Source: Verrucomicrobiia bacterium (GTDB taxonomy: Bacteria; Verrucomicrobiota; Verrucomicrobiia; Limisphaerales; UBA11358). From it: a stretch of DNA of 64,000 nt. The notes below the pieces were generated by a model that was given only the letters and a program-made list of their open reading frames with translations, had not been told where the DNA came from and did not search any database. The stretch lies in contig DATCEV010000034.1 of assembly GCA_036509895.1 (NCBI GenBank), positions 13,437-77,436 of the forward strand. Direction: 5' to 3'. Both the position numbers and the translations under genes were made by a program. Shown here in pieces: positions 1 through 64,000 of the stretch (position 1 is its first letter; every line of letters starts with the position of its first letter).

Positions 1-297
1 GTCATTGTTCAAATAATTCAAACCGTGCCGGTTGTAGCGTTTGATGACGCCAGTGACGACAATATCGCTCTCGCCGCTGGTCGCGAGATGATAGGTGCCG
101 TCCGTTTGCAATCGCTCGCGCAACGCCTGCGTCACCGCCTCGCCCAGGCGCGGTTCCAGCGTTTGATTATTGAAGGGCAGAATTTCAATGGATTTTTCAC
201 CGGCGACCGCGCCATTGACGGGACCCAAATGATAACCGGCGCAACCGGCGAGCAAGAGCGCCACGGCGCCCGGCGCAAAAAGATTTAACAGGCGCAT
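1..297 (-). CDS. LptE-like outer-membrane lipoprotein, N-terminal part (gene continues beyond window start)
   Basis: Reverse-strand reading from ATG at 297-295 gives MRLLNLFAPGAVALLLAGCAGYHLGPV...SIEILPFNNQTLEPRLGEAVTQALRERL. This is a signal peptide plus lipobox LLAGC, followed by the C-x-Y-H-L and 'PF-N-T' pattern I associate with LptE. It is missing from the ORF track because no stop lies in the window. Only 1 nt separates it from the upstream gene. Confidence 0.5.
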   Translation of the reverse strand, partial: MRLLNLFAPGAVALLLAGCAGYHLGPVNGAVAGEKSIEILPFNNQTLEPRLGEAVTQALRERLQTDGTYHLATSGESDIVVTGVIKRYNRHGLNYLNND

Positions 298-298
298 T

Positions 299-1306
299 TT
301 AACTGGCGGGAGAATTTTGCAGGCGCGTTTTTAGAATTTCCACGCGCTGGCGCGCTTGCGCGGCGTAACGCGAATTGGGATCCAGCTGCAATACTTCATT
401 GTAATAAACCAGCGCGCCGCGCCTTTTTTGATCGGCCTTCAGGATATGGCTCTTTTCGTAAAATTGCGCGATCTCAAAATTGCCGCGCACTTGTTCCGTC
501 TTGAGCAGCACCATGGCTTTTTGCGCATTCGTCACGCGCCGGTCATCGGGAAAAAAGGTGATGAAATCCGTGAACGCGGCGACGGCTTGCGACGCCGTGC
601 CTTGATCGTATTCGGCGGTCGACGCCTGTTTATACAAAGTCACGCCTTCACGATACATCGCATCGGCGGCGATGACGGGCTGATTTTGATAACGGTCGGC
701 GGCCGTCGCGTAAGCCTTCACCGCCGCCGGATAATCTTTTTCCTTTTCGCGCGCTGCGCCGATGCGCAATTGCGCGTGCGGCGCGACATCGCTGTAAGGC
801 CCGTTGTCCACAATTTTTGCATACAATTTCGCCGTCTCATCCATGGAAGGATAAAACGGGATCGTGTTCCACAGCCGGAACCATTCGCCGTTCAAGAAAC
901 GCCCGGCGATTTCGTATTGCCGCCACAAAACTTCCTCGTAATCGCCGCTGTGCGGATATTTTTGAATGATATTTTCGTAAGCCTTGAACGCCAGTTCGTC
1001 CCGGCCTTTCATTTCCAGGCAGCGGCCGATCAGATATTCCGCGCGCGGCGCATAATCCGACAGCGGCCAGAGTTTCAAGAGCCGATGCGAGGCGTGCAGC
1101 GCCGTCGAGTAATCGTGATCGATGAACGCCTGTTGCGCGACCGCCAATTGATCCTTCGCGCGCTCCCGCTGCCAATGGGACATCGTTCCCGCCGTTTCAT
1201 AATACCAGCCTTCGCCCGGCGTATAAATCAGCGGCGCGGGCGAATGAAACGGAACCAGCGCCACGAACGCGGCGAGCAAAAATAAAAAAATGAACCGGCG
1301 ATTCAT
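299..1306 (-). CDS. bamD: BamD/YfiO-like TPR outer-membrane assembly protein
   Basis: ORF 299..1393, trimmed to the internal start MNRRFIFLFLLAAFVALVP (signal-like). The protein is TPR-like throughout (YSTALHASHRLLKLWPLSDYAPRAEYLIGRCLEMKG..., C-terminal NFEIAQFYEK...ALVYYNEVLQLDPNSRYA), typical of the YfiO/BamD family. It sits in an operon with the lptE-like gene. Confidence 0.6.
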   Translation of the reverse strand: MNRRFIFLFLLAAFVALVPFHSPAPLIYTPGEGWYYETAGTMSHWQRERAKDQLAVAQQAFIDHDYSTALHASHRLLKLWPLSDYAPRAEYLIGRCLEMKGRDELAFKAYENIIQKYPHSGDYEEVLWRQYEIAGRFLNGEWFRLWNTIPFYPSMDETAKLYAKIVDNGPYSDVAPHAQLRIGAAREKEKDYPAAVKAYATAADRYQNQPVIAADAMYREGVTLYKQASTAEYDQGTASQAVAAFTDFITFFPDDRRVTNAQKAMVLLKTEQVRGNFEIAQFYEKSHILKADQKRRGALVYYNEVLQLDPNSRYAAQARQRVEILKTRLQNSPAS

Positions 1307-1331
1307 ACGGCAACGGTAACGATGTGAAAAG

Positions 1332-1409
1332 CAGTTGCAAGTTGAAAGTTGCAGATCGAAAATGAAATTTTCCCGCGCGCCGTCCGCCGGCAACTTTCAC
1401 TTTCAACTG
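1332..1409. repeat. Intergenic copy of the heptamer-stem hairpin repeat (same family as the two copies in recG)
   Basis: Left arm cagttgcaagttgaaagttgc (1332-1352) and right arm ggcaactttcactttcaactg (1389-1409) are imperfect reverse complements, separated by about 36 nt. Confidence 0.75.
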
Positions 1410-1419
1410 ATGACTCGTC

Positions 1420-1917
1420 TTATCCCCGATAAACAATCGTCACGCCGTAATCCGCGATCATCTTTTGCGTGCTGACATCAAAATACGAATAAGAAATCGG
1501 ATGAACACTGATGAGCTTCTCCTCGCCGATTCCCGTCAAAAATTTCGTGACCACTTCGTCGAACTTGTCATGGCCGGATTCCACGCATTGCGCGTGGCGG
1601 ATGGTGCGCAGGCTGATTTGTTTTTCGTCCGCAGTTTTTGCGCCCAGCGGCGGCTTGGGTTTGGCGATGAGCCTTTCGCCGGGCGTGTCGCGCACCGGCA
1701 CTTTGAGATGCTTCTCGACTTTGGCGGCGGCGGAAGTCGCGATGGGACTGGCCGTCAAAGGCGGCAACGGTTCTTCTCCGGAAGCCGAAGCTTTCGTGGA
1801 TGCCGCCGGAATCGTAATCGTCTCGCCGCAGGACGGACAATCAATCTCCGAGCCGGCCCCGCTGCTGTCCACCGCGAGTTCCTGGCTGCACTGAGGGCAA
1901 TCAAAAACAATATCCAT
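1420..1917 (-). CDS. Hypothetical protein with N-terminal CxxC...CxxC zinc ribbon
   Basis: ORF 1420..1974, trimmed to MDIVFDCPQCSQELAVDSSGAGSEIDCPSCGETITIP. A Pro/Ala-rich linker follows, then a compact about 65-aa C-terminal domain. I do not recognise a family name. Confidence 0.6.
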   Translation of the reverse strand: MDIVFDCPQCSQELAVDSSGAGSEIDCPSCGETITIPAASTKASASGEEPLPPLTASPIATSAAAKVEKHLKVPVRDTPGERLIAKPKPPLGAKTADEKQISLRTIRHAQCVESGHDKFDEVVTKFLTGIGEEKLISVHPISYSYFDVSTQKMIADYGVTIVYRG

Positions 1918-2001
1918 AAACGATTTGGTTGAATGGTTCGCTGTTCCCGACACTAATCCCGTCCGCCGCCACAAACCAGAAAAAAATTCGCGCGGAAAAA
2001 T

Positions 2002-3543
2002 TTATTCCCACTCAATCGTGCCCGGCGGCTTGCTCGTGATGTCAAACACGCAGCGGTTCACGCCCTTCACTTCATTGATGATGCGGCTCGCCAGTTTTTC
2101 CAGAAGTTCATACGGCAATTTCACCCAATCCGCCGTCATGCCGTCCTGCGATTCCACCGCGCGGATCGCAATCGTAAAATCATAAGTGCGCTCATCGCCC
2201 ATCACGCCGACGCTGCGGATCGGCAGCAGCACGGCGAAGCTCTGCCAGATTTTGTAATACAAACCGGACACCTTCATTTCTTCGACGACAATCGCGTCGG
2301 CCTTCCGTAAAATTTCGCAACGTTGCGGCGAAACTTCGCCCAGAATTCTCACGGCAAGTCCGGGGCCGGGAAACGGCTGGCGCAAAACAATTTCGCGCGG
2401 CAAACCCAATTCCAATCCAAGCTCGCGCACTTCATCTTTGAACAAATATTTCAACGGCTCGACCAATTTGAACTTCATGTTCTTCGGCAAACCGCCGACA
2501 TTGTGATGACTTTTGATGAGCGCCGCCGGATTTCCGGCAATCGGCACGGATTCAATCACGTCGGGATACAAAGTTCCTTGCGCAAGAAATTTCGCTTTGC
2601 CGACGCGCTTGGTTGCGGATTGAAAAACTTCAACAAAGGTTCGGCCAATAATTTTGCGTTTGCGTTCCGGTTCCGTCACGCCTTTGAGCCGTTGCAAAAA
2701 TAATTTCGCCGCGTTCTCATATCGCAATTTGATTTTGAAATGGCGTCCAAAAACTTCCTGCACCACTTCCGCCTCGCGCGCGCGCAACAAACCATTGTTG
2801 ACAAAAATGCAGGTGAGTTGATCGCCAACCGCCTTGTGCAACAGCGCCGCCGCCACGCTCGAATCCACGCCGCCGCTCAAACCGAGAATGACTTTTTCAG
2901 TTCCGACTTGCGCGCGAATTTCGTTCACGGCCTGCTCGGCGTAACTTTTCATCGTCCAATTTTTCCCGCAGCCGCAAACGCCGTGGACAAAATTGGAAAT
3001 GATCTCTTTGCCGCGCGGCGTGTGTGCGACTTCAGGATGAAATTGCAGGCCGAAAAATTTCCGGTCGCGATTTTCAATCGCCGCAAATTCGGAATTTTCC
3101 GTGACGGCGACGGATTTGAAACCGCGCGGCAATTTCGTGAGCTTGTCGCCGTGCGAATTCCAGACCTGGAGTTGTTCCGGCAAATTCGCGAACAGCGGAC
3201 AATGATTATCCGTCACGCGCAAATTGCCTTTGCCGTATTCGCGCTTGAGGCCTTGCTCCACTTTGCCGCCGAGAAATTGCGCGAGCAGTTGCACGCCAAA
3301 ACAGATTCCCAAAACCGGCAGCCCGAGCGCGAAAATATTTTTGTCCGGCAGCGGCGCATTTTTGGCATAAACGCTCGAAGGACCGCCAGACAAAATAATT
3401 CCACGCGGTTTCAGTTCGGCAATTTTTTTCGCGGAAGTCTTGTAGGATAAAATTTGCGAATAAACGTTGCCTTCGCGCACGCGGCGCGCGATGACTTGCG
3501 TGTATTGCGACCCGAAATCGAGGATGATGATTTGTTCGTTCAT
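2002..3543 (-). CDS. guaA: GMP synthase (glutamine-hydrolysing)
   Basis: ORF 2002..3651, trimmed to [24 protein letters not shown]. It has the GATase domain ([13 protein letters not shown]), the ATP-PPase motif LSGGVDSSV, and the C-terminal PPGTIEWE typical of GuaA. Confidence 0.95.
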
Positions 3544-3633
3544 GGAATCAAACTGAAGGCGGATTCTCTTTGGACGGCGCGCGTTTTGCGAGAAAAATTT
3601 GCCAGCGCCGCGAAATTTCGTTACAAGATAAAT

Positions 3634-4245
3634 ATGAAAGCCTTTCTGCATCGCAAAAAAAAATCACCGGCTTTCTCGCTGATTGAACTTCTCGTGGTGT
3701 CGGCGTTGATGATCATTTTGACGACGATGATGTGGGGATTCGCCTCGGCCAGACATCAGCGCACGCAAAGGCAGCTTTGCGCGGACAACTTGCAAAAAAT
3801 TTATGTGTCCCTGCAAATTTACGCGAACGATTTCGGCGGCAAATTGCCGGAAAATACCAACGCCCAAACTTCCGAAGCCGTGTTGACCGGACTCGTGCCG
3901 CGTTACACGGCGGACACTTCCATTTTTATTTGTCCGGGCGGGCGCGACCCTCAAATCCCTTCCGGCGAACCGCTCGTCAATCACAAAATCAGTTACGCCT
4001 ACTACATGGGCCGGAGCCTGACCACGCCGCAAAATGCTTTGATGTCTGACCGGCAAATCAACACTTTGCCCAAAGTCGCGGGCGAATTGGTTTTTTCCCC
4101 GGATGGAAAACCACCGGGAAACAATCATTACAAATACGGCGGCAATTTTCTTTTTTGCGACGGCAGCGTGCAAGCGAGCAAGCCGCGCCTGGCGTTTTCA
4201 CTCGCCGCCACGCAAGGAGTCGTGCTATTAAATCCAAAACCGTAG
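3634..4245 (+). CDS. Prepilin-type N-terminal cleavage/methylation domain protein with H-X9-DG-like C-terminus (pseudopilin-like)
   Basis: Internal ATG at 3634 gives [29 protein letters not shown], a type IV prepilin leader/methylation motif. The C-terminus ...[18 protein letters not shown] resembles the H-X9-DG motif, with one extra residue. Confidence 0.8.
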
Positions 4246-4250
4246 TCGCC

Positions 4251-6551
4251 ATGAAAATCCGATGTTCCTGCGGCGCGAAGTATGAATTCGACGTCACGCC
4301 CGAAATGGCGCGCGAGCCGGTGAAATTTATTTGCCCGAATTGCGGCCTCGACTCGTCGGATCTCGTCAATGAACTGATCCGTGCCGAAATCGCGGAACAA
4401 TTTCCCGACGCAACTTCGCCGCCGCCAACGCCGGCGGTTTCGCGTTTGAAAATTTCGCGCGAAGAAAAAGTAATTGCTCCGCCGGAAACTGAATCCGTTG
4501 CCAACACTTGCCTGAAACATGGCGGCGCGCTGGCGACGGAAAAATGCGCCGTTTGCGGAAAACCGATTTGCCCCAAGTGCCTGGAACAGTTCGGCTTTTT
4601 TTGCTCGCCGTTTTGTCGGAGCAAAGCCGAGTCGCAAAACAAAAAAGCGCCGGTTTATGCCGGACAAAAATTTGCAGTCGAAGCGCGGTTCTGGCGCAAG
4701 GCGGGAATAATTTTTGGTTCGCTGGCGACCATTCTGGTTTTGGCCGTGGGTTTTTGGATTTGGTATGCGTGGTTTGGTTCGGTGCCGCACACTTATTTTT
4801 CCTTGCGCTTCGCCGACGATGATCGCGCTTACGCCGGCGGCACGCGACTTGTCGGCCCGGACCAAATTGTTTTTTTGCACGGCGGCACCTTGGCGCGTTA
4901 CGATCTCAAGACGAAAAAACCAGTCTGGTCGCAGGAGCTTGTCACGAAGGAACAGGTTGCCGCCATTGTCCAAATGGAAAATGAACAGCGCGCGCGCGAA
5001 AATGAATCAGATGAATTCAGCAGCGTTCCGCCGCCGGGTTCGCTGGAACGCAAGGCGAAAATCGCGCTGCAAAGAACGCTTTCGCTGCACGTCTCCGGAC
5101 AAAACATCTGGGTCGCCGCGCCCGGCAAGCTGACGCATTACGATTGGGACAGCGGCAAAATTTTGCAGGAAATTCCGGTGCCGGAATTTGGCGATGAAAT
5201 TGTCGAGCGCGGCGATGAATTGCTTTTGGCCGGCGCGCAATCCGTCATCCACGTCAATTTGGCGAGCGGCCAGACGCGCGCGGAAAATTTTTCTGAAAGC
5301 GGCGCGGCAAATGTCGCAACTGCAAACAGAGAAAATTCTGCCGGCGCGTTGGCAGCGGCGAGCGCAAATGGCCAGCCGACCGACGCGCAAAAACTTGCGG
5401 CGCAGGCGCAGAATTTGAATTTGCCCGGCAGACTGGCGTTGCCCGCGCTGCTCGGCAATGTTTCCTACGAACAAAAAATTGAAGCGGCGCTCAAAGATGA
5501 CAATTCGCGCCCGCCGCCTTCGCCAAGCGCGAATTCATTTGCGCGCGCTGCTGAAAATCCAGTTTTGATTCCTGATGAAAACGGGTTTGTGCAATTTTCC
5601 ACGCGGCTGGTTCAAAAAAATATCGTCGCGCACGAAGCGATGCGCGCGCCGCCGCAAAAATCGGTGCTCAACGATCCTAATTTGAACGTTTCGCAAACCA
5701 CCGAAGCCGAAAATGAAACGTTGAATGAAATGCAGCGCAACAATGGCGGCGACAAAGTTTTGGAGGACGAAAGCGTTTATCAAGTCACGCTTCATCGCCC
5801 GGATGCGTCGGGCATTCCCGATTGGACGGGACAAGTGGTTGGCCCGCCGCAATTGTTCGTTTTGAAAACTGTGAATGTTCTGGCCGCCGGCAAAACTGTC
5901 ATCGTCTTCGATAAATCCAACAAGAAACTTTGGGAAACCGCGCTGACTTATCCGATTTCCAATCTCAATCCACAGGTTGGGGAAAATAAATCGCAATTCG
6001 GCGAAGGTCCGTGCGTGGAACACGGCGGCACGCTTTTCGTTTTTGACGAAGCAGTTTTGAGCGCGTTCGATTTGGCAAGCGGCAACGCGCGTTGGCGTTT
6101 GCCGACCATCGGCGTTGTCGGTCTTTTTTTTGACGGGGAAAATAATTTGTATGTCAATACGACCACCGGCAATCCCGATGACATCAAATATTCGCGGCAA
6201 ATTGACATCTCCAAAAACACGGACGACCTGCTCCTGAAAATTGACGCGCAAACTGGAAAAATTCTGTGGCGCGCCACGCCCGGCGGTTTCATCTCCTATG
6301 TGTCTGGAAATTTCATTTACGCGGTCCTGTCGTATGATCCCAATCCGACCGACCAGGAAGTTTTGAACGACACCTTGCAAGGATTGCAACGGCCGCCTTA
6401 CCTTCGCCTCACGCGCCTCAATCCAAAAAACGGGCGCGCGATCTGGCAATATGATCAGGCTCGCGCGCCGGTGGCCGTTCGGTTCAAAAAGAATTTCATC
6501 GAACTCGTCTTCAAAAAAGAAGTTCTGGTGCTGAAATATCTGTCGCTGTAA
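4251..6551 (+). CDS. Membrane-anchored protein: two N-terminal zinc-binding modules, one TM helix, PQQ/BamB-like beta-propeller repeats
   Basis: ATG at 4251 (MKIRCSCGAKYEFDV...FICPNCG). A second Cys cluster is CLKHGG...CAVCGKPICPKC...FCSPFC, and the TM helix is AGIIFGSLATILVLAVGFWIWYAWF. Repeated 'G-x-x-x-W' blades follow (KKPVWSQEL, KKLWETAL, GNARWRLP, GKILWRATPGG, GRAIWQYD). Confidence 0.65.
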   Translation: MKIRCSCGAKYEFDVTPEMAREPVKFICPNCGLDSSDLVNELIRAEIAEQFPDATSPPPTPAVSRLKISREEKVIAPPETESVANTCLKHGGALATEKCAVCGKPICPKCLEQFGFFCSPFCRSKAESQNKKAPVYAGQKFAVEARFWRKAGIIFGSLATILVLAVGFWIWYAWFGSVPHTYFSLRFADDDRAYAGGTRLVGPDQIVFLHGGTLARYDLKTKKPVWSQELVTKEQVAAIVQMENEQRARENESDEFSSVPPPGSLERKAKIALQRTLSLHVSGQNIWVAAPGKLTHYDWDSGKILQEIPVPEFGDEIVERGDELLLAGAQSVIHVNLASGQTRAENFSESGAANVATANRENSAGALAAASANGQPTDAQKLAAQAQNLNLPGRLALPALLGNVSYEQKIEAALKDDNSRPPPSPSANSFARAAENPVLIPDENGFVQFSTRLVQKNIVAHEAMRAPPQKSVLNDPNLNVSQTTEAENETLNEMQRNNGGDKVLEDESVYQVTLHRPDASGIPDWTGQVVGPPQLFVLKTVNVLAAGKTVIVFDKSNKKLWETALTYPISNLNPQVGENKSQFGEGPCVEHGGTLFVFDEAVLSAFDLASGNARWRLPTIGVVGLFFDGENNLYVNTTTGNPDDIKYSRQIDISKNTDDLLLKIDAQTGKILWRATPGGFISYVSGNFIYAVLSYDPNPTDQEVLNDTLQGLQRPPYLRLTRLNPKNGRAIWQYDQARAPVAVRFKKNFIELVFKKEVLVLKYLSL

Positions 6552-6638
6552 AAAGTTCTACTTTTTCATCCGGCAAAAAAAATCCCTCCGCATTTGTTCG
6601 GCAAATGCGTTGGATAAACAGCGGCAAAACTGCGGCAA

Positions 6639-6824
6639 TTACTGCGCCGCCGGTGTGTTCGTGTCGGGCATCGCCGGGACATTCGTCGTAGTCATGTCCG
6701 GGGAGTTCGTCGTGGGCGTTTCCGGCACGGTGCTGGAAGTGTCTGTGTCATTCTTGTTGCAACCTACGAAGGCGAAGGTGGAAACCAAAGCCAATAACAT
6801 AACCAGCGATAATTTAATTTTCAT
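6639..6824 (-). CDS. Small Thr/Pro-rich lipoprotein
   Basis: ORF 6639..6854, trimmed to MKIKLSLVMLLALVSTFAFVGCNKNDT. This is a signal peptide with lipobox FVGC. A hairpin (6589-6609) plus T-run on the minus strand follows the gene. Confidence 0.5.
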   Translation of the reverse strand: MKIKLSLVMLLALVSTFAFVGCNKNDTDTSSTVPETPTTNSPDMTTTNVPAMPDTNTPAAQ

Positions 6825-6863
6825 ACAAGGCGAACTTTGCCGCAACCCGCCCAAAATGCAAAT

Positions 6864-8948
6864 TTATTTAATTTCGGAAAAAAACGATTTTGCTTGCGCT
6901 CGCGCCTGCCGGATCAAATCCAAATCCTCCGTCAGATTTCCAAAACGCAATTTCATCGCGCCGCTTTGCTCGCGGCCCAGCAATTCACCCGGCCCGCGCA
7001 ATTTCAAATCCACTTCGGCAATTTTGAAACCGTCGTTCGTTTCTTCCAAAATTTTCAGACGTTCTCGCGCCTCAAGATTTTTCACATCAGAAATTAAAAT
7101 GCAAAAACTCTCATGCGCGCCGCGCCCGATGCGCCCGCGCAACTGGTGCAACTGCGCCAAACCAAACATTTCTGAATTTTCGACCAGCATGATCGTCGCG
7201 TTCGGCACGTCCACGCCGACCTCGATGAGCGAAGTCGAAAGTAAAATCTGGATTTTGTTCGCGCGAAAATCGGCCATCACATTTTCCTTTTCCGCAGATT
7301 TCAAACGCCCGTGCAAAAGCCCGACACGAAATGGCGCGAACAATTTTTTAAGATTTTCAAATTCCGTCGTCACGGCCTTCAATTCTTTCGCGCCCGAATT
7401 TTCCACGCGCGGATAAACGACGAATGCCTGCCTGCCGGCGGCGAGTTTTTCGCGGATGAATTCCAGAACCTTCGGCAATTTTTCCGTCGCACGGACGAAT
7501 GTTTTTATTTTTCCACGACCGCCGGGCATTTCTTCAATCGTCGAAACGTCCAAATCGCCGTAAAGCGTCAGGCCGAGCGTGCGCGGAATCGGCGTCGCCG
7601 TCATCACGAGCAGGTGCGGATAATTTCCCTTGCGAACCAATTGCTCGCGCTGCGCCACGCCAAACTTGTGCTGCTCGTCAATTATCACTAGGCCAAGGTT
7701 GGATAATTGAAAATTTTCCGTGAAAAGCGCGTGTGTGCCGACGGTCAAAGTTGAAGGTTGAAGGTTGAAAGTTGAAGGTTTGTCCAAGCGACGCATTCCT
7801 GATTTTTCAACCTTCAACTTGCAACTTTCAACTTGCAACGAAGCGTCCTTCCGGCTGCCCGTTTGCAACAGAACTTTGACGCCCAAAGGTTCAAACCACT
7901 TCACAAAATTACGATGGTGCTGTTCCGCCAGGATTTCCGTCGGCGCCATGAGGGCGACGTTGAATCCGCTTTCAATCGCCATCAATGCGCTGCAAGCCGC
8001 GACCGCCGTTTTACCGGAACCGACATCGCCTTGCAACAATCGCCGCATCGGATGCGCGCCGCTCATGTCCGCGCGGATTTCGCGGAGAACTTTCGTTTGC
8101 GATTCGGTCAACTTGAAACCGAGCCGCGTCAAAAACGGTCTCATCAAGCGATTGTCGCCGCTGCACGGCAGCGCTTTGGCGTTCGTTTCAAATTTTTTTC
8201 GTCGCGATTGAATTTGCATTTGCAGTGAAACAAATTCTTCGAGCGCCAATTCTTTCCGCGCAATTTCCACATCCGAAATTTCTGCGGGAAAATGAATCAT
8301 ACGAATTGCTTCGCTGGTTGAAAGTTGAAGGTTGAAAGTTGAAGGTTTTGTGAGATCAACCGCGCCGGTTTTTTTAACCTGCAACTTGCAACTTTCAACC
8401 TGCAACATATTCGATTCCAACGTTCTCCAAATCAGTCCGCGCAGCCAGCGTTGCGGCAAACCTTCCGTGAGTGGATAAATCGGCGCGATGCGGTTGATGT
8501 GAATGAAACTTTCTTCGCCGGGTTCGATGACTTCGGTTTCGGGATGGTCCATCGTGCGCGGCTTGGTTTCCTTCAATTTTCCGAAGACGAAAACTTCATC
8601 GCCCATCGCGAAATAATTTTCCATGAACGGCAGATTCCACCAGCGGCAATGCAGTCGCGCCGAGCCGTCGTCCAAAATGATTTCAAAAACAGATTTGTTG
8701 CCGCCGCGAAAACGCTTGAGGCCGAGCGCGACAATTTTTCCGCGCGCGGTGAACGGCTCGTCTTTGGTGAGTTCGGAGATTTTGCGGAAATGCCGGCGGT
8801 CTTCGTAACGCTTGGGCCGGTGCAGCAGCAGATCTTCAATTGTGAAAATTTCCAGCCGCGCGAGTTGCGCCGCGCGTTCCGCGCCGACGCCCCAAAGCGA
8901 AGCGACGGGATTTTTCAGCGGCGAAATTTTAGTTTCCGGCGGCGACAT
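6864..8948 (-). CDS. recG: ATP-dependent DNA helicase RecG (with two in-frame repeat-derived segments)
   Basis: ORF 6864..8990, trimmed to MSPPETKISPLK. Motifs present: GDVGSGKT, MAPTEILAEQH, IIDEQHKFG, VMTATPIPRTL, STSLIEVGVDVPNAT, QLHQLRGRIGRG. Confidence 0.9.
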   Translation of the reverse strand: MSPPETKISPLKNPVASLWGVGAERAAQLARLEIFTIEDLLLHRPKRYEDRRHFRKISELTKDEPFTARGKIVALGLKRFRGGNKSVFEIILDDGSARLHCRWWNLPFMENYFAMGDEVFVFGKLKETKPRTMDHPETEVIEPGEESFIHINRIAPIYPLTEGLPQRWLRGLIWRTLESNMLQVESCKLQVKKTGAVDLTKPSTFNLQLSTSEAIRMIHFPAEISDVEIARKELALEEFVSLQMQIQSRRKKFETNAKALPCSGDNRLMRPFLTRLGFKLTESQTKVLREIRADMSGAHPMRRLLQGDVGSGKTAVAACSALMAIESGFNVALMAPTEILAEQHHRNFVKWFEPLGVKVLLQTGSRKDASLQVESCKLKVEKSGMRRLDKPSTFNLQPSTLTVGTHALFTENFQLSNLGLVIIDEQHKFGVAQREQLVRKGNYPHLLVMTATPIPRTLGLTLYGDLDVSTIEEMPGGRGKIKTFVRATEKLPKVLEFIREKLAAGRQAFVVYPRVENSGAKELKAVTTEFENLKKLFAPFRVGLLHGRLKSAEKENVMADFRANKIQILLSTSLIEVGVDVPNATIMLVENSEMFGLAQLHQLRGRIGRGAHESFCILISDVKNLEARERLKILEETNDGFKIAEVDLKLRGPGELLGREQSGAMKLRFGNLTEDLDLIRQARAQAKSFFSEIK
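7746..7839. repeat. Heptamer-stem hairpin repeat, copy inside recG (in frame)
   Basis: A run of GTTGAAG/GTTGAAA heptamers (7749-7780), a spacer, then the imperfect reverse complement ttcaaccttcaacttgcaactttcaacttgcaa. Translated as LQVESCKLKVEKSGMRRLDKPSTFNLQPSTL. Confidence 0.85.
8316..8406. repeat. Heptamer-stem hairpin repeat, second copy inside recG (in frame, same orientation)
   Basis: ggttgaaagttgaaggttgaaagttgaagg ... aacctgcaacttgcaactttcaacctgcaac. Translated as LQVESCKLQVKKTGAVDLTKPSTFNLQLSTS. Confidence 0.85.
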
Positions 8949-9014
8949 CGCCCGCACGATACAAACCTGGCGGAAGAGAATCAAACGCAACCCGCTTTGT
9001 CGCGGAGCGACGAT

Positions 9015-9171
9015 TGGAAATTAGCCCGGCACATCGTGCCGGGTTTGTCGTTCAAAATGAAAAAACGTCCTGAAGGGACGGCGGAAATGTGATGACGGTT
9101 TCCGGCGTCCTTTCAGGACGAAAAATGGTTTTCCGTGATGAACCAGACACTTCGTGTCTGGCTAATTTCCA
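9015..9171. repeat. Nested palindromic element (outer stem enclosing several inner hairpins), intergenic
   Basis: Outer stem tggaaattagcc (9015-9026) / ggctaatttcca (9160-9171). Inner hairpins: cccggcacatcgtgccggg (9025-9043), cgtcctgaagggacg (9066-9080) paired with its inverted copy cgtcctttcaggacg (9106-9120), and ccagacacttcgtgtctgg (9143-9161). Confidence 0.8.
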
Positions 9172-9205
9172 GTTGTCCCTGCGGGACGAAACGCGCGCTC
9201 CGAAC

Positions 9206-9994
9206 TCAAGCGCGTTTTGGAGTCTTTCGATTTTGCGCCGGCATGAGCCAAGCGATAAGCGCAACGAGGATTGCCGGATAAAGCAAGCTCATCAAATTCA
9301 CCACAATAACCAAGTCCAATGATGGGCTGTTCGGATGACTTTCATATCGCAGTAAAGAATTTACCAGCAACAGAAGATAAAATGAAAAAAGCGTGGCGGA
9401 AATAAATAGAAACCGGCGGCGTGAATGGAAGAAAAATTGCGTCCATGAGAAACCTTTGTTTAACCGTCCGCGAGATAAAAGCCACGCGATTCCGAGCACT
9501 GGCAGCAAACTCAAGAAATTAAAAACCATTCTTGAGCTTGGACTGAACAACAAAGCGTAAAGATCAATATTTGATGGCAGTGGCAAATAAAACCGAACCC
9601 AATCAGGAAACGGAGAAACAGAATGATATTTATTTAGGAAATATGGCGTCGTGACAGTAGTTTGAAAAATAGCCCACGCAATTGATGAAATTCCCGACCA
9701 GAGACGAATTATGAGAAGAATTATTGCGGCCCAAAAAATTCGCTCGCGCCAGACCGTTGCTGGATTTGCTTTCACAAATTCTTCGACAAGCCGTTGCGGC
9801 TGGCCGACGCGTTTGCGCGCAAGCCAGAAAGATTCTTCGTCGTTCAAGTCGCGTTGCTGGAATCCGGCGATGGCGTCGCGCAAATGCGTTTCCAGTTCGC
9901 GCCGGTCGTCGGACGCGAGATTCGGTTGCACGGCGAGTTCGTTCCGCCAGTTTTCAACGGCGGCGTTCAGATCGAAACGGGTTTGATTTTCCAT
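9206..9994 (-). CDS. PadR-associated multi-pass membrane protein with N-terminal helical 'permease-prefix'-like domain
   Basis: ORF 9206..10027, trimmed to MENQTRFDLNAAVENWRNEL...ELETHLRDAIAGF. Several hydrophobic helices follow. The gene overlaps the end of the PadR gene. Confidence 0.6.
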   Translation of the reverse strand: MENQTRFDLNAAVENWRNELAVQPNLASDDRRELETHLRDAIAGFQQRDLNDEESFWLARKRVGQPQRLVEEFVKANPATVWRERIFWAAIILLIIRLWSGISSIAWAIFQTTVTTPYFLNKYHSVSPFPDWVRFYLPLPSNIDLYALLFSPSSRMVFNFLSLLPVLGIAWLLSRGRLNKGFSWTQFFFHSRRRFLFISATLFSFYLLLLVNSLLRYESHPNSPSLDLVIVVNLMSLLYPAILVALIAWLMPAQNRKTPKRA

Positions 9995-10320
9995 AATTTG
10001 CACAGGGAGTTGTGAACGGCCAGCCATTGCCGGCGCTCGGTTTTAAGGGCTTTGCGTCCGTCGGAACTGATGAAATAGTATTTCCGCTCGCGTCCGGTGT
10101 CGGCTTCCTTCCACTCGGACTCGATCAGGCCGTCGCGCTCCAGCCGGTGCAAAACGGGATAGAGCATCCCGTCGCTCCACTCAATCGAGCCGCCGGAAAG
10201 TTCGCGCACTTTCTGGATGATTTCGTAGCCGTAGCTTTCGCCGCCGGCGAGAATGGACAGCAGCAGCGGTTTCGAGGACGCGGCGACCAAATCTTTCGTA
10301 AGCATGGCAGCTTTATACAT
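9967..10320 (-). CDS. PadR-family transcriptional regulator
   Basis: LLLSILAGGESYGYEIIQKVRELSGGSIEWSDGMLYPVLHRLERDGLIESEWK...RKYYFIS is the PadR winged-helix signature. The start is uncertain (ATG at 10320 or 10305). Confidence 0.85.
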   Translation of the reverse strand: MYKAAMLTKDLVAASSKPLLLSILAGGESYGYEIIQKVRELSGGSIEWSDGMLYPVLHRLERDGLIESEWKEADTGRERKYYFISSDGRKALKTERRQWLAVHNSLCKLWKIKPVSI

Positions 10321-10364
10321 TGAACTGTTAGTTATGTCAATGAAAAAATCGCGCCACTGCGAAT

Positions 10365-11153
10365 TCAAACTTCAAATACGGTGATTTCCGGGCGGCAATT
10401 GAAGCGGACCTCGAAGTTTTGCAGATAGCCGATGCCGGGATTGACATAAAGCGGGCCGGCCGGTGTGTGAAAAAGTCCCAGGTCATATTCATCCACGTCA
10501 AACGGCAGGCAGACCGCGCCGTAAAAGGGAATGCGCACCTGGCCGCCATGCGAATGGCCGGCGAGCATCAGATCAAATTTTCCGCCGCCGAGGTTTTTGA
10601 CCCACGCCGGATAGTGCATGAGCAGGATGTTTTTGGCCGCCGTTTTTGACGCGGGCAGCAATTGAAGCGAATGACCATAAGTGATTCCCGCGAGATTGAT
10701 TTTGCCGCCGGCAATTTCCCTTTGCTCGTTGAGCAGCCACGCGCCGCCGGTGACGGCAAAGCATTTTTGGATCGGCGCAAAGGAAACCTGGCTCCAATAA
10801 TCATGATTGCCCGGCACGCCAAACATCGGCGCGTTGATGCCGGATAAAATTTCCAATGCTTCCGGTAGAAATTTTCCGTCTTCCATGATGTCGCCGGTGA
10901 AACAGACAAAATCAGGGGTGAGCGAATTGATCCGGCGCACGACGGATTGCAAATACTCGCAGTCGCCTTTGTGATGCAAATCCGAAAAATGAACGAGGCG
11001 GCAACCCGTTTTGTCGCCGTCAAGCGGCACCTGGCGGACTTTCACCCACGTCGGCTCCAGCCAGCGCGCGTCGGCGGTCAACGCGAATGGCGTTGCGAGC
11101 AACGTGGTGGCGATGAATTTTCGGCGACTGATTTTTCTGAAATTCAAAGGCAT
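10365..11153 (-). CDS. Calcineurin-like metallophosphoesterase with Tat-like signal
   Basis: MPLNFRKISRRKFIATTLLATPFALTADA, then the motifs HFSDLHH, FTGD, GNHD, LMLAGHSHGGQ. Confidence 0.85.
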   Translation of the reverse strand: MPLNFRKISRRKFIATTLLATPFALTADARWLEPTWVKVRQVPLDGDKTGCRLVHFSDLHHKGDCEYLQSVVRRINSLTPDFVCFTGDIMEDGKFLPEALEILSGINAPMFGVPGNHDYWSQVSFAPIQKCFAVTGGAWLLNEQREIAGGKINLAGITYGHSLQLLPASKTAAKNILLMHYPAWVKNLGGGKFDLMLAGHSHGGQVRIPFYGAVCLPFDVDEYDLGLFHTPAGPLYVNPGIGYLQNFEVRFNCRPEITVFEV

Positions 11154-11222
11154 GATTCAATCTTCAACCTTTCCGACACCGCTGACGTTGCGTTCGTTCA
11201 ACTGCCGCGCTACGTTTTGCGA

Positions 11223-12941
11223 ATGCCGGAAATTTTTCGTCCGCTAAAAACTTCGCCGCTGCTTCTGCTCCTGCGCGTCAACGCGATTTCAAGCTGGCGG
11301 AAACTGCTGGCCACGCGCGAACAATCGCGGCTGCTCACAAGCCTCATCGCGGCGTTCATCGTCGGTTATCTCGTTTTATCGTTTGAACTTTTTTATCACG
11401 GCCTGCGGTTCATCGCCAAATTTCCCGGCCTCGGTGCCGTGCTGACGGAACGGCTGATGTTCGTGCTGTTCGCGTTTTTATTCGGCCTGCTGCTGTTGAG
11501 CAATCTCGTCATCAGCTACACCAATTTATTTCGCAATCGCGAAACCGCATTTCTCCTGTCGCTGCCCATTTCGACGCAGACCATTTTCCGCTGGAAATTC
11601 ATCGAATCCACTTTGCTCGCGTCGTGGGCGTTTTTATTTTTGATCGCGCCGTTGCTCGCGGCCTTTGGCCTGGTGCGCGGCGTGCCGTGGCATTTTTATC
11701 CGGTCACATTTTTTCTGATCGCATTATTTATTGTGTTGCCGGGGGTGATGGGTTCCGCCTTGGCGATTTTGATTGGCAGATTTTTGGACCGGCGCAATTT
11801 TCAGATCGCCATCGTCGGCATCGCCATCGCGCTGCTCGCGTTTGCGGCTTTTTGGTGGAAGACGCAATCCGTTGACGATGAATTGCTCGACAAACGCACG
11901 CTCGAGGCGCTGGATCAGCTGCTCGCCAAAACGCGGTTCACCATGTTTCCCTTTTTGCCGAGCTACTGGCTTTCGTCGGCGGTTTTGCAATGGGCGGAAG
12001 GCAGCTTGCGCGGCGCGGCGTTTTTTGCGGCGGTGCTTTTAAGCAACACGCTTTTTTTTGGCGCCATCGCCTTCACAAAATTTGGAAATATTTTTTACGA
12101 CACGGCCTCGGCGGTGCAAAGCCGCGCGGGCGGCAGTTTCAAATTAAATTTTTTAACGCCGCAAAAAAAATCCCGGCAATCAGTCGGTTTGCTCGAAACC
12201 ATTTTCGCGAAATTTTTCTGGCTCAAGCGCGACACGCGCGCGCTGGCCGTCAAAGACATCCGCATGTTCTGGCGCGACACGACGCAATGGGGCCAGTCCG
12301 TGATGCTCTTCGGTTTGCTCGGCATTTACATCATTAACCTGCGGAATTTCACGCACGAACTCGCCAGCCCGTTCTGGATCAACCTGGTCGCATTTTTGAA
12401 TCTCGGCGCGTGTTCGCTCAATCTGGCCACGCTCACGACGCGATTTGTCTTTCCGCAATTTTCCCTCGAAGGCCGGCGCGTATGGATCGTCGGTATGGCG
12501 CCGATGGGTTTGGCGCGCGTCGTCAAAGTCAAATACTGGCTCGCGAGTTTTGCGTCGTTACTCGCCACGTTGAGCCTCATCACGCTTTCGTGCTGGCTGC
12601 TGAAAATGACCTGGGACCGCATCGCCTTTTTTGGCGCGGTCATCACCGTGATGACTTTCACGCTCAACGGCCTCGCCGTCGGTCTCGGCGTTTTGTATCC
12701 GAATTTGAAAGAAGCCAATCCGGGCAAAATCGTCAGCGGGTTTGGCGGCACACTTTGCCTCGTCTTGAGTTCGCTTTATATTCTCGGTTCCGTGGCGCTG
12801 ATCATTTTGGCCATTTTGGGATTGCGCAAAGATGCCGCCTGGACCATTGAAAGTCTAATCGGCTTCATGGCGCTCTCGTTTGTGATCGGCTGGCTGCCGC
12901 TGAAATGGGGATTGCGCCGGTTAGAAAATTTTGAGGCGTGA
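11223..12941 (+). CDS. Polytopic membrane protein (possible ABC-2/exporter-type permease)
   Basis: ORF 10947..12941, trimmed to the ATG at 11223 (MPEIFRPLKTSPLL), because the upstream part overlaps the divergent phosphoesterase gene. I count at least 10 hydrophobic segments. The function is not recognised. Confidence 0.55.
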   Translation: MPEIFRPLKTSPLLLLLRVNAISSWRKLLATREQSRLLTSLIAAFIVGYLVLSFELFYHGLRFIAKFPGLGAVLTERLMFVLFAFLFGLLLLSNLVISYTNLFRNRETAFLLSLPISTQTIFRWKFIESTLLASWAFLFLIAPLLAAFGLVRGVPWHFYPVTFFLIALFIVLPGVMGSALAILIGRFLDRRNFQIAIVGIAIALLAFAAFWWKTQSVDDELLDKRTLEALDQLLAKTRFTMFPFLPSYWLSSAVLQWAEGSLRGAAFFAAVLLSNTLFFGAIAFTKFGNIFYDTASAVQSRAGGSFKLNFLTPQKKSRQSVGLLETIFAKFFWLKRDTRALAVKDIRMFWRDTTQWGQSVMLFGLLGIYIINLRNFTHELASPFWINLVAFLNLGACSLNLATLTTRFVFPQFSLEGRRVWIVGMAPMGLARVVKVKYWLASFASLLATLSLITLSCWLLKMTWDRIAFFGAVITVMTFTLNGLAVGLGVLYPNLKEANPGKIVSGFGGTLCLVLSSLYILGSVALIILAILGLRKDAAWTIESLIGFMALSFVIGWLPLKWGLRRLENFEA

Positions 12942-12971
12942 AAAAATTTAAGATCACGGTCAAAAATCGCG

Positions 12972-13007
12972 GTTTTCAAAACCAAATTCCCGCAAGATTT
13001 TGAAAAC
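12972..13007. promoter_or_regulatory. Perfect 10-bp inverted repeat between the permease gene and gltB (terminator or operator candidate)
   Basis: gttttcaaaa (12972-12981) and ttttgaaaac (12998-13007), separated by 16 nt. Confidence 0.3.
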
Positions 13008-13065
13008 ATTTATTGCGCGGCGACGAGATTGAGTGAAAAATAAGTGAAGGCTAATTCGTCGAGCG

Positions 13066-16000
13066 ATGACCAACAACCCAACACTGAAAACTAATGACCT
13101 CGGAAGCGCGCAAATTCAAATTTCCGCGCCGCCGAAACAGGGGCTTTACGACCCGCAATTCGAGCATGATGCCTGTGGCCTCGGTTTCGTCGTTCACATC
13201 AAAGGAAAAAAATCGCACCAGTTGGTCAGCGACGCGTTGAAAATTTTGGTGAACCTCGATCATCGCGGCGCGGTCGGGTGCGAACCGAACACGGGCGACG
13301 GCGCGGGCATTTTGATCCAGATCCCGCATGATTTTCTGGCTGCGCAAACGGCGAAGCTCGGTTTCAAACTTCCTGCTTTTGGCGAATACGGCGTCGGCAT
13401 GTTGTTTTTGCCAAAAGATTCCGCCGAACGCGAAGCGATCAAAAAAGAATTCGCCAAAATCGTTTCCGGCGAAGGCCAGAGCGTTCTGGGCTGGCGCGAC
13501 GTGCCGGTGGACAATTCCTCGCTCGGCAACGGCGCGAAAAATTCCGAGCCGTTCATGGCGCAGGTTTTTGTCGGCAAAAATTCTTCGCTGAAAGACGAAG
13601 CGGCCTTTGAAAGAAAACTGTTTGTCATCCGCAAGATCGCGGAGCAGAAAATCCGTTACGGCGGGAAAATTCCCGGCGGCAGATGGTTTTACGTTTCCAG
13701 CCTGTCGGCGCGCACGATCATTTACAAGGGCATGTTGATGTCCGAGCAGGTGGAAAAATATTACGCCGACCTCCGCGACGAAAGCGTGGTCACGGCGCTC
13801 GCGCTCGTGCATTCACGTTTCAGCACGAACACTTTTCCAAGCTGGGATCGCGCGCATCCAAATCGCTACATCGCGCACAACGGCGAAATCAACACGCTGC
13901 GCGGCAATGTAAATTGGATGCACGCGGCGCAGGCGAAGTTCAAATCAAAATTGTTCGGCGACGACATCAAAAAAATTGTTCCCGTCATCAACACGGACGG
14001 CAGCGACTCGGCGCAGTTCGACAATTGCGTGGAGCTTTTGACGCTGGCCGGTCGCGAATTGCCGCACGCGATGATGATGATGATTCCCGAGCCGTGGGAA
14101 AATCACGAAAGCATGGACGCCGAACGCCGCGCGTTTTACGAATTTCATTCGTGCCTGATGGAGCCGTGGGACGGCCCGGCTTCAATGGCGTTCACGGACG
14201 GAAAAATTATTGGCGCGTGCCTCGACCGAAATGGTTTGCGCCCGTCGCGTTATTATGTGACGAAAGATGATTTGGTTATCATGGCGTCGGAAGCGGGAGT
14301 TTTGCCCGTCGCGCCGGAACGCATTTTGCAGAAAGGGCGTTTGCAGCCGGGCCGGATGTTTCTCGTGGACATCGCGCAAGGGCGAATTGTCGCGGACGAA
14401 GAACTTAAGAAAAAATATGCGAGCGCGGAGCCGTATCAAAAATGGCTGGATGAACATCACGTGCTTTTGGAAAATTTGCCGGAGCCGTCGCAGGCAACGC
14501 AACCGGATCATCGCAAAATTTTGCAGCGACAACAGGCGTTCGGCTACACGTTTGAGGATTTGCGTTTGATTGTCGCGCCGATGGGCAAGGACGGCGTGCA
14601 ACCGCTTGGTTCGATGGGCACGGACACGCCGCTCGCGGTTTTGTCGAATAAGCCGCAGTTGCTTTACAATTATTTCAAACAACTGTTTGCGCAGGTGACG
14701 AATCCGCCGATTGATCCGATTCGCGAAGAAATTATTACTTCGACGGAAACGATGGTCGGCGCGCGCGGCGGTTTGCTTCAGCCGACGCCAGAAAGTTGTG
14801 CGCTGATAAAATTGAAACATCCGATTCTCACGAATGAGGAATTGGAAAAATTGCGGCACGTGGACGGCGGCGCGTTCAAATGCGTGACGCTGCCGATTTT
14901 GTTTGAGGGGAGCGCGCGCGTCTCGCGTGCAGATTCGGGCGTCGCGCCCGAATCTCTTCGTGCGCCGGACGGCGTGACCAGTGGTTTTCGGCGCGACGCC
15001 GAAAACCACACGCGGGACGCGTGTGCTCCCCAAAAAAATCTCGCAGCCGCTTTGGAAAAATTATTTTCCGAAGCGGACAAAGCCATTGCCGGCGGCGTGA
15101 ACATTTTGCTGTTGTCGGATCGCGGCATTTCGCCCGAACTCGCGCCGATTCCCGCGTTGCTCGCGGTTTCCGGTTTGCATCATCATTTGATTCGCAAAGG
15201 CACGCGCGGCAAAGTCGGCCTCGTGCTTGAATCCGGCGAACCACGCGAGGTGCATCATTTCGCGCTGCTCATCGGTTACGGTTGCAGCGCCATCAATCCG
15301 TATCTGGCGTTCGCGACGTTGGACGATTTGATTCAACAAGGTTTGCTCGTCAACACGGATCACAAAACGGCGCAGAAAAAATTCATCAAAGCCGTCGTCA
15401 AAGGCGTCGTCAAAACGATGGCCAAGATGGGCATCTCGACGATTCAAAGTTATCGCGGCGCGCAAATTTTTGAAGCCATCGGCCTCAACAGCGAAATCGT
15501 GGAAAAGTATTTTACCTGGACGCCGACGCGCATTGAAGGCGTCGGCCTCGACGTGATTGCGGAAGAAGCACTCGCGCGACATCGTCACGCGTTTCCAGAT
15601 CGTCCGGTCAATGGAGTTTTGGACGCGGGCGGCCAATATCAATGGCGCGACGGCGGCGAATTTCATTTGTTCAATCCGCAGACGATTCACAAATTACAAA
15701 ACGCGTGCCGCACGAATAACGAAAAAATTTATCGCGAGTATGCCGAGTTGATTAACAATCAGGCAAAAAATCTTTGCACGCTGCGCGGCTTGCTCGAATT
15801 CAAATTCGCGGAAAATCCCATTCCGATTGATGAAGTTGAATCCGTCGAAGAAATCGTGAAGCGTTTCAAAACCGGCGCGATGAGTTACGGTTCGATTTCC
15901 AAAGAAGCGCACGAAGCGCTGGCGATTGCGATGAATCGCATCGGCGGAAAATCCAACACCGGCGAAGGCGGCGAAGACCCGGCGCGTTACGTTCTCGAAC

Positions 16001-17820
16001 CAAACGGCGACTCGAAAAATTCCGCGATCAAACAAGTCGCGTCGGGACGTTTCGGCGTGACGAGTTATTATTTGACGCAGGCACGCGAGTTGCAAATCAA
16101 AATGGCGCAGGGCGCGAAACCCGGCGAAGGCGGAGAATTGCCCGGCAAAAAAGTTTATCCGCCGATTGCAAAAGTTCGCGGCACGACGGCGGGCGTCGGT
16201 CTGATTTCGCCGCCGCCGCATCACGACATTTATTCCATCGAAGATTTGGCGGAGTTGATTCACGATTTGAAAAATTCAAATCGCGACGCGCGCATCAGCG
16301 TAAAACTTGTGGCCGAAGTCGGCGTCGGCACCGTCGCGGCGGGCGTTGCCAAAGCGCACGCGGATGTGGTTTTGATTTCCGGTCACGACGGCGGAACCGG
16401 CGCGTCGCCGCTTTCATCCATCAAACACGCGGGCGGTCCGTGGGAATTGGGTTTGGCCGAAACGCACCAGACGCTCGTGCTGAATAATTTGCGCAGCCGC
16501 ATTTATGTCGAAGCTGACGGACAATTGAAAACTGGACGCGACGTTGCCGTCGCCGCGTTGCTCGGCGCGGAAGAATTTGGTTTTGCGACCGCGCCGCTCG
16601 TCGCGGTCGGCTGCATCATGATGCGCGTCTGCCATTTGAACACGTGTCCCGTCGGCATCGCGACGCAAGACCCGCGGTTGCGCGCGCGGTTCGCGGGCGG
16701 CGCGGACAACGTCGTGAATTTCATGCGCTTCGTCGCGGGCGAACTTCGCGAAATCATGGCTCGGCTCGGCTTCCGCAAATTGGAAGAAATGGTCGGGCGC
16801 ACGGATAAATTGATTCCGTGGCACGCGATTGAACATTGGAAAGCCAACGGACTCGACCTCACGCCGATTTTGCATCAGCCGGAAATGGGCGCGGACGTTG
16901 GACGTTTCCGTTCGCAAGATCAGGATCACGGCTTGGAAAAATCTTTGGATGTGACGAAACTTTTGGACATTTGCAAACCGGCGATTGAGCGCGGCGAAAA
17001 AGTGAAAGCCGAACTGCCGATTCGCAACGTCCATCGCGTTGTCGGCACAATCACCGGCAGCGAAATCACGAAAAAGCACGGCCCGAACGGATTGCCGGAA
17101 GACACCGTGTGGTTGAAATTCAACGGCAGCGCCGGGCAAAGTTTCGGCGCGTTCATTCCGCGCGGCATGACGCTCGAACTGGAAGGCGATGCGAACGATT
17201 ATTTCGGCAAAGGCTTGAGCGGCGGGAAAATAATTGTTTATCCGCCGCGCAATTCCACGTTCGTCGCCGAGGACAATATCATTATCGGCAACGTGGCGCT
17301 TTACGGCGCGACGGCGGGCGAAATGTTTGTATGCGGCATGGCGGGCGAACGCTTTGCTGTTCGCAATTCTGGCGTTGATGCGGTCGTCGAAGCCATCGGC
17401 GATCACGGCTGCGAATACATGACCGGCGGTCGCGTGATTGTTTTGGGAAAGACCGGACGCAATTTTGCCGCGGGCATGAGCGGCGGCATCGCGTATGTTT
17501 TGGATGAAGCCGGCGATTTCAAAAATCATTGCAACATGGAATTGGTCGGCCTCGAAAAACTTTCGGACGCGGACGAAATCGAAGAAGTCTGGAAATTGAT
17601 CCAGCGTCATCAAACTTACACGCAAAGCGAACGCGCCGCGAAAATTCTCGGCGACTGGAAAAATTTCATTCCGAAATTCATCAAAGTTTTGCCAAAAGAT
17701 TACGCGCGCGTTTTGCAATCGTTGAAAAAAGCGCAATCGCAAGGCTTGAGCGGTGACGACGCAATCATGGTCGCGTTCGAGGAAAACATCCGCGACGTCG
17801 CTCGCGTCGGCGGCGGATAA
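13066..17820 (+). CDS. gltB: Glutamate synthase large subunit (with in-frame palindromic insertion)
   Basis: A 1584-aa ORF. It has the N-terminal amidotransferase start ...HDACGLGF, an FMN/Fe-S central domain (...GEGGEDP..., ...[16 protein letters not shown]...) and the C-terminal GXGXG domain. Confidence 0.95.
14907..15031. repeat. Nested GC-rich palindromic element inside gltB (in frame)
   Basis: Outer stem ggggagcgcgcgcgtctcgcgtg / cacgcgggacgcgtgtgctcccc. Inner hairpins are gattcgggcgtcgcgcccgaatc (14932-14954) and ggttttcggcgcgacgccgaaaacc (14983-15007). Translated as [42 protein letters not shown]. Confidence 0.85.
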
Positions 17821-17822
17821 GC

Positions 17823-17968
17823 AATCCGCAGATTACGCAGATGAACGCAGATTTTCAGAAATAAACTGAACTGAATGAATTTAAGAAAATTCAAAACCGC
17901 AATTATGACCGTTGCGAAAGCAAAAAAAAAACGCCTTTAATCTGCGTTCATCTGTGAAATTTGCGGAC
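17823..17968. repeat. Long inverted repeat immediately downstream of the gltB stop (ATCTGCG-type family)
   Basis: Arms are aatccgcagattacgcagatgaacgcagatt (17823-17853) and aatctgcgttcatctgtgaaatttgcggac (17939-17968). They are about 30 bp with a few mismatches, around an 85-nt loop. Confidence 0.75.
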
Positions 17969-18412
17969 AACAATAATCGTGACCCGCAAACCTACGCCAT
18001 CATTGGCGCGGCGATGGAAGTCCATCGTCAATTGGGTCATGGTTTTCTGGAAGCGGTTTATCAGGAAGCCTTGGCAATTGAGTTGGCAGCGCGTGAAATT
18101 CGATTCCAGCGGGAAGTCCCGCTACCGGTAGAATACAAAGGTCAACGATTGTTGTGTTCGTATCGCGCTGACTTCGTTTGCTTCGACGAAGTGATTGTGG
18201 AATTAAAAGCCATCACCCAATTGACCGGCATTGATGAAGCACAAACAATCAATGAACTCAAAGCAACGAATTTGCATCGCGCGCTATTGATTAACTTTGG
18301 CGCACCAAGCTTGGAATATAAGCGTCTTGTCTTTAATCTGCGTGAATCGGCGCAATCTGCGGATGAAAATTCTGCGGATGAAATAAAAAACGTTAACCTG
18401 ATAGGAGCATAA
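17954..18412 (+). CDS. GxxExxY-family protein (PD-(D/E)XK nuclease-like fold)
   Basis: ...[51 protein letters not shown]...[15 protein letters not shown]... contains the G-x-x-E-x-x-Y motif (GFLEAVY) and a D...ELK nuclease-like core. The start is uncertain (GTG at 17954 or TTG at 17912). The C-terminal tail is repeat-derived. Confidence 0.8.
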
Positions 18413-18413
18413 C

Positions 18414-19970
18414 TTGGGCAAGCCAACCGGATTTTTAGATTTTAATCGCGAACTGCCGCTGGATCGTTCGGCTATCGAACGCATCCGCGACTGGAACGAA
18501 TTTCATCTGCACATGTCAGACGCCGACCTGAAAAAGCAGGGCGCGCGCTGCATGGATTGCGGCATTCCGTTCTGCCAGCACGGCCAGCTTGTCAGCGGCA
18601 TGGCCAGCGGCTGCCCGATTCACAATCTCATTCCCGAATGGAACGATCTGGTGTATCGCGGACTTTGGAAGGAAGCGCTCGAACGTCTTCACAAGACGAA
18701 TAATTTTCCCGAATTCACCGGGCGCGTTTGTCCCGCGCCATGCGAAGGCTCATGCGTTTTGGGAATCAACGCGCCTCCGGTCACGATCAAGAATATAGAA
18801 CAGGCCATCGCCGATCACGGCTGGGCGAACAATTGGATCGTTCCCGAAATTCCGAAAAAGCGGACGGGGAAAAAAGTCGCGGTCATCGGTTCCGGTCCCG
18901 CCGGACTTTCTGCCGCCGCGCAATTAAATCGCGCTGGCCATCTCGTCACGGTTTTCGAGCGCGCGGATCGCCCCGGCGGTTTGCTCATGTATGGCATTCC
19001 CAACATGAAGCTCGACAAAAACGAAGTTGTGCTGCGGCGAATTAAAGTGCTCGAAGCGGAAGGAATTCAATTTGTTTGCAATACGGAAGTAGTGGCACAG
19101 GCGTCTCGCCTGTGTGATAAGTCACAACAAGAAACGCCAACTCACAGGCAAGATGCCTGTGCCACTAAAAATTATCCGGCGGAAAAATTATTGAAAGAAT
19201 TTGACGCTGTGATTTTGGCGACGGGCGCGACCAAACCGCGCGATTTATCCGTTCCCGGACGCGAATTGAAAGGCATTCACTTTGCGATGGATTTTCTCAC
19301 CGCGAACACGAAAACAATTTTGGACAATCACAAAAACGGAAATTTTATTGACGCAACCGGCAAGGATGTGATCGTCATCGGCGGCGGCGATACCGGAACG
19401 GATTGCGTCGGCACTTCGATGCGGCATGGCTGCAAAAGTTTGGTGCAAGCGGAAATTTTGCCGATGCCGCCGCCTGAACGCGCGAAGGATAATCCGTGGC
19501 CCGAATGGCCGAAGGTTTATAAAATGGATTACGGTCAGGAAGAAGCCGCCGCGAAATTCGGCGCCGATCCGCGCACTTATTTGACGACCGCGACGAAATT
19601 TGAGGGCGACGCGCATGATCATGTCAAAGCCGTTCATCTCGTGCAAATCGAATGGACGCAAAACGACAAAGGCCAGTTCATTCCGAAACACGTTCCCGGA
19701 ACGGAAAAAGTTTTGCCCGCACAACTCGTTTTGCTGGCGATGGGTTTTCTCGGACCGGAACAGCCGTTGCTTGAAGCGCTCGGCATCGAACGCGACGCGC
19801 GCTCAAACGCAAAAGCCGAATTTGAAAAATACGCGACAAATCTTCCGAACGTTTTTGCCTGCGGCGATTGTCGTCGCGGCCAAAGTTTGGTCGTCTGGGC
19901 ATTCAACGAAGGTCGCGGCGCGGCGCGCGAGTGCGACCGTTTCCTCATGGGCGCAACGGATTTGCCGTGA
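18414..19970 (+). CDS. gltD: Glutamate synthase small subunit (NADPH), TTG start, with in-frame palindromic insertion
   Basis: [15 protein letters not shown]..., the Fe-S Cys motifs ([18 protein letters not shown]), and the dinucleotide folds [14 protein letters not shown] and [13 protein letters not shown]. Confidence 0.95.
19091..19166. repeat. GTGGCACAGGC-type palindromic element inside gltD (in frame)
   Basis: Outer stem agtggcacaggc / gcctgtgccact. Inner hairpins are cacaggcgtctcgcctgtg and cacaggcaagatgcctgtg. Translated as [25 protein letters not shown]. Confidence 0.85.
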
Positions 19971-19993
19971 GGTCACGTTTCTGAAACTTATTC

Positions 19994-20022
19994 TTGACTT
20001 AAGTTGTATCATTGTTTATCGT
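19994..20022 (+). promoter_or_regulatory. Candidate sigma-70 promoter of the cold-shock gene
   Basis: TTGACT (19994-19999), a 17-nt spacer, then TATCGT (20017-20022). This would give a 5' UTR of about 100 nt, as is common for csp mRNAs. Confidence 0.35.
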
Positions 20023-20125
20023 CGGCGACAGGTATGAGCCGTTTCCAAAATTGACTGGCGGGCCAACTGGTTTCCAGTTGCGTCCGTTTTTCTTTTGGAG
20101 CATGCCCGAAAAGTCAGGAGCAATT

Positions 20126-20335
20126 ATGGCTAGCGGCAAAGTCAAATGGTTTGATAACAGAAAAGGGTTTGGTTTCATTGCCCAAAATTCCGGCCAGGAT
20201 GTTTTCGTGCATCACACTTCCATCGTTGGCGAAGGCTACAAAACTTTGAATGAAGGCGAGGAAGTTTCCTTTGAAGCGATCCCCAGTGACAAGGGATTGA
20301 AAGCCCAAAATGTCCATCGCCTGCACGCGCCTTAA
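20126..20335 (+). CDS. Cold-shock protein (CspA family)
   Basis: [33 protein letters not shown] carries the RNP1/RNP2 motifs. AGGAG sits 6 nt upstream of the ATG. Confidence 0.95.
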
Positions 20336-20415
20336 AGCGAGATGCCGGTCAAATAAAATTCTCGCGCGGTAAAATTTCCATTCGCCAGCGCGTGAATTAC
20401 GCATAAACTGTTTTT

Positions 20416-21636
20416 ATGCCGGATTTCTGTGTCACGCCTGTCGCCAGCCTTTACGTCCACGTTCCTTTTTGCGCGCAGAAATGCGCGTATTGCGCGTTTT
20501 ATTCCGAAGCGTCCAGCGGCGAACTGGTCAACCGTTTTGTCAATGCGCTCATCCGGGAAATGGAAATCGTCGCGGACGATCTCAAAACGAAAACCATTTT
20601 CTTTGGCGGCGGAACCCCGTCGCTCTTGAATCTGCGGCAGTGGGAACAGATTCTCCGCACAATGGAAAAACTGGATCTGCTCGGCGCGGAAGAATTCACC
20701 GTCGAATGCAATCCGGCGACCGTTTCGGCGGACAAGGCAAAATTGTTCCGCGACTTCGGCATCAACCGCATTTCCATGGGCGTGCAATCGCTTGACGAAA
20801 AATTGCTCGACCGGCTCGGACGGATTCATTCGCGCGAAATGGTTTTCAAGTCGTTCGATATTTTGCGCGCCGCCGGTTTTGAAAACATCAATCTGGATTT
20901 GATGTTTGCCATTCCCAGCCAGACGATGGAAATCTGGCGCGACACTTTGAACGAGGCGATGGCGATGCAAAGCGAGCATTTGTCCAGCTACGAAGTCATT
21001 TACGAAGACGACACGCCGCTTTATGAACAACTCAAGGCCGGTGAATTTGCCGTGGATGAAAATCTTGCCTGCGAAATGTATGAGGAATTGATTTCAACCG
21101 CGACGCGCGCCGGTTTTCAGCAATATGAAATCGCGAATTTTGCAAAACAGTCCAAAGTCCAAAGTCCAAAACCCAAAGTCAATGGGACCGAAATAACTTT
21201 GGACATTGGACATTGGACGTTGGACATTCCGTTTTTCGCGTGCAAACACAACGTCATTTACTGGCGCGGCGGAAATTTTTATGGATTGGGGCCGAGCGCG
21301 ACGGGTTACGTTCGCGGCGCGCGGACAAAAAATTGGGCGAACACCCAACTCTATTGCGAGCAATTGGAAAAAGGAAAACGCGCGATTGAATCCCGCGAAG
21401 AATTATCACCGCTGCGACGCGCCGGAGAAATCGCCGCGTTCGGTTTGCGGATGAACGCGGGCTGGCCGTTCATAGAATTCAAACGCGCAACAGATTTTGA
21501 TTTGCGGAATGAATGGTCGTCGGAAATGGACCAACTCGCCGAACGCGGCTGGGCTTCACGCGATTCAGAAAAATTTCAACTCACACATCAAGGACTGCGC
21601 TTCGCAGATTCGGCGGCGGAACTTTTTTTACGTTAA
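20416..21636 (+). CDS. hemW: Radical SAM haem chaperone HemW / HemN-like (with in-frame repeat insertion)
   Basis: LYVHVPFCAQKCAYCAF (the CxxxCxxC radical-SAM cluster), GGGTPS, and HNVIYW near the HemN_C region. Confidence 0.85.
   Translation: MPDFCVTPVASLYVHVPFCAQKCAYCAFYSEASSGELVNRFVNALIREMEIVADDLKTKTIFFGGGTPSLLNLRQWEQILRTMEKLDLLGAEEFTVECNPATVSADKAKLFRDFGINRISMGVQSLDEKLLDRLGRIHSREMVFKSFDILRAAGFENINLDLMFAIPSQTMEIWRDTLNEAMAMQSEHLSSYEVIYEDDTPLYEQLKAGEFAVDENLACEMYEELISTATRAGFQQYEIANFAKQSKVQSPKPKVNGTEITLDIGHWTLDIPFFACKHNVIYWRGGNFYGLGPSATGYVRGARTKNWANTQLYCEQLEKGKRAIESREELSPLRRAGEIAAFGLRMNAGWPFIEFKRATDFDLRNEWSSEMDQLAERGWASRDSEKFQLTHQGLRFADSAAELFLR
21150..21225. repeat. Heptamer-stem hairpin repeat (GTCCAAA type) inside hemW (in frame)
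   Basis: gtccaaagtccaaagtccaaaacccaaagtc (21150-21180), a 16-nt loop, then ctttggacattggacattggacgttggac (21197-21225). Translated as SKVQSPKPKVNGTEITLDIGHWTLD. Confidence 0.85.
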
Positions 21637-21705
21637 ATCGTAATGGCGCGTCGGCAGACCGCCGCATTTATTTTCCGGCTTTCTGCCGAAAACCGCTACG
21701 CCAAA

Positions 21706-23175
21706 TCAAAACGGCATTCGCACCGTAAAAATCGTTCCAACCATTTCTTCGCTGGCGGCTTCAATCATGCCGCCGTGCGCTTCCACAATCGCTTTTGAAA
21801 TAGCCAGCCCCAGGCCCGCGTTGCCGGACGAACGCGATTTGTCCGCGCGATAAAATCGTTCAAACACGCGCGATAAATCCTCCGGCGGAATCCCGTGCCC
21901 GGTATCGGTAATTATTAAAATTGCCAAACCATTTGCCGGTTCCAATTTCACGCGCACTTCGCCTTCGTCATGATTGTATTGAATCGCATTCGTCAAAAGA
22001 TTCGTGACAACTTGCGCGAGCCGTTCGGAATCGCCGACAATTTCCAGCGGCGAAAGCTCGGTGAAAATTTTCACGCCGCGTTCGTCGGCAATCGGTTTGA
22101 CCAGCTCAATGCAGTCGGAAATGGTTTTGGAAAAATCAAAACGCAATCGTTTCAAAATTTCCTGGCCGGCATCAAGCCGGGCGAGCGCGAGCAATGATTC
22201 GATCAATTTCCGCATCCGCTGCGCGGCGCGCTGGCAGGCCTCGATGGTTTGTTTGTAATCGGCGGCTTCGCGTTCGCGATTCAAGGCGGTCTGCGTTTGC
22301 GTCAAAATCACAGAAACGGGCGTGCGCAGTTCATGCGCGGCGTCGGAGGTGAACTGCTGCTGCTGCGCGAAGGCGGCTTCGAGCCGCGCGAAAGTGGAAT
22401 TCAAAACGGCCGCGAGCTGGCCGAGTTCGCTTTCCGCCTCGGCGACGTTGATGCGCTGCGACAAATCGCCGGCGGAAATTTTAACTGCGGCCAAGCTGAT
22501 TTCTGAAATCGGTTTGAGCGAACGGCCGACAAACCACCAGCCGCCCGCGAGGCCAATTAATAAAATCACGCCGCCGATCAAAGTCAGCATGATGGCGTCG
22601 TTGCGAATTTCTTCCAACTCATTGGAAATAGAACAACCGACTTCAATCATTTCGCCAGACGGCAAAATTTTGAGAATGGCATGATAATGGGCAAAAGTTC
22701 TTGGTGCCGGTTTTGCAAACCGATTCGGAAAGGGAGAGAAGCTGTTTTCCGGCTGTGGAAAATGGGTTTCATTCATCGGTTCATTTGGAGGTTGGTTTGT
22801 CGATTTTGCGATTTCATCGTTTTGATTTCTGAGCGAAATTATTTTGAAATAAAAATTATGCGGATCATTGCTGCCAAAAAGAATTTCGTCTTCTGGCCGC
22901 AAATGAAAGGCGTGTGGCGCACGGTTTTCTTGCAGCATTGGTGGGAATTGATCCTCCGGCAACTGGTCGGGTGGTGGTCGGTCTTCGCGGCGTGGCGGGT
23001 GATGCAGCGTGGCGCCGAGAATATCTGCGCGCCGATTCAGTTCGTCATCAATCCCGCGAAAGACCTGCCCTCGTTCGAGTTGAAACGCCGTGAAGCCAAA
23101 ACCCGCCAGCACAACGACAAGAATCAAGCCATACCAAAGCTGCAACCGCCATTTGATGGATTTGAAAATTTTCAT
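21706..23175 (-). CDS. Sensor histidine kinase (two TM segments, HAMP, HisKA, HATPase)
   Basis: It has the H-box FTSDAAHELRTPV, the N-box LLTNAIQYN, DTGHGIP, and GLGLAISKAIVEAHGG. Its placement next to the CusR-like regulator suggests heavy-metal-sensor similarity. Confidence 0.85.
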   Translation of the reverse strand: MKIFKSIKWRLQLWYGLILVVVLAGFGFTAFQLERGQVFRGIDDELNRRADILGATLHHPPRREDRPPPDQLPEDQFPPMLQENRAPHAFHLRPEDEILFGSNDPHNFYFKIISLRNQNDEIAKSTNQPPNEPMNETHFPQPENSFSPFPNRFAKPAPRTFAHYHAILKILPSGEMIEVGCSISNELEEIRNDAIMLTLIGGVILLIGLAGGWWFVGRSLKPISEISLAAVKISAGDLSQRINVAEAESELGQLAAVLNSTFARLEAAFAQQQQFTSDAAHELRTPVSVILTQTQTALNREREAADYKQTIEACQRAAQRMRKLIESLLALARLDAGQEILKRLRFDFSKTISDCIELVKPIADERGVKIFTELSPLEIVGDSERLAQVVTNLLTNAIQYNHDEGEVRVKLEPANGLAILIITDTGHGIPPEDLSRVFERFYRADKSRSSGNAGLGLAISKAIVEAHGGMIEAASEEMVGTIFTVRMPF

Positions 23176-23209
23176 TTAATTCGGAGGGACGATCTCTACG
23201 AATCCCTAT

Positions 23210-23911
23210 TCAAATTATTTTGGGGTTCGGGTAATTCGTCCCTCCGATTGTTGGTGGTTTTCCTTCGATGCAATAGCCGTGGCCGCGCCGGGTGACGATG
23301 AATTCCGCGCCAAGTTTTTTGCGGACGTTGGAAACGTGAACATCCAGAAGATTGGAAAGCGAACTTTCATTTTCATCGAAAAGATGTTCGTAAAGTTGCG
23401 TGCGCGTGACGACTTCGCCGCGATGCAGCGCGAGAAATTCCACCAGCGCATATTCGCGCGCGGTGATTTCCATTATTTTATTTTTGAAAAAAACCTGGCG
23501 CGCGGCGGTGTCAATTTTTACGTCGCCAATTTCAATTTCATTCGTGGTTTTATTTGCGCTGCGGCGGATGAGCGCGCGCAGCCGCGCAAAAATTTCTGCC
23601 AGATCAAATGGTTTGACGACGTAATCATCCGCGCCGGTATCGAGACCTTTCACGCGGTCGCGCGTCTGGTCGCGCGCGGTGAGCATGAGCACCGGCGTTT
23701 TTTTGGTTTTGCGCAGACGCTTGAGCATTTCCCAGCCGTCGAGGCCGGGCAACATCACGTCAAGAATAATTGCGTCGTAGTCCGTGCCTTCGGCGTTGAA
23801 AAGTCCGTCATCGCCGTTGTCGGCGGTGTCCACGGCGTAGCCTTCCTCGCGCAGCGCCTGGGCGAGGCTCGCGAGTAAATCCGGTTCGTCTTCGACAATT
23901 AAAATTCGCAT
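23210..23911 (-). CDS. OmpR/CusR-type response regulator
   Basis: MRILIVEDEPDL...DAIILDVMLPGLDGWE...LTARD...GADDYVVKPF plus a winged-helix C-terminus (LTAREYALVEFL...VSNVRKKL...RGHGY). From memory it aligns well with E. coli CusR. Confidence 0.9.
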   Translation of the reverse strand: MRILIVEDEPDLLASLAQALREEGYAVDTADNGDDGLFNAEGTDYDAIILDVMLPGLDGWEMLKRLRKTKKTPVLMLTARDQTRDRVKGLDTGADDYVVKPFDLAEIFARLRALIRRSANKTTNEIEIGDVKIDTAARQVFFKNKIMEITAREYALVEFLALHRGEVVTRTQLYEHLFDENESSLSNLLDVHVSNVRKKLGAEFIVTRRGHGYCIEGKPPTIGGTNYPNPKII

Positions 23912-24048
23912 CGGCTTGATTCGGCTGCCGAAAGGTTTAGCAGGAAATAACTTTTCCGCCAGTGCGCGGAAATTCTTGCACGCGGAACCTTAAGCGCAGA
24001 TGAAGAGAAAATTTGCGCCGGCTGTGAAAATTTTCCCGCTTCACGTTT

Positions 24049-24071
24049 CCTTAAGGTTCATTTGCTTAAAG
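24049..24071. promoter_or_regulatory. CTTAAGG-type motif pair upstream of the YHYH gene (candidate response-regulator site)
   Basis: ccttaaggttcatttgcttaaag. A further ccttaag lies at 23988-23994. Related sequence gccttaacattcgcttaaggtt occurs upstream of the EF-hand gene (27707-27728). Confidence 0.3.
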
Positions 24072-24078
24072 TCGCGGC

Positions 24079-25884
24079 ATGAAAATGCAAACTTACCTTC
24101 ACCAAATCATTTCCCTGGGATTTTTAACCGTGTTCGCGGGAATTTTTTTCGGGTTCAGCATGATTGTCCGCGCGGATGATTCGCGCACCAATTCCTGGTT
24201 CACGGCTTATTCTGGAAAATACGCGCGCATTTACACGAACGACGCGATGAAAAGCGCCGGCACGACGCTGACGAATTGGGGCAACGGCTCGCAGACGCAA
24301 TCGCCCGCCGCGTATTGCGGCATTCAGGAAGTGTATTCCTCGGCAGATTGGATTTACGTCCGCAGCACCGGCCTCGCCAGTTACAACATGGGGCCGTGGT
24401 ATTTGAATTCCGCGCGCACGCAACCATTTCCCAATTTGCCGGTGAATCAAAAACTGCTCTTCCGTTTTCCACGAACAAACAGCGTGCCGGCGACCAAAGT
24501 TTTGAACGGCGGCGGGCAGATCGGAATTTTTGTGGACGGCGTGGAAATGTTCAACAGTTGGGACGGTTATTATTGGAACGGCAGCGCGGATGTGCAAAAC
24601 GGCGCGGACAACGGCTATTGGAACCGCGACGCTTTTGTCAATGAAGGCGTGACCTTTGACGCCGGTTACGCGCACCAGCAAAATAACGGCGTGTTTCATT
24701 ATCACGCCGATCCGCTGGCGTTGCGCTATGAACTTGGCGACCATGTGGATTACGACACGGCGACAAAAAATTATTCCGAAGACACCAACGCGCCGACGAA
24801 ACATTCGCCGATTCTCGCGTGGGCGGCGGATGGTTTTCCGCTTTACGGCCCCTACGGTTATTCCAACGCGACAAACGCGAACAGCGGAATCCGCCGGATG
24901 ATTTCCGGTTACGTTCCGTGCAACGGTCTGAACGGCACGGATAATCTTTCAACGAACGGCGCGGCGCGAACAACCATTCCCGCGTGGACGCAACGGCTGT
25001 TCGGTGTTTCGGCAAATCAAACTGGCCCGACGGTTTCGAGTTCCTATCCGTTTGGCCGTTACATGGAAGACAACGCCTATCTCGGCGACCTGACCAATTC
25101 CGCCACCGGCACAAATTATCAGCAAGGCGTGGATTTTGATCTGGACGAATACAACGGTCGCTGGTGCGTCACGCCGGAATTTCCGAACGGCACTTACGCC
25201 TACTTTGTCGCGATTGATTCCAACGGCACGCCGGTTTTTCCCTACGACATTGGCCGCGCATTTTACGGCGATCCAATCGGCGGCGCAGTTTCGACAATTA
25301 CCGAAACGGTCGTAACCAATTTTCTCGGCGGGACAAATCTGACTTCAACGCTCAATTCGCCGGCCGTGAAAAATGGAACCGTAACTTTAAGTTGGAGCGC
25401 AATTGAAGGCGGCAGTTATCAAGTCGCGACGACGACGAATTTGGCAAGTTCATCCGATTGGACGGTTCTGGCATCCGGCGTTTTGCCGAATCAAAACGTT
25501 GGCAGCTACACCAATTTTACAACGTCAGACCAAGGGTTTTATCGCGTCGGACGGACTTCCGTCGCGGATTTTGACAGCGCGGGGACGACAACATTTTCGA
25601 CCGCTTCCATCGCGCCGGGCGGCAGCGCCAGCCGCAGTTCGACCGTCACCGTGACAATTACTTTGCCGGGTTCGCCGCCGAATCCGCCGGCGAACGCGCC
25701 GATCACCGGCGTCACGCTGGCCGGCAGCATCAGCGGCTCGAACATCTCCGATTCAACGCCGGGAACGGTCGCCGCAACCTTCACGATTCCGGCGGACGCG
25801 CCCACCGGCGCACAAAACATTGTTGTCACTTTTCAAAGTCCCGCGCCGGCTTACACGCTCACCGGCGGATTTACGATCCACTGA
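24079..25884 (+). CDS. Secreted YHYH-domain protein with two C-terminal Ig-like domains
   Basis: An N-terminal signal/anchor, then ...AGYAHQQNNGVFHYHADP...DGFPLYGPYGY... (the YHYH family motif). The C-terminal beta-sandwich segments are Thr/Ser-rich. Confidence 0.7.
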   Translation: MKMQTYLHQIISLGFLTVFAGIFFGFSMIVRADDSRTNSWFTAYSGKYARIYTNDAMKSAGTTLTNWGNGSQTQSPAAYCGIQEVYSSADWIYVRSTGLASYNMGPWYLNSARTQPFPNLPVNQKLLFRFPRTNSVPATKVLNGGGQIGIFVDGVEMFNSWDGYYWNGSADVQNGADNGYWNRDAFVNEGVTFDAGYAHQQNNGVFHYHADPLALRYELGDHVDYDTATKNYSEDTNAPTKHSPILAWAADGFPLYGPYGYSNATNANSGIRRMISGYVPCNGLNGTDNLSTNGAARTTIPAWTQRLFGVSANQTGPTVSSSYPFGRYMEDNAYLGDLTNSATGTNYQQGVDFDLDEYNGRWCVTPEFPNGTYAYFVAIDSNGTPVFPYDIGRAFYGDPIGGAVSTITETVVTNFLGGTNLTSTLNSPAVKNGTVTLSWSAIEGGSYQVATTTNLASSSDWTVLASGVLPNQNVGSYTNFTTSDQGFYRVGRTSVADFDSAGTTTFSTASIAPGGSASRSSTVTVTITLPGSPPNPPANAPITGVTLAGSISGSNISDSTPGTVAATFTIPADAPTGAQNIVVTFQSPAPAYTLTGGFTIH

Positions 25885-25920
25885 TAATTTGAGGAAGCGT
25901 TCCCGCAAGCCGAAAATAAA

Positions 25921-27690
25921 ATGAAACGCGCGCGAATAAATTTGATTCTGCTTTTCGCTACGGCCATTTCGCTCGCCGCGAACGCCGCCGATTTGCAAAT
26001 CAATTTTGTTCCGCAATTCAACGGCGCGCCGCTGACATTTGACGCGCTGACCAATCAAATTACCGGCGGCCAGAAGATTTCCGTCATGCGATTGGATTTT
26101 CTTTTGTCCGATTTTGCGTTGCACGAAACAAACGGCGTTTGGATTGAACGGAAAAACATTTTCGCGTTCATCGGTGCGCGCGACGGCAAAACCAGTTTCA
26201 CGCTTGCAAATGTTCCGCCGCGAAATTACGACGCCCTCCGTTTTCAAATCGGTTTGCCGCCGGAAATAAATCACGGCGACATCGCGCAATGGCCGGCGAA
26301 TCATCCGCTGAATCCCGGCGTGGACCATTTGTATTGGGACTGGTCAAAGGAATACATTTTTCTCGCGTTTGAAGGCCGCTGGCAAAACGGCAAAAATGAG
26401 AGCGGCTTTTCGTATCACCTTGCGACCGACCGCGAATTGATGACGGTTGAATTGCCGGCGGCGCTGAATTTGAATTCCAGTCGCGAAATTGAAATTGGAC
26501 TTAACACGGACAAATTTTTTTCTACGCCGAACAAAATCCGTTTGAGCGATACAACGGACACAAGCCATTCGCGGACGAACGACCTGCTCGTCGCGCAATT
26601 GCGGGAAAACGTCGAAAATTCATTCGCCATTGAATCTGTAAAAGCATTTTCACCGATTGCCGAATTGACGCACGGAACCAATCACATTGAAATCGCGCCC
26701 AATGCCACGCCGTATCGGCTGACGATTTCAGCGTTTGCGCCGCAACCCAATTTGCCGCGCGACAATCCGCTCACGGTCGAAGGCGTTGATCTCGGCGGTA
26801 AATTATTTTTTGACCGGCGGCTTTCGGCAAATAATTTGGAATCCTGCGCGACTTGCCACAATCCGCATCTGGCATTTTCGCAACCGAGGAGGGTCAGTCG
26901 CGGCGCGGACGGCGACCTCGGCGCGCGCAACGCGATGTCGCTGGAAAATCTCGCTTGGAAGGATTCGTTTTTCTGGGATGGCCGCGCGGCGAGCGTGCGT
27001 GCGCAGGTTTTGCAGCCGATTCAAAATCCAATTGAGATGCACGAATCCTTGACCAATCTCGTTGCCAAAATTTCGGCGGACAAAAATTATCACCGACTTT
27101 TCGCCAACGCCTTTGGTTCGCCGGAAATTACTGCGGACAAAATTGCCCGCGCGCTGGAGCAATTTCTTTTGGTCCAAGTTTCGTTCGATTCAAAATACGA
27201 CCGCGTGATGAATGGTCAGGCAAATTTTACCACGGAAGAAGCGCGCGGTTTTATTTTGTTCAACACGGAATACGATCCGTATCACGGGCAATTCGGCGCG
27301 GATTGTTTTCATTGCCACGGCGGGCCGCTGTTTCAAAGTTTGGACTTTGCCAACAACGGTTTGGATTCGGCATTTTCAGATTTGGGTCGCTACAACGTGA
27401 CGAAACGCGCGGGCGACGAGGGAAAATTTGCCGTGCCGTCGCTGCGCAACGTCGCCGTCACCGCGCCGTATATGCACGACGGACGCTTCAAAACTTTGGG
27501 CGAGGTGATCGAGCATTATTGCACGGGCATGAAACGCAGCGCGACGCTCGATCCGAACCTCGCCAAGCATCCCGACGGCGGCGTGCCGTTGGGCGGCGCG
27601 GACAAAAAAGCGTTGGTCGCGTTTTTAAAAACGCTCACGGATGAAAAGTTTCTGCCGCCGAAAATTTCGGCGGTTCTCGCGCAAAAATAA
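25921..27690 (+). CDS. MbnP-like domain fused to di-haem MauG/MbnH-type cytochrome c peroxidase
   Basis: Signal peptide MKRARINLILLFATAISLAANA. The N-terminal part has the MbnP-like pattern (RLDFLLSDFAL..., YDALRFQIGLPPEINHGD, PLNP...HLYWDWSKEYIF). The C-terminal part has two CxxCH motifs (CATCH at 26845-26859, CFHCH at 27304-27318) and ...APYMHDGRF..., typical of the CCP/MauG family. Confidence 0.75.
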   Translation: MKRARINLILLFATAISLAANAADLQINFVPQFNGAPLTFDALTNQITGGQKISVMRLDFLLSDFALHETNGVWIERKNIFAFIGARDGKTSFTLANVPPRNYDALRFQIGLPPEINHGDIAQWPANHPLNPGVDHLYWDWSKEYIFLAFEGRWQNGKNESGFSYHLATDRELMTVELPAALNLNSSREIEIGLNTDKFFSTPNKIRLSDTTDTSHSRTNDLLVAQLRENVENSFAIESVKAFSPIAELTHGTNHIEIAPNATPYRLTISAFAPQPNLPRDNPLTVEGVDLGGKLFFDRRLSANNLESCATCHNPHLAFSQPRRVSRGADGDLGARNAMSLENLAWKDSFFWDGRAASVRAQVLQPIQNPIEMHESLTNLVAKISADKNYHRLFANAFGSPEITADKIARALEQFLLVQVSFDSKYDRVMNGQANFTTEEARGFILFNTEYDPYHGQFGADCFHCHGGPLFQSLDFANNGLDSAFSDLGRYNVTKRAGDEGKFAVPSLRNVAVTAPYMHDGRFKTLGEVIEHYCTGMKRSATLDPNLAKHPDGGVPLGGADKKALVAFLKTLTDEKFLPPKISAVLAQK

Positions 27691-27706
27691 TTTCAAAAAT
27701 CGTTTT

Positions 27707-27728
27707 GCCTTAACATTCGCTTAAGGTT
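27707..27728. promoter_or_regulatory. Direct CTTAA repeat 11 bp apart upstream of the EF-hand gene (candidate OmpR-family site)
   Basis: gCCTTAAcattcgCTTAAGGtt. It shares the 9-mer cttaaggtt with 24050-24058. Confidence 0.3.
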
Positions 27729-27795
27729 GGTTCGCGTAAATTGAGCGCGCAGATTCACACTCGGCAAAACAAAACAACAAGAAAGAGAGCACAAA

Positions 27796-28143
27796 ATGAA
27801 AACAACAATGAAAACCATGCTGGCGCTGCTGGCGCTCGATGCGTCGGCCCTCGCGGTCAACGCGCAGGACGCAACTCCGCCGCAAGGCGGTGATAATTCA
27901 AACGGCCCGCGCCGGCATCATCCGCCGATCCCGGCCATCGTGCTGGCGCTCGACGTGAACCATGACGGCGTGATTGACTCGAATGAGATCGCTAACGCGA
28001 GCGCCGAACTGAAGACGCTCGACAAAAATGGCGACGGCCAGTTGGAGCGCGATGAATACATGGGCAAACGTCCCGGACCGCCGCCTAATTCCGACGGAAA
28101 CAATGCCGGTTCACCGCCGGATGGCGCGCCACCAACACAATAA
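27796..28143 (+). CDS. Secreted EF-hand pair protein
   Basis: A signal peptide followed by two canonical loops, DVNHDGVIDSNE and DKNGDGQLERDE. Confidence 0.75.
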   Translation: MKTTMKTMLALLALDASALAVNAQDATPPQGGDNSNGPRRHHPPIPAIVLALDVNHDGVIDSNEIANASAELKTLDKNGDGQLERDEYMGKRPGPPPNSDGNNAGSPPDGAPPTQ

Positions 28144-28163
28144 AAACGTTCGCCAAAACGGAA

Positions 28164-28205
28164 AGCGGCGGAAGGCTGTAAAAGTTTTCCGCCGCTGATT
28201 ATTTT
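28164..28205 (+). terminator. Intrinsic terminator candidate after the EF-hand gene
   Basis: Stem agcggcggaa (28164-28173) / ttccgccgct (28187-28196), followed by gattatttt. Confidence 0.45.
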
Positions 28206-28250
28206 AAGACACGGTTTTAAACCGTCGCTTAAAAATGCGAGGCGTAAAAT

Positions 28251-29456
28251 TTATTTTTTCCGGCAAAGAAAATTCCAGGCAAAAAAACTCGTCAACAGTG
28301 CAATCCCGCCGCAAATCAAATAAGGCAGCGACGGTTTCACAAAAAACAAGGTGCTGGCGAAAATCGGGCCGAGAATCCGGGCGAGCGCGCTGAAACTTTG
28401 GGCAACGCCAAGATTCGCGCCTTGTTCGTGCGGCGATGAACTTAACGAGATCATGCCAAAAACCGGCGGGCGGTTCAGTCCCGAACCGATGGCGAGCAGC
28501 GCGAGGACGATTAAAATTTCCGTCAGGCTTTTTGCAAACGGCAACCCGGCAAGGCCGACGGCGAAAATAATCAGGCTGCTGAAAATCAAATTGGGCTCGC
28601 CGAATTTTTTCACGAGTTTGCCGATGACGCCTTGCACGAGCGCGGCGATGACACCGGCGTAAGTGAACAGATAGCCGATGCGATAGTTGAGATTTTTTAC
28701 GCCGCCAGAAAATTCATGTCTCGCCAAAAGCGGAAAGGTGGATTCAAAACAGGTGAAGCAAAATGTCGCGAGAAAAAAAACGCCGATGAGCAGGCCGAGT
28801 TTTGGCTGCGCGAGCGTGTGCGCCCATTGGTTCAATTTTGGCCGCGCGACGACGTGCTCGGAATTTGGCTTCCGGCTTTCGCCGAGGATGAACCAGCCGA
28901 GAATAAAATTTGCGGCGCAAAAACTCGCGGCGACCCAGCCGGGCGCTTGTTTGCTGTGAAAAATTTCAATGGAAAACGCGCCGAGCGCCGGGCCGAAAAT
29001 GAAACCGAGGCCGAACGCCATGCCGATCAAACCCATGCGCGCGGAACGTTTTTCCGGCGGCGAAATGTCGGCAATGTAGGCGGAGGCGACGGACAGGTTC
29101 GCGCCGCAAATTCCCGCGAAAATCCGCGAGGCGAGAATCCAAAGCAAACCAACCGTGCCGCTCATGCCGCACGCGATGGCGAAGAACGCGTAGGAACCGG
29201 CGGCGCCGAGATTGCTGACGAGCATGACGGGGCGGCGGCCGATGCGGTCGGATAATTTTCCCCACGCGGGCGCGAAGAAAAATTGCATCGCGGAAAACGA
29301 CGCGATGATCGCGCCGATGACCAATCCTTTCTGTCTGAACGTCGCGCTGAAATTATCTTCCGCGTAGCCGGGCAGCAGCGGCAGCACGATGCCGAAGCCA
29401 ATGAGGTCAATGAAGACCGACAGGAAAATGACGAGGAGTGACGGTTTGCGTTTCAT
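28251..29456 (-). CDS. MFS transporter (Tet/TCR-like, 12 TM)
   Basis: MKRKPSLLVIFLSVFIDLIGFGIVLPLLP...GKLSDRIGRRPVM (the MFS motif A). I prefer the ATG at 29456 over the TTG at 29462. Confidence 0.85.
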   Translation of the reverse strand: MKRKPSLLVIFLSVFIDLIGFGIVLPLLPGYAEDNFSATFRQKGLVIGAIIASFSAMQFFFAPAWGKLSDRIGRRPVMLVSNLGAAGSYAFFAIACGMSGTVGLLWILASRIFAGICGANLSVASAYIADISPPEKRSARMGLIGMAFGLGFIFGPALGAFSIEIFHSKQAPGWVAASFCAANFILGWFILGESRKPNSEHVVARPKLNQWAHTLAQPKLGLLIGVFFLATFCFTCFESTFPLLARHEFSGGVKNLNYRIGYLFTYAGVIAALVQGVIGKLVKKFGEPNLIFSSLIIFAVGLAGLPFAKSLTEILIVLALLAIGSGLNRPPVFGMISLSSSPHEQGANLGVAQSFSALARILGPIFASTLFFVKPSLPYLICGGIALLTSFFAWNFLCRKK

Positions 29457-29591
29457 TTGCAAAATTGGAGTTTAATTATTGCGGACAGAATTGACAGAGT
29501 TTTCAGAATTAAATTTGGCGGCGAATAACTTTGGGAACAAGATAAACAACTTTGTCTTGCCGTAAATTATACCGCAGAGTTTTCTTGTGCC

Positions 29592-31061
29592 ATGATTGAT
29601 TCCGTTTCCGACAGTGCCGGTGCAGCGGCAGATTTGAAAAAAGCGCGGCGCCAAAAATCGGCGCGCGCGGACGCGCGTCCGAGCGTTGACCGTTTGCCGC
29701 CGCATTCGCCGGAAGCGGAGCAGGGAGTTTTAGGTTGCGCGCTGCTTTCGCCGAACGAGTGCGTGGGCGAGTGCATCGAAAAGCTCAAGGACGACGGCCA
29801 GGAAGTTTTTTACGATCTCCGGCACCAGACGATTTACGAAATGCTGGCGACGATGTTCAATGCGCGCGAGCCGATTGACGTCATCACGCTTCAGCAAAAA
29901 TTAAAGGACAAGCAACTTTTGGAGCAGGTCGGCGGGATCGCGTATCTGGCGCAACTTCAGGATTCGGTCCCGAGCGCGGCGAACCTTTCTTATTATTTGG
30001 AAATTGTCCGCGAAAAATTTTTGCTGCGGAAAATGATTTCGACCTGCACGGATGTCGTCGGGCGGGTTTATGATTATGAAGGCGAAGTGGACGCGCTCAT
30101 GGACGAGGTCGAGCGCGACGTTTTACGGATTTCCGAATCACGCGCGCAAAGCAACGTGATGACGACGAAGGAACTCGTCGGCAAAGCCATCGGGACGATT
30201 GAAAATTATTTCAGCCGCAAAGGCGTGTTGAACGGTTTGGGCACGGGCTTCCCGGATTTGGACCGGATGACGGACGGTTTGCACGGCAGCGAAATGATCG
30301 TGATCGCGGCGCGGCCTTCGATGGGCAAAACGTCGCTGGCGATGAACATGGTGGAACATGTCGTCTTGGAACAAAAATTGCCGGCGGCGGTTTTCAGCCT
30401 GGAAATGAGCGCGGAATCGCTGGTGTTGCGGATGATGTGTTCGATTGCGCGCGTGAATTTGCGGAGCATCCGCGAAGGGTTTATGAGCGAATCGGATTTT
30501 CCGAAATTGACGAGCGCGGCGGGCAAGCTGGCGAACGCGCCATTATTTATTGACGATTCGGCGGGGCTTTCAATTTTACAATTTCGCGCGCGGGCGCGGC
30601 GGCTGCACCAGCAGCACGGCGTGAAGCTTTTCGTGATTGACTACTTGCAATTGCTGCATTCTACTGCGCGGCGTTCGCAGGAAAACCGCCAGCAGGAGAT
30701 CGCCGACATTTCGAGCGGCATCAAGGCATTGGCGAAGGAATTGAAAGTGCCGGTGCTGGTGTTGAGCCAGTTGAACCGCGAACTGGAAAAAGACAAAAGT
30801 CGCAAGCCGCGCCTGTCGGATTTGCGCGAGTCGGGCGCGATTGAACAGGATGCGGACGTGGTGGGTCTGTTATACAAGCCAAATTCAGGCGACGACGAAG
30901 ACGGGGCGACGGCTGAAGAAGCGGATGGTTTGCCGATCAATTTATTGATCGCCAAACAGCGCAACGGCCCGACGGGCGATGTCAATTTAACGTTCTTAAA
31001 ATCTTACACGCGATTTGAAAGCGCAGCCAAAGTCAGTGATGAAGATGTGCCGAACCAATAG
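29592..31061 (+). CDS. dnaB: Replicative DNA helicase DnaB
   Basis: PPHSPEAEQGVLG, Walker A AARPSMGKTS, VIDYLQLL, SQLNRELE, and IIAKQRNGPTG. Confidence 0.95.
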   Translation: MIDSVSDSAGAAADLKKARRQKSARADARPSVDRLPPHSPEAEQGVLGCALLSPNECVGECIEKLKDDGQEVFYDLRHQTIYEMLATMFNAREPIDVITLQQKLKDKQLLEQVGGIAYLAQLQDSVPSAANLSYYLEIVREKFLLRKMISTCTDVVGRVYDYEGEVDALMDEVERDVLRISESRAQSNVMTTKELVGKAIGTIENYFSRKGVLNGLGTGFPDLDRMTDGLHGSEMIVIAARPSMGKTSLAMNMVEHVVLEQKLPAAVFSLEMSAESLVLRMMCSIARVNLRSIREGFMSESDFPKLTSAAGKLANAPLFIDDSAGLSILQFRARARRLHQQHGVKLFVIDYLQLLHSTARRSQENRQQEIADISSGIKALAKELKVPVLVLSQLNRELEKDKSRKPRLSDLRESGAIEQDADVVGLLYKPNSGDDEDGATAEEADGLPINLLIAKQRNGPTGDVNLTFLKSYTRFESAAKVSDEDVPNQ

Positions 31062-31064
31062 ACG

Positions 31065-33512
31065 ATGAAAGCCATTTTTCGCCTTTTGGGAATCTGGCTG
31101 TTGCTTGGTTGCGCCATCGCGCGGGCGCAGACTGCGAGTCCGAAAATTGACCGGGTGGACATCAAGTTCGTCGGGCCGGCGGCGGTCAGCGAGCAATTCA
31201 TCCGCGCCAATTTGCGCGTCAAGGCCGGTGAGACTTACCTTCCCAACTCCACGCAGGACGACGTGCATTCGCTTTACACGACCGGACAATTTTACAACAT
31301 CCGCGTGACGGTGGATCAGGCGGACGACGGCGGCGTCATTTTGACTTTCATCGTGCAAGCGCGTCCGCGCATCACGGAAATCAGGATCGTTGGCAATAAA
31401 AAATTGTCGGATTCCAAGTTGAAGAAAAAAATCACGGTGAAAGTGGGCGAGCCGCTGGACGAGGAGAAATTGTTCACCGACGTGCAGGAAATGAAAAAGC
31501 TCTACGAAAAATACGGGCATCCTGACACGCAAATAAAATACGTCCTGAACATTGACGAGAATGCCGGGCGCGGAACGGTCACTTTCGAGATCGCGGAAAC
31601 ACCGAAGGTTGAGATCAAAAAAATCGAGTTCATCGGCGCGGCGGCGTTCTCGCAAAAAGAATTGCGCAAACAGATCAAGACTTCCCGGCACCGCTGGTAT
31701 TCGTGGATCACGGGCAGCGGCGTTTTCAAGCAGGACGAGTTTGACGATGACCGCGACCAGTTGGTGGATTTTTATCGCAACCACGGTTATCTCGATTTTG
31801 AGATCAAGGACGTGCAGTTCGTTCATCCGACGACCAATATTTTGATCCTCCGTTTTTATATTTACGAAGGGCGGCAATACAAAGTCGGTTCCATTAAATT
31901 CACCGGCAATTCGATTTTTAACGACGCCGCCATCCGCGCCGGATTGCAGGCCGATCATGATTTTGAACACGCCAAAGGCAAGCTCGGCGCGCATGGTTTG
32001 CCGATGGACGCGGGCGATATTTTTACGCCCGACGGTTTGAACAAAGACACGCAGGCGTTGCAGGATTTTTATGGCAGCAAAGGTTATATTGACGTGGCGC
32101 AAGGCCCAACGCTGCGCGTCCTGCGCATTCCCAACGTGGACACCGGCACGATGGACTTGGAATTTCAGATTGATGAAGGTGAGAAATCCTATGTGGAAAA
32201 AATCAATATCCGTGGCAACGTAAAGACCAAGGATAAAGTCATCCGCCGCGAACTGGCGATCTCGCCCGGCGAAACCTTTGACATGGTGCGCGTGAAAATC
32301 AGCAAAGAGCGTCTGGAAAATCTGGACTATTTTGACAAAGTCGAAATGGAGCCGGAGCCGACCGACCCGCCGATTGCCGGGCGCAAAAATCTGGACGTGG
32401 ACGTGGAAGAAAAAAACACAGGCAACCTGACTTTTGGCGCGGGCTTCAGCACCGTGGACGCGCTCGTCGGCTACGTCGAATTGACGCAGGGCAATTTTGA
32501 TTTGTTCCATCCGCCGAATTTCACCGGCGGCGGCCAGAAATTCCGCCTGAAAATCCAATTGGGAACCGAGCGGCAGGATTATGAAATGTCGTTCATCGAG
32601 CCGTGGTTTTTGAATCGCAAACTTGCCCTCGGCGTTGACCTCTACCGTCACCAGTTGGATTTTGAAAGTCCGAATAATATTTTCAATGAAACGCAAACCG
32701 GCATGAAATTAAGCCTGACGCGCGCATTGTGGAGCGATTTTTTTCGCGGCAGCGTCAGTTACACGGTGGAAGACGTGGGCATTGATTTGAATTCGCCTTA
32801 TCATGGTCCCAAACTCATTGCCGATCCCGTTCCCACGCAAGAAGCGCCGAATGTTCCCAACGCGATCCTCGAGCAACGCGGCGATCATTTTTATCAACGT
32901 CTCGGCACGACGCTCGCCTACGACACGCGCAACAGTGATAAATTGCCCAATCACGGCCAGCGCAGCGAGCTGGACACCGAATTCAGCATCGGCGACAAAA
33001 ATTATTACAAGATCGAAGCCAAAACCGATTGGTTTTTCCCCGGATTTTTCAAAGGCCACGTCATCGAAGCCAGCGGACGCGCCGGCGTCACCGAATCTGT
33101 GGACCCCGGCGACGTGCCGTTTTACGACCGTTATTATCTCGGCGGTTTGTATTCCCTGCGCGGTTTCAAATACCGCAACGTCGCGCCGCGCCAACCGGGA
33201 TTTTTTGGCGTGGACGAACCCATCGGCGGCGACACTTTATTATTTGGCTCGCTCGAATACAGCCTGCCCCTTTTTGAAAAAGATGGCGGACTCGGCGTGC
33301 GCTTCGCGCTCTTTTACGATGTCGGCGCGGTCGGCGCCCAACCTTATTCCATTCCCGACGATTACGACGATAACTGGGGTTTGGGTTTTCGCCTGAACAT
33401 TCCGCATCTTGGGCCGTTGCGATTGGATTACGGCATCCCGATCCATCACGATAAATTCAACGGCTCGGGCGGCCAATTCCAATTCGGCGTCGGTTACACC
33501 CGTGAATTTTAA
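31065..33512 (+). CDS. bamA: Outer membrane protein assembly factor BamA
   Basis: A signal peptide, then five POTRA-like repeats (I..I.F.GN..., ...IEGxxY.V) and a C-terminal Omp85 barrel ending ...QFQFGVGYTREF. Confidence 0.9.
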   Translation: MKAIFRLLGIWLLLGCAIARAQTASPKIDRVDIKFVGPAAVSEQFIRANLRVKAGETYLPNSTQDDVHSLYTTGQFYNIRVTVDQADDGGVILTFIVQARPRITEIRIVGNKKLSDSKLKKKITVKVGEPLDEEKLFTDVQEMKKLYEKYGHPDTQIKYVLNIDENAGRGTVTFEIAETPKVEIKKIEFIGAAAFSQKELRKQIKTSRHRWYSWITGSGVFKQDEFDDDRDQLVDFYRNHGYLDFEIKDVQFVHPTTNILILRFYIYEGRQYKVGSIKFTGNSIFNDAAIRAGLQADHDFEHAKGKLGAHGLPMDAGDIFTPDGLNKDTQALQDFYGSKGYIDVAQGPTLRVLRIPNVDTGTMDLEFQIDEGEKSYVEKINIRGNVKTKDKVIRRELAISPGETFDMVRVKISKERLENLDYFDKVEMEPEPTDPPIAGRKNLDVDVEEKNTGNLTFGAGFSTVDALVGYVELTQGNFDLFHPPNFTGGGQKFRLKIQLGTERQDYEMSFIEPWFLNRKLALGVDLYRHQLDFESPNNIFNETQTGMKLSLTRALWSDFFRGSVSYTVEDVGIDLNSPYHGPKLIADPVPTQEAPNVPNAILEQRGDHFYQRLGTTLAYDTRNSDKLPNHGQRSELDTEFSIGDKNYYKIEAKTDWFFPGFFKGHVIEASGRAGVTESVDPGDVPFYDRYYLGGLYSLRGFKYRNVAPRQPGFFGVDEPIGGDTLLFGSLEYSLPLFEKDGGLGVRFALFYDVGAVGAQPYSIPDDYDDNWGLGFRLNIPHLGPLRLDYGIPIHHDKFNGSGGQFQFGVGYTREF

Positions 33513-33513
33513 C

Positions 33514-36500
33514 ATGAATTTTCGCGCAACATTTTTTACGGTTTTGAAACTCGCCGGCTTCGCCAGTTGCGTGACCGCGTTCACCGCTGTGGCGCAAACC
33601 GCCGCGTCTTTTGGCAACCTGCCGCTTTATTTTGAAGCCGGTTCCGCCGCTCAATTTATTGCGCGCGGCAGCGACGCCGAATTTTCCATTTCGCCCGCGC
33701 ATGCGCAATTCGCCCTGCGCAAATCCGATTCCCTTCGCGCCGTCCAAATGCAATTTATCGGCGCAAATCCGAACGCAAAAATTTCCGGCGGCTCGGAATT
33801 TTCCGGCAAAATAAATTATTTGACCGGCAATGATCCCGCGCAATGGCGTTCGCAAATTCCGACCTTCGCCCAAGTCTGCGTCGGCCAGATTTATTCCGGC
33901 ATCAATTTGATCTATTATGGAAATCAAAGACAGTTGGAATACGATTTCACCATTGCGCCCGGCGCCAATCCTAACGCCATTGCCATCCGTTTTGAGGGCG
34001 CGGATAAAATTTCCGTCAACGCCGGCGGCGAACTGATTTTGAAATTGGGCGGGAACGAAATCATCCAGCCCGCGCCGGAAATTTATCAAACGGCCAAGGG
34101 CGCGCGGAAAGAAATTTCCGGCGGCTACAAAATTTTGGACGATGGCGCCGTCGCCTTTTCCGTTGGCAAATATGATTCCGCGCAGCCGCTGGTGATTGAT
34201 CCCATTTTGAGTTACTCGACTTATTTTGGCGGCACTTTGGGCGAGACCGCCTGGGCGATTGCCCTGGACAAAAATGACCGTTCGATTTACGTCGCCGGCG
34301 AAACGTTCTCCCAACATTTTACGACCAATAATCTTCCCTTTTCGACGCCCGGCGCGTTCCAGACAAATTTTGCGGGCGGCAAATTGACCGGCGATGCTTT
34401 CGTCGCCAAGTTTGACAACTCCGGCACCAACCTGATTTATTTGACGTATCTCGGCGGCAGCGCGGATGACGGCGCGTTGAGCGTGGCCGTGGATAATTCC
34501 GGCAATGCCTACCTGACCGGCTTCACCGATTCGCCAAATTTTCCGGTCGCCAACCGTTCGCCCGGCGGCGTTTCTGGAATTGCCAATTCCACCAACCTCA
34601 GCGGAACTTTCAACCAGGCTTATGGTTCTTATCCGGTGGACGCTTTTGTTGCGGAATTAAATACGAATGGTTCGGAGTTGGTTTATTCGACTTATCTGGG
34701 CGGTTCGAGCATGGACGCCGGTTTGGGCATCGCCGTGGACAATTCCGGCAATGCGTATGTGGCCGGTTATACTTATTCCACAAATTTTCCGACGGCCAAC
34801 GCGGTGCAAAATCGTTTTGCCGCGACCAATTCATTTTACAACAATGCCAATGCGTTTGTGGCGGAAATTTCCAGCGGCGGCGGCGCGCTCGTTTTTTCCA
34901 CTTATCTTGGCGGCACAAATTTTGACGAGGCCAAAGGCATTGCCGTGGATGCCAGCGGATATATTTATGTGACCGGCTTCACCAGTTCGACCAATTTTCC
35001 GGCGACCAATTTCATCAGCCAGACTTTCACGAATTTGTTGGGCACGAATTTCTATCGCGGTTCTTCGCTGGGCGGCGCGGAGAAAAAAGTTTTTCCGACC
35101 GATGCGTTTGTCACAAAATATAATCCGTCCGGCAACGGTTACGTCTATTCCACTTATTTGGGCGGCACCAACGACGACATCGGAAACGGCATCGCCGCCG
35201 ACGCGGCGGGTTGCGCGTATGTGACCGGCTCTTCGGATTCGCCCGGCTTTCCGTTCACGCTCACGAATTATTCCTTCGTGGCGACCAATACGCGCGTCAT
35301 CGGTTTGGTGACCAATGCTTTTCTGACGAAGATCGGCGCGTTCGGCACCAACATCATTTACTCCACGCTTTTTGGCGGCGGCTTGAACCATCGCGGGGGA
35401 GCGACCGACGTCGGCAATGGCGTCGCGATTGATGCGCTGGGAAATGCCTTTGTCATCGGCACGGAAAATTCGACCAATTTTCCCATTTATAATAATTCTG
35501 GATTTTTGCGCTCAACAAATTCCGGCGGCAAAACCGGAACCCTGGATGTTTTTGTGACGGCCTTCAACACAAATGCCTCGGCATTGCTTTATTCGGTTTT
35601 GCTCGGCGGCGCGCAAGACGATTACGGCTATGGCATCGCCGTGGACGCGGCGCACGATGCGTATATCGTCGGGCAAACTCTCTCGACCAATTTTCCGACG
35701 CTTGATGCCTTTCAAGCGAAACGCAACGGCACCAACGATGCTTTTCTCGCGGAAATCGTTTTCACCGCCACGCCGCCGCAAATCACCACCGAGCCGACGA
35801 ACCAGTTGATCGAAACCGGAAGCCTGGCGAGCTTTGTGACGACGGCGACCGGGTCGCAGCCGTTGATTTATCAATGGCAGTTGAACGGAACGAATCTCAT
35901 GAATGGAACAAACCGCAATGGCTCAACCATCAGCGGCGCCACGAATGCCACCCTGTTCATCAGCGACGCGCAAACCAATGACAGCGGAAATTATTTTGTC
36001 ATCATCACAAATGTTGCCGGATCAGTGACAAGCTCCGTTGCGGTCCTGACCGTTACGAGCGCGCCGTTTCTTACGACGCAACCCACGAACCAGACAGTCG
36101 TGATTGGTTCAACTGCGACCTTCAATATCAATGGATTTGCGACCCCGCCTTACTTTTTGCAGTGGCTCAAAGACGGAACCGGTCTGACGAATGGAACAAA
36201 CGCGAGTGGTTCAATCATCAGCGGCTCGTCCAGTCCCACATTGACCATCAGCAACGTGCAAACCAACGATGAAGGGAATTATTCGGTGGCGCTCACCAAT
36301 AATTGGGGAGCCACCACGAGTTTGGTGGCCACGCTGACGGTGCTGCTGGGGCCAAGTTTTACGAGCATCGCTGCGGCAAACGATGGCAGTGGAGATTTTA
36401 TCTTGAACGGTTTTGGCGGCAAGGGCAGCGGCACTTATTTTGTGTTGACCTCGACGAATCTTGCGACGCCCTTGGATTTGTGGACGCCCATTGCGACCAA

Positions 36501-36594
36501 TCAATTCGGCAGCCAGGGCCAGTTTATTTTTACCACCGCGCCGGTCACGAACGCTGCACAACAGTTTTATCTTTTGCAAATGCCCTCGCCATGA
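33514..36594 (+). CDS. Secreted SBBP beta-propeller-repeat protein with three Ig-like (I-set-like) domains
   Basis: ATG at 33514 (MNFRATFFTVLKLAGFAS...). There are many repeats of the form DAFVAK...G..L.YSTYLGG...D.G.GIAVD..GNAYV.G.T.S.NFP. The C-terminal segments are PxITTEPTNQ...G...F...A.G..P..YQW..NG, three times. Confidence 0.75.
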   Translation: MNFRATFFTVLKLAGFASCVTAFTAVAQTAASFGNLPLYFEAGSAAQFIARGSDAEFSISPAHAQFALRKSDSLRAVQMQFIGANPNAKISGGSEFSGKINYLTGNDPAQWRSQIPTFAQVCVGQIYSGINLIYYGNQRQLEYDFTIAPGANPNAIAIRFEGADKISVNAGGELILKLGGNEIIQPAPEIYQTAKGARKEISGGYKILDDGAVAFSVGKYDSAQPLVIDPILSYSTYFGGTLGETAWAIALDKNDRSIYVAGETFSQHFTTNNLPFSTPGAFQTNFAGGKLTGDAFVAKFDNSGTNLIYLTYLGGSADDGALSVAVDNSGNAYLTGFTDSPNFPVANRSPGGVSGIANSTNLSGTFNQAYGSYPVDAFVAELNTNGSELVYSTYLGGSSMDAGLGIAVDNSGNAYVAGYTYSTNFPTANAVQNRFAATNSFYNNANAFVAEISSGGGALVFSTYLGGTNFDEAKGIAVDASGYIYVTGFTSSTNFPATNFISQTFTNLLGTNFYRGSSLGGAEKKVFPTDAFVTKYNPSGNGYVYSTYLGGTNDDIGNGIAADAAGCAYVTGSSDSPGFPFTLTNYSFVATNTRVIGLVTNAFLTKIGAFGTNIIYSTLFGGGLNHRGGATDVGNGVAIDALGNAFVIGTENSTNFPIYNNSGFLRSTNSGGKTGTLDVFVTAFNTNASALLYSVLLGGAQDDYGYGIAVDAAHDAYIVGQTLSTNFPTLDAFQAKRNGTNDAFLAEIVFTATPPQITTEPTNQLIETGSLASFVTTATGSQPLIYQWQLNGTNLMNGTNRNGSTISGATNATLFISDAQTNDSGNYFVIITNVAGSVTSSVAVLTVTSAPFLTTQPTNQTVVIGSTATFNINGFATPPYFLQWLKDGTGLTNGTNASGSIISGSSSPTLTISNVQTNDEGNYSVALTNNWGATTSLVATLTVLLGPSFTSIAAANDGSGDFILNGFGGKGSGTYFVLTSTNLATPLDLWTPIATNQFGSQGQFIFTTAPVTNAAQQFYLLQMPSP

Positions 36595-36656
36595 TTAAAG
36601 CCGGGACCTGTCAGTTTTAAGTTGGCTTTGCCGGTGAATTTTGTTTTCCTGTCTTT

Positions 36657-37298
36657 ATGAAATTTTTTTTACGAAGGATGCTGCCGGCGGTTTTGTTGAT
36701 GACTTTTTTAAGCGGCTCCGCGCTGGCGCAAACCAAAATCGCCACGGTGGATATGAAAAAACTTTTCGACAATTATTGGAAGACCAAACAGGCGCAGATT
36801 GTCATTCAAGACCGCGCCGCGCAGTTGGACAAGGACGATAAAAGCATGAAGGACGATTTGAAAAAAGGCAGCGACGAATATGAAAAACTTTTGCAGCAGG
36901 CCAATGACCAGGCGATTTCCGCCGATGAACGCGACAAGCGCAAGCAGGCCGCCGACGCCAAGCTGAAACAGTTGCAGGATTCCAAAGCCGCCATTGATCA
37001 ATATGAACGTCAGGCGCAAACGACGCTGGGCGAGCAGCGCCAGCGGATGCGCGAAAGCATTCTTACAGAAATCAAAGCCGCCATCACCACCAAAGCCAAA
37101 GCCAACGGCGATTCGCTGGTCTTTGACGCGGCGGCGGAAACGGTCAACGGAACGATGGCGATCATTTATAGCAACGGAGACAATGACATGACTGCCGAGA
37201 TTCTCGCCCAGATCAACGCGGGCGCGCCGATTGACATGAACAAGCCGGCGGCGACGGGCACGACACCGCCGCCCTTGAATTCGTCCGGCACTCCCTAG
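36657..37298 (+). CDS. skp: OmpH/Skp-family periplasmic chaperone
   Basis: A signal peptide, then KIATVDMKKLFDNYWKTKQA and a long coiled Lys/Gln/Asp-rich arm. It sits downstream of bamA. Confidence 0.8.
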   Translation: MKFFLRRMLPAVLLMTFLSGSALAQTKIATVDMKKLFDNYWKTKQAQIVIQDRAAQLDKDDKSMKDDLKKGSDEYEKLLQQANDQAISADERDKRKQAADAKLKQLQDSKAAIDQYERQAQTTLGEQRQRMRESILTEIKAAITTKAKANGDSLVFDAAAETVNGTMAIIYSNGDNDMTAEILAQINAGAPIDMNKPAATGTTPPPLNSSGTP

Positions 37299-37324
37299 TT
37301 GGCCGCCTTATTCCAAAATCACGC

Positions 37325-37353
37325 TTGCGCTGCCCGCGTTCGTTGCGTATAGT
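37325..37353 (+). promoter_or_regulatory. Candidate sigma-70 promoter of rpmI-rplT
   Basis: TTGCGC (37325-37330), a 17-nt spacer, then TATAGT (37348-37353). Confidence 0.35.
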
Positions 37354-37382
37354 GCGCGCCCTTTTGCAATTAAAATAAATTT

Positions 37383-37592
37383 ATGCGACGTCCCAAAGGC
37401 ATCAAAACGAAAAAGTCCGTGGCCAAACGATTCAAGATCACCGGCACCGGAAAAGTCATGCGCTCGCGCGCCGGTCGCCGCCATCTGGCGCAAACCAAAA
37501 ATTCCAAGCGCCTGCGCAGCCTCGGCAAATCCGTCGTCGTGGACAAGACCGACACCTATCGCATCACGCAAAGTCTGCCGTTCAGCCATTAA
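37383..37592 (+). CDS. rpmI: 50S ribosomal protein L35
   Basis: ...KTKKSVAKRFKITGTGKVMRSRAGRRHL...K..K..R.L matches the L35 pattern. Confidence 0.9.
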   Translation: MRRPKGIKTKKSVAKRFKITGTGKVMRSRAGRRHLAQTKNSKRLRSLGKSVVVDKTDTYRITQSLPFSH

Positions 37593-37597
37593 ATTTT

Positions 37598-37981
37598 ATG
37601 CGAGTAACCAATTCTCCCGCTTCCCGCAAACGCCGCAAACGGATGCTTACCGCTGCGAAAGGTTTTCGCCTCAAGCGTTCCAAACTTTATCGCTACGCCA
37701 GCGACGCCGTGGATCATGGCCGTCAATATGCCTATCGCGACCGCCGCGTCAAAAAACGCACGTTTCGTTACCTCTGGCAAATCCGCATCAACGCCGCCGC
37801 CCGCGCCGCCGGCCTGACTTACAGCCGTTTTATGGAAGGACTCAAAGCCGCGAAATGTCCGCTCGACCGGAAAATTCTCGCCGACATCGCCGCGCAAGAT
37901 GCGACCGCGTTTGGCGAACTGGTCAACCTCGCCAAAGGGGCGCTGAAAAACAAGCCCGCCGCAACTTTGGCAAAAGCGTAG
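37598..37981 (+). CDS. rplT: 50S ribosomal protein L20
   Basis: MRVTNSPASRKRRKRMLTAAKGFR...YAYRDRRVKKRTFRYLWQIRINAAAR is the L20 signature. Confidence 0.95.
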   Translation: MRVTNSPASRKRRKRMLTAAKGFRLKRSKLYRYASDAVDHGRQYAYRDRRVKKRTFRYLWQIRINAAARAAGLTYSRFMEGLKAAKCPLDRKILADIAAQDATAFGELVNLAKGALKNKPAATLAKA

Positions 37982-38007
37982 AAGAAATTTAGATTTGAAA
38001 ATTCAAT

Positions 38008-38045
38008 AACGGGCGGCCTGAAAAGGTTCGCCCGTTTTTCTTTTC
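38008..38045 (+). terminator. Intrinsic terminator between rplT and pheS
   Basis: Stem aacgggcg (38008-38015) / cgcccgtt (38029-38036), followed by ttttcttttctt. Confidence 0.5.
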
Positions 38046-38080
38046 TTCCACTTTCAAACCTTTATTCTCAATCCAATTCT

Positions 38081-39166
38081 ATGGGATTTTTGAACGACAT
38101 CGAACCGCTGAAACAAACCGCGTTGAATGAATTAAAAAACGCGCCCGACCTCGCCGCGCTTGAACAAACCAAAGGCGCGTGGATCGGGCCGCACGGAAAA
38201 TTCACCGCGCTGATGAAACAACTCGGCACACTTTCCAAAGAAGAAAAACCCGCCGCCGGAAAATTAATCAACGCTGCGAAAGTGGAACTCGAAGCCGCGC
38301 TCGTCTCGCGCCGTGAAGAATTGGAATTGAAAGCCGCGCTGCCCAAAGAGCCGACCGATTTTACTTTGCCCGGACGCCGCCGCGCGCCCGGTAAATTGCA
38401 TCCGCTCACGCAAGTCACCGACGACATCGTCCGCGCCTTTCGCAAAATCGGTTTTGCCGTCGCCGACGGACCGGAAATCGAGGACGAATATCATTGCTTC
38501 GACGCGCTCAACACGCCCGCCGACCATCCCGCGCGCGATTCGCAGGACACATTTTATTTAGTGGGACCGGCTTCCAGCTTGTCTCCGAAATCAAAAACAG
38601 AAGCAAACGAAGTGAACAAAGAATCTTCGTTACCTTCGTTATCTTCTGTAAAACAATTTTTGCTCCGCACGCACACTTCCTCAGTCCAAATTCGCGTGAT
38701 GGAAAAACAGCCGCCGCCGATTCGCATCATTGTTCCCGGCCGCGTTTATCGCCGCGACAACGCCGACGCCACGCATAATCCGACCTTCCAACAAATCGAA
38801 GGACTTTACGTTGACAAAAATGTCACTGTCGGCGATTTGAAAGGCACGGTCGAATTTGTTTTCCGCGAACTCATGGGCGCGGATGTGAAGATTCGTTTTC
38901 GTCCGCATTATTTTAGTTACACCGAGCCGAGCTACGAAATTGATTTCACCAATGCGCTCGTGAAAAAAATGGGCAAGGACTGGCTGGAGATCGCCGGCTG
39001 CGGCATGGTGCATCCGCAGGTGTTTGAGACCGTCGGCTACGACCCCGAAGTCTGGACCGGCTGGGCGTTCGGTTTCGGCATCGAACGCATCGCCATGATT
39101 CGTTACGGCATCAACGACATCCGCCTCTTCTACGAAAACGACGTGAGGTTCCTGAAGCAATTTTAG
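38081..39166 (+). CDS. pheS: Phenylalanine--tRNA ligase alpha subunit (with in-frame palindromic insertion)
   Basis: HPLTQV, FDALNTPADHPARDSQDTFY, LLRTHTSSVQIR, PGRVYRRD, and GCGMVHPQVF...GFGIERIAMIRYGI. Confidence 0.95.
   Translation: MGFLNDIEPLKQTALNELKNAPDLAALEQTKGAWIGPHGKFTALMKQLGTLSKEEKPAAGKLINAAKVELEAALVSRREELELKAALPKEPTDFTLPGRRRAPGKLHPLTQVTDDIVRAFRKIGFAVADGPEIEDEYHCFDALNTPADHPARDSQDTFYLVGPASSLSPKSKTEANEVNKESSLPSLSSVKQFLLRTHTSSVQIRVMEKQPPPIRIIVPGRVYRRDNADATHNPTFQQIEGLYVDKNVTVGDLKGTVEFVFRELMGADVKIRFRPHYFSYTEPSYEIDFTNALVKKMGKDWLEIAGCGMVHPQVFETVGYDPEVWTGWAFGFGIERIAMIRYGINDIRLFYENDVRFLKQF
38598..38648. repeat. Palindromic repeat core inside pheS (in frame)
   Basis: cagaagcaaacgaagtgaacaaagaatcttcgttaccttcgttatcttctg is an imperfect palindrome. 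Translated within ...SKTEANEVNKESSLPSLSSVK.... Confidence 0.75.
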
Positions 39167-39215
39167 GATTCCGAAATACGATTGACAGGATTCCAAATTA
39201 TATTATTTTGGAAGC

Positions 39216-39440
39216 ATTAAAACGACAATTGATATTCCTGAAAAGCTTTTGGCAGAAACTATAAAACACACTGGCGCGAAGACCAAACGCGATGCCGTCG
39301 TGACCGCCGTCAGCGAATTCAACCGCCGTCGTCGGTTGGAAGAATTGGCGGAGCGGCTGCAAGGCTCATGCCCAAATTTTATGACGCAGACTGATTTGCG
39401 GCGGAGGCGGCAAGACCACAAATGGGAAAGATCGCGATGA
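39216..39440 (+). CDS. vapB: Type II antitoxin VapB (DUF2191-like), probable non-canonical ATT start
   Basis: In-frame reading from ATT at 39216 gives (M)KTTIDIPEKLLAETIKHTGAKTKRDAVVTAVSEFNRRRRLEEL, the full-length family N-terminus. The ORF track starts at TTG 39249, which would remove the first strand. The stop overlaps the vapC ATG (ATGA). Confidence 0.65.
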   Translation: MKTTIDIPEKLLAETIKHTGAKTKRDAVVTAVSEFNRRRRLEELAERLQGSCPNFMTQTDLRRRRQDHKWERSR

Positions 39441-39814
39441 CCTTGGTGGACGCATCAAGTTGGATCGAATTTCTGCGCGGACGAAGCAGCGAGCCGAGCG
39501 AGCGCGTCAAAACTCTGCTCGCGCGCGGACAAGCCGCCTGGTGTGAATTCACGTTGGTTGAACTTTGGAACGGCGCGCAAGGCCACGTTGAAAAGAAAGT
39601 GTTGGAAGAATTGGAAGTCGAAGTCCAACTTTACGCCGTCAACGAACAAGTCTGGGCAAAAGCCCGTTTGCTGGCGCGGCGCAGCCGGGAAAAAGGAATC
39701 ACGGCAACTTCAGGCGACATTGTGGTTGCCGCCTGTGTTGTTAATTATGATTTGGAAGTAGAACATTGCGACAGCCACTTCGACAAAATTCTGCCTATCG
39801 CGAAAAAATTATGA
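39437..39814 (+). CDS. vapC: PIN-domain toxin VapC
   Basis: MTLVDASSWIEFL (first acidic residue), LVELWNG, SGDIVVAACV, and EHCDSHFD. These acidic residues are spaced as in PIN domains. Confidence 0.8.
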   Translation: MTLVDASSWIEFLRGRSSEPSERVKTLLARGQAAWCEFTLVELWNGAQGHVEKKVLEELEVEVQLYAVNEQVWAKARLLARRSREKGITATSGDIVVAACVVNYDLEVEHCDSHFDKILPIAKKL

Positions 39815-39970
39815 TTCCTGAAACTACGACAACAATTGTTCGATGTTAAAATTTTGAAAAGGATTTCGACTTGCGCCGGTTTTCGGCGTTGTTAAAGTGC
39901 GCCTTGCATTTTTATCCGCAACGGCGGTTTTCCGTTCGATCAGAAATTTTTTGATTAAATTTATTTACGC

Positions 39971-40915
39971 GTGAAAATTTTTAGCGGCACAGCAAATGAA
40001 CCTTTGGCCGGCGCCATCTGCAAATCCATCGGCGCGGAATTGGGCAAATGCACCATCAAACCGTTTCCCGACGGCGAGACGTTTGTGAAGATCGAGGAGA
40101 ACGTGCGCGGCGAGGAAGTGTTCATCGTGCAGCCGACTTCGCCGCCGACGAATCACAATCTGATGGAATTGTTCATCATGATGGATGCGTTGCGGCGCGC
40201 GAGCGCAAAAAGAATCACCGCCGTGCTGCCCTTTTACGGTTATGCGCGGCAGGACCGCAAAGATCAGCCGCGCGTGCCCATCACGGCGAAATTGGTGGCG
40301 AATCTTTTGGTGGCGGCGGGAGCCAATCGCATTTTGACGATGGATTTGCACGCGCAGCAGATTCAAGGATTTTTTGACATTCCGGTGGATCATCTTTATG
40401 CGGCGCCGGTGATGTATGAATATTTGCGCAAAAAAAAATTGACCAATCTGGTTGTCGTCAGCCCGGATACGGGCGGCTTGAAAATGGCGCACGCGTATTC
40501 GCAAATGCTCGAAGGCGGTCTGGCGATTGTCGCCAAGCGGCGCAAAAATGCGACGGACGTGGAATCCATGGCAGTCATCGGCGAAATTCGCGGGAAAAAT
40601 ATTTTGCTGGTGGACGACTTGACGGAAACGGCGGGCACGTTGACGGAGGCCGCGGCTTTATTGAAGAAAAAAGGCGCGAAACAGATTCTGGCCTGCGTGT
40701 CGCACGCGATTCTGGGCGAAACGGGCATCGCGCGATTGCGAAAATCGGCGATTGACGAATTGATTACAACTGATACCGTCCAACGCCCTGCGATTGACGG
40801 CGTGAAGATTACAACGCTTTCGGTCGCCGGACTTTTGGGCGAAGCCATCAAACGGATTCACAGTAATTCGTCGGTCAATTCGCTCTTTGAGTTCAAAGGC
40901 GGGCGCACGAGTTAA
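39971..40915 (+). CDS. prs: Ribose-phosphate pyrophosphokinase (GTG start)
   Basis: FPDGETFVKIEENVRGEEVFIVQ, YGYARQDRK, DLHAQQIQGFF, and the PRPP loop LVDDLTETAGTL. Confidence 0.95.
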   Translation: MKIFSGTANEPLAGAICKSIGAELGKCTIKPFPDGETFVKIEENVRGEEVFIVQPTSPPTNHNLMELFIMMDALRRASAKRITAVLPFYGYARQDRKDQPRVPITAKLVANLLVAAGANRILTMDLHAQQIQGFFDIPVDHLYAAPVMYEYLRKKKLTNLVVVSPDTGGLKMAHAYSQMLEGGLAIVAKRRKNATDVESMAVIGEIRGKNILLVDDLTETAGTLTEAAALLKKKGAKQILACVSHAILGETGIARLRKSAIDELITTDTVQRPAIDGVKITTLSVAGLLGEAIKRIHSNSSVNSLFEFKGGRTS

Positions 40916-40939
40916 AAAATTCCAATGCGCGCAATTTTT

Positions 40940-41869
40940 TTAGAAATCGCTGCCGATGGGCATAAGACCCTTTGAATATGAAATCAAACCTAAATCAATG
41001 CCTGAAACTTCAATTCTCACCGTTTTGAGCTTCGCATAAGAGTCGTTATCTTCAAGCTCTTTTACGGTGACATCCTTGCGATACCAGGTGATTGCGTAAT
41101 AGGGCAGACGCCTTTCATTGCCTGGCAGGTCCTCGGACTCACTGACCCAATAACCTTGGGTGATTTCCGGTGGATAAAAATCCAGCGGATGAAAATCCTT
41201 CTCCTTGTGTCCCAGTATCTTGAAATACTTTGCCGCCAATATCGCCGCGCTTTTTTTATTGAGTTTGTTCTGAAGATTCATCGCCTGGAGGGCTTCAATT
41301 TTTTCTTTCGGCGGATTTTCCAAGTCGAAATAAGTTTTAATGGGGCGATGAAATGACCAGATTTCCGTCTTGTTGGATTCAGTAAGGTAAGAGAAATAAG
41401 TATTGTTCGTTAGTCTCAAATTCCCTTGGCAGCCGGGGCGGTCGTGGAAATAAGTCACCCGGTAATATTTTATTTGGTTGGTTTCCAACGGAAGATCGTT
41501 GGTCTGTCCCATCCGCTGCAAAAATGCCTGTGCCAATGGAATCATTGTTTCTTTGAGGTAGGTCTTCTCCAATTTTTCCGGCGCATGAAATATGCTTTCG
41601 TTGGTTTCTCTCTGGTCGGTAAAGAATCCAATGCCCCAACCATTGGTCAATTGCATCTTGGCCACCCAACCGTCGTCATAAAAGTCCACCTTGTAGCTTT
41701 GCACCTGATTCGTCGTGATGGGCAAATCATTCGTCTGGGCGATCCGCAGCAAGAGTTCTTGTGCCCGTGGAATCATTTTTTCTTTGAGATACATCTCCTC
41801 CTTTTCCCCGCCCAATACAAGCGCGGGGAAAAGGAGCAAGACGGCAAGGATGAGAATTGTATTTTTCAT
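40940..41869 (-). CDS. Secreted hypothetical protein with internal tandem duplication (low-GC island)
   Basis: Signal peptide MKNTILILAVLLLFPALVLG. Two units of about 80 aa share YLKE-MIP-AQ..L.R..QTNDLP..TNQ...Y.V. The start overlaps the stop of the upstream frame (TGATG). Confidence 0.6.
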   Translation of the reverse strand: MKNTILILAVLLLFPALVLGGEKEEMYLKEKMIPRAQELLLRIAQTNDLPITTNQVQSYKVDFYDDGWVAKMQLTNGWGIGFFTDQRETNESIFHAPEKLEKTYLKETMIPLAQAFLQRMGQTNDLPLETNQIKYYRVTYFHDRPGCQGNLRLTNNTYFSYLTESNKTEIWSFHRPIKTYFDLENPPKEKIEALQAMNLQNKLNKKSAAILAAKYFKILGHKEKDFHPLDFYPPEITQGYWVSESEDLPGNERRLPYYAITWYRKDVTVKELEDNDSYAKLKTVRIEVSGIDLGLISYSKGLMPIGSDF

Positions 41870-42075
41870 CAGTCACTATATTGCAAGGAACCATTGCCAT
41901 ACCACTTGATTGGCACATTGTTGAATACCGATGGAGCGGCCTTATAGGCTTGCTGTATTGCACGAGTAAGCGTTATGTCACCATTTCCATCATCCATCCA
42001 AGTCGTCCAGAATTGCAACGTCCAGTCTATATGAGAAGTGTCAAAGCGGAATACCACCGGCGCGCTCCAGCCCAT
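41869..42075 (-). CDS. Out-of-frame continuation of the CHAT-like domain (either a frameshifted 3' end of the upstream gene or a separate 68-aa ORF)
   Basis: The ORF-track frame 41869..42180 reads ...KRAFMGWSAPVVFRFDTSHIDWTLQFWTTWMDDGNGDITLTRAIQQAYKA. This matches the segment that normally follows the catalytic Cys in CHAT domains (rAFl.aGa..vv..lW.v.D......f...l..g.....A...A). Confidence 0.45.
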   Translation of the reverse strand: MGWSAPVVFRFDTSHIDWTLQFWTTWMDDGNGDITLTRAIQQAYKAAPSVFNNVPIKWYGNGSLQYSD

Positions 42076-43789
42076 GAAAGCACGTTTGTGAAAGGTTGGC
42101 TTCGTTAAGCGCGTCTCCGGAAACCGTCTTGGAAATGCCAAAGGCTTCGGGCAAATCTCCCAGCGCGGTGTTGCAACCATCCAAAAATACGAAGTTAAAT
42201 GGCTTGTGTGTCATGGGTTTTCCCGCAAACGATCCATAACTGGCGGGCAAGGAGGATATGTAAGAATTACCGAACAACGCCGCCAAATCTTTGCCAGAAA
42301 TAACCGCATCTTCGATTCCAAACGCATTGCCATTGGTGTTGCCATGACAATAAAAATATAGCGCGCTGACATTTTGGTTGTCCAAATCGCTCTTTAATTG
42401 AGTCAGGTCAGCGCTGTTTTGAATTAGTTCGACATTGCCGCCGAACATTTGGCGATTCAGGTCATCCACCAAACCCAGAAAATCAGCAATCTGGTTGCAA
42501 AGATTGATCACATCGGTATTAAGCGAACCCGCAATCGGCACGCGGGCGACAATGGTTTGCCTGCTACCCCACTGATTTTCCCACCAGACCAGCGTTTTCG
42601 TCGAACCGCTTCTCATGCCTGAATCATTCGGCGTGACTGTTCCCGCCGCCATGCTCGAAGAGATGTTTGAACTCTGATGAATGGCAAGAAACATTTCACG
42701 CGCGGACATTGTTTCTATGGTCGTCGCGTAGGGATTGTTGGCCGGTTGTTCTGGCAGTGGCGGATAAATCAATTTTTCCTCTGGCGTAAGCTGATTGTAA
42801 ATGTTCAAAATTTGCAGATAAGCAGTCAACGGGTTCGGCGCGGGTTTTTGCGCGGTAAATTCCGGCACGCCATACGAGTTTAACTTGGACGAAACCGATG
42901 TCGCTCCCAAAGTGCTGGCAACGCTCGAACTCATCATTGAAAATCCGTCGCCTGTTTCCGTCACGTCCACCGTGATTTGATACAAACTTTCGACTGACAA
43001 CGACTGGCCATTATTGTCCGTGCCGTCCCAATTTGTATTGATGTTGCCATCCGTGGTTGAGCCGGAAATGGTGCGAACAATTGTGCCATTCGTGTCCGTC
43101 ACTGTTACCAGCCAGTCCGCCGGAAAAAAATCCGAAGTCACATCAATCGGCACATCATAATTGAACATGGAACTGGCATCCAGCCAGCGCACAGGATTTT
43201 CAAAATCCAACGTGATTGAACTGGAAAGCGTTTCGTTATTGGCCGTATCCACAGCGCCAACATACAACGTATGAAGACCATTTGTAAAATGAGTCGTGTC
43301 CAGGCTAAATAAAATGCCGCCGGAATCAATGAAGCCGACCAGCGCGTCATCCAAATAAAGATTGACGCCTTGAATTTGAGTTCCAATTTGCGCGCCGACT
43401 CCAACGGCGATTGTTCCGCTAATTGTTTCTCCATTCGTCGGCGAAAAAATTTGAACTCCGCTATTTGTGGGAATCGCCGCAATAAAAAATCCGTTTGGCG
43501 CATTTGTGGTGGAAATGCCGGCGGAAATATTTGGGTCGCTTGAAAAAACATCTTCCAATGGCGTCCAAAGAGAAAGAGGCATGGTTAAATCCGGCGTGGA
43601 AAACAGCCGGTAAGTTGTGCCAATGCTATTCGTCCAAGTGATTTGAGCTAATGCCGGCGAATCTTTTGAAATGCTCAAATACGGCGGCGATTGAGCAATT
43701 GAGTTTGAAGTGAGGCAGCAGGCGAGAACGCAACCGGCTGCGAACCTTCCGGTAATTGTTCCACTAATTGCTTGTTTGGTTGTTTTCAT
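42041..43789 (-). CDS. Secreted Ig-like/FlgD-Ig-like domain protein with C-terminal CHAT-like (clan CD, caspase-fold) protease domain, apparently truncated by a frameshift
   Basis: ORF 42041..43978, trimmed to MKTTKQAISG...CCLTSNSIAQ (signal). Ig-like segments are GLHTLYVGAVDTANN and WLVTVTDTNGTIVRTISG...NWDGTDNNGQ. A His...Cys dyad sits in beta-strand context (SALYFYCHGN ... FNFVFLDGCNTALG). Confidence 0.6.
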   Translation of the reverse strand: MKTTKQAISGTITGRFAAGCVLACCLTSNSIAQSPPYLSISKDSPALAQITWTNSIGTTYRLFSTPDLTMPLSLWTPLEDVFSSDPNISAGISTTNAPNGFFIAAIPTNSGVQIFSPTNGETISGTIAVGVGAQIGTQIQGVNLYLDDALVGFIDSGGILFSLDTTHFTNGLHTLYVGAVDTANNETLSSSITLDFENPVRWLDASSMFNYDVPIDVTSDFFPADWLVTVTDTNGTIVRTISGSTTDGNINTNWDGTDNNGQSLSVESLYQITVDVTETGDGFSMMSSSVASTLGATSVSSKLNSYGVPEFTAQKPAPNPLTAYLQILNIYNQLTPEEKLIYPPLPEQPANNPYATTIETMSAREMFLAIHQSSNISSSMAAGTVTPNDSGMRSGSTKTLVWWENQWGSRQTIVARVPIAGSLNTDVINLCNQIADFLGLVDDLNRQMFGGNVELIQNSADLTQLKSDLDNQNVSALYFYCHGNTNGNAFGIEDAVISGKDLAALFGNSYISSLPASYGSFAGKPMTHKPFNFVFLDGCNTALGDLPEAFGISKTVSGDALNEANLSQTCFHGLERAGGIPL

Positions 43790-43793
43790 AATT

Positions 43794-43955
43794 GTGGTTT
43801 CGGTTTTGAGGTTGAACCTGGCCGCGCTCAATGCTCGCACCATCCGGCACATTGAAGCTGGAGAAATGAACATTCTCATTACCACCATCGCCAGAATTCG
43901 CAAAGCGCTGGATTGTAAATGGGATGACCTCGTTCCCAACGAATGGAAGCGATAA
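43794..43955 (+). pseudogene. Short XRE/Cro-type HTH remnant or mini-ORF at the island edge
   Basis: ...LNLAALNARTIRHIEAGEMNILITTIARIRKALDCKWDDLV resembles the C-terminal two-thirds of an HTH_3 domain. The only start option is GTG at 43794, and the N-terminal helices are missing. Confidence 0.3.
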
Positions 43956-44084
43956 ACGATCAAAGCATCCCGGAACAACTTTTATTTGAAATCCGTTATT
44001 GACGGATGGCCGGCAACTGATATTTTTTTCGTCCCTTTAATTCAAAAGGCAAGCGTGCTGGCACGCAATGATCGTTTTAAGAAA

Positions 44085-44855
44085 ATGAAATCAGTCGCAT
44101 TAAAAGCCTATCCGCGCACGCAAGTGCAGCGCGCCGAAGTCAAAAAACTCCGCGCGTCCGGCCGCGTCCCCGCGACGATTTACGGACGTCAGGCCAAGCC
44201 GCAGAATTTGGAAATCAGCGCGAAAGAAATCAGCGACCTCATTCACCATTCTGTTTCGGAAAATTTGCTCGTAGATTTGTCCGTGGAAAATGACGCGCGC
44301 GCCAAGCGCCTCGCGCTCGTGCAGGAAATCCAGCATCATCCGATTGACGGGAAAATTCTTCACATTGATTTTCACGAAGTCGCCGAAAACGAAAAAGTGA
44401 CCGTGCAAGTGCCGGTGGAAACGACCGGCGAAGCTGTCGGCGTCAAAACCGGCGGCGGCGTGCTCGAACACGTTTTGTTCAAATTGAAAGTTCGCTGCCT
44501 GCCCAAAGATTTGCCGGAGCAAATTATCGTGGACGTGACCAGTCTTGAGATTGGCAAATCTTTTCACATTGCCGACATCAAAGTGCCGGAAGGTGTGGAA
44601 ATTTTGGGCGACAAACATATTTCAGTGGTGGCCGTCGCCGCGCCGCGCGCCGAAGAAGAAGTGGCCGCGACCGAAGCGGTTCCCGCTGCGGGCGACGTGG
44701 AAATGACCAAGGAGAAAAAAGAAGAAGGCGCGGAAGGCGCCGCGCCCGCGAAAGCCGGCGAGAAAGCTCCGGCCAAGGGCGACGCGAAGGCGGCTGCGGC
44801 AGGCGACAAAAAAGCCGAGGCCAAACCGGAAGCCAAGGCCGAGAAGAAAAAATAA
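44085..44855 (+). CDS. rplY: 50S ribosomal protein L25 / general stress protein Ctc, with Lys/Ala/Glu-rich tail
   Basis: MKSVALKAYPRTQVQRAEVKKLRASGRVPATIYGRQ...HHPIDGKILHIDF is the L25/Ctc signature. It lies in the prs-ctc-pth context. Confidence 0.9.
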   Translation: MKSVALKAYPRTQVQRAEVKKLRASGRVPATIYGRQAKPQNLEISAKEISDLIHHSVSENLLVDLSVENDARAKRLALVQEIQHHPIDGKILHIDFHEVAENEKVTVQVPVETTGEAVGVKTGGGVLEHVLFKLKVRCLPKDLPEQIIVDVTSLEIGKSFHIADIKVPEGVEILGDKHISVVAVAAPRAEEEVAATEAVPAAGDVEMTKEKKEEGAEGAAPAKAGEKAPAKGDAKAAAAGDKKAEAKPEAKAEKKK

Positions 44856-44885
44856 TTTTTGCGGCGCGAGCCGCTTTTCCCGCGC

Positions 44886-45491
44886 ATGGAGCCATTGCAT
44901 CTCATCGTGGGTTTGGGAAATCCGGGCGCGGAATATGTGCAGACGCGCCACAACGCCGGTTTTTTGCTGGTCGAAAAACTGGCGGCGCAATGGAAAGCGG
45001 ATTGGACGAACGAACGAAAGTTTCGCGCGCGAATCGCCAAAGCGAATCGCCACGACAAAAAAGTTTTGCTCTGCGAGCCGCAGACGTTCATGAATTTGAG
45101 CGGCGAAACGGTCGGCGCGCTGAAAGATTTTTATCAGTTGCCGCTCGCGCAAATTTTGATCGCCGTGGACGACGCGGATTTGCCTTTCGGCGAAATCCGG
45201 TTGCGCGCGAGTGGCAGCAGCGGTGGACATCACGGTTTGGAATCCATCGAGCAGCATTTGGCGTCGCGCGAATTTGCGCGCTTGCGGATCGGCATCGGCC
45301 GCAAAGACGGCGCGCGGGAGATCACAAATTACGTTCTCGGAAAATTTGATTCGAGCGAGGGCGAATTGCTGGAAAAGATTTTGGAACGGGCGGCCAATCA
45401 AATTGAAACCTGGTTGGAAGCGGGAATTGAAAAAGCGATGAGTCAATTTAACGGAGTCGTGGACTCCAAAAACGAAGAAAATAAAAAGTGA
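44886..45491 (+). CDS. pth: Peptidyl-tRNA hydrolase
   Basis: LIVGLGNPGAEYVQTRHNAGF, MNLSGE, DDADLPFGEIRLR, and GGHHGL. Confidence 0.95.
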   Translation: MEPLHLIVGLGNPGAEYVQTRHNAGFLLVEKLAAQWKADWTNERKFRARIAKANRHDKKVLLCEPQTFMNLSGETVGALKDFYQLPLAQILIAVDDADLPFGEIRLRASGSSGGHHGLESIEQHLASREFARLRIGIGRKDGAREITNYVLGKFDSSEGELLEKILERAANQIETWLEAGIEKAMSQFNGVVDSKNEENKK

Positions 45492-45793
45492 AACGATACG
45501 AAGGTCTGTTCATCCTGAACACAGCAGGAAAAGAAGAAGGCGTCAAAGACACACTCGATAAAGTCGAGGCGGAAATTGTCGCGGCGGGCGGCAAAGTCGA
45601 GACCGTGCAAAAAATGGAGAAGAAAAGTTTTGCGCGCATCGCCGACAAAAAACACATCGCCGGATTTTACGCGAACGTCATTTTCAACGGCACGCCGACG
45701 ATCATCGCGCAGTTGCGCGCGAAATTCGGCTTGAGCGAAGACGTTTTTCGCGTGATCTTCACCGATTCGCCGGAACCGAAGCTCGCAAAATAA
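45488..45793 (+). CDS. rpsF: 30S ribosomal protein S6 (GTG start overlapping the pth stop)
   Basis: MKRYEGLFILN...W.KK.FA..I...H.G.Y-like pattern, at the position upstream of ssb. Confidence 0.85.
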   Translation: MKRYEGLFILNTAGKEEGVKDTLDKVEAEIVAAGGKVETVQKMEKKSFARIADKKHIAGFYANVIFNGTPTIIAQLRAKFGLSEDVFRVIFTDSPEPKLAK

Positions 45794-45804
45794 ATTAATT
45801 TATC

Positions 45805-46263
45805 ATGGCCAGTTTCAACAAAGTCATCTTGATGGGCAATCTGACGCGCGACCCTGAATTGCGTTATACGCCCAAGGGAACTGCCATTGCCAAAATCGGT
45901 CTGGCGGTCAATCGGAATTGGACAAGCGAAAGTGGCGAGAAAAAAGAGGAAGTGACTTTTGTGGACGTGGATGTTTTTGGCCGCACGGCGGAAAACGTGG
46001 GTCAATATATGCGCAAAGGCCGCCCGATTTTGGTCGAAGGCCGGCTCAAGCTCGACCAATGGGACGACAAACAAACCGGACAAAAGCGCAGCCGTCTGGG
46101 CGTCGTCGCGGAAACGGTTCAATTTCTCGGCAGCGCGCCCGGTGCCGGCGAAGGCGGCGCACCAGGAACTCCACGCGCGCCGCGTCCAGCCGCAACCAAC
46201 GCGCCTGCAAGCGAACCGGTCGAAGGCGACGCGCCGCCCGAAAGCGACGACGTTCCGTTTTAA
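45805..46263 (+). CDS. ssb: Single-stranded DNA-binding protein
   Basis: MASFNKVILMGNLTRDPELRYTPKGTAIAKIGLAVNR (OB fold), a Gly/Pro/Ala-rich linker, and the acidic tip ESDDVPF. Confidence 0.95.
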   Translation: MASFNKVILMGNLTRDPELRYTPKGTAIAKIGLAVNRNWTSESGEKKEEVTFVDVDVFGRTAENVGQYMRKGRPILVEGRLKLDQWDDKQTGQKRSRLGVVAETVQFLGSAPGAGEGGAPGTPRAPRPAATNAPASEPVEGDAPPESDDVPF

Positions 46264-46292
46264 TTAAAATTTTTCGGGAGAATTTTTTTCTC

Positions 46293-46320
46293 TCAACTTT
46301 CAACCATCAACTCTCAACTT
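46293..46320. repeat. Four tandem TCAACNN heptamers (single arm of the heptamer-stem repeat family) in the rplI 5' region
   Basis: tcaactt tcaacca tcaactc tcaactt. No complementary arm lies nearby. Confidence 0.7.
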
Positions 46321-46327
46321 TTTTCGT

Positions 46328-46966
46328 ATGGCAAAAACTGAAGTCATTCTCACTCACAACATCGTCGGGCTCGGCGGTGAATCCGACCAGGTCAAAGTCG
46401 CCGCCGGTTACGCGCGCAATTTTTTGTTTCCGCAGCGGTTTGCGATCCCGCTGACTTCGGCAAATAAAAAACACATCGAAGCGTTGAAGAAACGCCGTGG
46501 CGAACGCGAGGCGCACGAGTTCAACACCATGAGCGAACTGGCCAAAGGCGTTTCCAAGTTGATTTGCGTCGTCAAGGTCAAGGCCGGCGACGACGGCAAA
46601 ATGTTCGGCTCGGTGACGACCGGCACGATCGCTGACGAATTGAAACATCAGTTCGACATCACGCTCGACAAAAGAAAAATCCATCTCGAATCGCCGATCA
46701 AAACGCTGGGCGAACACGAAGTGGAATTGCATTTGCACGCCGAAGTCAAAAGCACTTTGAAAGTGCGCGTGGAAAGTTTGACGCCTGTGGCTGCGCCCGC
46801 GCCCGAAACCGCGCCCGCCGAAGTTAGAACCGAAAAACGCGGCAAACGTCCTGAGCGCGCCGAAAAAGTTGAAGCCGCCGAAGAAAAACCAAAGGCCGCA
46901 AAAGGCGAAAAGCCCGCGAAATCCGCCAAAGCGCCAAAGGCCGAAAAGAAAGCCAAGGCCGAATAA
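46328..46966 (+). CDS. rplI: 50S ribosomal protein L9 with a roughly 60-aa Lys/Ala/Glu/Pro-rich C-terminal extension
   Basis: MAKTEVILTHNIVGLGGESDQVKVAAGYARNFLFPQRFAIPLT is the L9 N-domain. Confidence 0.9.
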   Translation: MAKTEVILTHNIVGLGGESDQVKVAAGYARNFLFPQRFAIPLTSANKKHIEALKKRRGEREAHEFNTMSELAKGVSKLICVVKVKAGDDGKMFGSVTTGTIADELKHQFDITLDKRKIHLESPIKTLGEHEVELHLHAEVKSTLKVRVESLTPVAAPAPETAPAEVRTEKRGKRPERAEKVEAAEEKPKAAKGEKPAKSAKAPKAEKKAKAE

Positions 46967-46995
46967 AAATCGAGACGGCAATTTACTTTCACCGG

Positions 46996-47024
46996 GCTGC
47001 GGAATTTTTCTCCGCAGCTTTTTT
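46996..47024 (+). terminator. Intrinsic terminator after rplI
   Basis: gctgcgga (46996-47003) / tccgcagc (47011-47018), followed by tttttt. Confidence 0.6.
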
Positions 47025-47120
47025 GTTGCGCAAAATTCTTTGACTGCCGCGCGGACAATGAGCAAAATAATTTCAAAAACGGGACTTGACCGTTCTGGGA
47101 ATTTCGTTAAGCTAAACTCA

Positions 47121-47192
47121 ATGTTGAAAAACGTTTCACAAGTTGTCATTCTGGCCGTCGTCGTAGTTGGCGACGCCGCTGGCGCTTGTTGA
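47121..47192 (+). CDS. Branched-chain-amino-acid-rich leader peptide of ilvB (23 aa)
   Basis: atg ttg aaa aac gtt tca caa gtt gtc att ctg gcc gtc gtc gta gtt ggc gac gcc gct ggc gct tgt tga translates to MLKNVSQVVILAVVVVGDAAGAC. It has 7 Val, 2 Leu and 1 Ile, and a terminator hairpin follows immediately. Confidence 0.6.
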   Translation: MLKNVSQVVILAVVVVGDAAGAC

Positions 47193-47208
47193 ATTGAACC
47201 AATTTAAC

Positions 47209-47244
47209 AAAACCCACGGCTAAAAAGTCGTGGGTTTTTTGTTT
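47209..47244 (+). terminator. Attenuator terminator between the leader peptide and ilvB
   Basis: aaaacccacg (47209-47218) / cgtgggtttt (47229-38) with a 10-nt loop, then a T-run tttttt g ttt. It lies 38 nt upstream of the ilvB ATG. Confidence 0.65.
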
Positions 47245-47281
47245 AATCCGCGACGGTCAGCCGCAAACGGAAATAAAAAAC

Positions 47282-49198
47282 ATGAGCAAGACAATCGCTG
47301 AAAAGAAATCCGCCGCCGCAAAAAATATTCTGGCGCAACCGCAAAAAACTTCCGCGCCCAAACGCGCCGAGGTCGGACCGGCCATGTTTGGCCGCGACAT
47401 TTTCGTGGAAGCGTTGGAACGCGAAGGCGTCGAAGTTATTTTTGCTTATCCCGGCGGCGCGAGCATGGAAATCCACCAGTCGCTCACACATTCCAAAATC
47501 CGCACCATTCTTCCGCGCCATGAACAGGGCGGAAGTTTCGCGGCGGAAGGCTACGCGCGCGCGACTGGCAAAGCCGGCGTGTGCATGGGCACGAGCGGTC
47601 CGGGCGCGACGAATCTCGTCACCGCCATCGCCGACGCTTACATGGATTCCTGCCCGCTCATCGCGATTACGGGTCAAGTTTCGCAGGCGATGATCGGGCG
47701 CGGCGCGTTTCAGGAAACCGACATCATCGGCGTGACGTTGCCGATCGTGAAACATTCTTATTTAATCACGGACATCAACGACATTCCACGCATCGTGAAA
47801 GAGGCGTTTTATATCGCGCAATCCGGTCGCCCCGGCCCGGTCGTGATTGATTTTCCAAAAAACATCCAGCAGCAAAAAACGCAGCCGGTCTGGCCGACGC
47901 TGGAGCAGATCAAAAAAGGTTTGCCCGGTTACACGCAGCCGGACTTGAAAGCGGACGACATCGCGCTCAACGAAATCATTGGCCTCATCGAGAAGGCCGA
48001 ACGTCCGGTGCTTTATGTTGGCGGCGGAATTATCACGAGCGGCGCGGCGGCGGAATTGAAAAAATTTGCCGAGGCGACGAATATTCCCGTGACGACCACA
48101 ATCATGGGCGTCGGCGGATTTCCCGAAACGCATCCGCTCTCGTTGCGCTGGCTCGGCATGCACGGTTCCGCCTCGGCGAACTGGGCGGTCAACGGAGAAT
48201 ACGAACTCCGTAAAAATTTTGACGCGCCGATGGTGAAGTTGAAAGACGGCGCGGATTTATTGCTCGCGTTTGGCGTGCGCTTTGACGACCGCGTGACCGG
48301 CAAGTTCGAGGAATTTTGCAAGAGCGGAACGATTGTCCACGTGGACATTGACGCGTCGGAGTTGAACAAGAATCGCAAGGCGAATCTGCCCGTGGTCGGC
48401 GACATCAAGGACGCGTTGACGCGTCTGAATAAATTGGTCGCGAAACGTCCGATTCAGAAAAAACACACCGCGTGGCTCGCGCAGATTTCTGAATGGCAGA
48501 AAAAAGCGCCGTTCGCCTATCGCATCACGCCGGAAATCGCCAACAGCGATCACATGAAAGACCATCTCCAAGGCCAGGAGAATGAAGTCATTTTGCAGCA
48601 GATGGTGATCGAGATGCTTTACGAACTCACGAAGGGCGAGGCTTACATCACCACCGGCGTCGGCCAGCATCAGATGTGGGCGGGTCAATGGTATAAATAC
48701 AAATACCCGCGCCAGTTCATCACCAGCGCCGGTCTCGGCTCAATGGGTTACGGTTATCCCGCCGCGCTCGGCGTGAAGGTGGCGTTGCCGGACAAGCAGG
48801 TCATTGATATTGATGGCGATGGTTCCTTCTTGATGAACATCCAGGAACTCGCGACGGCGCACGTCGAAAAAATTGCGGCGAAGGCGATCATCCTGAACAA
48901 TCAGCATCTCGGCATGGTGGTGCAATGGGAGGATAATTTCTTTGAAGGCAATCGCGGTCACACGTATCTCGGTGATCCCGATCATCGCGCCGAAATTTAT
49001 CCTGACTACGTTCGCGTGTGCAATTCGTTCAACGTGAAATGCGAGCGCGTGATGTATAAAAAAGATTTGCGCGCCGCGTTGCAGCGGATGCTCGACGCCG
49101 ACGAACCTTACGTCCTCGACGTGGTGACGCCTTACAGCACGCACGTCTTGCCATTCATTCCCGCCGGCAAAACCGTGGCGGACATGATTTGGAAATAG
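47282..49198 (+). CDS. ilvB: Acetolactate synthase (biosynthetic), large subunit
   Basis: GRDIFVEALEREGVEVIFAYPGGA, RHEQGGSFAAEGYARATGK, GPGATNLVT, the ThDP motif GLGSMGYGYPAALG...IDGDGSFLMNIQEL, and NNQHLGMV. Confidence 0.95.
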   Translation: MSKTIAEKKSAAAKNILAQPQKTSAPKRAEVGPAMFGRDIFVEALEREGVEVIFAYPGGASMEIHQSLTHSKIRTILPRHEQGGSFAAEGYARATGKAGVCMGTSGPGATNLVTAIADAYMDSCPLIAITGQVSQAMIGRGAFQETDIIGVTLPIVKHSYLITDINDIPRIVKEAFYIAQSGRPGPVVIDFPKNIQQQKTQPVWPTLEQIKKGLPGYTQPDLKADDIALNEIIGLIEKAERPVLYVGGGIITSGAAAELKKFAEATNIPVTTTIMGVGGFPETHPLSLRWLGMHGSASANWAVNGEYELRKNFDAPMVKLKDGADLLLAFGVRFDDRVTGKFEEFCKSGTIVHVDIDASELNKNRKANLPVVGDIKDALTRLNKLVAKRPIQKKHTAWLAQISEWQKKAPFAYRITPEIANSDHMKDHLQGQENEVILQQMVIEMLYELTKGEAYITTGVGQHQMWAGQWYKYKYPRQFITSAGLGSMGYGYPAALGVKVALPDKQVIDIDGDGSFLMNIQELATAHVEKIAAKAIILNNQHLGMVVQWEDNFFEGNRGHTYLGDPDHRAEIYPDYVRVCNSFNVKCERVMYKKDLRAALQRMLDADEPYVLDVVTPYSTHVLPFIPAGKTVADMIWK

Positions 49199-49367
49199 CC
49201 GCGATTGAAAAAATCGCTGAAAAATTATTTTTTTTGCCGCGCTTTTGACAAGGCGCGCATATTGAATTTTTTACAGACCGACAATTTATTGGACACTTGA
49301 GCTGCCTTCAGGACCAATCAAAGGCCGATTATGTTGATTTTTAGTGATTTTTGCCCTTTTCCCACTT

Positions 49368-49382
49368 TGGCGCACGGCTTGC
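49368..49382 (+). promoter_or_regulatory. Candidate sigma-54 (-24/-12) promoter upstream of pilM
   Basis: TGGCGCacggcTTGC has GG and GC exactly 12 nt apart, as in the consensus TGGCAC-N5-TTGC. It lies 74 nt upstream of the pilM ATG. Confidence 0.35.
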
Positions 49383-49455
49383 TCAAACCCAAAACGTCGG
49401 ATTTTCTCAATTGTAGCTTGCAATTGGGAGGCATTAACCTTTAATAACAACGCAC

Positions 49456-50529
49456 ATGGCATTGCAGTTTCTTAACGGGGCATTTAAAAAAAAGCGGTCG
49501 CAGATGATCTCGATTGATCTGGGAACGCGCACTACGAAAGCTGTCCTTTTGGAACAGCGCGGGGAAATTTTTGCCCTGTGCCGTTATGCGCTGCTCGACG
49601 CGCCGATTTTTGACAAAAAAATTTCCGCCGAGTTGCTCGCCGAGCATTTGAAAAACGTCATCGAGGCCTTGGGCGCGGAAACCCAATATGTCACGCTGTC
49701 GCTGGGATTGGATGACGCCGTGGTGCGGCAGGTGGATTTGCCGCAAATTCCTCTCGACGAAATGCGGCTCATCCTTAAAAATAATCCCAAGGCGTATTTG
49801 CAGCAGGATTTACCGGGACACGTTTTCGACTGTTATATTTTTCCGCCGCGACCGGTGACGGGCAGGCCGGCGGACGGCGCGAAAGCGGGAATTCCAAAAT
49901 TAAAAGTTTTAGTGGCGGGTGCCAAACAGCAATTGGTGGAGGATTTTCAAGCGGCGTTCAAAGAAGCCGGATTGGTGGGCGATCATCTCGTGCCGGGATT
50001 GATCGGGCCGATTAACACATTTGAAATGGCAATGCCGGAAATTTTTGCCAATGAGTCGGTGGCCTTGGTGGACATCGGTTTCAAACATACTTCGGTCTGC
50101 GTGTTGGATCGCGGGCAACTGATGTTGACTCGGACGATGAACATTGGCGGAGACCGGCTGACGGCGGGATTGGCTGAACAAATGAACATCACTTACGCGG
50201 AAGCCGAGGGCATCAAAGTGGGCATGGCGCCGGAAGTGGTTTCAGCATTGGAAACACAGGTGCTGCCCTTGGGCCGCGAGTTGCGCGCCTCGCTTGATTT
50301 TTTTGAACATCAGCAAGATCGCGCGGTATCGCACATTTATGTCAGCGGCGGTTCGGCCAAATCGGAATCCATTTTGGAAATGTTGCGCGCCGAGCTGGTT
50401 GTCGAATGCCAAACGTGGAACCCGACCGGCTTTTTGCAGATGGCGTTGCCGGGGCAGCAGGCGGTGGAAATTGACCAGGTCGGCTCGCAATTGACGGTGG
50501 CGATCGGTGGCGCCCTGGCGGCTTTTTAA
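49456..50529 (+). CDS. pilM: Type IV pilus assembly protein PilM (actin-like ATPase fold)
   Basis: ISIDLGTRTTKAVLLE..., VDIGFKHTSVCVL, NIGGDRLT, and YVSGGSAK. Confidence 0.9.
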   Translation: MALQFLNGAFKKKRSQMISIDLGTRTTKAVLLEQRGEIFALCRYALLDAPIFDKKISAELLAEHLKNVIEALGAETQYVTLSLGLDDAVVRQVDLPQIPLDEMRLILKNNPKAYLQQDLPGHVFDCYIFPPRPVTGRPADGAKAGIPKLKVLVAGAKQQLVEDFQAAFKEAGLVGDHLVPGLIGPINTFEMAMPEIFANESVALVDIGFKHTSVCVLDRGQLMLTRTMNIGGDRLTAGLAEQMNITYAEAEGIKVGMAPEVVSALETQVLPLGRELRASLDFFEHQQDRAVSHIYVSGGSAKSESILEMLRAELVVECQTWNPTGFLQMALPGQQAVEIDQVGSQLTVAIGGALAAF

Positions 50530-50538
50530 CGGAAAATT

Positions 50539-51210
50539 ATGCCCATAAAAATCAATTTATTGGCGGAGACGCAAATCGCAGAAGAGTTGCGCCGGCGCGA
50601 TCCGGTCAAACGGGCGATTTTTGTCGGCGCCTTTCTGATCGCATTGATGTTGGTCTGGAGCAGTTCACTGCAATTGGAAGCGATGATTTCAAAAAAATCT
50701 TTGGCCGATGTGCAGGCACAAATCGAAACCCATTCCGATCAATATCAAAATGTGGTGGGCAGCCTGAAAAAAATCAATGAGGCAAAAAACAAACTGGCGG
50801 CCTTGCAGAAATTAAGCGCCGCGCGCTTTCTTCAGGGTAATCTTTTGAATGCATTGCAAGAGTCCACCCTGGACAATGTCCAACTGGCGCGCCTAAGAGT
50901 GGACCAATCCTATTTTAATGTTCCGGGCGCGCCGGCCAAGACGAATGATAATCATGTGACTCCGGGCTACCTGGCAACGACGCACGAAAAAATAGTCGTG
51001 GTTTTGGATGCGAAAGATTTCAGCGCCAGCCCGGGTGACGCCGTGAACAAGTTCAAGGAAATGCTTGCCAATCAATCCTATTTCAAATCTATCTTAAGCA
51101 AAACCAATGGCGTTCAGTTGACCAGTTTATCGCCTCAACAAAGCGGTCCTGACGGCAAAGCGTATGTATTGTTCACATTGGAATGTGATTTACCCGAGCA
51201 AATCCGATGA
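50539..51210 (+). CDS. pilN: PilN-like pilus assembly protein
   Basis: MPIKINLLAE... followed by a single TM helix and a coiled coil. It sits after pilM. Confidence 0.7.
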   Translation: MPIKINLLAETQIAEELRRRDPVKRAIFVGAFLIALMLVWSSSLQLEAMISKKSLADVQAQIETHSDQYQNVVGSLKKINEAKNKLAALQKLSAARFLQGNLLNALQESTLDNVQLARLRVDQSYFNVPGAPAKTNDNHVTPGYLATTHEKIVVVLDAKDFSASPGDAVNKFKEMLANQSYFKSILSKTNGVQLTSLSPQQSGPDGKAYVLFTLECDLPEQIR

Positions 51211-51773
51211 AATGGCTGCCCAGAGATAAGCGCAATCCGTTTTTTGCCGTTGTCATAACTACGGTTGTAGTTTTGGCTTTGATTTATTTTGGCCTGATTG
51301 AATCGCAGAATGAGTCGCTTTTAAGAGTGGCTTCCGATCGCCGAGCGGCGGCAGACAAATTAGCCAATATGGAAAAAGCGATCAAAAATGCCGAAGTCAC
51401 TTCCCGCGATTTGGATAATGAAACTTTTGCGCTTTCGCGCGCGGAAGAAGACATGGCTTCCGGCGATCTCTACTCATGGACTTATGGAACGATGCGGTTG
51501 TTCAAGCAACAATATAAAATAGAAGTTCCTGAAATAGGACATCCGGTGACGGGCGAGGTGGATTTATTTCCTGCTTTTCCCTACAAGCAGCTTCGCTTTA
51601 GCATTAATGGAACCGGCTACTACCACGATCTGGGAAAATTTGTTTCTGATTTTGAAAATGCCTTTCCCCATGCCCGGATTCTCAATCTGGTGATTGAGCC
51701 GGTGAGTCCGGATAGTGAAAAACTTTCTTTCCGGCTCGATATTGCAGCTTTGGTAAAACCGAATCCTTCATGA
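51207..51773 (+). CDS. pilO: PilO-like pilus assembly protein
   Basis: An N-terminal TM helix, a coiled coil and a ferredoxin-like C-terminus (YHDLGKFVSDFENAFPHARILNLVIEP). It overlaps the neighbouring genes. Confidence 0.65.
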   Translation: MKWLPRDKRNPFFAVVITTVVVLALIYFGLIESQNESLLRVASDRRAAADKLANMEKAIKNAEVTSRDLDNETFALSRAEEDMASGDLYSWTYGTMRLFKQQYKIEVPEIGHPVTGEVDLFPAFPYKQLRFSINGTGYYHDLGKFVSDFENAFPHARILNLVIEPVSPDSEKLSFRLDIAALVKPNPS

Positions 51774-52207
51774 TTATGAAATTATTCGGAAATTATTTTA
51801 ACCTGGCTTTGATCCTGGCGGGTCTGGCGGCGATGCCGGTTGTCGCCAAGCCGGTTGTCTTGCAGCCGACCAATTCAATTGCGCCGCGATCCGTATTCAT
51901 TCTTCCTTCCAACCCAAAAGAAGGCCGCGATCCATTTTTTCCATCTTCAATGCGGCCTTATATTTCGGCGGTGCCCAAAGCGGTTCCCGGCGGTGACATC
52001 ACGGCGCTGCGACTGATCGGAGTTTCGGGAGCGCCGGGACATCGGCTGGTGATTATCAATAACCATACCTTTGGCGTCGGCGACGAGGGGGAAGTTATCA
52101 CGAGTCAGGGACGGATGCATATCCGTTGTGTGGATATAACCGCCAATTCGGTGGTGATTGAGGCCGACGGACGGCGGGCTGAATTGCATTATTCAAGCGA
52201 GCCATGA
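51770..52207 (+). CDS. pilP: PilP-like small periplasmic protein
   Basis: A signal peptide and the C-terminal beta-domain pattern LRLIGVSG...RLVIINNHTFGVGDEGEV. The assignment rests mainly on gene order. Confidence 0.5.
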   Translation: MIMKLFGNYFNLALILAGLAAMPVVAKPVVLQPTNSIAPRSVFILPSNPKEGRDPFFPSSMRPYISAVPKAVPGGDITALRLIGVSGAPGHRLVIINNHTFGVGDEGEVITSQGRMHIRCVDITANSVVIEADGRRAELHYSSEP

Positions 52208-52264
52208 AGAAAACAGTGTCCATTTTTTAAAAAAAACAGATTGGCGCAGGCGATTGCCAAAAAT

Positions 52265-52279
52265 TGGTATCGCTTGTGC
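52265..52279 (+). promoter_or_regulatory. Second, weaker sigma-54-like element upstream of pilQ
   Basis: TGGTATcgcttGTGC has the correct 12-nt GG..GC spacing but a degenerate -12 element. The nearby TGGCGCaggcgaTTGC (52242-52257) is one nt too long. Confidence 0.2.
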
Positions 52280-52335
52280 TTGCAGGTCAAATGATCCGGG
52301 CGTCAAGCCGGGGAACTTACTAAACAAAACAAAGT

Positions 52336-54075
52336 ATGAAACATAAATTATTAATCGCCGTCATGCTGGGAGCGTTTGCGATGCAACGCGCTGCCATTGC
52401 CCAGACTAACGTCATGGAAGATGACGCAACCAATCCGCCGGTTACGGCGGTTATGATAACCAATACACAGGTGACAGTAGATGTGGCTACTAATGAGGCT
52501 GCCACCAATGAAACTGCCGCCGAGGTCGCGCCCGCCGCCGCCGCAAGTCCCGGCCAGCCCGCCGATGCGACTGCGACTAACGCGACCGACCTGTCTGAAG
52601 CAGTTATTCCGCTGATTCAATTTCAAGACGTGCCGCTCACCACGGCCATTGAAAACCTGGCGCGGCAAGCGGGCATCAACTATTTGCTGGATCCAAAAAT
52701 CGGTTATGGCCAGCCCGACGCCAATGGACAGGTCAAGGCGGAGCCGACTCTATCCATCCGCTGGGAAAATATCACCGCCGAACATGCTTTGCTGGCGCTG
52801 CTGGATAATTATGGCTTGCAACTCGTTCCCAGTCCTCAAACTAAAATTGTCCGCATCACGACTAAAGACCCGTCGGCGCCGCCGCCCTTGATCACCCGGG
52901 TTGTCCAGCTAAAGTATTCCAGCACTTCAAACATGGTTGATTCCATTGTGGCCGCCCTTACGGATAAACGCAGCCGGGTATTGCCGGACACGCGCACCAG
53001 CCAGTTGGTGGTGGTCGCCACCGAACCGGAACAGGAAGCGGTGGACACTCTTGTCAATGAATTGGACAAACCTACCCGCCAGGTGTTGATTGAGACCAAG
53101 CTGGTGGAAATTTCCAGCAACCCAAGCACCACCAAAGGTATTGACTGGTCGGGCACACTGGCGGCGCAAAATTTTTCGGTCGGCAATGGATCGACATTTT
53201 TAGTGCAACCCACTGCGGCGGTCCCGGGAACGGAGACAACGGTTAATGGTGTAACGACGATTAGTGGCGCCCAACCTGCCCAGCCCGGTCTGCTCAGTGG
53301 TATTCTTGGCAATCCCGGCATTTTAGCCAACTCCGCCGATGGATTAAATCCCAGCACTATGTTTCTTAATGCTGATGGAGTTCATGCCGTGCTTTCATTT
53401 TTGAATTCATCTTCGGATGCGCAGGTTATATCTACTCCTCGCGTCGTTACCTTGGATAATGAGATGGCGACGATTTCAGTTACCCGCGCTTTTCCCATCA
53501 TCAATGTGACGGCCGGCACCGCCAACACGTCGGGTGGTTCTTCGATCACTTACTCTAACATCGGAACCATCCTGCAAGTGACTCCTCGCATCTCCGCCAA
53601 TGACTATATCTGGCTTAAAGTAATTCCCGATGTCTCCAGTTTCTTCGGCACCGTTACTAAAACTATTCAAGGCGCTATTTTCCAGGCCGATGAATTTGAC
53701 GTCCGTCATATTGATACGCAGGTGCTTATTCCCAACGCCAATACTTTGGTCATGGGCGGTTTGGTAAAGGACAGTCCGCAGGCTTCCTACACCAAAGTGC
53801 CGTTCTTGGGCGACATCCCGGTTCTGGGATACGCTTTCCGCAGTGAAAACAAATCCCTGGACAAGGATAATCTTTTGATCTTTATCACGCCAACCATCGT
53901 AAAAGATTCGGATTATACTCCCACGGCAACCGATTTTCTTAAGTCTCGACCGAACGTAATGAAATCACCGTTGAATCCCCACACATGGTGGGATAGCTCC
54001 CAGCCTCGTGGCGATTGGAGCAACCCCGCTCCCGAACCAGGCGAGTTCGATAAAAGTGCGCCAAACGTTCAATGA
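52336..54075 (+). CDS. pilQ: Type IV pilus secretin PilQ
   Basis: A signal peptide, an STN-like N-terminal domain (IQFQDVPLTTAIENLARQAGINYLLD), and a C-terminal secretin domain (ILQVTPRIS...VMGGL...KVPFLGDIPVLGYAFR...LLIFITPTIV). Confidence 0.9.
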   Translation: MKHKLLIAVMLGAFAMQRAAIAQTNVMEDDATNPPVTAVMITNTQVTVDVATNEAATNETAAEVAPAAAASPGQPADATATNATDLSEAVIPLIQFQDVPLTTAIENLARQAGINYLLDPKIGYGQPDANGQVKAEPTLSIRWENITAEHALLALLDNYGLQLVPSPQTKIVRITTKDPSAPPPLITRVVQLKYSSTSNMVDSIVAALTDKRSRVLPDTRTSQLVVVATEPEQEAVDTLVNELDKPTRQVLIETKLVEISSNPSTTKGIDWSGTLAAQNFSVGNGSTFLVQPTAAVPGTETTVNGVTTISGAQPAQPGLLSGILGNPGILANSADGLNPSTMFLNADGVHAVLSFLNSSSDAQVISTPRVVTLDNEMATISVTRAFPIINVTAGTANTSGGSSITYSNIGTILQVTPRISANDYIWLKVIPDVSSFFGTVTKTIQGAIFQADEFDVRHIDTQVLIPNANTLVMGGLVKDSPQASYTKVPFLGDIPVLGYAFRSENKSLDKDNLLIFITPTIVKDSDYTPTATDFLKSRPNVMKSPLNPHTWWDSSQPRGDWSNPAPEPGEFDKSAPNVQ

Positions 54076-54094
54076 TTTTAACCTGATATTTCAC

Positions 54095-54127
54095 GGCGCG
54101 TTCAAGTCGAACGCGCCTTTTTTTTAT
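54095..54127. terminator. Bidirectional terminator between pilQ and the DUF971 gene
   Basis: ggcgcgttc (54095-54103) / gaacgcgcc (54109-54117), followed by tttttttttattt. Confidence 0.6.
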
Positions 54128-54439
54128 TTAGCCGCTGAAATTTTCTTTGGCAACCCGTTTCAAATAATCAAAAGAAAAAATTCCTGTCGCGTGGCCGTCC
54201 GCCCAAATGGGCTGAATGGCATAATTGCCAACCGTGCCGATGCGAACCAATTCAAATGCTTTCGGCGAAAATTTTTGTTCGGGGTTTTTATAAACGTTTC
54301 CTAAAATATCCGCTTCGCCTTTGCAACCCGCGCATGGGCAACTGCGCCGCAATTTTTCCAACGAAATAAAATCTTCGCCGCCATTACTCCATTTGATGGC
54401 CAGTTCGTTCCCGATAAGTTGAATGTCCGTTGGCCGCAT
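54128..54439 (-). CDS. DUF971 (gamma-butyrobetaine hydroxylase-like N-terminal) domain protein
   Basis: LAIKWSNGGEDFISLEKLRRSCPCAGC...YAIQPIWADGHATGIFSFDYL is the typical DUF971 pattern. Confidence 0.8.
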   Translation of the reverse strand: MRPTDIQLIGNELAIKWSNGGEDFISLEKLRRSCPCAGCKGEADILGNVYKNPEQKFSPKAFELVRIGTVGNYAIQPIWADGHATGIFSFDYLKRVAKENFSG

Positions 54440-54442
54440 GCC

Positions 54443-54463
54443 TTGAAATTATCTTGATTTCAA
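54443..54463. promoter_or_regulatory. 7-bp perfect inverted repeat in the DUF971/mntH divergent region (candidate metalloregulator operator)
   Basis: TTGAAAT-tatcttg-ATTTCAA. Confidence 0.25.
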
Positions 54464-54481
54464 ACAAACGTCCATTCGACT

Positions 54482-55927
54482 TTGTTTGACTGCCATTCGC
54501 CTTCAACTATTCTCATTTTGGTGAAAGCTGACAATTCGGTTCCTCTTGAAGATTCAAAGCAGGCAGGGCGCGCAAAAAACCAAACGCCCAGTTTGCCCGA
54601 AGTTCATCGCAGCATCGTCGTTCCGTCCACCGCATCATTCTGGAGAAAACTGCTCGCGTTTTCCGGCCCCGGATTTCTCATCGCCGTCGGATACATGGAC
54701 CCCGGAAATTGGGCGACCGACCTCGCCGGCGGCGCGCAATTCGGTTACACGCTGTTGTCCGTCATTTTGATTTCCAACTTGATGGCCGTTTTGCTCCAGC
54801 ATCTGTGCGTCAAACTCGGCATCGCCACCGGACGCGATCTCGCGCAAGCCTGTCGCGATCATTATTCCACACCGAGCGTTTGGTTTCTGTGGATACTTTG
54901 CGAAATTGCCATTGCCGCGTGCGACCTTGCCGAAGTCGTCGGCTCCGCCATCGCCTTGCAATTACTTTTTGGAATTCCCCTCGTCTGGGGTTGCGTCATC
55001 ACGGCGGCGGACGTCATCGCCGTTTTATTTTTGCAGAATAAAGGTTTTCGTTACATCGAAGCGCTGGTTATCACGCTCATTGCAACCATCGGCACTTGTT
55101 TTGCTGCGGAACTTTTTTGGTCAAAGCCCGGACTCGCCGGAATGTTTCTCGGCTTCGTGCCGAGTCCGCAAATTTTGAAAAATCAGAATATGCTTTACGT
55201 CAGCATCGGCATCATCGGCGCGACCGTCATGCCGCATAATTTATATTTGCATTCCTCCATCGTTCAAACGCGCAAATACGAACAAAATTCTTCCGGAAAA
55301 CGCGAAGCGATTAAATTCGCCACGATTGATTCGACCGTCGCGCTAACCTTCGCGCTTTTTATCAACGCCGCAATTCTTATTCTCGCTGCGGCGGCATTTC
55401 ACTGGACGGGACATCAAAACGTCGCGCAAATTCAAGACGCCTACAAGCTTTTGAAACCGTTGCTCGGCGTCGGCGGCGCGAGCATTTTATTCGCCGTCGC
55501 GCTGCTCGCGTCGGGACAAAATTCCACGCTCACCGGCACGCTCGCCGGGCAAGTCGTCATGGAAGGTTTTGTCAACATCCGGCTGCGACCGTGGCTGCGA
55601 CGACTCATCACGCGACTGCTCGCCATCGTGCCCGCCGTTTGCGTCATCGGATATTTTGGCGAAAGCAAAACGACTGAACTTCTCGTCGCCAGTCAAGTCG
55701 TGCTTTCAATGCAACTCGGTTTTGCCGTCTGGCCGCTCATGCGCTTCACCGGCGAAAAAAATAAAATGGGTGAATTCGTCAATCCGCTTTGGATCAAAAT
55801 TCTCGGCTGGACAACCGCCGCAATTATCATTGTGCTCAACGTGAAATTGCTTTTCGATACGTTCATGCCAGTGTCGTGGTTGAAAATTTTTTACAGCCAT
55901 CTCGGATTGCCCGTGCCGACGCAATAA
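54482..55927 (+). CDS. mntH: Nramp-family divalent metal (Mn2+/Fe2+) transporter
   Basis: [19 protein letters not shown] (the Nramp DPGN motif) and [14 protein letters not shown]. The start is uncertain (TTG at 54482 or GTG at 54521). Confidence 0.9.
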
Positions 55928-55940
55928 ATAAAAAAATTGT

Positions 55941-56372
55941 ATGTTCAAAAAAATTTTAGTTGCGCTTGAAAACAGTCCGGCGGACGAAACGATGTTGCCG
56001 CAAATCGCCGCACTGGCAAAAAAACTTGCCTCGGAACTTTTATTTTTGCACGTCGCCGACGGCTGGGTCGCGCGCAATTTCAATCAACTCAAGCTTGCCG
56101 AGTCCGAAGAAATGAAAAGCGACCGCGAGTATTTGGAAAAAGCCGCCGACAAAATTCGCGCCGAAGGAATTTCAGTTTCCACCATGCTCGCGCTCGGCAG
56201 TCCGCCGACCGAAATTTTGAAAGTCGCCGATGCTGAACGGTGCAGTTTGATCGCGATGACCAGCCACGGCCATCGTTTGTTCGGCGACATTTTTCACGGC
56301 AGCACCATCAACGAAGTCCGTCACAACACGCACATTCCAATTCTCCTCGTGCGCGCGAAAAAAATAAAGTAG
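55941..56372 (+). CDS. Universal stress protein (UspA family)
   Basis: MFKKILVALENSPADE...LIAMTSHGHRLFGDIFHGSTINEVRHNTHIPILLV. Confidence 0.85.
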   Translation: MFKKILVALENSPADETMLPQIAALAKKLASELLFLHVADGWVARNFNQLKLAESEEMKSDREYLEKAADKIRAEGISVSTMLALGSPPTEILKVADAERCSLIAMTSHGHRLFGDIFHGSTINEVRHNTHIPILLVRAKKIK

Positions 56373-56431
56373 CGCAGGCATCTTGCCTGCGTTTTTATTT
56401 AAAAATTTCGCAGGCTGGATGCCTGCGCTAC
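56369..56431. terminator. Palindromic element forming two convergent terminator hairpins; it contains both flanking stop codons
   Basis: gTAGcgcaggcatcttgcctgcg-tttttatttaaaaattt-cgcaggctggatgcctgcgCTAc. Hairpin 56373-56391 plus a T-run serves usp. Hairpin 56409-56427 plus a T-run on the minus strand serves the VOC gene. Confidence 0.55.
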
Positions 56432-56823
56432 TTTAATTGAGAATCTTTTGGCCGTTCCACCAGATGCAACAAATTTCCTTCGCAATCTTCAAAAAATAAA
56501 ACGCGCCCGCCGCCAGCAGCCGGACGAATTTCTTCCGAAAATTTTAGGCCGCGTTTTTCCAATTCACTTTTCGCCCCGTCCAACGAATCCACGCGCAACG
56601 CGATGTGCCGAAAACCGGCGAGCTTGTTGTTGCCGCGATTTTCCGGCGCGCCGTCCGCCGCGTAAATTTCAAACCAGCCGCCGCCCGGCAACGCAATCAA
56701 ACACGTTGGCGGATTCTGTCCGTTATTAAAAATTTCACGCGCGTCCAATTTTTTTTCATACCAATTTTTCAGTGCAACCGGATTTGGCGACGGAATCGCA
56801 ATGTGTTCAATGGAAATATTCAT
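56428..56823 (-). CDS. VOC-family (glyoxalase/bleomycin-resistance fold) protein
   Basis: ORF trimmed to MNISIEHIAIPSPNPVALKNWY...GFRHIALRVDSLD...FFEDCEGNLLHLVE. Confidence 0.8.
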   Translation of the reverse strand: MNISIEHIAIPSPNPVALKNWYEKKLDAREIFNNGQNPPTCLIALPGGGWFEIYAADGAPENRGNNKLAGFRHIALRVDSLDGAKSELEKRGLKFSEEIRPAAGGGRVLFFEDCEGNLLHLVERPKDSQLK

Positions 56824-56910
56824 GGCTGAATTAAAAATTAAAAATGCAAAATTAAAAACTAAAATCGTGTTTGACCGCAAAAGGTTTTGTAACGTTTGCT
56901 AAATAAATTT

Positions 56911-57552
56911 ATGAACCTGGAAAACTTTTTGAAACAGCGGCTCGTTTGCGTCGCGGTGATTGACAATGTTGACGATGCGATTCCGCTGGCCGAAGCGTTG
57001 CTCGCGGGCGGATTGAATGTAATCGAAGTTACATTTCGCACTGCGGGTGCGGCGGACGCGATTGCGCGTATTCGCAAAAATGTTCCGCAAATGAGCGTCG
57101 GCGCAGGAACGTTGCTGACGCCGGACAACGTAAAACAAGCCGTGGACGCGGGCGCGCAATTTGGCGTTTCGCCCGGCTTGAACGAATCCGTTTCGCGCGC
57201 GGCGCACGAAAATAAATTGCCGCTGTTTCCCGGCGTCATCACGCCCAGCGAAGTCATGCGCGCGCTGGAACTCGGCTGGAAAACATTGAAATTTTTTCCG
57301 TCGGAAACTTTTGGCGGCGTGAACGCGCTCAAAGCGCTCGCCGGACCGTTCGGTCATACCGGCGTAAAATTTATTCCGACCGGCGGCATTTCGGCGGCGA
57401 CGTTGCAAAATTATTTGGCGATGCCGCAAGTCGCGGCAGTTGGCGGTTCGTGGATGGCGGAAAAAAAATTGATTGCGGAAAAAAATTGGAAAAAAATTTC
57501 CGTGCTTACGGCGGAAGCAATGAAAATAATTTCTGTGCCGCAAACAAAATAA
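56911..57552 (+). CDS. eda: KDPG / KHG aldolase
   Basis: IEVTFRTAGAADAI, VGAGTLL, FGVSPG, PGV.TPSE, LKFFP, and the KF.PTGG pattern. Confidence 0.9.
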   Translation: MNLENFLKQRLVCVAVIDNVDDAIPLAEALLAGGLNVIEVTFRTAGAADAIARIRKNVPQMSVGAGTLLTPDNVKQAVDAGAQFGVSPGLNESVSRAAHENKLPLFPGVITPSEVMRALELGWKTLKFFPSETFGGVNALKALAGPFGHTGVKFIPTGGISAATLQNYLAMPQVAAVGGSWMAEKKLIAEKNWKKISVLTAEAMKIISVPQTK

Positions 57553-57572
57553 GTGGAGCGCGCAAATTTTAG

Positions 57573-57727
57573 GGTGGCACAGGCCTCTGGCCTGTTGTTT
57601 CGGGCGTCGCGCCCGAAACCGGCGAGGCGCGAACGTCTGACTTGGCAGCACACGCAAAACCCAGCGTATGTCCTCAAACGAAATCCGGCGGGACGCCGGA
57701 TTTGACAGGCGAGACGCCTGTGCCACC
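57573..57727. repeat. Nested GTGGCACAGGC-type palindromic element between the convergent eda and GH genes
   Basis: Outer stem ggtggcacaggc / gcctgtgccacc. Inner hairpins are gtttcgggcgtcgcgcccgaaac (57597-57619), aaatccggcgggacgccggattt (57681-57703) and acaggcgagacgcctgt. Confidence 0.85.
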
Positions 57728-57730
57728 AAA

Positions 57731-60034
57731 TTAATTTCCAATCGTCACTTGCAACGGCTCATCGCGGCGTTCGGCGAAACGTTTCACATAATTTTCCCAT
57801 TGAATGTGATTCGTGAAATCGCCGCTGCGATCCCAGCACGCGCCGAAATAATATTCAAATGGCTTGCCGATTTGCGCCGGCGCAATTGCAAGTTGATCGC
57901 GAATCGGCGGATAACCTTCATGCGTCGGTTGCGGCACGTTGGCGTGAATTTTTGATTCCGGCAAATTCGGATTATCGTTCGTAAATTCTTCGACCGAATT
58001 TTTCGGCAGCACAATCGCGACCGCCGTGACGCCTTTCGGTTTATCTTCCGGCTGCCAAGAAGTCGTCCAGCCTTCGACTTTGTCGCGCGCAAAAAATTCT
58101 TCACGATTTGTCGGGCACGCGCGCTCGGCTACGCCGACACCAATCGTTAGCGGCGAATTATCTTCGCTCGCGAACGTGCTTTGCGCTTTTGTGAAATAAG
58201 AACCGGCGTCAATGCTGTAACGTTTCGTCTCGGAAACTTTTCTGCCGTTGCCCGCGTCCCACGCGTCGTAAGTCAATTCAAATTCCGAACGGATCGGCCC
58301 GGTCGTGATCAATTTCCAATTGCGATAATTGCTTGAAACAAAAAGTTTTTTGCCGTCCCAAATTCCCAAACCGCCGTCGCCGCGACTGTGCCCGACGCGA
58401 TAATCATCCATGAACGAACCGTTATCCTCGTGATAATGTTTCGTCGCATACATCGTTTGAACAATCAGGTCGTGATCTTTTTTTATCCAAACATCCGGCG
58501 CGCTGCTGATGGTTCCCTCGGCAGGGATCAGCGCAAGACCGTAAGCGCGAAACGCGATGCGGTCGCTTTCCCACGCAAAATCGTCGTAACGTTCGGGAAC
58601 AAAACGCGCAAAAGTTTTTACAATCGGCGGCGGCACGGCCAACGCGCTTGCGTCTAAAATATAAAATATTTTTGTTTCGTGCGGCGCGAAGTCCGCTTGA
58701 AAAAGAAATTTTTTGTTACTGTTTTCTTTGTAAATCTGTGAATTCAAAATGCGCGAAGAAGTCCCATTCATTACTACCAAACTTTCAAATGTGTATAAAT
58801 GCTTTATTGGTAACTTTGAAAAATCGGCTGAACTTAATTCAATGGTTTCACTGGCACGGTAAAATTTTGCTGTGTTTGTAATCTTGAACACAAATCGTTG
58901 TGGATTATTTTCAAAGGCAGCCATCCGATAAACTTCACTTCCCGCGAGCAAAAAAATGCCGCCGCCGTATGGTTGAGTTGAGTCCGCATCAAATTTTATC
59001 GGACGATCGCCGGCGGGTTGAATGTGCGTCAGTTTGCCGTCTGCGTTCACGCACGCGACGAGCGCCGGCCACGCTTTGCGCACCGCCGGTTCAAATTTCG
59101 CGCGGTCGAGCAAACCCTGATTTACGCCCCACGCGAGGCCGTAAGTGAACAGTCCGGAACCGCTGGCTTCGGACATCGGAAAATTTTCCGGGTCGAGCAA
59201 ACTCGCGCTCCACATTCCGTCCGGCTGCTGGCACGACAAAATTTTTTCCGCCATGTCCTTGAATAATTTTTCAAAACGCGGACGTTCGGGATGATTCATC
59301 GGCAAGTATTGCAGGCAACGGACAATTCCGGCAAAAACCCAGCCGTTGCCGCGACTCCAAAAAACTTTTTTTCCGTTCGCCTCGCGTTTGTCAAAAAAAG
59401 TGCTGTCGCGAAAAAATAAATGTTCGTTCGTGTCGTAAAGATAATCCGTCGTGCGCCAAAAATTTGTGAGCGCAAAATTCATATAGCGCTCGTCGCCAGT
59501 TGCCGCAGTTAATCGTAACCACGCGCCTGGAGCCATGAACAGCGCGTCGCACCACGACCACAATTCCTGACCGTGTCCCGGTTGCGAAAAATCGAGACTC
59601 TTCGTCGCGGGCGGATGCGCCAAAATCCAGTCGAAGCGTTCGCGCATCGGCGCAATCATATAATTTTCGCGATAGAGAAAATAAAGTTCCGTCCAAACCT
59701 GACCGATGCATTCGTCGTCCGCGTGATACATGCGCCCGCGATAAGCCGGAAGTTCCCAGTGATTTGTGTCGCCTTGCGCGCGCATCGCGTCACGATATTT
59801 TGCGTCGCCGGAAATTCCCGCGAGCGCCATCATGCCCACGTCGCCGACGGCTTGAATCCAGCCGGTCGTGCGATTGGTCGCCGGATTTGCGAGTTGCCAA
59901 TCGCCGACGCGCTGCATGATTGTCAAAATAGTTTGCGGCGTGAAATCGGAATTGGTTTGCGCGCGCGCAGAAAAATTTACGGCGAAAAAAATAATTGAGG
60001 AAAAAATAAACGGGCGGAAAAAATAATTTTTCAT
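57731..60034 (-). CDS. Secreted GH88/GH105-like unsaturated uronyl hydrolase domain fused to a DUF4861-like C-terminal domain
   Basis: A signal peptide. The N-terminal (alpha/alpha)6-type motifs are ...YHADDECIGQ..., WSWCDALFMAP and WSRGNGWVFAG. The C-terminal FVPERYDDFAWESDRIAFRAYG is typical of DUF4861, from memory. Confidence 0.7.
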   Translation of the reverse strand: MKNYFFRPFIFSSIIFFAVNFSARAQTNSDFTPQTILTIMQRVGDWQLANPATNRTTGWIQAVGDVGMMALAGISGDAKYRDAMRAQGDTNHWELPAYRGRMYHADDECIGQVWTELYFLYRENYMIAPMRERFDWILAHPPATKSLDFSQPGHGQELWSWCDALFMAPGAWLRLTAATGDERYMNFALTNFWRTTDYLYDTNEHLFFRDSTFFDKREANGKKVFWSRGNGWVFAGIVRCLQYLPMNHPERPRFEKLFKDMAEKILSCQQPDGMWSASLLDPENFPMSEASGSGLFTYGLAWGVNQGLLDRAKFEPAVRKAWPALVACVNADGKLTHIQPAGDRPIKFDADSTQPYGGGIFLLAGSEVYRMAAFENNPQRFVFKITNTAKFYRASETIELSSADFSKLPIKHLYTFESLVVMNGTSSRILNSQIYKENSNKKFLFQADFAPHETKIFYILDASALAVPPPIVKTFARFVPERYDDFAWESDRIAFRAYGLALIPAEGTISSAPDVWIKKDHDLIVQTMYATKHYHEDNGSFMDDYRVGHSRGDGGLGIWDGKKLFVSSNYRNWKLITTGPIRSEFELTYDAWDAGNGRKVSETKRYSIDAGSYFTKAQSTFASEDNSPLTIGVGVAERACPTNREEFFARDKVEGWTTSWQPEDKPKGVTAVAIVLPKNSVEEFTNDNPNLPESKIHANVPQPTHEGYPPIRDQLAIAPAQIGKPFEYYFGACWDRSGDFTNHIQWENYVKRFAERRDEPLQVTIGN

Positions 60035-60083
60035 GCGAATGAAAATCCGATAGCAGAAGCGATTTAATTGTCGAAGAAAAACG

Positions 60084-61325
60084 TCATTGAATGTCTGTTT
60101 GTGTCAAATGTTGCATTTCAATTCCTGCAAGAATGAATGGTCCAATGCCTTTCAAATCATTTTTCACAATCGGCTCGCTGACATAATAATCAAAACTGCC
60201 GTCGCGCGAACGCCCTTTTGAATTTGTAAAACCGAGTCCGGCGACGGAACAACAATTCGTCAGCGACCAATTGTTTCCGCTGTCCGCAACAATTAAATTT
60301 TTTATGATTCCGGCAAAACCCTTTTCTGCAAATGCAGAATAATTTTCCGGCAAATAATTTTTATTCACGCCTTTGGCCAGCGCATAAACAAACATCGCCG
60401 ACGCCGTCGCTTCCAAATAATTTCCTTTGCGACTGCCCGCGTCCATGACCTGCCACCAAAGTCCGGTTTTTGCGTCCTGAAATTTTATGGCGCTCGCACA
60501 AAGTTTCTGAAAGCGCGAAAGGATTTCCGCGCGCGCCGGATGATTTGTCGGAAAAAAATCGAGCGCGTCCACGAGCGCCATTGCATACCAGCCGTCCGCG
60601 CGCCCCCAAAAATTTGACGAGCAGCCCGTTAGTGGATTTGCCCACGGCTGAATTTTTGCCGCGTCCCAGGCGTGAAAATACAAACCGGTTTTGGTGTCGT
60701 AACAATGTTCGTCAATCAAGTGAAATTGTTTCGCCACGTCGTCAAAATCATTTGTCTCGCCAAAATTTTTTGCGTATTCCGCATAAAAAATGTCGCCCAT
60801 ATAAATTCCATCGAGCCACATTTGATTTGTGTAACGCTGTTTGTGCCAGAAGCCGCCGTCAAAAGTTCGCGGCTGGGAATTCAATTGCGCGCGCAAAATC
60901 GTCGCGGCGTTTTTATACTTTTCGTCGTGCGTGATTTGCCAAAGCGCGAGAATTGTTTTGCCGGAATTCAGCGCGTCGAGTTGAAATTCTTGCGGCTTGT
61001 AAGTTTGAATTTTTCCATCCGGCGAAATGAACGAACCAATTACTTTTTCAGAAAAATTTTCGCAACACGCGTCGTGCGTTTGCTCGCTCAATTTCAAAAG
61101 CGAAAGCGTGAACAAACCGACCGTGTAATCCCATTTTGTTTTACCGCCCGGTTTCCAAACGAGCGAATCATCGAGCCGCGAAATTTCCGAATTTGCAAGG
61201 CGTTGCGACCATTCGAGCGGCGTCGCGCCGGAAAATTTTTGCGGCGCAGCAAATGACGGAAAAGGCAAAAAGTAAAAGGGAAAAAGTAAAAGATTGAAAG
61301 CGACGCCAGTGAATTTTTTTTTCAT
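60084..61325 (-). CDS. GH105/GH88-family unsaturated rhamnogalacturonyl/glucuronyl hydrolase
   Basis: A signal peptide, then MWLDGIYMG, FWGRADGWYAMALVD and GLWWQVMD, typical of the YteR/YesR family. Confidence 0.8.
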   Translation of the reverse strand: MKKKFTGVAFNLLLFPFYFLPFPSFAAPQKFSGATPLEWSQRLANSEISRLDDSLVWKPGGKTKWDYTVGLFTLSLLKLSEQTHDACCENFSEKVIGSFISPDGKIQTYKPQEFQLDALNSGKTILALWQITHDEKYKNAATILRAQLNSQPRTFDGGFWHKQRYTNQMWLDGIYMGDIFYAEYAKNFGETNDFDDVAKQFHLIDEHCYDTKTGLYFHAWDAAKIQPWANPLTGCSSNFWGRADGWYAMALVDALDFFPTNHPARAEILSRFQKLCASAIKFQDAKTGLWWQVMDAGSRKGNYLEATASAMFVYALAKGVNKNYLPENYSAFAEKGFAGIIKNLIVADSGNNWSLTNCCSVAGLGFTNSKGRSRDGSFDYYVSEPIVKNDLKGIGPFILAGIEMQHLTQTDIQ

Positions 61326-61345
61326 TTTGCCTTTTAGTTTTTAAT

Positions 61346-62119
61346 TCAACGTCCAAGCCAGCCGCCGTCAATGTTGAGAATCGCGCCGTTCAAATAATCC
61401 GAATCGCCCGACGCCAGAAAAACGCAGCCGCCCGCGATGTCTTCCGGCTTGCCCCAGCGATTTTCCGGAATGCGATCCAAAATCGCTTTATTGCGAACCG
61501 CGTCTTCGCGCAACGCTTCCGTATTTTCCGTCGCGATATAACCGGGCGCAATGGCGTTGACGTTGATGCGTTCGTGCGCCCATTCGTTCGCGAGCGCTTT
61601 GGTGATTCCGGCGATGCCGTGTTTGCTCGCCGTGTAAGCGGAAACAAAAATGCCACCTTGAAATGAAAGCAGCGACGCGATATTGACTATTTTTAACCGG
61701 GAATTTTCGGAAGATTTTTCGCGGCCTTGCGTCAACCACCATTTTGCCACCGCTTGACACAAGAAAAATGGCGACGATAAATTCGTCTGCAAAACTTCAT
61801 TCCAATCTTTTTCCGAAAAATCCACGGCAGCCGCGCGACGAATGATTCCAGCATTGTTGATCAGCGCGTCAATTTTTCCCGTTCGCGACAAAATATCTTT
61901 AACGACGCCGACGGCTTCTTTTTGCGAGCCGCTGGAAAGGTCGGCCTTGATGCTGACAAATTCGCCGCCCGCCGCATTCACTTGCGCGACCGTCTGACCC
62001 AAACTGCCGCGCGCGATGCCGACAATTTTTGCGCCTTCGCGCGCGAACGCGACACAAATCGCCCGGCCAATGCCGCGACTCGCGCCAGTGACGATGACTA
62101 CTTTATTTTTGAAACGCAT
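61346..62119 (-). CDS. kduD: 2-dehydro-3-deoxy-D-gluconate 5-dehydrogenase (SDR)
   Basis: ORF trimmed to MRFKNKVVIVTGASRGIGRAI. It has NNAG, the S...YxxxK triad (YTASKHG), and sits next to kduI. Confidence 0.85.
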   Translation of the reverse strand: MRFKNKVVIVTGASRGIGRAICVAFAREGAKIVGIARGSLGQTVAQVNAAGGEFVSIKADLSSGSQKEAVGVVKDILSRTGKIDALINNAGIIRRAAAVDFSEKDWNEVLQTNLSSPFFLCQAVAKWWLTQGREKSSENSRLKIVNIASLLSFQGGIFVSAYTASKHGIAGITKALANEWAHERINVNAIAPGYIATENTEALREDAVRNKAILDRIPENRWGKPEDIAGGCVFLASGDSDYLNGAILNIDGGWLGR

Positions 62120-62128
62120 AATATTTTT

Positions 62129-62200
62129 AGCCACAGATGAAACACAAATTAAACACGGATTGGAATTTTTCATCTGTGTTCACCTGTGAAATCTGTGGCT
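62129..62200. repeat. ATCTGTG-type palindromic element between kduI and kduD, overlapping the kduI stop
   Basis: Outer stem agccacagat / atctgtggct. The inner stem is cacagatgaaa ... tttcatctgtg. Confidence 0.8.
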
Positions 62201-63032
62201 ACTTCAAATCCACCGGTTTCACCGCATCCATGTCATCGAACGTTTGATTTTCGCCGGCCATGCCCCAGATGAATTTGTAATTGCCGGTGCCGACGCCGAA
62301 GTGCATGGACCAGTTCGGTGAAAGCGCCACGTCGTCGTTGTGCAAAAACAAGTGACGCGTCTCCTGCGGTTCGCCGAAAAAATGCGCGAGCACTTGCGCG
62401 CCGAGATCGAAGTAAAAATAAATTTCCGTTCGCCGCCAATGCGTGTGCGGCGGAAACGAATTCCAAACGCTGCCGGATTCGAGCGCGGTCAGGCCCATCA
62501 CGAGCTGGCAACTTTGAATGCCGCCGGCGTGAATGAATTTGTAAATCGTGCGTTTGTTCGCGGTTTCGACCGCGCCGAGATTCACCGGCGCGGCTTCAGA
62601 CGATTTCATCATCGCCGCCGGATGCGCAGAATGCGCGGGACAACTTAAAAAATAAAATTTCGCCGGATTTTTTTCGTCGCTGCTTTCAAACGAAACTTTT
62701 TTTGTGCCCATCGGCAAATACGCGCAATCCATTTTTTCGAGCGCAAAAATTTTTTCGTCGGCCACAATTTTTCCCGCGCCGCCGACGTTGATGGCGCCGA
62801 GTTCGCGGCGTTCGAGAAAAAACGCGCGTCCGGTTTCGCGATGGTTGGGAAGTTCAATCGGTTTGGCGGGCATTGCGCCGCCGACGACGAGCCGGTCTAA
62901 ATCGGTGAAGCGCGCATTGATTTCGCCCGGCGCAAAGAGATTTGAAACTTGAAAGGCTTCGCGAAGTTCTTGCGTGTTCATGCGGCGCAAATCCTGTGGG
63001 CGCGGCGTGCGATGAATCGAATTTTCAAACAT
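62199..63032 (-). CDS. kduI: 5-dehydro-4-deoxy-D-glucuronate isomerase
   Basis: Only the last 277 aa of the 532-aa track ORF, starting at MFENSIHRTPRPQDLRRMNTQELREAF, fit KduI. The cupin motif is FPPHTHWRRTEIYFYF. The upstream part of the ORF is antisense to the MFS gene. Confidence 0.9.
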   Translation of the reverse strand: MFENSIHRTPRPQDLRRMNTQELREAFQVSNLFAPGEINARFTDLDRLVVGGAMPAKPIELPNHRETGRAFFLERRELGAINVGGAGKIVADEKIFALEKMDCAYLPMGTKKVSFESSDEKNPAKFYFLSCPAHSAHPAAMMKSSEAAPVNLGAVETANKRTIYKFIHAGGIQSCQLVMGLTALESGSVWNSFPPHTHWRRTEIYFYFDLGAQVLAHFFGEPQETRHLFLHNDDVALSPNWSMHFGVGTGNYKFIWGMAGENQTFDDMDAVKPVDLK

Positions 63033-63134
63033 GCGGCGATTGTAAATTTTATTTTTGCCGCCGGTCAATTTGAATCCACGACGTTTCATAAATTTCCAAT
63101 TCAATTTCGTCGCGCAAATGTTTAGCTTGGCGGC

Positions 63135-64000
63135 GTGACGGAAATAAAAAATGGCAGTGCGCGAACTGCGAAACTTCGCAGTTTCTGGCTTATGTTCGTC
63201 GTTGAATTTCAAAATGCGTTCAGTGACAACACGCTGAAATTTCTTGTCACGTTTATCATCATCGGTTTGGGATTGTCGCAGGAAAAACGTGATTCGCTGG
63301 TGCCGCTCGTCGGCGCGGTCTTCGCGCTGCCGTTCATTTTGTTTTCGATGGCCGGCGGATTTTTTGCCGACCGTTTCAGCAAACGCAGCGTCGCCGTCGC
63401 CATCAAATGCGCCGAAATGGGAATCATGTCGCTCGCGCTGGTTGGCTTTTGGCAGCACAACCTTCCGCTGCTGCTCGGCGCGATTTTTCTGATGAGCACG
63501 CACAGCGCGATTTTTGGCCCGACGAAATACGGCATGTTGCCGGAACTGCTGCCGGAAAAAAAATTGTCGTGGGGCAACGGCATTTTCAGCCTCGGCACTT
63601 TTGCCGCCGTCATCGCAGGAACCGTTTTCGCCGGAACCCTTTCGGACATGTTCGGAAAAAATCAGATGTGGTCCGGCGCAATTCTTATCGCACTTGCATT
63701 GTTTGGCTTGTCGCTGTGTCTTGGCCTCGTAAAAATTCCCGCCGCCGATCCGCAGAAAAAATTCCGCGTGAATTTTCTCGGCGAGTTTGTCACGCAATTG
63801 AAATCAATTCATGCCGACCGCGTTTTATTTCTCGGTGTCATTGGCAACACGTTTCTTTGGTTTCTCGGCGCGCTGTTGCAGCCGACGATTCTTTTTTACG
63901 GCAAGGACATTTTGCATCTGGACGACACGCACAGCGGTTACTTGCAGGCCGCGCTGGCCATCGGCATCGGCATTGGCAGTTTAATTGCAGGATTTTTATC
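63135..64000 (+). CDS. MFS transporter (LplT / Aas N-terminal-like), 3' end outside the window
   Basis: My own translation gives ...LRSFWLMFVVEFQNAFSDNTLKFLV...FALPFILFSMAGGFFADRFSKRSV...STHSAIFGPTKYGMLPELLP.... The gene is missing from the ORF track because no stop lies in the window. The start is uncertain (GTG at 63135 or ATG at 63192). Confidence 0.7.
   Translation, partial: MTEIKNGSARTAKLRSFWLMFVVEFQNAFSDNTLKFLVTFIIIGLGLSQEKRDSLVPLVGAVFALPFILFSMAGGFFADRFSKRSVAVAIKCAEMGIMSLALVGFWQHNLPLLLGAIFLMSTHSAIFGPTKYGMLPELLPEKKLSWGNGIFSLGTFAAVIAGTVFAGTLSDMFGKNQMWSGAILIALALFGLSLCLGLVKIPAADPQKKFRVNFLGEFVTQLKSIHADRVLFLGVIGNTFLWFLGALLQPTILFYGKDILHLDDTHSGYLQAALAIGIGIGSLIAGFL

Follow-up and report, generated by a model that had tools for sequence, protein, structure and literature searches.

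Tandem-heptamer hairpins translated in frame within recG of a Verrucomicrobiia bacterium

The recG gene lies on the minus strand at positions 6864-8990 of the window, by which we mean the entire 64-kb stretch of DNA that was analysed. It forms a 708-aa open reading frame with a wedge domain (aa 34-191) and a DEAD/RecA-like domain 1 (aa 298-470); the database gene call begins at residue 15 (about position 8948). Its product passed the NCBIfam equivalog cut-offs for RecG and matched the solved RecG structures 1GM5 (E 1e-144) and 9WM0 (E 1e-135). In agreement with the preliminary description of this DNA, which had taken the protein to be an otherwise canonical helicase, the motifs GSGKT, DEQH, TATPIPRT and QLRGRIGRG were all found, and comparison with the genes of relatives gave dN/dS values of 0.11-0.22. 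As judged by these sequence measures, the window recG is intact, functional and under purifying selection.

Two hairpins built from 7-nt units are embedded in the coding sequence. Site B (7743-7839, minus strand; approximately aa 384-415, LQVESCKLKVEKSGMRRLDKPSTFNLQPSTLT) lies in RecA-like domain 1 between TGSRK and VGTHAL, that is, between helicase motif Ia and the GTHAL motif. Read on the coding strand, it consists of a 5' arm of GTTGCAA/GTTGAAA units (7839-7806), a loop (7805-7781) and a 3' arm of CCTTCAA/CTTTCAA units (7780-7743); on the plus strand the same segment reads as a GTTGAAG/GTTGAAA array (7750-7780), a 25-nt loop and a TTCAAC/TTGCAAC array (7806-7839), and its arms are 87% complementary. 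Site A (8313-8406, minus strand; approximately aa 196-226, LQVESCKLQVKKTGAVDLTKPSTFNLQLSTS) is found in the linker right after the wedge domain, five residues past its end and ahead of the conserved IHFP motif, with arms at 8406-8373 and 8347-8317 and a 25-nt loop at 8372-8348. The layout is common to both sites: four or five heptamers of the form GTTGAAR/GTTGCAA are followed, beyond a 25-nt loop, by the inverse array. Each arm has 4.4-5.0 tandem head-to-tail copies of the 7-nt unit, as in STRR-like arrays, which have at least three. This heptamer-run layout, reported earlier, was present as described and lay far above shuffle expectation: the pattern GTTGAARGTTGAARG with up to two mismatches occurred 20 times, against 0.51 expected in shuffles (largest count 3), and the hairpins folded with z-scores of -3.4 to -5.6, only 0-2 of 200 shuffles folding as well. 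An AlphaFold2 model (57 close homologues) had a mean pLDDT of 49.9 and showed site B as a low-confidence coil between two strands; it was too poor for surface mapping.

Alignment of the window RecG to 15 distant RecGs and those of T. maritima and E. coli was not gap-free, and net gaps of about 10 aa at site A and 16 aa at site B support the hairpin segments being lineage-specific relative to distant orthologues, as had been anticipated. The distant proteins carry conserved native motifs at both sites that are absent from the window RecG: about 23 aa of KFETQIAEPKPAPDLKLFPTRAN have been lost at site A, and at site B the helix that other RecGs have there. The gene had been described as interrupted by the repeats; they are indeed translated in frame, but native residues have been replaced at both sites, and the alignment indicates that the segments overwrite native loop or helix residues and are not clean interruptions.

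Read from the open frame, the recG segments are translated as peptides of approximately 31 aa. These had been called near-identical, which holds where they are encoded by the arms; the loop-encoded TGAVDLT and SGMRRLD are unrelated. The common orientation and reading frame of the two copies, although correctly observed, is uninformative because it is forced by stop codons: only one of six frames is stop-free in the window copy at site B and two of six at site A, since three GTTGAAR units place TGA in every frame. Among relatives, the segment was open and in frame at all 43 loci read at site B, with lengths of 45-111 nt, and likewise in 120 of 120 database RecGs.

A third GTTGAAR-type hairpin is intergenic (1332-1409; arms 1332-1354 and 1389-1409), and its loop, 34 nt long and GC-rich, is unrelated. 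The hairpin is flanked by two minus-strand genes, a DUF7560 gene that stops at 1420 and a TPR/YfiO-like lipoprotein gene that starts at 1306, and was not called by intrinsic terminator prediction. This copy bears out the earlier view of a dispersed repeat, but what is dispersed has no fixed sequence: the window copies have their heptamer arms in common while their loop DNA is unrelated, any similarity being non-significant, and the heptamer hairpins are therefore not a fixed-sequence element. Other repeats in the window comprise a single array of the related heptamers CTCTCAA/CTTTCAA/CCATCAA without an inverted partner (46290-46319), just 5' of rplI (46328), and an A-rich heptamer/14-mer hairpin (AAAAGGC/AAAAAGT; 61256-61335) that overlaps the 5' end of a GH88 open reading frame (60084-61325, minus strand) and is also downstream of an SDR gene. 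A heptamer hairpin with a different unit, AGTCCAA ... TTGGACA (21147-21225, plus strand), is in frame in hemW (20416-21636) as QSKVQSPKPKVNGTEITLDIGHWTLD, and the AGTCCAA unit also fills recG site B in many relatives. Six translated hairpin copies had been counted in conserved genes of the window; that of hemW is a heptamer hairpin, but the count mixes classes: gltD holds a doublet of the GTAG REPIN-like type, and the insertion in gltB is not heptameric. The GTAG REPIN-like elements of the window form a class separate from the heptamer hairpins. No Rfam family reached its gathering score anywhere in the window.

The relatives compared belong to Verrucomicrobia subdivision 3 / Limisphaerales and provided about 160 RecGs, nearly all with a repeat at site B. 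Heptamer arrays or hairpins of at least nine different units were found at this site. Hairpins were formed by GTTGAAR, AGTGGCG, GCAGATG, GGAAGAT, GAAGTGM, GAGCAAG, GTCGAGR (-65 kcal/mol) and GGAAGCT, and alternatives were single AGTCCAA arrays and paired non-complementary arrays. The boundaries of site B remain constant whatever the unit (CGGAAA ... ATCGGCAC), and the encoded peptides are wholly different from allele to allele. Site A in relatives is empty or holds either GTAG...CTAC REPIN-like hairpins or heptamer hairpins. This spectrum of alleles identifies both recG positions as hot spots for heptamer arrays or REPIN-like hairpins. One such repeat-bearing site was seen in HemW and four in-frame heptamer arrays in the Mfd of relative L030; in L030 and L041, the units CGCACTC and GAGGATG turn up more than once within a genome.

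Period-7 hairpins numbered 27 in 693 kb of Limisphaerales loci versus three in 600 kb of outgroup loci, and the neighbouring periods 5, 6 and 8-11 gave 0-8 hairpins; period 7 is favoured over its neighbours and several distinct heptamer families occur in the lineage. GTTGAAA-type arrays were found on at least 120 metagenome contigs with a GC content of 0.30-0.68, the majority outside any long open reading frame, and 23 of the 106 judgeable arrays were hairpins; arrays appear to be the primary form. The polarity of the heptamer hairpins is pronounced, with the purine-rich arm 5' of the loop in ratios of 27:2 and 38:2. The ends of 31 oriented hairpins showed no conserved tetranucleotide, GTAG/CTAC or CGTC tag, or flank motif, and no target duplication, conserved termini or terminal inverted repeat beyond the arms was found at the fixed boundaries in the 43 loci. 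The class is probably best defined as tandem-heptamer hairpin repeats of STRR-like build, widespread in bacteria and frequent in Limisphaerales.

The loops at sites A and B are alike within L015 (p = 0.0005) and within L034 (p = 0.0025), and the arms match too; whole hairpins have evidently been copied between sites at times, as shown for sites A and B in these two relatives. GTTGAAR units occupy site B solely where site A has them too (the window, P0072, L015 and L034). Allele types, including the heptamer type at site B, were incoherent with the clades of the RecG tree, and a recombination test was therefore run. Over nucleotides 1-480, the window recG is 92-95% identical to one set of relatives but only 66-68% identical to L015/L034; immediately 5' of site B, however, no sequences matched better than L015/L034, which alone among the loci carry GTTGAAR at both sites. 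These patterns support recG being a recombination mosaic, with alleles apparently passing between lineages by homologous recombination. Flip-flop inversion of the hairpin loop, considered as a reason why the window loops differ from those of L015/L034, was unsupported (p about 0.06-0.3).

As a whole, we consider these observations best explained, at a probability of roughly 60%, by heptamer hairpins residing as passengers at two mutational hot spots of recG. Arrays of 7-base units would be created and altered by replication slippage, and approximately one fifth of them would gain an inverted copy of themselves, and hence a hairpin, probably through intrastrand template switching, by which the two arms would moreover stay alike. 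Entire hairpins would occasionally be copied from site to site, as between sites A and B of the two relatives, and homologous recombination would move alleles across lineages, in keeping with the recG mosaic. Within genes, the survivors would be copies in permissive loops and in the single stop-free frame, a restriction that was observed here. Neither hairpin nor peptide shows any sign of serving RecG, and the variety of alleles argues for both being tolerated passengers. That the same units turn up at unrelated sites and in different genomes, and that the polarity is near-universal, would not be expected from simple slippage and may point to a process that is more specific, polar and possibly enzymatic.

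It is rather unlikely that the hairpins are instead copies of one non-autonomous mobile element with a defined sequence (MITE-, REPIN- or RPE-like), which a RAYT or IS200/IS605-type transposase mobilises and which was inserted twice into recG. The presence of three copies and a related array within 64 kb would suit such an element, as would the similarity of whole hairpins, loops included, between sites A and B of L015 and L034. Unit sharing is also somewhat higher within genomes (14.7% of pairs) than between them (6.8%), a modest difference that is inflated by orthologous sites and not decisive. The window and recG site A of relatives contain GTAG REPIN-like elements as well, so that a hairpin-targeting ssDNA transposase is plausible in the lineage, and the polarity bias of the arms is compatible with a polar enzymatic process. 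However, the three window copies are alike in their heptamer arms alone; they have neither a GTAG/CTAC tag nor a conserved flank, and show no target duplication and no terminal inverted repeat outside the arms. A single site accommodates at least nine units, some as single or non-complementary arrays, native sequence has been overwritten and not interrupted, and no Y1/RAYT transposase was found among the 20 window ORFs scanned.

A distinctly unlikely reading is that an undescribed polar, hairpin-directed process writes or swaps heptamer hairpins at fixed positions, including those that code for loops in housekeeping genes (e.g. recG, mfd and hemW). Such a process may operate in Limisphaerales and perhaps in many other bacteria, its agent being an enzyme or a specific replication-fork reaction, and protein loops would then be changing rapidly. 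It would fit better than slippage because of the arm polarity, the recurrence of units, the copying of hairpins between sites A and B and replacement within fixed boundaries.

We regard as quite improbable a purely local origin, in which slippage and palindrome-correcting template switching act in place with no copying between sites, given that the L015 and L034 hairpins at sites A and B match in loops as well as arms, that identical units occur at unrelated loci and that GTTGAAR at site B is confined to loci with GTTGAAR at site A. What speaks for this origin is that the site B boundaries are fixed for every unit, that some alleles have chimeric or intermediate arms (e.g. L021, L041 and L027) or a single arm, and that long heptanucleotide repeats, for which slippage has been hypothesised, are abundant in many bacteria (PMC4679880, PMC4692102).

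A function for the repeats, whether as a regulatory mRNA or DNA structure (pausing, processing or attenuation), as a useful peptide loop or as a slippage-prone phase-variation switch that acts on recG by frameshift, appears very improbable. It could account for the maintenance of the site B repeat in nearly all Limisphaerales RecGs and for the recurrence of repair genes as hosts (recG, Mfd and those of PMC3733652), and alleles with four perfect units, such as (GTCCAAA)x4 in L004, should slip readily. The arrays of the window are, in contrast, imperfect, and not one repeat-frameshifted allele was present among about 160 RecG sequences. Hairpin, single-arm and non-complementary alleles coexist with empty ones at site A, and the peptides are completely unlike between alleles. 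There was no sign of selection for mRNA folding: G.U wobble pairs were not enriched on the sense strand (27 A.C versus 11 G.U mismatches), and the antisense strand of the hairpins folds better than the sense strand. Finally, the notion that the segments are assembly artefacts or recG a dead pseudogene is close to refuted: the window derives from a short-read metagenome assembly and tandem repeats and hairpins are prone to assembly errors, but DNA identical to positions 5864-9948, both segments included, was found on a second public contig (42 kb), dozens of independent assemblies, with contigs of 0.5-0.7 Mb among them, have comparable in-frame structures, and the open reading frame, helicase motifs and dN/dS argue against a pseudogene.

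Should passenger hairpins at mutational hot spots be the correct explanation, translated palindromic repeats, beside Rickettsia RPEs and GTAG REPs, would take in a further architecture, that of tandem-heptamer hairpins, from a soil lineage that is abundant but little studied, and certain loop positions of core repair and metabolic enzymes would be recurrent landing or generation sites. The many coexisting alleles, shuffled by recombination, would show which positions of RecG naturally permit insertions, and the polarity and multi-allelic hot spots would offer handles on the origin and abundance of bacterial 7-base repeats. Annotators and modellers of protein families would need to be cautious of repeat-derived low-complexity peptides such as KSKVQSPKSKV, EWRVASDK and STFNLQPSTL.

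The preliminary description had named Rickettsia palindromic elements (RPE) as the precedent, which is a fair analogy, and had supposed that nothing of the kind was described for this type of genome, which proved incorrect. Intragenic GTAG REPs are most numerous in the verrucomicrobium Opitutus terrae, where double inserts occur and repair genes are favoured hosts (Di Nocera et al. 2013, PMC3733652), and heptamer arrays inside ORFs have been described, in the stop-free orientation only (PMC4679880). Translated palindromic repeats and heptamer repeats are thus already known, including from a verrucomicrobium, and tandem-heptamer hairpins in the loops of recG are a new variation on them. Like RPEs and intragenic GTAG/CGTC REPs (PMC3733652), the recG hairpins occur both between genes and in frame within them, in functional hosts, and encode approximately 20-30 aa; they are in frame in an intact gene for a functional protein and absent from orthologues, show double inserts per gene and have replication and repair genes as frequent hosts. 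Site A in relatives even holds exactly the GTAG...CTAC doublets of the Di Nocera 2013 kind. Unlike those elements, the recG hairpins have stems made of tandem 7-nt arrays and not of a unique palindrome, lack a GTAG/CGTC tag and a conserved full-length consensus of stem and loop, and show numerous heptamer units alternating at a single orthologous site. REPINs, which RAYTs mobilise (Bertels and Rainey 2011, PMC3116915), are non-autonomous and present in many copies, each an inverted doublet whose halves pair into a long hairpin around a spacer. The heptamer hairpins are likewise non-autonomous inverted doublets with a spacer and many copies, but they carry no GTAG-tagged REP and no RAYT accompanies them among the scanned window ORFs. 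They also differ from MITEs in having neither target-site duplications nor conserved termini in the 43 loci, and from phase-variable contingency loci in their imperfect window arrays and uniformly in-frame alleles.

Heptanucleotide repeats of the STRR type were reportedly described from cyanobacteria by Mazel et al. in 1990. In heterocyst-forming cyanobacteria, Vioque is said to have found in 1997 an STRR that lies in the RNase P RNA gene and extends a helix at a single permissive point of the structure, and Elhai et al. reportedly found in 2008 that small dispersed repeats of Nostoc are nested in tandem-heptamer hairpins, conserved regions included. In contrast to the Nostoc repeats, the loops here showed no recognisable nested element of 21-27 nt, and the present hairpins are not STRR in the strict sense, which belong to heterocyst-forming cyanobacteria and not to Limisphaerales. 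As with the RNase P RNA gene, heptamer arrays are tolerated at a permissive position of a conserved gene, but the host is protein-coding and hence imposes constraints of frame and stop codons. Among the long simple repeats of many bacteria, heptanucleotide ones are reported to be the most abundant, and polymerase slippage has been proposed as their source (PMC4679880, PMC4692102); examples are the TAACTGA arrays of Beggiatoaceae, Cyanobacteria and Bacteroidetes (PMC4679880) and the GGGAATC arrays of Xanthomonas (PMC4692102). STRR, TAACTGA and GGGAATC repeats share with the present ones their tandem units, typically in 2-6 copies, and their several families; they too are mostly intergenic, include inverted pairs that form stem-loops and vary in length and sequence at orthologous sites. 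Whereas the earlier reports concern mainly intergenic direct arrays in other phyla, full hairpins are found here in conserved housekeeping enzymes, at fixed loop positions, order-wide, with multiple alleles and a strong polarity of their arms.

The recG gene of the window (6864-8990, minus strand) is an ORF scoring within the NCBIfam RecG equivalog cut-offs, and its product could be aligned end to end with the solved structures of Thermotoga maritima RecG (1GM5, E 1e-144) and E. coli RecG (9WM0). By Pfam, aa 34-191 form a wedge domain and aa 298-470 the first helicase domain, and the helicase motifs listed in the preliminary description were all found. Comparison with six relatives, both repeat segments being left out, gave dN/dS values of 0.11-0.22; with these values and a complete set of motifs, a dead pseudogene can be dismissed. 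Identical DNA for window positions 5864-9948 is present on a second public contig. The gene is thus alive and its two repeat segments are translated. A structure model of RecG was of too low a quality for mapping surface positions.

These segments, site A (8313-8406) and site B (7743-7839), have the layout originally reported, namely tandem heptamer arrays, a loop and inverse arrays. More specifically, on the plus strand site B contains GTTGAAG/GTTGAAA (GTTGAAR) units at 7750-7780, a 25-nt loop and an imperfect inverse array at 7806-7839, while the arrays of site A (8317-8347 and 8373-8406) also enclose a 25-nt loop. The unit is not confined to recG, as it recurs in a third hairpin located between two genes (1332-1409), and upstream of rplI related units form one lone array (46290-46319). 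Within the 64-kb window, to which all copy counts for this genome refer, the motif was counted 20 times against 0.5 expected, and all copies folded far better than shuffled sequences (z -3.4 to -5.6), whether as RNA or DNA.

The two positions were then compared across 120 RecG proteins (74-83% identity, 651-720 aa, labelled Verrucomicrobiae or Limisphaerales) and 48 DNA loci of the same group obtained by genome scan. Site B was constantly bounded by TGS-(R/K)K and (L/I)(F/T)-IGTHAL, which enclose a segment of 45-111 nt that was in frame every time and consisted almost without exception of tandem heptamers, with units that vary by allele. Hairpins were built from GTTGCAA/GTTGAAA, AGTGGCG/AGTGACA, GCAGATG, GGAAGAT/GGAGGAT, GAAGTGM, GAGCAAG, GTCGAGR (-65 kcal/mol) or GGAAGCT units; other alleles carried only one array, (AGTCCAA)x4 (about 40 sequences), non-complementary pairs (ACATCCA with CGCACTC or CATCACG) or chimeric arms. 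No repeat was present at site B in two more distant Verrucomicrobiales (52% identity). Site A was found empty, occupied by several families of GTAG...CTAC REPIN-like hairpins (-48 to -61 kcal/mol) or occupied by GTTGCAG/GTTGAAR heptamer hairpins. Both positions are therefore hot spots across an order. The empty site A allele (e.g. in loci L008 and L026) contains a short GC-rich inverted repeat, GCGCGCCGG ... CCGGCGCGC (-22 to -29 kcal/mol), and the hot spot may itself be a small hairpin. In three MFD-named MAG contigs (L035, L042 and L043) the recG frame is disrupted outside the repeats, with a local frameshift at site A in L042; we suspect assembly indel errors rather than biology.

The preliminary description had read recG as interrupted by two insertions sharing orientation and frame. 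Distant RecGs (from 15 outgroup genomes, T. maritima and E. coli) indeed did not align through the segments ungapped, the net gaps at sites A and B being about 10 and 16 aa, respectively. With the gene alive and further copies outside recG, three conditions named as refuting in that description (ungapped distant orthologues, a dead pseudogene, a lack of other copies) have thus all turned out in favour of the observation. At both sites the repeat-encoded sequence stands where other RecGs have native residues. The common site A allele of relatives, KFETQIAEPKPAPDLKLFPTRAN (69 nt), can be aligned to the RecG of E. coli and to others; the window lacks its residues and has the hairpin peptide instead. 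At site B, a helix found in other bacteria is missing from all Limisphaerales RecGs, where repeat-encoded sequence takes its place. The native residues conserved in distant RecGs and absent from the window are an LPxxl motif (site A) and an eRxxi...G..di helix (site B). As for orientation and frame, a run of three GTTGAAR units gives a TGA in each of the three frames, and it is the coding-strand GTTGCAA variants that remove the stop. Only one of six frames is stop-free in the site B element and two of six in the site A element, and the frame in use is the open one that they share. With so few open frames, the common orientation and frame reflect a survival filter and provide no evidence for directed insertion.

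Heptamer type at site B did not track RecG clustering (a simple average-linkage tree of 611 columns outside both sites), and site A and site B states occurred in free combination. Over nt 1-480 the window recG shares 92-95% identity with loci L001, L004, L017 and L042 and 66-68% with L015 and L034. Past about nt 500 its identity to the first four falls to 72-86%, and beyond nt 1-480 its identity to any relative among L001-L045 is only 72-86%; directly upstream of site B the best matches are L015 and L034 (85%). These identities show the window recG to be a recombination mosaic. No loci other than L015 and L034 share with the window GTTGAAR hairpins at both recG sites. Homologous recombination therefore carries these alleles between lineages, which accounts for much of the apparent turnover with few independent insertions. 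Within a locus, the site A and site B hairpins resemble each other in loops as well as arms in L015 (p=0.0005) and L034 (p=0.0025), and the site B loops of these two loci are homologous (p=0.002); such similarities show directly that whole hairpins are copied, at least occasionally. GTTGAAR was found at site B only where site A also carries it, which suggests copying from A to B, some 580 nt apart.

Related repeats occupy other genes. In hemW (20416-21636), an AGTCCAA heptamer hairpin (21147-21225) lies in frame after the radical SAM domain, and 120 HemW homologues were at this single site either empty or occupied by the AGTCCAA hairpin, by different heptamer arrays, by REP-like inserts or by a repeat of LSPSDGERG type. 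The transcription-repair coupling factor Mfd of a Baikal Pedosphaera MAG (L030, 303-3935) contains in-frame repeats of both forms, two as heptamer hairpins and two as single arrays; its CGCACTC/GAATGCG units recur at recG site B of that genome. An A-rich heptamer/14-mer hairpin (61256-61335) covers the first ~23 codons of a GH88 ORF. It reads KGKMKKKFTGVAFNLLLFPFYFLPFP on the minus strand, hence the signal-peptide-like N-terminus of this ORF may come partly from a repeat arm. Two GTAG...CTAC REPIN-like doublets belong to a different class: GTAGTGGCACAGGCGTCTCGCCTGTG ... CACAGGCAAGATGCCTGTGCCACTA (19090-19167), encoding a 27-aa peptide in frame in the Pyr_redox_2 domain of a gltD-like ORF (18414-19970), and the intergenic GTAGCGCAGGCATCTTGCCTGCG ... 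CGCAGGCTGGATGCCTGCGCTAC (56362-56438). The 1584-aa ORF at 13066-17820, earlier named gltB, holds in frame a GC-rich inverted repeat (14902-15036; 47-nt arms, 79% complementary) that is not heptameric; similar peptides, of RARSDAPYQ type, are found at recG site A of relatives. Adjoining the end of this ORF is an inverted repeat (17825-17967) with CGCAGAT-containing units (TCCGCAGATTACGCAGATGAACGCAGATT / AATCTGCGTTCATCTGTGAAATTTGCGGA), an 85-nt A/T-rich spacer and a TRF period of 10.

Period-7 hairpins numbered 27 in 693 kb of Limisphaerales loci versus 3 in 600 kb of outgroup loci, with 0-8 for neighbouring periods, many of the site B hairpins being orthologous and hence not independent counts. 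In metagenomes, three YTTCAAC units were found on at least 120 contigs (GC 0.30-0.68) from many environments. Among the matches listed, 23 of 106 judgeable arrays sit in a heptamer hairpin, mostly outside any long open reading frame, and the contigs also carry hairpins of unrelated heptamers; the arrays thus seem to come first, with the hairpin as a secondary form that is frequent. A striking regularity is the polarity of the arms: of 31 hairpins in the Limisphaerales set, window included, 27 have the purine-rich arm on the 5' side of the loop (opposite polarity in 2), as do 38 of 46 among the metagenome matches listed (again 2 opposite). This polarity is identical on both strands, so neither gene orientation nor the search pattern can be its cause.

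There was no sign of any function for the hairpins. Sense-strand stem mismatches were more often A.C (27) than G.U (11), and folding was better for the antisense than for the mRNA strand. Among relatives, single-arm, non-complementary and empty alleles exist side by side, with encoded peptides wholly different from allele to allele. No Rfam family was detected in the 64-kb window and no intrinsic terminator was called at the intergenic copy (1332-1409). Nor is there a dispersed element of fixed sequence: the three window copies have only their arms in common, their loops being unrelated in DNA and in encoded peptide, and 31 hairpins lacked any conserved flank, any GTAG/CTAC tag and any target duplication. 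A transposase-driven mechanism appears unlikely, even though GTAG REPIN-like elements clearly exist in the lineage, with an in-frame example in the window gltD, and such elements occupy recG site A in relatives. We propose instead that RecG carries the segments as repeat passengers, at two loop positions that are permissive and prone to mutation. Their arrays would arise and change through slippage in a 7-nt register, in line with the polymerase-footprint idea put forward by Mrazek and colleagues (summaries in PMC4679880 and PMC4692102). The inverse arm would be generated, and then held similar, by intrastrand template switching, with the demonstrated frame filter acting on genic copies.

Among known systems, STRRs have reportedly been seen even within the gene for RNase P RNA. 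Cyanobacteria (STRR), Xanthomonas and Beggiatoaceae are known to carry heptamer arrays, a few of them within ORFs, where they take the stop-free orientation, and a few as inverted pairs (PMC4679880, PMC4692102). REPs are translated within genes in several species, and Opitutus terrae, a verrucomicrobium, has the most intragenic GTAG REPs; a single gene can carry a double insert, replication and repair genes are over-represented among the hosts, and some intragenic REPs have been equated with Rickettsia RPEs (Di Nocera et al. 2013, PMC3733652). We found no description of complete tandem-heptamer hairpins translated inside conserved enzymes, of their order-wide retention, in many alternative units, at fixed loop positions, of loop positions common to REPINs and heptamer hairpins, or of purine-first arm polarity. 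The heptamer hairpins are like intragenic GTAG REPs and RPEs in being in-frame repeats with a double insert, but lack the GTAG/CTAC tag. With STRRs and other heptamer arrays they share the tandem 7-nt units, whereas here complete hairpins are translated in conserved enzymes.

Follow-up and report, generated by a model that had tools for sequence, protein, structure and literature searches.

A palindromic repeat, probably a REP doublet, read in frame within the glutamate synthase gene gltB of a Verrucomicrobiota bacterium

How does a long palindrome come to lie in frame in the middle of an otherwise ordinary glutamate synthase gene, and what kind of DNA is it? The question is raised by the gltB gene in the 64-kb stretch of DNA analysed here (the window, taken at its full length). 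An earlier note had described a 125-bp nested palindrome at 14907-15031 as being read in frame within this gene, and the sequence and the open reading frame (ORF) both agree with that description. The host gene and the element are the following:

13066-17820, plus strand: gltB, glutamate synthase large subunit, the intact host gene, 1584 aa (ORF and translation, Pfam).
14907-15031, plus strand: composite palindromic element of 125 nt, a probable REP doublet, REPIN-like (sequence, fold, contig divergence).

The ORF runs across the element without a stop, and two of the three reading frames of the element are open. Codons 14908-15033 specify residues G615 to Q656 of GltB, a peptide of 42 residues rich in Gly, Ser, Ala, Arg and Asp. 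All four glutamate-synthase domains are complete according to Pfam, the central domain spanning 322 residues against a profile of 277 positions, and the best solved relative is GltA of B. subtilis (7mfm). The analysis confirms that the element is repeat DNA read in frame and that GltB is otherwise unbroken.

The element is made of two mirrored halves, each with an outer and an inner hairpin, separated by a spacer that holds a small hairpin of its own:

14907-14930, plus strand: left outer REP, tag GGGGAGC followed by the hairpin GCGCGCG-TCT-CGCGTGC at 14914-14930 (hairpin scan).
14931-14955, plus strand: left inner hairpin AGATTCGGGCG-TCG-CGCCCGAATCT, with a perfect 11-bp stem (palindrome reading).
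14960-14978, plus strand: small central hairpin in the spacer, GUGCGCC-GGAC-GGCGU.AC (minimum-free-energy structure).
14981-15009, plus strand: right inner hairpin GTGGTTTTCGGCG-CGA-CGCCGAAAACCAC, with a perfect 13-bp stem, in mirror orientation to the left inner hairpin (hairpin scan).
15007-15031, plus strand: right outer REP, inverted, hairpin CACACGCG-GGA-CGCGTGTG followed by the tag GCTCCCC (hairpin scan).

The two perfect hairpins that had been reported within the outer arms are those at 14931-14955 and 14981-15009. The outer stem with three mismatches was likewise recovered: the arms GGGGAGCGCGCGCGTCTCGCGTG and CACGCGGGACGCGTGTGCTCCCC are complementary but for three positions, and direct reading places a G-T wobble on the plus strand at all three. 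Over a wider span the arms (14902-14948 against 14990-15036) are 79% complementary. In the minimum-free-energy structure, 14907-14928 pairs with 15010-15031 in an outer helix of 22 bp. The RNA folding that the note had proposed as a check gave a strong structure, with -97.4 kcal/mol for 14897-15041 compared to -59.1 +/- 4.0 in 200 dinucleotide shuffles (z = -9.5; none of the 200 folded equally well). The outer units measure 24-25 nt with stems of 6-8 bp, the inner ones 25-29 nt with stems of 11-13 bp; like REPs they are short (20-40 nt), hairpin-forming imperfect palindromes, and as in a REP doublet two inverted units combine into a larger hairpin. The tag of this copy is a GGAG inside the conserved GGGGAGC, where the canonical REP tetranucleotide is GTAG.

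That the element was inserted follows from comparison with other GltB proteins. In the alignment with 7mfm there is a clean break between residues 590 and 591, and the match resumes after 42 query residues. The alignment also took in 120 homologues (81-89% identity), every one of them from a Verrucomicrobiota metagenome bin. In 102 of these the segment that starts at GGAFKC and runs to AAL has 26 residues, 5 of them forming a linker such as AAGGA; its counterpart in the window has 63, a net gain of about 37. The site lies between a strand ending in LPILFE and a helix starting with KNLxAAL, and in the closest relative (L089, protein P0003) it is empty at the DNA level, reading ...ttgtttgaa-acgaaaaacgcttctgccgca-aaaaatct... 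where the window reads ...ttgtttgag, the element, and aaaaaaatct.... The orthologue alignment and the search for an empty site, both proposed in the earlier note, thus come out in its favour, and the pair of empty and filled sites further indicates that the element replaced the short linker instead of being added beside it. The gltB copy is thereby shown to have inserted into a short, variable linker within the central domain of GltB and to have taken the place of part of this linker. The note had also held that homologous residues in orthologues of unrelated taxa would speak against a repeat. This expectation needs qualifying: the unrelated enzymes of Bacillus, Azospirillum and Synechocystis have nothing at this position, and several related orthologues are filled, but with palindromic repeats of the same superfamily.

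An AlphaFold2 run on GltB residues 470-830 together with 31 homologues gave a poor model (mean pLDDT 45.8), which was used for the local contrast between insert and flanks alone: the insert has a pLDDT below 50 and no secondary structure, and the flanking strand and helix reach 76-91. Because the model is poor as a whole, it lends weak support to the location in a loop.

Could the segment be a chimeric join made by the assembler through a repeat? Repeats of this family do break short-read assemblies, and many contigs end at them. Against such an artefact, which we consider the most improbable of the readings, the Logan assembly of the run holding the locus contains a 624-nt contig equal to 14650-15273 with zero differences and even depth, and two sample assemblies agree base for base over both junctions; the frame is kept, and analogous inserts sit at the same codon in other lineages. 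No joint skipping the element was found in the Logan assembly of that run. Two classes of intervening sequence were also rejected. An intein would need at least about 130 residues, and these 42 start with Gly and end in ...APQ followed by Lys, without the required Cys, Ser or Thr, or Asn; an intron fails on size, on the junction residues, and on the Rfam scan, which gave no match at the gathering score in the whole window. A tRNA scan likewise found none.

The junctions themselves are plain. No target-site duplication accompanies the gltB copy or its sibling in gltD (described below): the flanks are ...tttgag and aaaaaaatc at gltB, and ...gaagta and taaaaatt at gltD, the TA at the latter being part of the palindrome. 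Some linker nucleotides of the empty sites are missing from the filled ones, and this loss, together with the missing duplication, means that the integration chemistry is not readable from the junctions. A logo of the flanks gave no target motif beyond a weak TCCG before the tag, which is absent at the gltB copy and probably is part of longer arms.

The same linker is occupied in other lineages as well. Eleven other GltB homologues carry an insert or a remnant there:

GltB linker, one insert type: P0013, P0050 and P0070.
GltB linker, second insert type: P0016, P0019 and P0020.
GltB linker, GTGG-tagged dimer: P0018 and P0025.
GltB linker, the first 16 nt of an element only: P0015 (genome L094).
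GltB linker, small length deviations: P0069 (+6 residues) and P0096 (+4 residues).

The nearest neighbours of the insert-bearing lineages, at 95-97% identity, have the ordinary linker. The 16-nt remnant of L094 shows that decay by internal deletion happens. A comparable pattern is seen at the gltD site, which is filled with a different type in L092 and with the same type in L093, and empty in L089, L091 and L094. Recent transfer of an allele between L090 and L093, which share an element type, is not supported, since no identity peak was found around the site between these two. Scattered occupation of one GltB site is not what a non-specific transposon predicts. The surface loops concerned (GltB after LPILFE, GltD after NTEV) appear to be re-used by different subfamilies in scattered lineages, which would imply either a site preference or seamless loss and regain; the distribution does not tell repeated insertion from an old insertion with loss and turnover.

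A position between domains that is filled by strong folds in several lineages (-50 to -101 kcal/mol) may also suggest a cis-regulatory RNA in the gltBD mRNA, kept by selection as an inter-domain translational pause or as an entry site for RNase III or RNase E. The very stable fold of the window element with its 22-bp outer helix would fit such a role, as would three arm mismatches that all are G-U pairs on the sense strand, yet three wobbles out of three have a 1-in-8 chance. Most close relatives, including the nearest (L089), do without the element, those found at the site are unlike one another in sequence and size, and the family copies are mostly intergenic, with about 6 of 50 testable ones in long open frames among the matches listed. 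A selected regulatory RNA is therefore unlikely in our judgement. The preferred reading remains that of a repeat of the REP doublet kind, and the siblings of the element support it.

Four elements were found in the window, two of them intragenic. Besides the gltB copy they are:

19090-19167, plus strand: REP dimer in frame inside gltD (ORF 18414-19970), tag TAGTGG (hairpin scan, alignment).
56362-56438, no strand assigned: intergenic GTAG-tagged REP dimer upstream of an eda-like ORF (56896-57552), -49 kcal/mol.
57573-57727, no strand assigned: intergenic nested element downstream of the same eda-like ORF, -94 kcal/mol.

The gltD dimer consists of the hairpins CACAGGCG-TCT-CGCCTGTG and CACAGGCA-AGA-TGCCTGTG; it encodes 25 residues that replace a Gly between NTEV and KNYPAEK, a net gain of 24 codons. 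The element at 57573-57727 follows the nested plan of the gltB one, with two inner hairpins and an outer REP pair tagged GTGG, and it bears out the earlier statement that an inner module recurs between genes: the 19-mer TTCGGGCGTCGCGCCCGAA is found exactly at 57599-57617, in its left inner hairpin. With up to 3 mismatches, TTCGGGCGTCGCGCCCGAA matches 5 times on the two strands of the window taken together, where 0.15 matches are expected. Hairpins with a GCG-NCN-CGC core number 11, as opposed to 0.2 in shuffles, and all lie within the four elements. The sibling tags are GTAG at 56369 and GTGG at 19092 and 57574. In addition a second palindromic family is present in recG (6864-8990, minus strand), with two copies, both in frame. 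Since gltB, gltD and recG all carry them, in-frame palindromes are common in the source genome, as they are in Opitutus terrae.

These siblings also bear on the view that the 42 residues are a functional or exapted GltB loop particular to this lineage, the palindromic DNA being incidental. An intact reading frame speaks for it, as does a related strain in other metagenomes whose element ends in the same last bases. Set against this are the same DNA modules between genes and in unrelated genes, the absence of the loop from the nearest relatives, and the prediction that the insert is unstructured, and we hold this view to be very improbable.

Beyond the window, the element belongs to a widespread repeat family. 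An exact 23-mer of the inner hairpin was recovered from 7 GTDB species representatives, of which 6 carry the label Verrucomicrobiota, with the same surrounding architecture every time. The degenerate pattern of the outer unit, GGGAGCGCNCNCGNCNCGNGNGC, was searched in the GTDB representatives and matched at least 120 stretches of genome, most of them from Verrucomicrobiota of several orders. Among the matches listed, 143 half-elements of other genomes carry the left outer REP unit and share one plan: an invariant GGGGAGCGC, the outer hairpin, a joint of 1-3 nt, and the inner hairpin, the stem of which varies freely in sequence while pairing is kept. In a consensus fold of 56 half-elements, 8 of 13 pairs stay paired after two-sided changes (15-28 sequences per pair). 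The outer and inner loops of one half co-vary as well, the first loop base being equal in 64 of 83 cases compared to a mean of 26.6 and a maximum of 41 in shuffles; because the copies are related, these half-element and loop counts are not to be read as probabilities. The ends of the repeat are fixed by metagenome contigs, which show a spike of depth over the element and unrelated flanks that diverge exactly before 14907 and after 15030. A segment unique in its genome would have spoken against the earlier note; its modules instead recur in the window and in other genomes, and the claim that this is repeat DNA and not GltB sequence holds, with the same architecture met between genes and in many Verrucomicrobiota genomes. 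The note was right in calling a repeat, and it missed the assignment to the REP/REPIN and RAYT type, the precedent within the phylum, and the in-frame palindromes of gltD and recG.

About 6 of 50 testable paired elements, among the matches listed, lie in long open frames. For this census the frame had to stay free of stops for 100 codons or more on each side of the element (+/-50 codons being too lax in GC-rich DNA); a search that demanded strictly paired arms overlooked most elements. The intragenic state thus appears to be the minority at the family level. With a single exception, every clear intragenic copy is read as GS[AT]R[VA][SP]R...[T]R[DG]AC[AS]P.

What moves such elements is suggested by their association with RAYT transposases. 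No RAYT gene was found in the window by tblastn with the published RAYT sequences (PMC3733652, additional file 5). The same queries, run over 1.34 Mb of DNA, matched in L103, L122 and L168 only, all three retrieved by the REP pattern, and in each of these related genomes the same half-elements, inverted to each other, stand on either side of the RAYT match. With Pfam Y1_Tnp (cut-off 23 bits), L103 (25.9) and L122 (32.4) score above the cut-off and L168 (22.1) just below. Their database relatives number 209, mostly of about 205 residues, and those that bear a name are annotated as 'REP element-mobilizing transposase RayT'. The tie of the gltB element to a cognate transposase, as it can be drawn from the sequences, accordingly would rest on other genomes.

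The REPs are not simply neighbours of these genes. A REP-encoded peptide, GSARASRA.SGASPE, precedes the catalytic core in 97 of 113 RAYT homologues, and the mirror peptide APKTAREARALP follows it in 68 of 113; with REP peptides on both sides of the core, the flanking REPs are part of the RAYT reading frame. We rejected for the majority the idea of a cassette without a start and stop of its own, as most have a conserved short Met leader before the 5' REP and a stop 2-5 codons past the 3' REP.

Some cassettes lie within host genes. In L103 the host protein is a MetH of 1510 residues, whose homocysteine- and pterin-binding domains are separated by an in-frame REP-RAYT-REP cassette; every other MetH domain is complete. 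In L122 and L168 it is AlaS that has such a cassette in its frame, each time at a different site, and several database fragments show the same MetH- or AlaS-type fusions. In the searched literature we found no earlier report of in-frame cassettes in alaS or metH.

The bracketing of Y1 transposase genes by identical half-elements in three genomes also tells against a miniature element (MITE) of a DDE-type insertion sequence, in which a conventional transposase would use the outer arms as terminal inverted repeats. The length of 125 nt and the long inverted termini are similar; neither intragenic copy has a target-site duplication, and each arm forms a local hairpin of its own that bears a conserved tag, which is a REP trait. 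We regard this origin as improbable. Taken as a whole, the evidence makes it likely that the gltB segment is a non-autonomous REP doublet (REPIN-like) of a RAYT-associated Verrucomicrobiota family.

Each half joins the GGGGAGC tag to two hairpins built on a GCG-NCN-CGC core, one outer and one inner, and the two halves, mirrored around a short spacer, are those that flank a RAYT gene in related genomes. The gltB copy thus has the architecture of the cassette minus the transposase, standing to it as a REPIN to its RAYT. By analogy with RAYTs and the IS200/IS605 group, the enzyme (IS200-like, HUH/Y1) presumably acts in trans on single-stranded hairpin DNA, and the cognate RAYT of the source genome would be bracketed by GGGGAGCGCGCGCGTCTCGCGTGC. 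Persistence in gltB may be owed to a net length that is a multiple of three, a stop-free frame, and a length-tolerant loop. The frame used in gltB (GSAR.SRA ... TRDACAP) appears to be the frame in which the REPs are read inside most RAYT genes of the clade, and this sharing offers a reason for the compatibility of the repeat with coding sequence: a long-standing coding constraint in RAYT would, we infer, have left a stop-free repeat that specifies a small, polar and flexible peptide. Most likely the element has no present role in gltB and would be tolerated selfish DNA. A side effect of the very stable predicted mRNA structure on translation or decay is possible. Among RNA data sets, only three metatranscriptomes share a few sequence words with the region, and their contigs are other repeat copies or divergent gltB homologues, not the gltB of the window.

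More tentatively, the REPs in the RAYT termini, the in-frame cassettes of alaS and metH, and the re-used GltB and GltD loops might together reflect a REP/RAYT family adapted to coding sequence, in which the transposase might be synthesised within a housekeeping protein. We think this doubtful at present. If true, such a lifestyle would give a testable model of how a hairpin repeat spreads without killing genes, and a route by which proteins gain disordered loop insertions.

For annotation, 42 residues of GltB, 24-26 of GltD and two segments of RecG should be taken as repeat-encoded and not as features of the enzymes; for assembly, repeats of this family break short-read assemblies of such genomes. 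The gltB locus is a well-delimited case, with an empty site, a decayed footprint, and alternative occupants. It adds to the small set of palindromic mobile DNAs carried inside essential proteins and draws attention to a clade of RAYTs with REPs inside their own reading frame.

Intragenic palindromic repeats are already known for Verrucomicrobia (O. terrae) and for Rickettsia. The Rickettsia palindromic elements (RPEs) are palindromes of 100-150 bp that are inserted in frame into many essential genes and leave them functional (Ogata et al. 2000, as cited in PMC3733652), and they are described there as CGTC-tagged. The gltB element resembles them as a tolerated insertion in coding sequence, a likeness of function alone, and the host lineage is unrelated. 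To our knowledge, RPEs have no dedicated transposase.

For O. terrae about 70 intragenic GTAG-REP insertions have been listed, in frame in housekeeping genes and encoding 7-50 residues, with GTGG as a degenerate tag; gltB and gltD are absent from the published list (Di Nocera et al. 2013, BMC Genomics 14:522, PMC3733652). The likeness is close: the phylum is the same, the hairpin units are tagged at the 5' end, they form inverted dimers, and they stand in frame in housekeeping genes. The O. terrae peptides HGRDARAT, VARASRP and GTGVPPV are nearly identical to the insert in the gltD of the window and to that at the GltB site of P0018. The gltB copy, however, has the tag GGAG and not GTAG or GTGG, and each of its halves has a second, inner hairpin, giving a structure of 125 nt with four to five hairpins.

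REPIN/RAYT systems consist of REP doublets with their hairpins and a cognate REP-associated tyrosine transposase (Nunvar 2010; Bertels and Rainey 2011; both as summarised in PMC3733652). With these the family shares the inverted REP doublet, the compensatory changes in its stems, and a RAYT bracketed by the same REPs. It differs in that the flanking REPs of the clade lie inside the RAYT frame, and in that a minority of cassettes and doublets stand in frame in host genes.

Three loci from related genomes carry a RAYT gene, coding for a Y1 transposase, that is bracketed by inverted REP half-elements and sits in frame inside a host gene:

Locus L103, 132-4664, minus strand: REP-RAYT-REP cassette in metH, with the S-methyltransferase domain on one side and the pterin-binding domain on the other.
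Locus L122, 1-1587, minus strand: REP-RAYT-REP cassette in alaS.
Locus L168, 416-2524: REP-RAYT-REP cassette in alaS.

In all three the host frame remains open throughout the entire cassette, and the two alaS cassettes occupy different insertion sites. The L103 MetH has an additional plain REP doublet downstream of its cassette. Within the RAYT clade formed by database homologues P0121-P0240, the flanking REPs are part of the transposase reading frame: GSARASRA.SGASPE stands ahead of the RAYT core in 97 of 113 homologues, and APKTAREARALP behind it in 68 of the 113. The loops of the outer and inner hairpins of one half-element co-vary (half-elements from L095-L214 and the window), the first loop base being identical in 64 of 83 half-elements, where shuffles average 26.6. 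Such co-variation would be consistent with lineage-specific recognition motifs.

The window holds several further elements in and near the glutamate synthase genes and around an eda-like ORF (56896-57552), which has a REP element on either side (two in all):

17825-17853 / 17939-17967: 29-nt inverted repeat, CGCAGAT-rich, bracketing the PDDEXK_3 gene.
17912-18412: small PDDEXK_3 gene between gltB and gltD, within region 17825-18412.
19090-19167: GTGG-tagged REP dimer, an in-frame palindrome inside gltD (ORF 18414-19970), encoding a 25-residue peptide.
56362-56438: plain GTAG REP dimer, one flank of the eda-like ORF.
57573-57727: nested four-hairpin REP element, the other flank.

gltD encodes the small subunit of glutamate synthase, and its palindrome is a second in-frame insertion in one enzyme, besides that of gltB. 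Among the related loci, L092 and L093 carry an insert at the same gltD codon position; L089, L091 and L094 have an empty site there. The PDDEXK_3 gene looks mobile because of its patchy presence at the gltB-gltD spot (present in L091 and L093; absent from L089, L092 and L094). Compared with the window, L091 is 94% identical in GltD and only 84% in GltB; L089 has the opposite order (87% GltD, 89% GltB). Recombination inside the gltBD operon may lie behind these unequal identities. Away from the linker site, two GltB homologues contain further short inserts: GCDASSQKGERGA after residue 172 in P0050, and NSGAGFQPAVDRQDACPT after residue 200 in P0077, the latter having the look of a REP-encoded peptide.

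Palindromes of a family other than that of the gltB element, built of GTTGAAG/GTTGAAA heptamers and their complement, occur in recG:

7747-7839 and 8313-8406: two in-frame palindromic copies inside recG (ORF 6864-8990, minus strand).

They translate as LQVESCKLQV...PSTFNLQ[LP]ST, and comparison with T. maritima RecG gives gaps at both positions.

Follow-up and report, generated by a model that had tools for sequence, protein, structure and literature searches.

The window, that is, the whole 64-kb stretch of DNA analysed here, carries both genes of glutamate synthase (GOGAT). The gene of the small (beta) subunit, gltD, occupies positions 18414-19970 of the forward strand as an intact open reading frame (ORF) of 518 aa, whose product scores 774 bits on TIGR01317 (GOGAT small subunit; cut-off 447.7) and matches PDB 7mfm_I with E = 1.8e-193. 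A first-pass annotation, made from the sequence alone, had placed a palindrome at 19091-19166 inside this gene, and the sequence there proved to be as described. The element extends from 19089 to 19167 and consists of an outer stem enclosing two small hairpins, an arrangement far above chance expectation. The mobile repeat itself measures 74 nt and corresponds to two inverted REP units. The perfect 12-bp outer stem of that annotation is present, and the inverted arms extend beyond it: they measure 25 nt (19090-19114 and 19143-19167), and in an inverted-repeat search they show 92% complementarity and are separated by 28 nt.

On the forward strand, the element begins with a GTAG head (19089-19092), which directly precedes and overlaps the left REP's own GTGG head (19092-19095) and gives Val226 (gta). 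The left REP unit (19092-19114) reads GTGG-CACAGGC-gtctc-GCCTGTG and is free of stops in all three forward frames. It is followed by an A-rich spacer of 28 nt (19115-19142), which encodes residues 235-243 (DKSQQETPT), and by the right inverted REP unit (19143-19165; CACAGGC-aagat-GCCTGTG-CCAC). The 3′ junction, TAAAAAT (19166-19172), puts the end of the element 7 nt before a TAT (Tyr) codon. The units are 23 nt long and have the short-palindrome build of REPs, namely, a head, a stem of 7-8 bp and a loop of 3-5 nt. The 5′ base of the hairpin carries GT(A/G)G, and, as in a REPIN, the two inverted units pair into one long hairpin. When folded as RNA, the element reaches −45.7 kcal/mol (z = −8.5; none of 200 shuffles as good), with a stem of 17+7 bp in the minimum free energy structure; as DNA, it reaches −25.1 kcal/mol (z = −7.6).

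Related palindromes occur elsewhere in the window. An intergenic composite element at 57573-57727 lies 4 nt past the stop codon that closes ORF 57731-60034 on the minus strand and consists of outer REP units (GGTGGCACAGGCctctgGCCTGTT ... GACAGGCgagacGCCTGTGCCACC) and two more inner hairpins. It had been proposed to share the outer stem of the gltD element, and indeed the stem motif GTGGCACAGGC is found without mismatch at both its ends (57574-57584, forward; 57716-57726, reverse) as well as at 19092-19102 (forward) and 19155-19165 (reverse). When one mismatch is allowed, the window holds five matches against 0.62 expected, a number reached by none of 100 shuffles. The inner hairpin CACAGGC-N5-GCCTGTG is exact at 19096-19114 and 19143-19161, and each end of the 57.6-kb element has a copy with one mismatch (0.01 expected). 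A sister-type intergenic REP dimer at 56369-56431, bounded by GTAG...CTAC, reads GTAG-CGCAGGC-atctt-GCCTGCG ... CGCAGGC-tggat-GCCTGCG-CTAC. The gene of the GOGAT large subunit, gltB, contains on the forward strand a composite palindromic insert (14907-15031) of another REP type, with GGGGAGCGCG... ends. The view that both subunits of the enzyme carry inserts was thus upheld: the gltB insert is translated as about 42 additional residues after PILFE, absent in 9 of 10 compared orthologues, and gltB is also occupied in the sister lineage L082. The REP census of the 64-kb window therefore comprises two copies of the gltD-element type, one sister-type dimer and one gltB composite, and two of these four elements lie in genes. 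A search for Y1/RAYT transposase ORFs in the 64-kb window found none.

In agreement with the first-pass annotation, the gltD element contributes 25 in-frame residues (227-251), which stand between ...FVCNTEV and KNYPAEKLL. They take the place of one Gly and so lengthen the protein by 24 aa (518 aa, as against 494 aa in orthologues). Only one of the six combinations of frame and orientation of the whole element is free of stops, and it is the one in use. The insert had been assigned to a short loop preceding the second dinucleotide-binding segment; the loop is supported, and the second part is only loosely right, as the GGGDTG motif lies about 70 residues further on. The insert is located between the strand NTEV and the strand/helix KNYPAEKLL, upstream of the DAVILATGA strand, and alignments to PDB structures (7mfm_I, 6s6s_G) are interrupted at the insert point (227/255). 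An AF2 local model, poor overall, puts strands 224-227 and 252-255 around a coil with pLDDT <50. The AlphaFold runs, based on 30 and 120 close homologues, were of low quality (mean pLDDT 42 and 46), and the loop is therefore placed from the local secondary structure and the break in the PDB alignments.

The comparison with orthologues bears out the proposal that these residues are an insertion and not conserved GltD sequence. In 88 of the 120 nearest GltD clusters, the site reads NTEV-GKN-YPAE; in a further 17, where the site was not parsed by the pattern, all proteins are 494 aa long. The genome-contig matches listed are all of the empty-site form, with identity up to 86%; most of them are 494 aa long, a few differ by 1-4 aa, and L037 differs by a post-stop insert. 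The empty site gaagtCGGGaaaaat is found even in a population about 87% identical, from the same peat run. Twelve of the 120 clusters, scattered over the tree, carry family-related inserts at the same codon. A protein search with the insert and its flanks retrieved 15 gene fragments, one of which is occupied (P0133). The GAVKAG of P0062 was considered as an excision footprint and rejected, as its DNA (GGTGCCGTCAAGGCGGGA) shows nothing recognisable.

The occupied alleles have a common 3′ junction but differ at the 5′ end, where several junctions occur. In all nine alleles with the REP type of the window's gltD insert, the element ends exactly 7 nt before the TAT codon; the sister lineage L082 carries a different REP type at the same gltD codon. 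In six alleles, an N-to-I change adjoins the insert. The spacers of the orthologous inserts start with YGAWGA and finish with AACT. The encoded peptide is variable, with 0-2 Cys and a length of 13-39 residues, and the L082-type sequence is wholly different. A simple 74-nt insertion would break the frame, and the alleles need a junction change of +5, −4 or −7 nt with respect to a GG|TA|AA model; since every allele needs such an extra change, the insertion history is not simple. The multiple-of-three insert lengths were considered as a sign of selection, and the argument was discarded as circular, the alleles having been found as intact proteins.

The translated REP insertion is in itself already known; the new part is the occupancy of the same codon across related lineages. 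Either the slot in gltD has been hit repeatedly, or it has been occupied for a long time and overwritten by the REP type active in each lineage. A tentative idea, to which we give a minor share of belief, is that the Gly codon of the NTEV-G-KNYP hairpin, within an essential metabolic gene, is a true hot spot of integration or a "REPIN slot" of long standing, where one REP type after another has inserted anew or replaced its predecessor in separate lineages of Verrucomicrobia.

It has been considered that the insert is missing from the mature protein, through mRNA removal or ribosome bypassing as for mobile GC-rich inserts, or that gltD is a pseudogene or a product of misassembly. Strong coding-region hairpins accompany translational bypassing in other systems. 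In gltD, all 12 occupied alleles are in frame and without stops, a count with some ascertainment bias, as they were found through full-length proteins, and the element is read in its sole frame without stops. For pairs of occupied alleles, dN/dS amounts to 0.07-0.14 (window vs L082, 0.067 at dS 0.48), a further point against this reading. The insert is not an assembly artefact, because an independent Logan contig from a peat-metagenome run is identical over 18998-19565, with 0 differences. Two RNA runs share about 4% of words with the window, and their contigs leave 19088-19231 uncovered. In the precedents of Opitutus terrae and Rickettsia, the inserts were interpreted as translated. Taken together, an insert lost before the mature protein, a dead gene or an artefact is extremely improbable. 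Judged from its substitution pattern, gltD is still under purifying selection and functional, and the insert is probably present in the mRNA and, as a disordered loop at the surface, in the protein, as suggested by ORF integrity and purifying selection.

A further question is whether the insert has been kept as useful, either as an mRNA hairpin tuning gltD expression or decay (its duplex of about 25 bp has the size of an RNase III-like substrate) or as a loop modulating GOGAT assembly or regulation. Such a role would account for the occupancy of one codon in many lineages, 12 of 120 clusters across the tree, and for inserts in both subunits, gltB being occupied in L082 as in the window. The very stable fold is in line with it, and so is the near identity of the L083 and L084 elements (64/65) at a gene dS of 0.74. 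Pairing is maintained by compensatory changes. Across 8 distinct gltD arm pairs, taken from 9 alleles chosen by protein orthology, 97.7-98.6% of cells are paired, 8 of the 16 pairs show changes on both sides, and none of 500 shuffles equals this pairing; the 61 distinct inverted dimers found in the examined loci and the window were left out of this covariation test because they had been selected for pairing. However, pairing is kept in every REP copy whatever its location, so that a role specific to gltD is not required, and the same units occur in many unrelated genes. Most close relatives, including the population from the same sample, are without the insert, and the peptide is not conserved in Cys count, in length or, in the sister lineage, in sequence. 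A useful insert is therefore unlikely, and the element is probably a passenger, not an adaptation; the passenger reading follows from the purifying selection under which gltD remains.

The unit of the gltD element belongs to a wider family. Its G-variant, GTGGCACGGGCGTCCCGCCCGTG, reads VARASRP, WHGRPAR and GTGVPPV in its three frames and HGRDARA(T) when inverted; the window copy differs by the compensated A/T variant. VARASRP, WHGRPAR, GTGVPPV and HGRDARAT are listed for the intragenic GTAG-19 REPs of O. terrae (Additional file 3, PMC3733652). By this match of peptide against peptide, which concerns the translations and not the O. terrae DNA, the gltD unit is assigned to the GTAG-19 family as its A-variant (CACAGGC for CACGGGC). 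GT(A/G)G heads characterise GTAG-type REPs (PMC3733652; PMC3479197), and the REPs of O. terrae also occur with GTGG heads and as dimers encoding 20-30 aa (PMC3733652). The unit is present in at least 120 metagenome stretches. All 167 pattern matches carry GTGG, a tetranucleotide that the search pattern itself demanded. The spacer is mostly of 3-4 nt among the dimers vs 28 nt in the gltD copy. Other in-frame copies lie within or between the Pfam domains of recognised proteins, namely, AlaRS (alaS), AspRS (aspS), MetH, Mfd, a molybdopterin oxidoreductase, a CoA-enzyme activase and a Type ISP enzyme. At two loci, L195 and L101, GTGG/GTAG-CACAGG units stand on either side of Y1_Tnp (PF01797) ORFs; their proteins score 26-35 bits on PF01797, and the RAYT motif check comprised HUH...Y..NP.RAGL alone.

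The 25-nt inverted arms could also be the terminal inverted repeats of a MITE, derived from an IS630/Tc1-mariner-type IS, on which a DDE transposase acted with insertion at TA and TA duplication. TA is indeed present on both sides (gTA|...|TAa) in the window copy, in L139 and in one L186 copy; a GGT-AAA (Gly-Lys) pair, found in 3 of 43 empty orthologues, would make a TA target; and L087 has a DDE_3 gene of the IS630 family at a distance of about 3 kb from gltD. The TA target-site duplication modelled on these cases fails to generalise: of 68 dimers, only 3 are flanked by TA at both ends, and flank repeats of 2-4 nt are not in excess (2 nt, 7 vs 4.25 expected; 3 nt, 1 vs 1.06; 4 nt, 0). In many copies, GTA/TAC can be read as prolonging the inverted repeat (GTAGTGGCAC/GTGCCACTAC), not as a duplication. 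The DDE_3 gene of L087 has no matching terminal repeat, as the strict REP pattern matches there only once, at the gltD insert. The family has the GT(A/G)G head, flanks Y1 transposase genes and matches a published REP family, and a MITE origin is accordingly very unlikely.

The reading that we prefer, with a probability of roughly 0.8, is that the gltD insert is a REPIN-like, non-autonomous mobile element of the GTAG-19 family which landed in a loop and is tolerated as a translated passenger. The REP dimers would be mobilised as single-stranded hairpins, without target-site duplication, by a single-copy IS200-like tyrosine (HUH/Y1) transposase, or RAYT; we infer such mobilisation in the source genome from the other loci, L195 and L101. 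One dimer copy would have inserted into the Gly codon that marks the tip of a beta-hairpin loop in GltD. It would have survived owing to an orientation and frame without stop, to a net length of 72 nt, a multiple of three, reached after junction trimming, and to a loop that tolerates an extension of 24 residues.

No new molecular mechanism is indicated by the gltD insert. It would represent a clean case of selfish palindromic DNA turned part of a core metabolic enzyme, and it extends the 2013 observation in Opitutus to uncultured peat and soil Verrucomicrobia and, in metagenomes, to genes of tRNA synthetases, methionine synthase and repair. It gives annotators an explanation for odd peptides, rich in Cys/Arg/Thr or in Gly/Pro, of PVC proteins, such as VA(Q/R)ASR, HG(Q/R)DARAT, GTGVSPV and WHGRPAR. 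The recurrence at one codon offers a natural system for the study of REP/RAYT target preference and of the persistence time of slots. If the hot spot or slot were true, the Y1 transposase would have to be guided to its target by sequence or structure, and there would possibly be selection on an mRNA hairpin or on a loop in both GOGAT subunits.

Among known systems, the closest are the intragenic GTAG-19 REPs of O. terrae (Di Nocera et al., BMC Genomics 2013; PMC3733652). They share with the gltD element the phylum, the unit (by peptides in three frames), the GTGG/GTAG head and the occurrence as inverted dimers coding for 20-30 aa in frame within housekeeping genes. The window copy differs in having CACAGGC/GCCTGTG, which gives VAQASRL...HRQDACAT, and glutamate synthase is absent from the gene list of that paper. 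There, occupancy of the same site was described for Xanthomonas recB only, whereas here many lineages have an insert at one gltD codon.

REPIN-RAYT systems (Bertels & Rainey 2011, PMC3116915; TnpA-REP structural work, PMC3479197) likewise have two inverted REPs in one long hairpin, a GTAG-like 5′ head and no target duplication, and their Y1 transposase genes are flanked by the same REPs, as in L195 and L101. Conserved slots can have their REPIN type "overwritten" (REPORTH preprint), which resembles the gltD inserts of the window and L082. Classical REPINs are described as extragenic, whereas the gltD copy is predicted to be translated.

Rickettsia palindromic elements (Ogata et al. 2000/2002, reviewed in PMC10969869) are also palindromic mobile repeats found in frame in many metabolic genes of unrelated function, where their positions were considered to suit the fold and activity of the protein. 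They are of about 100-150 bp and belong to a CGTC-tagged class (PMC3733652), outside which the gltD element falls with its GT(A/G)G head and 74 nt; they reside in reduced intracellular genomes and show no sequence kinship with its family. Bacterial MITEs inside genes, such as intragenic ERIC and the Coxiella QMITE (PMC10969869, PMC5896051), are comparable as small, non-autonomous palindromic elements for which in-frame fusions are possible. They differ in their IS-derived terminal repeats and target-site duplications, while no duplication was detected in the family of the gltD element.

The host ORF of the element, gltD at 18414-19970, is intact and encodes 518 aa; it is assigned to the glutamate synthase (GOGAT) small subunit by TIGR01317 (774 bits) and matches PDB 7mfm_I with E = 1.8e-193. 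On the forward strand at 19089-19167, it contains a palindrome that reads gTA-GTGGCACAGGCGTCTCGCCTGTG-(28 nt)-CACAGGCAAGATGCCTGTGCCAC-TAa, whose inverted arms of 25 nt are 92% complementary and which folds as a single long hairpin of 17+7 bp (RNA fold -45.7 kcal/mol, z = -8.5; DNA fold -25.1 kcal/mol, z = -7.6). Four exact copies of the 11-mer GTGGCACAGGC exist in the 64 kb: two mark the ends of this element and two those of the intergenic element 57574-57726. Allowing one mismatch gives 5 matches against 0.62 expected, a count reached by none of 100 shuffles. The hairpin CACAGGC-N5-GCCTGTG is exact at both gltD positions in the 64-kb window, and the 57.6-kb element has it at either end with a single mismatch (0.01 expected). 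The palindrome is a real feature. An assembly artefact is contradicted by a Logan contig, independently assembled from a peat-metagenome run, that matches 18998-19565 with no differences; a second contig of the same run, approximately 87% identical, carries the empty site gaagt-CGGG-aaaaat. It has also been observed that contig word depth rises several-fold over 19072-19164 in the metagenome runs X1 and X4 (197 against about 30 in X4), so the unit is repeated in those peat and soil communities.

The first-pass annotation had taken the 25 residues encoded here for an insertion rather than conserved GltD sequence, and orthologue comparison bears this out. In the 120 nearest protein clusters, all from Verrucomicrobia and 76-91% identical (Limisphaerales/Verrucomicrobiae MAGs where named), 88 read NTEV-GKN-YPAE at the site, and 17 more, unparsed by the search pattern, are all 494 aa long. 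The empty site in DNA is gaa gtc GGN AAA AAT tat, and solved-structure alignments break exactly at query residues 227/255. Residues 227-251 take the place of the Gly, with a net addition of 24 aa (72 nt).

In each arm a GT(A/G)G head precedes a 7-8 bp stem with a 3-5 nt loop, and the arms are inverted, which is the anatomy of a dimer of repetitive extragenic palindromes (REPs), or REPIN. Searching public metagenomes for GTGGCACRGGC-N5-GCCYGTG yielded at least 120 stretches, and the matches listed, together with the earlier loci, provide the dimer statistics. Among them are 61 distinct dimers, with spacers mostly of 3-4 nt and with partner hairpin stems that vary and yet are always self-complementary (CACGCGC, CATGGGC, CACGGCC, CACTGGC, CACGTGC). 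A MITE inserting with TA duplication fails the duplication test in this set: flank repeats of 2 nt occur in 7 of 68 dimers against 4.25 expected, of 3 nt in 1 of 68 against 1.06 and of 4 nt in none of 68, so that no target-site duplication is detected, and TA stands on both flanks of only 3 of the 68.

Mobilisation of the family would instead be served by RAYT-type transposases, the IS200-like Y1 (HUH) enzymes. Two loci hold IS200-like Y1 transposase ORFs (PF01797, above gathering score) with REP units on both sides, in what looks like a "REPtron" arrangement. In L195 the ORF lies at 387-908 on the minus strand, with REPs at 359-381, 845-869 and 1068-1092; in L101 it spans approximately 9850-10443, and the REPs are at 9733-9757 and 10403-10552. 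The flanking units of both (L195 359-1092; L101 9733-10552) are of the GTGG/GTAG-CACAGG type, and those of L101 alternate with a second hairpin type, GCGCAGCCAggtTGGCTGCGCTAC. Within the 64-kb window, no Y1 transposase gene was found. At a further locus with occupied gltD, L087 (2034-5683), ISL3-family and IS630-family (DDE_3) transposase genes lie 0.4-4 kb downstream of the gene.

The element is not alone in the window. As the first-pass annotation had proposed, the same outer stem bounds the intergenic composite at 57573-57727, where the same outer units enclose two further inner hairpins, and both GOGAT subunits carry repeat insertions. The gltB insert (14907-15031, within gltB 13066-17820) is a composite palindrome with ends GGGGAGCGCGCGCG.../...GTGTGCTCCCC and two inner hairpins; in translation it would add about 42 residues after PILFE. 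It is absent from nine other orthologues; in L082, the occupied sister of the window, this GltB site holds an insert (2885-3030) with the same GGGGAGCGCG... ends and a different interior. Both subunits are thus "decorated" in this lineage. An identical 19-nt hairpin, TTCGGGC-gtcgc-GCCCGAA, is present at 57599-57617 in the intergenic composite and at 14934-14952 in the gltB insert, which suggests that the composites are assembled from common modules. A sister-type intergenic dimer at 56369-56431 has full GTAG...CTAC ends (GTAGCGCAGGCatcttGCCTGCG ... CGCAGGCtggatGCCTGCGCTAC); given its AT-rich spacer and the TTT directly after it, it may double as a terminator.

The surroundings of gltD are variable as well. 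The small gene in the short gltB-gltD gap changes from relative to relative (window 17912-18412; L081 9511-9999; L082 5842-6114; L085 863-1456; L089 8221-8793; L088 1119-1532; L212 9736-9999), namely GxxExxY in the window and, elsewhere, Asp_protease_2, UPF0150, Uma2 nuclease-like (twice) and PDDEXK_3 (twice); L083, L086 and L090 have no gap gene. Within the GOGAT operon the gap resembles a slot for variable cargo. In a Verrucomicrobiaceae MAG (L037, 1658-3888), the approximately 750 nt directly after the gltD stop include an HNH-endonuclease-like ORF; 3′ of it the last ~19 gltD codons are repeated, which looks like a mobile insertion at the 3′ end of gltD with a duplicated target.

An insert is present at exactly the same position in 12 of the 120 clusters, one being the window's own, and allele DNA was compared for the other eleven. 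Nine alleles, including the window, carry the same REP type as A (CACAGGC) or G (CACGGGC) variant, with most of the left unit lost in L087; L090 and L091 have a diverged version, GTGG(A/C)GCAGGC. In L082, the nearest relative of the window (95% aa identity outside the site), the insert is a different REP dimer (GGGAGCGCGACCGTCCCGGTCGC...) followed by a relic, ACTACAATT, of the first type. The variant in gltD agrees with another REP copy of the same genome in two genomes (window 57574; L081 15759). Across alleles, pairing has been kept by substitutions in both partners: the local hairpins have 97.7% of cells paired, with both sides changed in 8 of 16 pairs, and the long hairpin has 98.6%. For either structure, none of 500 shuffles attains the observed covariation score or percentage of paired cells.

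Two histories fit these data. Repeated independent insertion at a preferred, tolerated site is favoured by patchy occupancy, since occupied alleles are scattered across the GltD tree and 9 of the 12 have an empty allele as nearest neighbour in at least 91% of bootstrap replicates, and by near-identical elements in distant hosts (a single difference in 65 positions between L083 and L084, at a gene dS of 0.74). Alternatively, an old occupied slot was kept, trimmed and overwritten by the currently active REP type of each lineage, with patchiness arising via losses or recombination. This agrees with the constant 3′ junction (7 nt before TAT in 9/9 same-type alleles, 4 nt in L090 and L091), an N-to-I change beside the insert common to six alleles, the relic in L082 and the REPORTH preprint, according to which conserved-slot REPINs "may be overwritten". 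The 5′ junction takes the forms gtc-GGC-GGY-GTA, gaa-GTA, acc-ATA and gaa before the element, and these can be interconverted by in-frame deletions. A simple TA-duplicating insertion would lose the frame, and on our reading the junction of each allele would have to be adjusted by +5, -4 or -7 nt to compensate; the insertion history was therefore not one clean event.

The host gene remains under constraint. In the gltD flanks, dN/dS between occupied alleles is 0.07-0.14, and 0.067 at dS 0.48 between the window and L082; pseudogene and bypass readings are contradicted by this purifying selection and by frame use. Two AlphaFold models are both poor overall (mean pLDDT 42 and 46). In the better one, strands 224-227 (NTEV) and 252-255 (KNYP) flank a coil with pLDDT below 50, tentatively suggesting that, within the FAD-domain region, the insert lengthens the tip of a beta-hairpin lying upstream of the DAVILATGA strand. 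A selected role for hairpin or loop, which has no positive support, is unlikely; most likely the insert is a tolerated passenger.

Other host genes are similarly affected. Among the matches listed, 36 of 133 element regions in metagenome loci fall within long frames free of stops; the high GC content of the DNA makes this figure an upper bound. In seven host proteins confirmed by Pfam, the REP peptide falls within or between recognised domains: AlaRS (alaS, L149 8532-8580), AspRS (aspS, L169 2232-2254) and Mfd (mfd, L156 2615-2663) with in-frame units, MetH (metH, L200 4420-4514) with three in-frame units in tandem, a BcrAD/BadFG-type activase (L168), a molybdopterin oxidoreductase (L151) and a Type ISP restriction enzyme (L173). 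The metH, alaS, aspS and mfd copies come from unrelated metagenome contigs. All forward frames of the REP units are free of stop codons. Of the six frame/orientation combinations of the complete window element, only the one in use lacks a stop, as expected if random insertions had passed through a survival filter.

The element kind and its in-frame habit in Verrucomicrobia are both already known, as follows from a published peptide match and the literature on the GTAG head. The G-variant unit reads VARASRP, WHGRPAR and GTGVPPV in three frames, and HGRDARA(T) and TGETPVP when inverted; compared peptide to peptide, these strings coincide with those that Di Nocera et al. 2013 (PMC3733652, Additional file 3) list for intragenic Opitutus terrae REPs of the GTAG-19 family. 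According to the same work, more than half of the intragenic inserts are dimers encoding 20-30 aa, and the GTAG head is mutated to GTGG in one O. terrae family (PMC3733652); the role of this head in RAYT binding and cleavage is documented in E. coli (PMC3479197). By its sequence, the window element is identified as a probably translated REP dimer of the published Verrucomicrobia family, differing from O. terrae GTAG-19 as a compensated A/T variant (CACAGGC/GCCTGTG); relative to the literature surveyed, only the repeated occupation of a single codon is new.
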